In this document: positions 1 to 5,823 of the stretch, one piece after another | Layout of the letters: the number at the start of each line of letters is the position of its first letter | Numbering within the stretch: the first letter of the stretch is position 1 | IMG/VR virus record: IMGVR_UViG_2713896784_000012 | Span: 1-5,823 of that record | DNA length: 5,823 bases | Reading direction: 5' to 3' (one strand) | Origin: a virus | Taxonomy: Duplodnaviria; Heunggongvirae; Uroviricota; Caudoviricetes | The notes under the pieces: model-generated | Told to the model about the DNA's origin: nothing | The model's database searches: none | The model's input: the letters and a program-made list of their open reading frames with translations, nothing else | Position numbers and translations under genes: made by a program

Positions 1-569
1 AATGCGTCCACCACCTGATTGCAGACTGCCCACCAGGATAATTCAGCCAGCGATAATTCCCGCTCCTGCGTGCCATTCATTACATGGCGTATGACGTCAA
101 TCATCCAGGCTGTCAGATTTTGTTGAGTAAGTTGCTCAAGTGATTCGGAGGTCTGGTCGCGCAGCTGGTTGTCGCAGTGCCAGCACAACACCATTGCGCC
201 AGCACCGTAACTGTGAATAACGGTTTCGCTGTGATGATAATCGCCGTGTGGCCACTGGCAGGATTTCACGTGACGTAATAACCAGTCAGACAGTGCACCA
301 GCGCCGCCAGCTGCACGAATCACCCGCTCATCGCTGAAAAATGGCAGCAGTGATTTATCTTCCGCCAGCGGCTGGCGAACAGCAGGAACCGCTCCAGATG
401 GCAGCGCCCGCATGTTTTTCGGTTCCGGCTCCACCAGCACCCTGCCGCGATGAAAAACTGGCAATGATTCACGACCGGGCTTAAGGACCACCAGCCCGAG
501 TTCCGGAACCAGAACAGGTCGAAGTAATACCCGCACATTACCTCCAGACGCGCTGACGGTAGCAGGCAT
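1..569 (-). CDS. Partial CDS (3' end beyond left edge): hypothetical Cys/His-rich prophage protein. Frame is open from 620 down to 1; candidate starts are ATG 569 or GTG 590, or the frame is joined by frameshift to the 538..810 ORF
   Basis: Manual minus-strand translation gives an uninterrupted frame of more than 200 codons (…VHICHGHMPATVSASGGNVRVLLRPVLVPELGLVVLKPGRE…HVKSCQWPHGDYHHSETVIHSYGAGAMVLCWHCDNQLRDQ…ELSWWAVCNQVVDA) leaving the window at position 1. It is absent from the ORF track only because it has no in-window stop. No convincing SD precedes either candidate start. Family not recognised; its position after the nin-like region and its size are compatible with a large DUF968/YdfU-like or late-regulator gene, but that is inference only. 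Confidence 0.45.
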   Translation of the reverse strand, partial: MPATVSASGGNVRVLLRPVLVPELGLVVLKPGRESLPVFHRGRVLVEPEPKNMRALPSGAVPAVRQPLAEDKSLLPFFSDERVIRAAGGAGALSDWLLRHVKSCQWPHGDYHHSETVIHSYGAGAMVLCWHCDNQLRDQTSESLEQLTQQNLTAWMIDVIRHVMNGTQERELSLAELSWWAVCNQVVDA

Positions 570-810
570 GTGTCCGTGGCAGATGTGCACGAACAGGAAG
601 ATATACAGAAACGGTCCAGGTCAGACGATCAGCGTTCAGACTCCGCTCCACACGGACACCGCGACGCAGATACGCCTCTTGAAGCATATCTGCCTCATCG
701 ATCGTACAGAACAGATAGTGAAACCAGCCATACTGAGGCGCACGAAAACGCCTCCCCTGCTTAATTTCCGGGTCGGCTTCAGAATTGTGGGATTTTATGT
801 GTTGTGTCAT
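538..810 (-). CDS. Hypothetical protein (90 aa as an isolated ORF); possibly the N-terminal part of a longer frameshifted gene continuing in the 1..620 frame
   Basis: ATG at 810 preceded by a good SD (minus strand …ccGGAGAatccgATG). The ORF stops at 538-540 while the neighbouring frame is open from 620 leftward. Product not recognised. Confidence 0.45.
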   Translation of the reverse strand: MTQHIKSHNSEADPEIKQGRRFRAPQYGWFHYLFCTIDEADMLQEAYLRRGVRVERSLNADRLTWTVSVYLPVRAHLPRTHACYRQRVWR

Positions 811-884
811 CGGATTCTCCGGTGACAGCAGGTGTCAGTTGTTCAGGCTGACTGCGCGAATTGTAAGGCAATACGCCGGAATGT

Positions 885-913
885 ACAAACAGAAAACCCG
901 TCAGTAAGACGGG
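885..913 (-). terminator. Rho-independent terminator downstream of the BOF gene
   Basis: Inverted repeat cccgtc (897-902) / gacggg (908-913) with a 5-nt loop, followed on the minus strand by TTTTCTGTTTGT (complement of 885-896); lies 19 nt after the TAA stop at 932-934. Confidence 0.6.
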
Positions 914-931
914 CTTAACAAGCAGGGGCGG

Positions 932-1276
932 TTACTTTAATAATTTCAGTGCCTTTACATCAACTTCAACACTGCTCAGGTCTTTATCAATTTCACCCTC
1001 AATTCTTACTTTGTCTTTCGGAGAAACATTCTGCCCGGCCCATACGCTGTCATCAATATCCGTGACAATTGTCCCGCTATTGTCACGAAACTCATAACGT
1101 TCATCACCCACTTTTTTAACGATGCTCCCTTCAAGGATAACCCATGCATCATCCTTCAGTTCTTTTGCCTGCGCTACTGTTGAACGCTCTGCTTCTGGCC
1201 CCTGGAAACCACCCTGCTGTGCAAAAGCGCCAAAAGACACACCGGAAATAAGTGCTGCAATCAATACCTTTTTCAT
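932..1276 (-). CDS. YgiW/YdeI (BOF, bacterial OB-fold) family periplasmic protein with signal peptide; prophage cargo (moron) candidate
   Basis: 114-aa ORF. N-terminal signal peptide MKKVLIAALISGVSFGAFA. The mature part (…DDAWVILEGSIVKKVGDERYEFRDNSGTIVTDIDDSVWAGQNVSPKDKVRIEGEIDKDLSSVEVDVKAL…) matches the recalled YgiW/YdeI pattern. SD AGAGGA lies 6 nt upstream of ATG 1276. Own terminator downstream. Confidence 0.85.
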   Translation of the reverse strand: MKKVLIAALISGVSFGAFAQQGGFQGPEAERSTVAQAKELKDDAWVILEGSIVKKVGDERYEFRDNSGTIVTDIDDSVWAGQNVSPKDKVRIEGEIDKDLSSVEVDVKALKLLK

Positions 1277-1518
1277 TCATAGTCCTCTTTCAGAGATGAA
1301 CATTCAAACAGCATTTTCAGTATGGTAAAGCGCGGGTGCGTTGAGGATGCCTGACACATCAGAGGTGGCGGGAGATTACTCCCCCGCCTGGTCTCTTACT
1401 TCTCAGATTCGTAGTCTACGAAGACAGCGACCTCCGTCTGACCGGTTCGGATTCGCACCTCGCAGAGGTCTTTCCTCGTTACCAGTGCCGTCACTATGAC
1501 GGTTAAACAGATGACGAT

Positions 1519-1568
1519 NNNNNNNNNNNNNNNNNNNNNNNNNNNNNNNNNNNNNNNNNNNNNNNNNN
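1519..1568. other. Run of 50 N (assembly gap or masked sequence)
   Basis: Directly visible as n characters; gene content across and next to it cannot be trusted. Confidence 0.99.
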
Positions 1569-1746
1569 GGCTTTTCTCTATCTGCCGTTGGTGTTCATGC
1601 CCGAGGCAGATAGCCTCAAGCACCCGCAGCAATTCTACTTAACTATCCTTTTCCCGCAAACCGTTTTTATCCCCAGCGGCAAATCGAATACACCACCAGC
1701 GCCACCGCCATCGCAATTCCTACCGTTGTGAATGCTTCAGGCCAGG

Positions 1747-2304
1747 TCATTGATTCACCTCCTGCGGCGGTTCTGGTAGCGACATCCAGTGGGTTGCTTG
1801 CCTAAGATCATTACCCGGACTAACTGCTATACCTCCGCGCCGGAACGTGCCTCCGAGATAGCGTGCGGAATATATTAATGGCCCAGCCTCGCTATCGATA
1901 TTCATCGAAATAAGCACGTTCTGGCTCTTTTCAGGCATTCGCTCAGTACAGCTTATCCAGCCATCCAGAGTTATCGGAGATCTGGTTGACGTTTCCGAGA
2001 TTTCCCGAAAATTGTTGGTTGACGAATTCTTATTTTCCCGAAAGTTTCCGGCCTGAAGCATGGCGACGCGGCAGGCGTTCCAGCCATCAGCATATGTTTT
2101 AGTTACACCGTCGAGATGGCAGGTAAGCAAATCCATTTCATCAGGCACTACCATTGCTATCGGCTCTGCTTCCAGTGATGCCAGCGCGATACGAAACACA
2201 TTAGCCAGCAGGCTGTCTGAAGACTTGTTATCGTGCGCCGAGTCGCTCAGGAAGCCTGTGATGTATGATTTAATCTCCGCGCGTTCTCTGGTAATAGTGC
2301 TCAT
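1747..2304 (-). CDS. DUF551 domain-containing prophage protein
   Basis: 185-aa ORF with C-terminal …DGWISCTERMPEKSQNVLI…GPLIYSARYLGG…THWMSLPEPPQE, matching the recalled DUF551 signature (THWMPLPEPP near the C-terminus). SD AAGGAA lies 7 nt upstream of ATG 2304. The stop of the upstream gene (2306-2308) abuts the start. Confidence 0.8.
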   Translation of the reverse strand: MSTITRERAEIKSYITGFLSDSAHDNKSSDSLLANVFRIALASLEAEPIAMVVPDEMDLLTCHLDGVTKTYADGWNACRVAMLQAGNFRENKNSSTNNFREISETSTRSPITLDGWISCTERMPEKSQNVLISMNIDSEAGPLIYSARYLGGTFRRGGIAVSPGNDLRQATHWMSLPEPPQEVNQ

Positions 2305-2305
2305 A

Positions 2306-2524
2306 TCAGTTTTCCTTATACGGATTAATTTTATTGTGCAGTGCGCTGAATGATTCCCATGTCACATCGGTATATAGCTCAATAACTGGTTCAAATGTCC
2401 TTCCAATTATCCAGACCAGTAATAGCGGGGATATCGGTATCATCAACACTATAAACAGAATGAAAAACAGAAACTCTGTTGTTCTGCTCTTTCGTGGGTA
2501 ATTTTTTTCTAAATAATGTTTCAT
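2306..2524 (-). CDS. Small hydrophobic (single predicted TM segment) protein, 72 aa, function unknown
   Basis: ORF MKHYLEKNYPRKSRTTEFLFFILFIVLMIPISPLLLVWIIGRTF… with a roughly 23-residue hydrophobic stretch. The gene is visibly AT-rich compared with its neighbours. ATG 2524 is preceded by the hairpin/SD arrangement listed next. Confidence 0.55.
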   Translation of the reverse strand: MKHYLEKNYPRKSRTTEFLFFILFIVLMIPISPLLLVWIIGRTFEPVIELYTDVTWESFSALHNKINPYKEN

Positions 2525-2551
2525 TTCTTACCGCCCTTTCGGGCGGCCTCC
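2525..2551 (-). promoter_or_regulatory. Translation-initiation region with a structured spacer: SD GGAGG, 6-bp GC hairpin with GAAA tetraloop, then UAAGAA-AUG
   Basis: Minus-strand RNA reads …GGAGG CCGCCC GAAA GGGCGG UAAGAA AUG. Perfect 6-bp inverted repeat at 2531-2546, GGAGG at 2547-2551, start codon at 2524-2522. Confidence 0.5.
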
Positions 2552-2651
2552 TGATGTTCTGAGGGTGCAGGAATCCCTCCGGTTAAGGATTTAATAAAAA
2601 TCGTTTCTGATTTAAATCTTCAGTATTTAGTTGTTAGTTGGTTTATCGCCT

Positions 2652-2963
2652 TTATGCTTCAGCCTTATTTCGCAACCAGACACAAACCGGGCCATCTTCC
2701 GTATCATGAATGGAACCAATAAACCAGCCATCGCCCTCTGGTCGTTCCGGTTCCCATGCAGAAATATCAGCATCACACGCATCAAGGTCAGCACATCCTT
2801 CATCTCTGAAGCAGAGGACGTATTGAAGATTATTTTCCTCCATCCAGGCGTTAAACTCTTCCGTTGAAATATATTCCCGACCATCACAGAATTTTTCATA
2901 TTCAGGATGTGTCCAGTAGCCATATCCGTCACGAACTACCGGCATTTCTTTAATTTCACTCAC
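2652..2963 (-). CDS. Small highly acidic, Trp/Cys-containing hypothetical protein (103 aa)
   Basis: GTG start at 2963 with SD AGGAGG 6 nt upstream; overlaps the upstream gene stop by 8 nt. By my count about 25 D/E against 8 K/R, five Trp and five Cys. Family not recognised. Confidence 0.65.
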   Translation of the reverse strand: MSEIKEMPVVRDGYGYWTHPEYEKFCDGREYISTEEFNAWMEENNLQYVLCFRDEGCADLDACDADISAWEPERPEGDGWFIGSIHDTEDGPVCVWLRNKAEA

Positions 2964-3183
2964 TGTTAACCTCCTGCAACGCTACACGATACGCCTTCTT
3001 TATCCACGCCTTACTGCCATATAATTTCGTCTTCATAATAAACACACCTGCACGACTCGCCGATATCCCCGGACAGGTTAACAGCACAGCATCCACCACA
3101 CGGTTATGCTTCCGAAACTCCATTACAGTACTGCTGATAACCACCTGCCCCACCGGGCCGTAATCCTGATACAGGATTTTCAC
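2956..3183 (-). CDS. Small basic hypothetical protein (75 aa)
   Basis: GTG start at 3183 overlapping the TGA stop of the upstream HTH gene (GTGA). AGGAGG lies 8 nt upstream, inside the end of the upstream gene. Net basic composition. Family not recognised. Confidence 0.5.
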   Translation of the reverse strand: MKILYQDYGPVGQVVISSTVMEFRKHNRVVDAVLLTCPGISASRAGVFIMKTKLYGSKAWIKKAYRVALQEVNSE

Positions 3184-3461
3184 GCAGACACCCTCCTGTC
3201 GAAATAAACGTAGTTATTCACTATGCGCAGCGGCATGCCTAATTTTCTGGCAATTTCCCTTCTTTGCATGCCTCTCTGATGCAGTTGCCGCGCCAGCTCA
3301 ATATCACGCTGAGAATATTTTGCCGACGGGTGAAAATCACCACGTAACATCATGCTGATGCCCAGCTCCCGTGCCTTCGTTCTCACTGCCGCTTCAGTTC
3401 GTCCGATAAGTGCGCCAACGCTTTTTACCTTCATCGTTCCCGCACACTGCCGGAGTATCAT
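3180..3461 (-). CDS. Small helix-turn-helix DNA-binding protein (about 93 aa from ATG 3461; alternative start ATG 3434)
   Basis: HTH-like segments SVGALIGRTEAAVRTKARELGI and QRREIARKLGMPLRIVNNYV. The track ORF extends to 3584, but that would overlap the upstream gene by about 90 nt; an internal ATG just downstream of the upstream stop (3494-3496) is more plausible. Confidence 0.55.
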   Translation of the reverse strand: MILRQCAGTMKVKSVGALIGRTEAAVRTKARELGISMMLRGDFHPSAKYSQRDIELARQLHQRGMQRREIARKLGMPLRIVNNYVYFDRRVSA

Positions 3462-3493
3462 GATTTCCGCCCGGCACCACGTCTTCCACCCAC

Positions 3494-4210
3494 TCACCGC
3501 TGCTGTTCTCTGGTGGCGGTAATATCCCGGAGAATATCCCGGCACTTGTTCAGCTCCCGCAGCGCGGCGCAGACTCGCTCCCACTTCTGAACCTGACCTT
3601 TTGCCCGGCGCAGCTCGCGGTTAGCCACATGCAGCGATGGTAAAATCAGACCATCCGGATGCTTTCTGGTGAACGACGGCTGTGACTGCACTGTGACCGC
3701 CACACTTTCCGTTTTTATTTCTTCCTGTGTTTCCGCTTCCCCGACTGGTAACGCAACACCTGCTGGCTGAGGAAAGGCTTTACCATCCGTTTCCGTTATG
3801 GATGCGGCTTTCGGCTCTGCCGGTAAATCAGCGCCCGGTATGCAGTACCGAAATTTACCGCCCTGATTCACGCGAATCAGACGCCCTTTGCTGATTGCCA
3901 TGGCCAGTGATGAATTCGCCCGGCGGGAGGTAATCCCGAACATCAGTGCCAGCTCATCCGCCGTTTGTGGGCCATGATGTTCAATCGCCTCAGTCAGCAT
4001 TTGCGCTGTCACTTTCGGTACCGGTGACACTGGTTCACTTTCACCAGTCTGAGTCAGCCACCACATCGACCCCTTGTTATCCGCTTCACCACGGCGCTTC
4101 AGTTTCCACAGTTCGTTGACAGCATCTTCGCGGCTGATTCCAAGGCGCGATGCCACTACCTGTGAAGAGGCTTTTTTCAGTGCTTTCAGTGCGTCAAATA
4201 CGGTTTCCAT
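3494..4210 (-). CDS. Hypothetical prophage protein with two predicted winged-helix-like segments and a charged C-terminal helical region (238 aa from ATG 4210)
   Basis: The track ORF begins at a TTG (4228); the first ATG (4210) is preceded by GGAGG. Segments …[26 protein letters not shown]… and …[42 protein letters not shown]… look like wHTH motifs (inference). Confidence 0.65.
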
Positions 4211-4243
4211 TAATATTTCCTCCGACAAAATCGTTTCTCAGAT

Positions 4244-4906
4244 TCAAATAAAACCAGCTGCCTTCCGGCGTTCGTATTCCTGTTTCAGCCGTTCAATTGG
4301 CGTTGGCCCTTGCGGGTGTTTCGCCCCTTCCAGTTGTCGTCGCACTGGCGGAACACTCATCCCGTTACCAACATGCTTTGCCCATTTCGTCAGTTGCCGT
4401 TCCGCAAGTCGTTTTAACTCACCTTGCGTCATCTGGCGCTCAATCCCTCTGGTACGCATTTCGAGGCAGATGTGGTACAGCACAGGCTGTGGCCACGGGT
4501 ATTTATCACTCCCGTCGTATCGCCAGGATTCATTGCGCCAGCGCCGGTACTCTTCCATCACGGCATCCACCGTAAGACCAAATGGATTTGCCCCACTCTC
4601 CGAAATCAGCGCAACAAACTCAGCCAGGTCCGGGGGCCACGTTTCACCCGCCCGGCAGCGGTCCATGCACTGACGGCACACCAGACGGATTTGCTGTTCA
4701 GTCATCGCACCAATCTGGGCAATCCAGAGCTTCGAAGGTGCGGCCCCGTTCTTCTGAGTCCAGCGGTTCGAATACACCTCCCCCATGAGCTCCCACAGCT
4801 TCCAGGCCGTTTCCGTTGCTGATAAATCCGTTGTCACGTTCCCACTGTTCGCGTGCAGCCCGGATTTCCTGAACTGCCCGTGATGCCGTGCCACCTGATG
4901 CTGCAT
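4244..4906 (-). CDS. Replication protein P-like (lambda P family helicase loader)
   Basis: Recalled lambda P motifs align: FVAWC region to FVALISES; VDMVYEYCRKRG…YPWKS…MR to VDAVMEEYRRWRN…YPWPQP…EMR; LTDAELRRKAADEL to MTQGELKRLAERQL. SD AGGGGGGA precedes ATG 4906. Sits immediately downstream of the initiator homologue, as in lambda O-P. Confidence 0.8.
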   Translation of the reverse strand: MQHQVARHHGQFRKSGLHANSGNVTTDLSATETAWKLWELMGEVYSNRWTQKNGAAPSKLWIAQIGAMTEQQIRLVCRQCMDRCRAGETWPPDLAEFVALISESGANPFGLTVDAVMEEYRRWRNESWRYDGSDKYPWPQPVLYHICLEMRTRGIERQMTQGELKRLAERQLTKWAKHVGNGMSVPPVRRQLEGAKHPQGPTPIERLKQEYERRKAAGFI

Positions 4907-5432
4907 GGCTTCCCCCCTTGCTGACTGGTTTTACCTGTGCCCTGACGTGCTGCACGTGGCGGGCAAATTTCTGCTCCCACTGAACCTGCGTGAAAACCTT
5001 CCCCTCCGCCATCCAGTAATCCCGGAATGCGGCAAGCTCAGCAGGTGTAAATTCCGGCTCAGGCAGAGCCATACCCCACACTGCTGCCCGTTGTCGAAAA
5101 TCCGGCGACGGCTGCCAGACAGTAGTCATCGAAAATTTCCCGATCGGTTCGCTCAGGCCGTCCAGGTATTCAGGTTCGGCTGTCTGCAACGGCGCACCAT
5201 TCGACTCACTGGTCGGAATACTCTCGCGCGCGTTATGTGTGGGGTTTAATTCTGTATCTGTATCTTTATCTGTATCTTTATCTGTCGTGACTTGTCGTGA
5301 CTTGTCGTGACAGATGCGTGACACGTCGTGACTCATCGTGACAATCAGCATTATGTTTCCGCAGCTTTTCCCGCTCCCGCTGCGCTCTCTTGCGCTCTGC
5401 CGGGGATTTTGCCGTTTGCGAAACGTTACCAT
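4698..5432 (-). CDS. Replication initiator, C-terminal part: open frame containing a DnaT-like domain; frame-broken relative to the N-terminal domain ORF and overlapping the P-like gene
   Basis: …IGKFSMTTVWQPSPDFRQRAAVWGMALPEPEFTPAELAAFRDYWMAEGKVFTQVQWEQKFARHVQ… closely matches the recalled C-terminal region of E. coli DnaT ([63 protein letters not shown]). The true start and true end are uncertain. Confidence 0.6.
   Translation of the reverse strand: MVTFRKRQNPRQSARERSGSGKSCGNIMLIVTMSHDVSRICHDKSRQVTTDKDTDKDTDTELNPTHNARESIPTSESNGAPLQTAEPEYLDGLSEPIGKFSMTTVWQPSPDFRQRAAVWGMALPEPEFTPAELAAFRDYWMAEGKVFTQVQWEQKFARHVQHVRAQVKPVSKGGSHAASGGTASRAVQEIRAAREQWERDNGFISNGNGLEAVGAHGGGVFEPLDSEERGRTFEALDCPDWCDD
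5251..5286. repeat. Tandem hexamer tract (TCTKTA x6), AT-rich, next to iteron array A
   Basis: tctgta tctgta tcttta tctgta tcttta tctgtc; encodes the DKDTDKDTD tract in the C-terminal initiator frame. Confidence 0.7.
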
Positions 5433-5751
5433 TGTCCTCTTTCAGCACCTGACGTTTTTCCCATCCGGAAATAAGGTCACCATCCAGAACCCGCCCCTGC
5501 ATTGCATGCAAAATTGAATCAATTACGTCTTCCGTCACATCAAGCGCACTTGCTAAATCTTCCGTCGTGACATCAATGTGACCACGTAGTGACACGCCGT
5601 GACATGTCGTGACATTTCGTGACGCGCTCACCAGAAGATGGATATACACTGCCATCACTGTTGCGATTGGCTGTCCTGATACCCTGGCAATCGTTCGCCA
5701 CTTGGGGTCATTTGGCATGTCATGCCACAATCTGAGCCAGGCATTAGCCAT
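5278..5751 (-). CDS. Replication initiator, N-terminal replisome-organizer (lambda O-like N-terminal) domain ORF
   Basis: MANAWLRLWHDMPNDPKWRTIARVSGQPIATVMAVYIHLL…GWEKRQVLKE… fits the recalled phage replisome-organizer N-terminal pattern. ATG 5751 with SD AGGTGA 3 nt upstream (the track start at 5757 is a GTG). Stop TAA at 5278-5280 lies at the edge of iteron array A. Confidence 0.7.
   Translation of the reverse strand: MANAWLRLWHDMPNDPKWRTIARVSGQPIATVMAVYIHLLVSASRNVTTCHGVSLRGHIDVTTEDLASALDVTEDVIDSILHAMQGRVLDGDLISGWEKRQVLKEDNGNVSQTAKSPAERKRAQREREKLRKHNADCHDESRRVTHLSRQVTTSHDR
5284..5342. repeat. Iteron-like direct repeat array A: six GTCGTGAC-type cores at 10-11 bp spacing (candidate origin iterons)
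   Basis: Cores at 5284, 5294, 5304, 5315 (tgcgtgac), 5325 and 5335 (atcgtgac); GTGAC is invariant and all copies share one orientation. Confidence 0.7.
5564..5623. repeat. Iteron-like direct repeat array B: six GTGAC-core repeats at 10-11 bp spacing
   Basis: Cores at 5564 (gtcgtgac), 5575 (aatgtgac), 5586 (gtagtgac), 5596 (gccgtgac), 5606 (gtcgtgac) and 5616 (ttcgtgac), same orientation as array A. An inverted GTCAC copy lies at 5534-5538. Confidence 0.65.
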
Positions 5752-5775
5752 ACTCACCTCTTCTGATACCGAACT

Positions 5776-5823
5776 TTACCCTCGAACATCCGGAAGAAAT
5801 CCGGCATGAATATTGTTGGTCAA
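5776..5823 (-). CDS. Possible 3' end of an upstream minus-strand gene entering from the right edge (…LTNNIHAGFLPDVRG, stop at 5776-5778)
   Basis: Only 15 codons are visible; the frame is open to the window edge. No identification possible. Confidence 0.2.
   Translation of the reverse strand: MTNNIHAGFLPDVRG

Follow-up and report, generated by a model that had tools for sequence, protein, structure and literature searches.

In the phage DNA analysed here, a small G+C-rich hairpin (hairpin 2 below) separates a Shine-Dalgarno (SD) sequence from the initiation codon of the gene that follows it. On balance, and with somewhat better than even confidence, we read this hairpin as the central piece of a ribosome binding site (RBS) that is split (noncontiguous) in the manner of T4 gene 38, whose anatomy it shares, and that travels as a portable cassette. 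The DNA, referred to throughout as the window, is a stretch of 5,823 nucleotides (positions 1 to 5,823 of the Caudoviricetes record IMGVR_UViG_2713896784_000012 in IMG/VR). To our knowledge, documented natural split RBSs amount to a handful, chiefly those of T4 genes 38 and 25, and they are usually seen as single-gene curiosities. We found no prior description of a widespread, reusable split-RBS cassette at a prophage mosaic joint. In the literature searched, no paper found contained the hairpin sequence or the DUF names of the genes concerned, and a tetraloop split RBS in lambdoid phages was not found reported. The original prediction for this site proposed structure-dependent initiation of the T4 kind, responsive to the folding state of the RNA. 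Its core, a hairpin that bridges a distant SD to the AUG, is the part best supported (by the T4 gene 38 anatomy, the geometry, the GGAG, the stem substitutions and the canonical sites of some DUF4014 genes), whereas regulation by temperature or helicase found no support.

All components of the site lie on the minus strand, in the order AGGAGG (2552-2547), CCGCCC (2546-2541), GAAA (2540-2537), GGGCGG (2536-2531), UAAGAA (2530-2525) and AUG (2524-2522). This sequence of SD, stem, loop, spacer and start codon had been predicted accurately in every detail, and the two predicted distances, an SD-AUG gap of 22 nt when unfolded and of 6 nt once the 6-bp stem closes, match the coordinates. The SD (AGGAGG, 2547-2552) forms a best duplex of about -10 kcal/mol with the anti-SD, and its linear distance of 22 nt places it more than ~15 nt from the start. 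Hairpin 2 (CCGCCC-GAAA-GGGCGG, 2531-2546) fills this gap with six G-C pairs, an optional seventh pair (G2547.U2530) and a GNRA tetraloop; the SD sits at its 5' base and the AUG 6 nt from its 3' base (5-11 nt being the range expected of a gap-filling hairpin). The spacer (UAAGAA, 2525-2530) is purine/A-rich and contains no SD. Its UAA (2530-2528), read in the frame of the AUG, ends the frame upstream. The AUG at 2522-2524 is the first start after this stop and also the RefSeq start of this gene in identical prophages. The 3' arm with the adjoining U (GGGCGGU) is itself SD-like (about -8 kcal/mol to the anti-SD) and stands at a canonical distance from the AUG, and it is always paired in the predictions.

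The SD-hairpin-start arrangement is more than chance. The exact 21-mer occurs once in the window, with none expected, and an architecture scan of both strands of 3.4 Mb of related prophage DNA (for an SD, a stem of at least five pairs, 4-10 nt, a start codon and an open reading frame) recovered only this family and three sporadic matches.

Folding calculations support the hairpin strongly. The 46-nt segment 2515-2560 (minus strand), whose folding the original prediction had put forward as a check, has a minimum free energy of -16.4 kcal/mol with the stem formed, compared with -6.7 +/- 2.0 kcal/mol for shuffled sequences (z = -4.95), and none of 200 shuffles folded as well. Each pair of the stem has a predicted probability of 0.99-1.0 in contexts of 116, 186 and 301 nt. 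Applied to the aligned leaders, RNAalifold independently recovers the hairpin 2 helix, and it also calls two upstream elements, helix P0 and hairpin 1, which are described below.

The same calculations bear on the proposal that temperature or unwinding of the stem controls translation, which they do not support. The central pair of hairpin 2 keeps a predicted probability of at least 0.997 from 20 to 80 C. With a stem predicted not to open at any temperature up to 80 C, hairpin 2 resembles fixed architecture more than a switch, and control by temperature is unlikely in these models. RNA thermometers such as fourU and ROSE hide the SD or AUG in a weak helix, whose melting occurs at 37-42 C. They resemble the window element in being structured 5' leaders that involve the SD region, but here the SD lies outside the stem. 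An RNA thermometer was accordingly rejected as an identity: both the SD and the AUG are outside the stem, and the predicted stem does not melt between 20 and 80 C.

The closest known relative in design is T4 gene 38. Read directly, its start region is AAGGAG-AGGGGC-UUCG-GCCCUU-CUAAAU-AUG, with a folding energy of -16.7 kcal/mol, nearly equal to the -16.4 kcal/mol of the window element. In both, the SD abuts a G+C-rich stem of 6-8 bp capped by an extra-stable tetraloop, the linear SD-AUG distance is 22 nt, and 5-6 A/U-rich nucleotides run from the stem to the AUG. The loops differ (UUCG in gene 38, GAAA in the window) and sequence homology is absent. The gene 38 element, moreover, serves one gene of a lytic phage, whereas the window cassette serves at least eight gene families in temperate prophages and usually carries an extra structured leader. 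Mutational evidence stands behind T4 gene 38, and sequence comparison behind the window element. As described in the sources consulted, the split RBS of gene 38 is credited to Gold 1988 (PMC7297116, PMC3014915), the structure is reported to bring the spacing down, in gene 38 from 22 to 5 nt and in gene 25 from 27 to 11 nt, and destabilising mutations are reported to lower initiation (PMC3014915, PMC7297116).

The second T4 case, the split translation initiation region of gene 25, is attributed to Nivinskas et al. 1999 and to Malys and Nivinskas 2009 (PMC3014915). Here too an intervening stem shortens the SD-AUG distance, but, by its published description, the effective spacing is longer and the arrangement belongs to a single gene pair, at the 26-25 intercistronic junction. 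The same source describes the gene 25 stem as phylogenetically conserved in close T-even phages only (PMC3014915). A different kind of split site is that of E. coli thrS, where a hairpin is reported to stay folded within the ribosome binding region (Sacerdot et al. 1998, via PMC7297116). In thrS, according to that account, the SD is at a normal distance and the hairpin, which serves as the ThrRS operator, separates it from an upstream single-stranded enhancer (PMC7297116). In the window, by contrast, the hairpin lies between SD and AUG, and no binding protein is known. In its layout as judged from sequence (a strong, distant SD at the 5' base of a stable hairpin, and a start codon close to the 3' base), the window element matches the T4 split-site family.

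The gene behind the site (2306-2524, minus strand) encodes 72 amino acids with one hydrophobic segment, and the Pfam family DUF4014 spans residues 1-72. Its stop codon overlaps the start region of a DUF551 gene (2304-1747). Upstream, an acidic 103-aa open reading frame without a Pfam family (2652-2963, minus strand) ends 127 nt before the DUF4014 start. The acidic upstream product and the hydrophobic segment downstream had both been predicted and are found in the translations. The 751 bases put to comparison (2250-3000) are shared, at 100% identity, with prophages of O157:H7 and other Shiga-toxin-producing E. coli. Along the minus strand come replication genes (one frameshifted), DUF1627 and small open reading frames, of which the acidic one is the last; after the 127-nt gap follow DUF4014, DUF551, hok/sok and a YgiW-like gene, and, beyond the window, RusA and an antiterminator. 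By this gene order the hairpin belongs to the early rightward operon and sits where the replication module meets the nin-like module, some 3 kb into the operon and behind the replication genes.

Such a location, together with the GC-rich stem and the GNRA loop, could suggest a transcription signal, that is, an intrinsic terminator, an attenuator or a boxB-like site for an N-type antiterminator. The lambda nin region carries terminators, and lambda boxB has a GNRA-like fold. We nevertheless judge a transcription signal extremely improbable, as the site is far from the early promoters and the sequence itself largely refutes the idea. An intrinsic terminator was rejected on the sequence behind the stem, UAAGAAAUGAAAC on this strand and CCUCCUGAUG on the other, neither of which is a U-run. 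The original prediction had described the tract behind the hairpin as A/U-rich without a clean U-run, and rightly so, as a U-run is absent on either strand; the attenuating element that it offered as an alternative also finds no terminator call, either in the window or in the Qin-type locus. In the same two sequences, no sigma-70-like promoter was called in the leader. A lambda-type nut site fails on three counts: there is no boxA-like match near 2530-2600, the loop is a tetraloop rather than a pentaloop, and the site lies ~3 kb into the operon. Scans of the whole window, and of the leader with permissive settings, against Rfam assigned no family; the best leader score was 20.5 bits against a threshold of 45, for an unrelated family.

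The element is by no means confined to the window. A 74-nt stretch (2522-2595, minus strand) is conserved independently of its surroundings, at 80-100% identity, while the flanking genes change. In a megablast search with the 751 bases, hundreds of genomes matched only query positions 406-472/479 (window 2595-2522), at 93-97% identity and with unrelated flanks. The stretch is present in 2368 of the 5426 complete E. coli genomes (~44%), at 3432 places, with up to four per genome and nearly all of them chromosomal. One copy lies in the Qin prophage of the K-12 lineage, ahead of a DUF7167 pseudogene; MG1655 lacks the element, its Qin prophage being deleted between ydfX and ydfW. Phage ArgO145 has two copies 1.07 kb apart, and further carriers include mEp460, Rac-SA53, several induced prophages and one Salmonella Typhimurium assembly. 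Two pattern scans of IMG/VR yielded ~180 loci. Two other IMG/VR loci (L108 and L111), considered as cases of AAUCCUUAACCGGAGGG serving as an ordinary RBS, proved to be 17-mers that match by chance, in contigs that are GC-rich and unrelated. When one genome was scanned per species, the true copies all fell under E. coli and Shigella flexneri; one apparent E. coli contaminant and six chance matches made up the rest. In family searches for DUF4014 and DUF7167, the proteins came almost only from Escherichia, Shigella and Salmonella, and divergent copies were not found.

What distinguishes these copies is the variety of their neighbours. Across 196 instances there are eight downstream protein clusters and ten upstream sequence clusters, in 31 combinations. 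The downstream clusters are DUF4014, DUF7167, two Ea22-like groups, open reading frames of 43, 196 and 66 aa, and the Q antiterminator (PF06530). The AUG nevertheless follows the 3' base of the stem within a narrow range: 6 nt for DUF4014, 7 nt for DUF7167, 8-9 nt for the Ea22-like groups, 8 nt for the 43-aa, 9 nt for the 196-aa and 7 nt for the 66-aa open reading frame. The Q antiterminator stands apart, with a spacer of 11 nt that holds its own GGAG (GGUGGAGAUAAUAAUG); among the spacers of the eight clusters, no other contains an SD. Since the Q gene has its own SD, the cassette SD is not always needed. A hairpin that belonged only to the upstream module, on the other hand, would give scattered distances and an SD of its own for each gene, and neither is seen.

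These spacers are the main difficulty for another reading of the hairpin, namely as mRNA punctuation. It would then act between the replication and nin messages, either by blocking 3' exonucleases or by determining processing or stability, and the start codon would be used without the distant SD (e.g. through an A-rich, unstructured start region). Phage intercistronic regions commonly contain tetraloop hairpins of great stability, such as the T4 CUUCGG hairpins. The hairpin does lie at the boundary of the replication and nin/Q modules, an A/U-rich region follows the stem, and in a short class of the element (described below) the hairpin comes 10 nt after the upstream stop codon. Yet punctuation leaves unexplained the invariant GGAG directly 5' of the stem, the start distance of 6-9 nt in eight unrelated genes (11 nt in the case with its own SD) and the lack of any other SD, and both a U-run and terminator calls are absent. 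We therefore regard it as unlikely to be the whole explanation. An exonuclease-barrier or processing role may coexist with a role as an RBS, a combination that is compatible with all the data.

Selection on the downstream genes bears on whether they are translated. Pairwise dN/dS against relatives is 0.2-0.3 for DUF4014 and 0.02 for DUF7167 (we used pairwise dN/dS in place of codon-position polymorphism counts, which are saturated for these genes). Because they are under purifying selection, the genes behind the cassette must be translated. DUF7167 is often called as a protein of 78-93 aa instead of 60 aa.

Substitution patterns within the site are compatible with pairing in the RNA. Among 72 leader variants, the GGAG of the SD is invariant (72/72), the last G of AGGAGG varies (G, A or U), and the linker just upstream of the SD is variable. 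In the 5' arm of hairpin 2, C-to-U changes occur at four of the five C positions and each keeps a G.U pair. In the 3' arm, G-to-A changes occur at one of five G positions, compared with 61 of 85 G sites in adjacent coding DNA on the same strand (Fisher p = 0.03). This asymmetry of the arms is in keeping with selection for pairing in the sense transcript and speaks against a palindrome that acts at the DNA level. The loop varies to GGAA (still GNRA), GGCA, UAAA and AAAA. Pairing is maintained in 97.4% of cells over the 16 pairs of the three helices and in 95.2% of those in hairpin 2, and eight of the 16 kinds of stem substitution break a pair; an A.C mismatch at the third stem pair, for example, occurs in four of 45 distinct aligned leader sequences. 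In one lineage (L100) the full path from G-C through A.C to A-U can be followed, the sole compensatory change. This one two-sided pair change is no better than in shuffled controls, the RNAalifold covariation term is -0.19, and all copies are at least 80% identical, so that conservation could partly reflect recent spread.

The low divergence and non-significant covariation would also suit a sequence that serves as a recombination linker only, in which the hairpin and SD hitch-hike at the mosaic joint without any function in RNA. So would the identity island of ~74 nt, its 31 combinations of flanks and its multiplicity (up to four copies per genome, two in one phage). We give this reading a very small chance, since it is at odds with the strand-asymmetric substitutions, which fit pairing in the sense RNA, and with the invariant GGAG and the fixed start distance. 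A linker role is, however, compatible with an RBS role, as the PeSL cassettes illustrate. In T4-type phages these cassettes are described as stem-loop motifs that flank small variable open reading frames and form joints of modular shuffling (PMC2839356, PMC4122927). The window cassette is PeSL-like in being an intergenic motif, a 74-nt identity island at mosaic joints with 31 flank combinations. PeSLs, though, consist of a promoter and a terminator, whereas the window cassette carries a translation signal, and neither promoter nor terminator was detected in it.

Nature also offers alternatives to the split site. Of the DUF4014 genes in the collected loci, 90 of 111 have the split site and 19 of 111 a canonical one, GGAG/GGGAG-AGUGAU-GUG/AUG, in which the start is 6 nt from the SD itself and coupled to the upstream open reading frame. 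Two plasmid-borne copies (L189 and L190) have a 3' arm, GGAUGG, that disrupts the stem while giving rise to an AAGGA 9 nt from the AUG. Both the canonical sites and these two copies are suggestive support for the split site, as far as sequence variants can be read in this way.

Hairpin 2 and its SD are usually the last part of a longer leader. The consensus reads, from 5' to 3', an A/U-rich part of ~35 nt, then AAUCCUUAACC-GGAGGG-AUUYCUGCA-CCCUC-AGAACAUC-AGGAGG-CCGCCC-GAAA-GGGCGG-UA(A/G), followed by a gene-specific spacer and the AUG. The full leader is ~74-110 nt long. In the window, the A/U-rich 5' part (2592-2620, minus strand) can form a weak AU hairpin (2618-2593) and may act as an S1-type enhancer or a standby region. 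Next comes AAUCCUUAACC (2581-2591, minus strand), whose UCCU (2589-2586) is predicted to pair with the AGGA of the SD in helix P0, of 4 bp. Hairpin 1 (2561-2580, minus strand) begins with an SD-like GGAGGG (2580-2575), of which GAGGG pairs with CCCUC (2565-2561) across a 9-nt loop; with the exception of two single breaks, the changes in its 3' arm are all from C to U and wobble-compatible. CCCUC has a complementary GGAGG motif on each side, separated from it by a loop of 9 nt in either case. The short class consists of AGGAGG and hairpin 2 only, located behind the stop codon of a 70-aa gene, and a 9-codon upstream open reading frame (uORF) runs through its hairpin. In the long leader, which is the type in the window, none of AUG, GUG and UUG occurs in the frame closed by the UAA/UAG that follows the stem. 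A leader peptide running through the hairpin was hence ruled out for the long leader, as there is no standard start codon in frame.

This upstream structure raises the possibility of a negative or regulated leader, in which the SD-like GGGCGGU is hidden, P0 and hairpin 1 sequester both GGAGG motifs, and translation is low or depends on a factor. The predicted ensemble of the full leader has the SD's AGGA mostly in a helix with the UCCU upstream (the probability of being unpaired is 0.03-0.5), a pairing that would lower access to the SD; helix P0 could thereby damp initiation or serve as a regulatory feature. The RNAalifold calls of P0 and hairpin 1, the affinity of the 3' arm for the anti-SD (about -8 kcal/mol), the CCCUC placed between two GGAGG motifs and the 9-codon uORF through the short-class hairpin all fit this picture. 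Several observations weigh against it. P0 closes a large loop with no more than 4 bp, and, since the search pattern fixed the UCCU that forms its 5' strand, it counts as a predicted helix. The short class lacks both P0 and hairpin 1, and in the long leader a uORF would have no start codon. Further, spontaneous opening of a stem of -16 kcal/mol would hardly ever occur, and an SD hidden in it would leave genes silent despite the purifying selection on them. A regulated leader of this kind is, in our view, quite improbable, and the same holds for its remodelling by the candidate agents, a GGA-binding protein or upstream ribosomes.

We return to the split RBS, which would operate as follows. The early rightward operon transcript would run from the replication genes into the nin-like genes, and on this mRNA hairpin 2 would form at once, co-transcriptionally, and remain folded. 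The anti-SD of the 30S subunit would pair with the AGGAGG that adjoins the stem at its 5' base, the folded stem-loop would be kept outside the mRNA track, and the AUG, 6 nt past the 3' base, would enter the P site at a normal effective SD-AUG spacing. By standard RNA geometry, the ~18 Å across the base of an A-form helix plus 6 nt would correspond to about 8-9 nt of single strand, within the optimal SD-AUG range. We infer that the ribosome uses AGGAGG with the hairpin folded, the stem persisting on the ribosome, and that hairpin 2 raises rather than lowers expression. As the stem is so stable, the cassette is probably constitutive. The unit that recombination moves between prophages would be made up of the SD, the hairpin and the spacer's first bases; an A/U-rich stretch and another small hairpin usually precede it, and any gene landing 6-9 nt behind this unit would be translated from it.

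A more far-reaching version extends the function to the leader as a whole. It is plausible that hairpin 2 insulates, in that it keeps the SD and start region from pairing with the incoming gene, and the leader sequence would also supply homology for gene exchange. Tentatively, and as a possibility in which we place considerably less confidence than an even chance, the leader of ~110 nt may be a plug-and-play expression adaptor, composed of the A/U stretch, a decoy SD in hairpin 1 and an SD fused to an extremely stable GNRA hairpin. This hairpin would remain folded on the ribosome, set the spacing and insulate the start region, and the leader sequence would provide a patch of homology.

Carriers of the cassette include Shiga-toxin phages and cryptic prophages of the Qin and Rac type. 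Because it stands ahead of many unrelated genes, natural experiments in gene swapping, spacer length and stem variation can be read from it directly. If the split-RBS reading were refuted, the element would still be a very widespread, unannotated structured leader at a recombination joint. If it were confirmed, the 30S subunit would be seen to accommodate routinely a folded hairpin of 16-18 nt between the SD and the P site, gene-caller mis-starts behind the cassette (as in DUF7167) would be explained, and synthetic biology would gain a compact, insulated RBS part. A cassette that acts at the level of translation would also join the known vehicles of phage mosaicism; and should the adaptor reading be true, the mobile unit of that mosaicism would be a translation signal, not a promoter or terminator.

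Two further features lie in the upstream half of the long leader (2561-2591, minus strand), the type of leader found in the window. A second SD-like sequence, GGAGGG, is held in a 5-bp hairpin by a CCCUC segment. Two GGAGG motifs flank that segment symmetrically, a 9-nt loop separating it from each. A UCCU further upstream in the leader is able to pair with the real SD.

The N-terminus of the window's DUF4014 (2524-2483, minus strand) reads MKHYLEKN-YPRKSR, against MTTLFRKE-YPRKSR in the common form. Residues 2-8 differ while the underlying nucleotides are kept, and, compared at the nucleotide level, the window's start is the common form with a compensated frameshift: one nucleotide is lost directly 3' of ATGA, and one is gained about 22 nt further on. 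Codons 6-8 contain a run of seven A (2502-2508, minus strand), a tract that may be slippage-prone; six IMG/VR loci (L008, L014, L023, L027, L029 and L058) have A6 and a truncated DUF4014 ORF.

In the short cassette class, represented by locus L012 and by L073 (1465-1503), the upstream gene ends in a stop codon that shares bases with an AUG, as UAAUG. This AUG starts a 9-codon uORF, MSGGRPKGR, that spans the SD and the hairpin and stops at a UAA or UAG directly behind the stem. The uORF, which the window's long leader lacks, may serve as a termination-reinitiation relay.

Gene callers often predict the DUF7167 relatives (P0122-P0131) as proteins of 78-93 aa, the extension running upstream through the leader. 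The Pfam model of DUF7167, however, begins at the AUG behind the hairpin, and the unusual RBS has probably led the callers to place the start too far upstream.

A DUF4014 gene on a plasmid-like Salmonella contig (L189/L190, 1470-1503), with TraM, KfrB and KorB as neighbours, is preceded by a hairpin copy that has decayed, one arm reading GGAUGG, and it has gained a canonical SD. A chance match of the pattern scan, on an uncultured Pseudomonadota contig (L215, 3940-3975), reads AGGAGG-CUCGCCGAAAGGGCGG-UAAAAGAAA-AUG and may be an independent SD-hairpin-AUG arrangement. The Qin prophage of MG1655 (L187, MG1655 1647174-1647636) lacks the leader together with about 4.5 kb of neighbouring genes, which are found between dicC and ydfW in an assembly labelled DH5alpha (L001).

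Elsewhere in the window, a partly N-masked hok/sok toxin-antitoxin locus (1396-1632, minus strand) gives a sok match in Rfam of 41.8 bits, which falls short of the family's gathering score of 59. Overlapping ORFs make up the replication or helicase-loader region (4244-5432, minus strand). The identical E2865 prophage carries, according to its RefSeq annotation, a frameshifted gene for the ATP-binding protein, so the prophage is probably defective.

Follow-up and report, generated by a model that had tools for sequence, protein, structure and literature searches.

A candidate two-part replication origin built of short helical-turn repeats inside the initiator gene of a lambdoid prophage

In P1 (incC/incA), F (ori2/incC) and P4 (ori/crr), two clusters of the same initiator-binding repeat are found in or around the initiator gene. 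These arrays flank the gene or lie kilobases apart, the units of P1 and F are about 19 bp long, and in the P1 and F plasmids the second iteron array serves control. The origin oriL of phage SPP1 reportedly lies within gene 38, as repeated boxes beside an AT-rich region, in work attributed to Missich and co-workers in 1997. The SPP1 replisome organiser, G38P, binds oriL and hands over to the phage loader (PMC5615212). In phage lambda, iterons and an AT-rich tract occupy the middle of gene O, each iteron of about 19 bp being an inverted repeat, and Stx-phage variants with extra (six) iterons add residues to the O protein (PMC7466680).

Here we describe a candidate phage origin for which the new elements are a 6-bp core at one-turn spacing, the use of all three coding frames, a two-part arrangement and the position of one array inside the coding region of a folded, presumably DNA-binding domain. 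The searchable literature, which includes few subscription journals, yielded no description of this origin, nor any binding, unwinding or origin data for its initiator family, and an earlier description is possible; a search with the literal repeat GTCGTGAC returned primers only.

The window, i.e., the whole stretch of 5,823 nucleotides that was analysed (IMG/VR record IMGVR_UViG_2713896784_000012), has exactly the sequence of a cryptic lambdoid, Rac-like prophage of E. coli O157:H7. The genes of interest are all on its minus strand, in the order cro/cI-type regulator, ydaT, initiator, lambda-P-like gene and DUF1627 gene. Outside the window, past the cro/cI-type regulator, are dicB and a truncated recE. 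The coding features of the replication locus are as follows.

Positions 4698 to 5751, minus strand: initiator gene, with a replisome-organiser-type N-domain, a linker and a DnaT-like C-domain; 1054 nt here, not a multiple of 3.
Positions 5347 to 5751, minus strand: coding region of the N-terminal winged-helix domain and basic helix (aa 1-135), the presumed iteron-binding domain.
Positions 4935 to 5135, minus strand: DnaT-like domain of the C-terminal half (Pfam PF17948 DnaT, E 1.9e-17; NCBIfam DnaT region, E 5.8e-27).
Positions 4244 to 4705, minus strand: lambda-P-like helicase-loader gene (Pfam Phage_lambda_P, E 1.3e-15; RefSeq 'replication protein P').

The loader gene is downstream of the initiator gene and overlaps its end by 8 nt. 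An ORF listing of the window splits the initiator gene into two overlapping frames (5278-5757 and 4698-5432), the DnaT-like half being out of frame with the N-domain, and RefSeq marks the gene in the identical sequence as a pseudogene, 'frameshifted; internal stop'.

The initiator matches PHROG replication-initiation families with E-values down to 4.5e-119 and PHROG 'replisome organizer' families at 3e-7 to 1e-4, and members of its family are named 'phage replisome organizer' by NCBI. Searched on their own against Pfam, the N-terminal 135 residues gave no significant match; Phage_rep_org_N (PF09681) scored 12.8-13.6 bits (E 0.07-0.12), below its cut-off of 23.3. A search for solved structures related to the initiator by sequence returned none. 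In an AlphaFold2 model of the N-domain (pLDDT of about 90 in the core), three helices come first, followed by a beta-hairpin at aa 47-56; two more helices and a wing lead to a basic helix at aa 117-134, after which aa 137-157 form a disordered tail. The model is a winged helix, for which the nearest folds are the DnaD N-terminal domain (DnaD-NTD) and plasmid RepA, and the helix at the usual DNA-recognition position is acidic. The initiator is thus at best a remote relative of the replisome-organiser and DnaD-NTD-like winged-helix proteins.

The locus resembles SPP1 in its initiator, apparently of the replisome-organiser type, any homology being remote and below the Pfam PF09681 threshold; it differs in repeat sequence and unit size, in its proteobacterial hosts and in its DnaT-like C-terminal domain. 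To judge from the model, the likeness to the RepA_N plasmid initiators (pSK41/pTZ2162 RepA, PDB 4pta) would be one of fold only: no sequence similarity between them and the initiator was detectable, and the present setting is a phage or prophage with a different iteron architecture, not a Gram-positive plasmid.

Within the initiator gene, we located the following repeats and AT-rich sequence.

Positions 5564 to 5623, minus strand: array B, six copies of GTCACG on the coding strand (CGTGAC on the plus strand) at 10-11 bp spacing, encoding aa 43-62.
Positions 5534 to 5538, plus strand: single inverted core, GTCAC on the plus strand and GTGAC on the coding strand, within Asp-Val-Thr.
Positions 5284 to 5342, minus strand: array A, six copies, again 10-11 bp apart, in the part that encodes the disordered linker (aa 137-155 in intact alleles).
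Positions 5251 to 5286, minus strand: AT-rich, purine-skewed tract (GATAAA/GATACA)n, encoding (DK/DT)n; candidate DNA-unwinding element.

On the plus strand, GTGAC starts at 5287, 5297, 5307, 5318, 5328 and 5338 in array A (steps of 10, 10, 11, 10 and 10) and at 5567, 5578, 5589, 5599, 5609 and 5619 in array B (steps of 11, 11, 10, 10 and 10), with the two arrays 229 bp apart. Since the initiator gene is on the minus strand, the core reads GTCACG in the coding direction. Ten of the 12 same-strand GTGAC cores are CGTGAC, a hexamer that occurs 15 times on both strands of the window against 2.96 +/- 1.83 times in 200 dinucleotide-preserving shuffles, none of which reached 15. Tandem Repeats Finder independently picked out 10-bp arrays, one at 5283-5342 and one at 5589-5623, as well as a repeat of 6/12 bp at 5251-5285. 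These results confirm the preliminary description of the sequence, which had listed twelve GTGAC cores in two six-copy arrays at 10-11 bp spacing; the inverted core that it placed between the arrays was likewise found, and its assignment of one array to the N-terminal domain and the other to the domain linker was borne out, array B lying in the winged-helix coding region, where it codes for the beta-hairpin/loop, and array A in the disordered linker. Its claim that all copies face the same side of the helix stands within each array, given the 10-11 bp steps, and could not be upheld between A and B, where the phase changes with the helical repeat that is chosen. If a turn is taken as 10.4 bp, all eight distinct inter-array distances come within +/-3.4 bp of in-phase; with 10.3 or 10.5 bp they do not, and inter-array phasing was discarded as evidence.

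Set beside lambda, the candidate origin likewise lies inside the initiator gene, at the junction of a presumed N-terminal DNA-binding and a presumed C-terminal loader-binding domain. The AT-rich tract comes after the iterons in the direction of transcription, the gene for a P-type loader is downstream, and in both systems additional iterons lengthen the initiator. The repeats are otherwise unlike those of lambda, being asymmetric GTCACG cores in units of 10-11 bp, in two arrays separated by about 230 bp, of which array B falls within the coding region of the folded, presumably DNA-binding domain, with one inverted copy in addition. The preliminary description had noted a difference in layout from lambda. 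The initiator is not a lambda O homologue, Pfam Phage_rep_O (lambda O) giving no match to it even at E <= 10. The absence of this homology and of palindromic iterons of about 19 bp places the locus outside the lambda O/ori family. It also differs from P1, F and P4 in having both arrays inside coding sequence and at helical-turn spacing.

The evidence that carries the origin reading is the conservation of the arrays as DNA. Scanning genomes yielded 47 loci, which belong to Gamma-, Beta- and a few Alphaproteobacteria; about 25 of them (Gamma- and Betaproteobacteria) keep GTCAC arrays at coding-sequence nucleotides ~128-159 (128/138/148/159) and ~386-430 with 10/10/11 spacing; hosts with arrays range from Enterobacterales through Bordetella and Chromobacterium. 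For a codon test, 19 non-redundant homologues were picked by protein motif alone, and codons at core positions were compared with those in the rest of the same genes, as listed here.

Val as GTC: 53/53 at the core, 23% in the rest of the same genes.
Ser as TCA: 33/34 at the core, 17% in the rest of the same genes.
Gly as GGT: 19/19 at the core, 20% in the rest of the same genes.
His as CAC: 34/34 at the core, 59% in the rest of the same genes.

Fisher p-values for these comparisons ranged from 3e-7 to 2e-28. The Thr that follows the core Val is almost always ACG, which yields the core GTCACG, and in array A the residue before His may be C, G or R, its codon always being nGT. At the inverted copy, the Val codon is GTG in 15/15 homologues with the peptide DVT, against 30% of other Val codons (p = 4e-8). 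Across the arrays the core falls in each of the coding frames, giving V-T (GTC ACn), C/G/R-H (nGT CAC) and S-R/L (TCA Cnn), and because all three are used the repeat is not a protein repeat. A check on homologues for nucleotide conservation beyond the needs of the protein, which the preliminary description had proposed, was therefore passed strongly, with the synonymous codons at the cores fixed, and the comparison among homologues shows the repeats to be under selection as DNA, independently of the protein. The linker peptide CHDESRNVT and the loop SRNVTRGHVDVT owe their 'conserved' look to this constraint on the DNA.

Being conserved as DNA and not as protein across many bacteria, the two arrays are very probably the replication origin of the phage. 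More specifically, we consider it likely, from the pattern of sequence conservation, that they make up an intragenic origin in two parts, their repeats being iterons to which the N-domain of the initiator itself binds. Those general features of an iteron origin that can be read from sequence are found here: direct repeats in the same orientation, an adjacent AT-rich tract, and selection as DNA together with a core that co-varies with the initiator, though the match of core to protein is imperfect.

The AT-rich tract beside array A, also proposed earlier as a possible unwinding element, proved to be a general feature. In the window, positions 5240-5279 are the regional minimum at 30% GC and are T-rich on the plus strand. 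In the 33 loci scanned, the lowest-GC 36-mer of the gene directly follows array A in nearly all relatives that have this array, with a GC of 0.11-0.36, where the whole gene has 0.42-0.68. Purines make up 67-92% of this stretch on the coding strand, and the pattern persists in hosts as GC-rich as 60-68%. The number of hexamer units in the tract varies from 3 to 9 among relatives. The tract is also the joint of a mosaic with Rac-type ydaU genes: window positions 4600-5281 match the C-terminal half of Rac-type ydaU at about 88% identity, and positions 5250-5815 are about 83-85% identical to the phages Evi, Tritos and others, the C-terminal halves of which are unrelated. The same N-domain, arrays and AT tract are thus joined to unrelated C-terminal halves, which means that the three travel as a module, as the N-domain and ori of lambdoid O are exchanged as a unit in mosaics. 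The ydaU of Rac-SA53 has a different N-domain, is without GTCAC arrays and shares only the AT tract and the DnaT-like half; for this reason Rac oriJ, which is known experimentally, was set aside as direct support.

This layout bears on whether the arrays serve for control only, through autorepression, a transcriptional roadblock in their own gene or handcuffing as in P1/F incA/incC, with the true origin elsewhere. Two separated arrays, as found here, would suit such a role, and the GC profile has no AT-rich tract adjoining array B. With the lowest-GC, purine-skewed stretch of the gene directly behind array A in nearly all relatives that have this array, the layout is, however, the classical one of iterons plus unwinding element. 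The flanks of the loci showed no further clusters of repeats, and a control role for array B alone would be compatible with the origin reading without replacing it. We regard purely regulatory arrays as unlikely, while array B itself could be a part of the origin, an auxiliary site or an element of copy control.

The origin reading is further informed by subfamilies without GTCAC, in which the layout is retained with a different core in both arrays. When clustered 5-mers were searched for without bias, the two-array pattern emerged in most loci. The core is GTAACG in four loci (L007, L029, L030 and L039), with the inverted copy of L030 reading GTTAC; it is (C)GAACGC in L035, L037 and L045 and, by direct reading, in L036; and it is CTACG/CGTAG in L042 and L050, where the arrays flank an inserted domain and are not in the hairpin. 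Two loci depart from a simple correspondence, in that L029 mixes GTAAC and GTCAC cores and L015 combines an N-domain like that of L030 with GTCAC cores, so the specificity of core to protein is not cleanly one-to-one. Strict covariation was accordingly rejected: it holds for GAACGC against GTCACG and is blurred between GTCACG and GTAACG by these two loci. The clearest subfamily-specific differences in the protein lie outside the iteron-encoded hairpin, in the basic helix just before array A.

A reader of the repeats other than the N-domain, either a host factor or another phage protein, would be in keeping with the acidic 'recognition' helix of the winged helix, binding by the N-domain being a step that we infer. 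Such a reader is nonetheless very unlikely. Among the flanking genes of 20 GTCACG-array loci no family is common to more than six, and the only constant partner of the arrays in these loci is the N-domain that embeds them, which they follow through swaps of the C-terminal domain. The hosts extend from Enterobacterales to Bordetella/Chromobacterium, yet related hosts carry different cores, which makes a universal host factor unlikely, and there was neither DnaA-box enrichment nor a match to an Rfam family. The preliminary proposal of a candidate phage origin inside the initiator gene is hence supported by codon fixation, by the concerted change of cores and by the AT tract, its activity as an origin being predicted from sequence alone.

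The window itself carries a damaged copy of this system. The lesion is defined by two features.

Positions 5283 to 5302, minus strand: two identical 10-bp units, TGTCGTGACT, one of which is the frameshifting extra; either could be the extra.
Positions 5278 to 5280, minus strand: premature TAA stop resulting from the frameshift; the truncated product has 157 aa from the annotated ATG at 5751.

Counted from the GTG at 5757, the listed ORF has 159 aa. In the O157 strains TR01 and 272 the gene is intact, at 1044 nt (protein WP_001262402) and 1056 nt respectively, and array A has five copies; aligned with these alleles, array A of the window shows a 10-bp unit, TGTCGTGACT, duplicated on top of the five. 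Removal of one such unit renders the coding sequence base-for-base identical to the 1044-nt allele of TR01. The third unit, at 5303-5312, differs from TGTCGTGACT at its last base only. The extra iteron copy frameshifted and broke the initiator gene in this genome, and the duplication arose by slippage of one iteron unit. The count of six copies in array A given by the preliminary description is therefore right for the window, the sixth being a frameshifting duplication beyond the five or four copies of intact alleles. We also considered programmed frameshifting at array A and rejected it, since most alleles are intact and in frame and only the 10-bp unit separates the window from one of these. 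Array B has four copies in most relatives, and in the O157 clade an additional 21 bp supplies two extra copies and 7 extra aa; among 80 close IMG/VR relatives, array A has five or four copies and array B six or four, with all genes in frame. With its initiator broken, the candidate origin may be non-functional in the window, and for it to fire, an intact initiator with the same specificity would have to come from elsewhere, in trans.

An allele that is off by exactly one 10-bp unit, and copy numbers that vary among close relatives, might suggest that the repeats are slippage-prone contingency sequences which switch the initiator on and off and are kept for their mutability, not for binding. 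This is more improbable still than a different reader. Among 5,426 complete E. coli genomes just 3 have the frameshift allele, none of the 80 relatives above has it, the positions of the copies and their 10/10/11 spacing are conserved across bacterial classes, and non-identical units of 10 and 11 bp with variable flanks are poor substrates for slippage. Mutability would also leave the conserved core, its concerted change and the adjoining AT tract unexplained. Lastly, the periodicity might follow from a repeated protein motif or from codon bias, or be an mRNA-level signal. This reading has the conserved array-encoded peptides in its favour and is effectively refuted by the fixation of synonymous codons against the genes' own usage, and further by a 10-11 bp period that is not a multiple of 3 with the core in all three frames, amino acid changes under a constant nGT, the disordered nature of the linker encoded by array A, subfamilies with different peptides and the same DNA layout, and the lack of an Rfam match.

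For an origin read by its own initiator, we infer a sequence of N-domain binding, inter-array looping, unwinding and loader recruitment. The N-terminal winged helix, probably with the adjacent basic helix, would bind the 6-bp core GTCACG, and as the core recurs about once per helical turn the bound proteins would line up on one face of the DNA at each array. Initiator oligomers, to which a DnaD-NTD-like fold would be suited, may then distort the DNA across the arrays or between them over the ~230 bp that separates the two, possibly as a loop. The AT-rich (GATAAA)n tract directly downstream of array A would open, and the exchangeable C-terminal domain, DnaT-like in the window, would recruit the P-like loader with host DnaB. 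A further and rather doubtful extension is that the two-part origin is self-encoding, array B both looping to array A as a second site for the initiator and dictating the hairpin of its own reader, with slippage as a recurrent off-switch that silences prophage replication, as in the present genome, and so domesticates prophages. If this were true, the binding site and its reader would be physically coupled and would have to change together.

The initiator family is common. Its N-domain matches 1,790 clusters at 50% identity (E <= 0.001), a region related to array A is present in about 2,160 of the 5,426 complete E. coli genomes, and members are also found in viable phages of E. coli, Aeromonas and Pseudomonas aeruginosa. 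For O157 genomics, a precise inactivating lesion, a 10-bp iteron duplication, has been pinpointed in the replication module of one prophage. For the family as a whole, the comparative signature provides, from sequence only, a candidate origin, a core motif and at least three specificity classes, and these classes are ready swap material for a DnaD-like winged helix that would read a 6-bp site at one-turn spacing.

Length variation was found in the AT-rich hexamer tract and in array B, the putative iterons within the coding region of the N-terminal winged-helix domain (N-domain). Among the 86–99% identical alleles of the homologous loci L053–L132, the tract (window 5251–5286), whose units GATAAA and GATACA encode DK and DT, ranged from 3 to 9 units, and array B alternated between four and six copies through a 21-bp (10 + 11) step, which preserves the reading frame. 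A substantial fraction of the database entries for the initiator protein are labelled 'partial' and come from contigs 0.6–4 kb long whose ends fall within the gene or close to it, probably reflecting short-read assemblies that break at several related prophage copies per genome. Complete genomes with a full-length initiator match typically carry about four matching places each.

The N-domain was also found in other gene contexts, as follows:

Records H63–H68: Pseudomonas aeruginosa phages with an N-domain match (phi1, phita81A, 5399, 5371, Marin)
L042:2501–3691 and L050:2501–3805: N-domain genes bearing an insert, one from a Serratia MAG, the other from a Pantoea genome

In the P. aeruginosa phages the match falls under two separate 'hypothetical protein' features, and the database protein P0091 is 160 aa long, with its C-terminal end just past the array-A/AT-tract region; two readings are possible there, an N-domain that forms a protein by itself or a gene interrupted at the arrays. 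The Serratia and Pantoea genes have the same N-domain as the window, followed by an inserted domain starting YVYYVATTDGDVVRVGISRNPWARCKDLK which, judged by eye, looks like a nuclease (GIY-YIG/T5orf172-like). This insert is bracketed by two arrays with the core CTACG/CGTAG, the second of which is followed by an AT-rich repeat.

Downstream, the lambda-P-like helicase-loader gene can be delimited in two ways:

Window 4244–4906: P-like gene, long mechanical ORF, 220 aa
Window 4244–4705: P-like gene, RefSeq annotation, 153 aa
Window 4698–4705: overlap of the initiator stop region with the annotated P-like start, 8 nt

The long ORF overlaps the 3' end of the initiator gene by about 200 nt, and the Pfam Phage_lambda_P match, covering residues 58–187 of its 220, therefore begins upstream of the RefSeq-annotated start. 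The 8-nt overlap suggests translational coupling of the two genes; the window frameshift would stop initiator translation about 570 nt upstream of this overlap, and P-like expression might therefore also be lowered.

The mosaic junction with the Rac-type gene falls at the shared AT-rich tract:

L052:1599–2669, minus strand: Rac-SA53 ydaU, junction at about window 5250–5281

The two genes share their DnaT-like half as well as the AT-rich (DT)n tract. The N-domain of this YdaU differs from that of the window initiator, and GTCAC arrays are absent from the Rac-SA53 ydaU gene. The sequences GTGTTCAAAC and GTGTTTGAAC sit directly upstream of the ydaU AT tract; they could be initiator sites of ydaU's own, which would make them relevant to oriJ, the known origin of the Rac prophage.

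Follow-up and report, generated by a model that had tools for sequence, protein, structure and literature searches.

The initiator locus of prophage Sp11

The window analyzed here, the whole 5,823-nucleotide stretch, carries the early-right replication module of Sp11, a defective lambdoid prophage of E. coli O157:H7. Its sequence comes from a draft assembly and is interrupted by an N gap (positions 1519-1568), and the O157:H7 strain ECP19-598 matches it at 100% identity on both sides of that gap. Compared with Sakai Sp11 over 5,773 aligned bp, the window shows 0 mismatches and a single 10-nt gap, which corresponds to one extra copy of GTCACGACAA in the window. The Sakai record labels the region "prophage Sp11, lambda-like phage" and lists the initiator as an intact 1044-nt CDS (ECs_2206) and the loader as ECs_2205. 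An identity with Sakai Sp12 (CP-933P), suggested by the neighboring nleG7, was ruled out because the Sakai record puts the gene in Sp11; the Sp12 initiator, ECs_2276, is of a different type and has no GTCAC units.

The gene order on the minus strand is initiator (4698-5751), lambda-P-like loader (4244-4705), a DUF1627 protein and an HTH protein. As read from the sequence, the ATG of the loader gene overlaps the stop codon of the initiator gene (ATGACTGA at 4705-4698). Rfam gave no match anywhere in the window, and a promoter and terminator scan returned nothing above shuffle expectation. The features of the locus are the following.

4244-4705, minus strand: lambda-P-like helicase-loader gene (Pfam Phage_lambda_P, 57.9 bits; RefSeq "replication protein P", WP_000139447.1)
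4698-5751, minus strand: initiator gene, a frameshifted pseudogene of 1054 nt, orthologue of Sakai ECs_2206
5278-5751, minus strand: ORF1, truncated N-terminal product of 157 aa, with the RefSeq ATG start at 5751
4698-5432, minus strand: ORF2, 244 aa, containing MSHDVSRICHDKSRQVTTDKDTD and SHDVSRICHDKSRQVTTDKDTD and a Pfam DnaT domain
5283-5342, minus strand: array A, six GTCACG units spaced 10, 10, 11, 10 and 10 bp (five units in intact alleles)
5292-5311, minus strand: two tandem identical copies of GTCACGACAA, identified in alignments with TR01, 272, RM10466 and IBS28
5562-5623, minus strand: array B, six GTCAC units within the coding sequence of the N-terminal domain, spaced 10, 10, 10, 11 and 11 bp
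5240-5285, minus strand: AT-rich, purine-skewed tract with 12-bp GATAAAGATACA repeats, adjoining array A; candidate DNA-unwinding element

Two overlapping frames within one gene

RefSeq treats the identical sequence of ECP19-598 as one pseudogene, labeled [quoted passage not shown]. ORF1, which extends to 159 aa (5278-5757, minus strand) if read from an upstream GTG, comprises a winged-helix domain, a basic helix and an array-encoded tail. It ends in LSRQVTTSHDR at a TAA (5280-5278) created inside the GATAAA tract, the N-terminal frame after the duplication running ACA AGT CAC GAC AGA TAA. In ORF2, the ATG is preceded by AGAGGA at a distance of 3 nt. Comparison with intact alleles showed that only the part of ORF2 downstream of array A (about 4698-5300) is the native C-terminal frame, encoding the linker and the DnaT-like domain, and that the first ~45 codons (5432 to ~5300) are the N-terminal gene read out of frame.

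The initial annotation had described two ORFs that overlap across 5278-5432 and are one nucleotide out of phase, and the coordinates agree with this (5757-5432 = 325 = 3 x 108 + 1). It had also reported that both frames spell SRQVTT from the same repeat units. The hexapeptide is indeed present in both frames, but it is not encoded by the same nucleotides: ORF1 uses units 4 and 5 while ORF2 uses units 5 and 6. The neighboring segments that encode SRQVTT are the identical copies of GTCACGACAA, that is, the duplicated pair.

A 10-bp duplication in array A

The six GTCACG units of array A begin at minus-strand positions 5342, 5332, 5322, 5311, 5301 and 5291, and Tandem Repeats Finder reported 5283-5342 as 5.9 copies of a period of 10. 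GTCACG occurs 15 times in the window as compared to 3.2 +/- 1.8 expected, a count reached in 0 of 200 shuffles. The break between the frames falls inside this array of 10/11-bp period, as had been proposed.

All intact alleles examined have five units in array A and one continuous ORF of 343-351 aa. Their CDS lengths (1032, 1038, 1044 and 1056 nt) differ only in the 12-bp linker repeats, and the alleles compare as follows.

RM10466: CDS of 1032 nt, five units in array A, one GATAAAGATACA, intact
IBS28: CDS of 1038 nt, five units in array A, one GATAAAGATACA, intact
Sakai and TR01: CDS of 1044 nt, five units in array A, two GATAAAGATACA, intact
Strain 272: CDS of 1056 nt, five units in array A, three GATAAAGATACA, intact
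This window: 1054 nt, six units in array A, two GATAAAGATACA, frameshifted
SCU-104: 1048 nt, six units in array A, one GATAAAGATACA, frameshifted

Repeat copy number is thus six in the window and five in every intact allele examined. The intact TR01 allele differs from the window gene by 0 mismatches and one 10-nt gap, and deletion of one GTCACGACAA from the window restores a single ORF. These results bear out the earlier proposal that gain or loss of one repeat unit converts one frame into the other. The extra unit is one of the two identical GTCACGACAA copies, and the newer copy is indistinguishable from the older.

A 19-bp direct repeat, GTCACGACAAGTCACGACA, is made up of units 4 and 5 of array A, and it was very probably here that slipped-strand mispairing added one 10-bp unit. 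As the added ten bases are 3n+1, the N-terminal frame is diverted to the stop inside the GATAAA tract: reading shifts by +1 and translation ends four codons later at the TAA within GATAAA. The predicted product is a 157-aa DNA-binding fragment that lacks the putative loader-recruiting domain.

Frequency and recurrence of the six-unit allele

The window itself is a draft assembly, and its allele was confirmed through identical sequences of other assemblies. The six-unit sequence is present at 100% identity in three finished O157:H7 chromosomes (ECP19-598, 17B6-2 and G5295), and the exact 157-aa truncated protein is recorded from eight further NCBI contigs. An 80-nt probe over the six-unit array matched at full length and 100% identity in 4 of 371 array-bearing E. 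coli genomes. The remaining array-bearing genomes aligned only with gaps or mismatches, and they therefore do not have this exact six-unit array. A four-unit version of array A was found in none of the 371 E. coli genomes with the array.

In the fourth genome, that of the commensal SCU-104 (finished), the unit is likewise duplicated, but on another haplotype. This haplotype is separated from the window gene by 26 substitutions and two indel runs, and its distinguishing markers lie 10-13 nt upstream of array A and immediately downstream of it. A third background was found in three samples, where GTCACGACAA occurs twice and is followed by QVTTSHDR and a stop. Its N-terminal domain is of the 606R7 type, its array B has four units and its immunity region is of the ParE2/PaaA2 type. 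Because the second and third backgrounds share the downstream flank, recombination inside the array could have passed the duplication between them. Even so, at least two independent duplication events are needed.

Other short relatives (144-165 aa), many of which derive from automated Logan assemblies, are mostly due to 1-nt indels upstream of the array or at its edge and end in SRQIKIQIK. A Pseudomonas aeruginosa pair of 160 and 135 aa was considered as a natural two-gene version and rejected, since it comes from a C-run that is 1 nt shorter than in phage 5399 through a deletion.

Domains of the initiator and its homologues

Residues 100-166 of ORF2 match the Pfam DnaT domain PF17948 at 63.2 bits (cut-off 25). 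The NCBIfam model for DnaT, PRK02854, was matched over profile positions 82-156 of 179 at 94.5 bits, which is below its cut-off of 201; this is therefore a domain match only, and the C-terminal half is not a DnaT orthologue.

The N-terminal domain of the window protein and of 45 homologues matched no Pfam family at threshold, including the lambda O N-terminal family and Phage_rep_org_N, and sub-threshold matches to Crp-type HTH families were obtained for 13 of the 45. A PDB sequence search with the family profile returned nothing. An AlphaFold model built from the 45 homologues is confident over approximately residues 10-100 and predicts a winged helix, in which array B codes for a loop of low confidence; then come a long basic helix and a disordered tail. 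The predicted winged-helix fold has structural neighbors of the DnaD-NTD and RepA_N types. PHROGs labels the full protein a replication initiation protein, with a further weak match to "replisome organizer" (phrog_4880, E = 5.8e-6), and relatives are named "phage replisome organizer" in RefSeq.

All 37 homologues from other species, which include E. albertii, Shigella, Rahnella, Serratia, Bordetella, Pseudomonas, Aquitalea and Acidovorax, are continuous through the array, and so are the homologues in phages Evi, Tritos, 606R7, Aeromonas pAEv1818 and Pseudomonas 5399. The N-terminal half of the gene has ~85% DNA identity to phages Evi and Tritos, and the C-terminal half together with P has ~88% DNA identity to ydaU-ydaV of Rac-SA53. 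No record in the phage collection holds the exact gene and the halves match separately; the gene is therefore a mosaic, with its junction at the array and linker.

Among 5,426 complete E. coli genomes, DNA encoding the N-terminal domain was detected in 2,186 (about 40%). The domain was found in 26 of 50,697 phage records, and among the matches listed there was no classical model phage. The plasmid collection gave 11 matching records. To judge from the record sizes, most of these appear to be large prophage-bearing plasmids or chromosome-sized records filed as plasmids, and they are thus uninformative on autonomous replication.

Arrays A and B are conserved as DNA

Array B has four units in phage relatives, a 21-bp in-frame difference from the window. 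The distance from the last array B unit to the first array A unit is 229 bp and is constant in all E. coli-group alleles examined. Codon usage was compared in 22 homologues from hosts of 42-68% GC. Third-position entropy in array B was 0.31 bits as compared to 1.41 bits at conserved residues elsewhere, which draw on all synonymous codons. The frozen codons are Val47 (GTC, 22 of 22), Thr48 (ACG, 22 of 22), Gly50 (GGT, 22 of 22), His51 (CAC, 21 of 21) and Val54 (GTC, 22 of 22), and the spacer codon Arg49 varies freely. In subfamilies where the unit is GTAAC or CGAAC, the same unit occurs in arrays A and B. These codon data indicate that the repeats are under selection as DNA, apart from the protein they encode. 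Together with the covariation of the two arrays, they strengthen the name "iterons", which can reasonably be given to the repeats.

The tract that adjoins array A encodes the linker DKDTDKDTD. Its GC content of 30% at 5240-5279 is the lowest in the profiled stretch (4600-5823), with a strong strand skew, and Tandem Repeats Finder reported 5251-5285 as 2.9 copies of a period of 12. The copy number of GATAAAGATACA in intact alleles is 1, 2 or 3. Most of 38 homologues have (GATAAA)n directly after array A, and mean GC in the 40 nt after the array is 0.31 versus 0.53 for the gene, a difference that also holds where host GC is 60-68%. Different lineages read the tract in different frames, giving DKDKD, QIREE or LDKRR.

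The frozen synonymous positions and the conservation of the arrays and of the tract point to a lambda-like origin inside the gene, and the initiator gene very probably contains the phage origin. The 10/11-bp phasing would place one GTCAC(G) site on each helical turn, so that all of them face the same side of the DNA. In an intact initiator, the N-terminal winged-helix domain would bind the GTCAC sites of both clusters, the purine-skewed AT tract beside array A would melt, and the DnaT-like C-terminal domain would recruit the lambda-P-like loader and thereby DnaB.

Conservation of the pair of in-gene GTCAC arrays and of the (GATAAA)n tract extends from E. coli to Bordetella and Pseudomonas. This combination may represent a widespread, undescribed type of origin in Gamma- and Betaproteobacteria. 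Our literature searches turned up no publication that deals with GTCAC-type iterons or with initiators of this family, although such an absence is not proof.

Comparison with known initiators and origins

In several respects the locus resembles lambda and the Stx phages. As in their O genes, the putative origin is embedded in the coding sequence of the initiator, at the linker between its domains; as at ori-lambda, an AT-rich, strand-asymmetric tract comes after the direct repeats; and the next gene encodes a lambda-P-type loader, as in the O-P-DnaB pathway of lambda. On the other hand, no sequence similarity to lambda O was detected and the N-terminal domain has no Pfam match. Lambda iterons are about 19 bp long, whereas the units here are short, with a GTCAC core and a 10/11-bp period. 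The locus further differs from lambda in having two clusters, one of them within the coding sequence of the DNA-binding domain, and a DnaT-like C-terminal domain. In both systems the number of repeats varies in frame-preserving steps, which here are 21 bp (array B) and 12 bp (linker). Lambda has four iterons and Stx phages have six, the change being in frame and adding 13 residues (PMC7466680).

The Sp11 initiator has the predicted winged-helix fold in common with replisome organizers and DnaD-like initiators such as G38P of SPP1, whose gene contains the origin. Unlike these, it has no match to Phage_rep_org_N, its host range is in the Proteobacteria and its partner is a lambda-P-type loader. 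It is also similar to YdaU of Rac and other "primosomal protein I"-like proteins in having a DnaT domain and a KDTD linker; Rac-SA53 YdaU differs by an unrelated N-terminal domain and the absence of GTCAC arrays.

The duplication recalls phase-variable loci and slipped-strand pseudogenes, where the frame changes on gain of a unit whose length is not divisible by three and the same change recurs independently. In contrast to phase-variable loci, slippage here has just two identical units as its substrate, few genomes are in the off state and no population-level switching is apparent. Moreover, the repeats here would serve a DNA function, as putative origin sites, and not switching.

Origin of the split

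Three explanations had been offered in the initial annotation: an inactivating change of repeat number in a cryptic prophage, repeat expansion or collapse in the assembly, and two separately translated polypeptides. It is highly improbable that the extra unit was introduced during draft assembly or polishing and that the true gene is intact. The draft status of the window, with its N gap, is compatible with such an error, and the hundreds of "partial" versions in draft E. coli assemblies indicate that contigs often break in this gene. However, the array spans only 60 bp, at a distance of 3.7 kb from the gap, and whole-unit gain of 10 bp is atypical as a short- or long-read error. The same six-unit sequence also occurs in SCU-104 and in NCBI and Logan contigs of other samples, in addition to the three O157:H7 chromosomes. 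The identity of the allele in finished genomes and further contigs makes an artefact very unlikely, and this part of the earlier proposal was not sustained. We also find it very doubtful that the locus is a genuine two-gene design in which DNA-binding and DnaT-like domains are made separately and assemble at the origin. The AGAGGA before the ORF2 ATG is compatible with such a design, as is the modularity of the N-terminal domain, which is fused to at least three different C-terminal domains, and the PHROGs family phrog_21423, of 157 positions, matches the truncated product end to end. Yet approximately 366 of the 371 array-bearing E. coli genomes (~99%) are without the six-unit form, and every intact allele examined is one ORF, which is equally true of the 37 homologues in other species and of each phage homologue examined. 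In addition, ORF2 begins with ~45 codons that belong to the N-terminal gene in another frame, a single recent mutation with zero accompanying substitutions separates the window from an intact allele, and RefSeq handles the locus as a pseudogene. The two-polypeptide proposal is thus not supported.

A further possibility, to which we assign a slim chance, is that the array is a contingency locus acting as an adaptive, reversible switch: the 157-aa fragment would be kept for dominant-negative exclusion, in that it would stop incoming or co-resident phages with GTCAC-type origins from replicating, and loss of a unit would reactivate the gene. Recurrence of the duplication on at least two haplotypes fits this idea, and the fragment keeps the whole predicted DNA-binding domain. 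Its targets would be plentiful, given the 2,186 of 5,426 E. coli genomes with N-domain coding DNA and the 3 such places per O157 genome, and fragments of the lambda replication region are known to exclude rep-lambda phages (PMC3349717). Against it, the repeat consists of just two identical units and not of a long tract, few genomes show the off state (about 4 of 371) and the four-unit state was not seen, and the O157 allele has no other change that would suggest selective maintenance. There is likewise a small chance that the initiator gene is a recurrent mutational hot spot and that its 157-aa fragment acts as a dominant negative at GTCAC-type origins, hindering superinfecting or co-resident phages, in which case unit loss could restore the gene; the proposal of a widespread origin type is likelier than this dominant-negative reading. 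We give practically no credence to programmed +1 ribosomal frameshifting or transcriptional slippage that would restore a full-length initiator. The last codon before the TAA stop is a rare AGA (GAC AGA TAA), and such a context can slow decoding. However, there is no slippery motif between the duplication and the stop, tRNA-Asp on GAC and tRNA-Arg on AGA cannot re-pair at +1 (ACA and GAU), and RNA polymerase would find no homopolymer run for transcriptional slippage. The homologues are single-frame, none having a conserved two-frame arrangement at the array.

We consider it very likely that a slipped-strand duplication caused the split and inactivated the initiator gene, in a prophage that had already lost the ability to excise. 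The explanation listed first in the initial annotation is therefore the correct one: intact alleles have five units, and the prophage is cryptic. In Sakai Sp11, the integrase (ECs_2217) and exonuclease (ECs_2216) are pseudogenes. Asadulghani et al. (2009) found the integrase and repressor of Sp11 disrupted and detected no excision, amplification or packaging, while the O and P genes, with a lambda-type loader, were judged apparently functional (PMC2669165). The prophage was thus cryptic before the duplication. The event is an ordinary pseudogene with an unusually clear cause.

Consequences of the duplication

The split itself is of modest interest. For annotation and genome hygiene, it means that the two ORFs are to be read as one pseudogene, and as a single clean event it is usable as a lineage marker within O157:H7. 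It also shows the cost of encoding an origin within a gene, where only frame-preserving repeat changes (21 bp, 12 bp) are tolerated and a one-unit slip kills. In-gene origin repeats at which a single-unit slip is lethal to the gene would therefore be predictable hot spots of prophage decay. The by-product of this analysis may outweigh the finding, since the candidate origin type is common to prophages in ~40% of E. coli genomes and is also found in phages of Pseudomonas, Aeromonas, Bordetella and others, with no experimental description found.

Ribosomes on the six-unit allele would stop about 575 nt before the start of P. Given this early stop and the overlap of the P start with the native initiator stop, translation of P is probably uncoupled. 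ORF1 and the C-terminal fragments might keep some activity. Exactly 10 bp were added, and the origin DNA thus keeps its helical phasing; the six-unit origin DNA might still work with an initiator supplied in trans. Two further sites in O157 genomes show a match to the N-domain coding DNA.

Mosaic structure of the initiator

The following features of the window are considered here:

4698-4705, minus strand: overlap between the P-like loader gene, at its start codon, and the stop codon of the initiator gene, ATGACTGA
5240-5285, minus strand: 12-bp repeat GATAAAGATACA, which codes for a DKDT linker
5562-5623, minus strand: array B, a second GTCAC array of six units, within the coding sequence of the initiator's N-terminal domain

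Comparison with four other loci (L004-L007) revealed that the initiator is a mosaic, with its junction at the array and linker (window about 5250-5300). There, a single N-terminal domain, putatively origin-binding, is fused with C-terminal domains of at least three unrelated kinds: a DnaT-like one in the window, and others in Evi/Tritos and in Pseudomonas phages. The converse case is provided by YdaU of Rac-SA53, in which the DnaT-like half is attached to an unrelated N-terminal domain.

The linker itself is variable. Intact initiator alleles carry one, two or three copies of GATAAAGATACA and the frame is kept in all of them. A (GATAAA)n tract lies 3' of array A, the GTCACG repeats, in most homologues, including those from high-GC hosts, and its reading frame differs between lineages.

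Array B has six units in the window as compared to four in the phage relatives, an in-frame difference of 21 bp. Its synonymous codon positions are frozen among 22 homologues from very different hosts.

Of 5,426 complete E. coli genomes, 2,186 contain DNA coding for the N-terminal domain, with three such places in O157 genomes. Among 50,697 phage records, the domain was found in only 26.

Split and partial initiators

A protein search returned very numerous 'partial' initiator proteins from draft E. coli assemblies, grouped into clusters with between 300 and 1,100 members each. Evidently contigs break within the initiator gene in these assemblies, likely because its C-terminal half, together with P, recurs in co-resident prophages; this segment occupies 4 places per O157 genome.

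The homologous initiator of P. aeruginosa is divided into parts of 160 and 135 aa through loss of a single nucleotide from a C-run, taking as reference the 299-aa gene of phage 5399 (L051). The split is identical in two prophages whose immunity regions differ (L056 and L057), and the 160-aa fragment belongs to a cluster of 18 member sequences.

The PHROGs family phrog_21423 ('unknown function', 157 positions) matches the truncated 157-aa product of the Sp11 initiator over its whole length, and this family therefore appears to have been built from frameshifted copies of that initiator.

Overlap with the loader gene and other features

The overlap of the loader start with the initiator stop (ATGACTGA) suggests that the two genes are translationally coupled, in which case the initiator frameshift would disrupt coupling to the P-like loader.

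Gene loss in Sp11 differs by strain, with different genes gone in different strains: strain 272 (L002) has an intact initiator, but the annotation of this prophage marks the adjoining Cro/CI-family gene (locus 3082-3325) as frameshifted.

The 50-N gap of the window (1519-1568) has no relation to the initiator frameshift. It corresponds to 145 bp in the finished genome of ECP19-598 (L008 16775-16919), a stretch located, in locus coordinates, just downstream of a gene annotated as Hok/Gef family (L008 16652-16807), whose end it overlaps.
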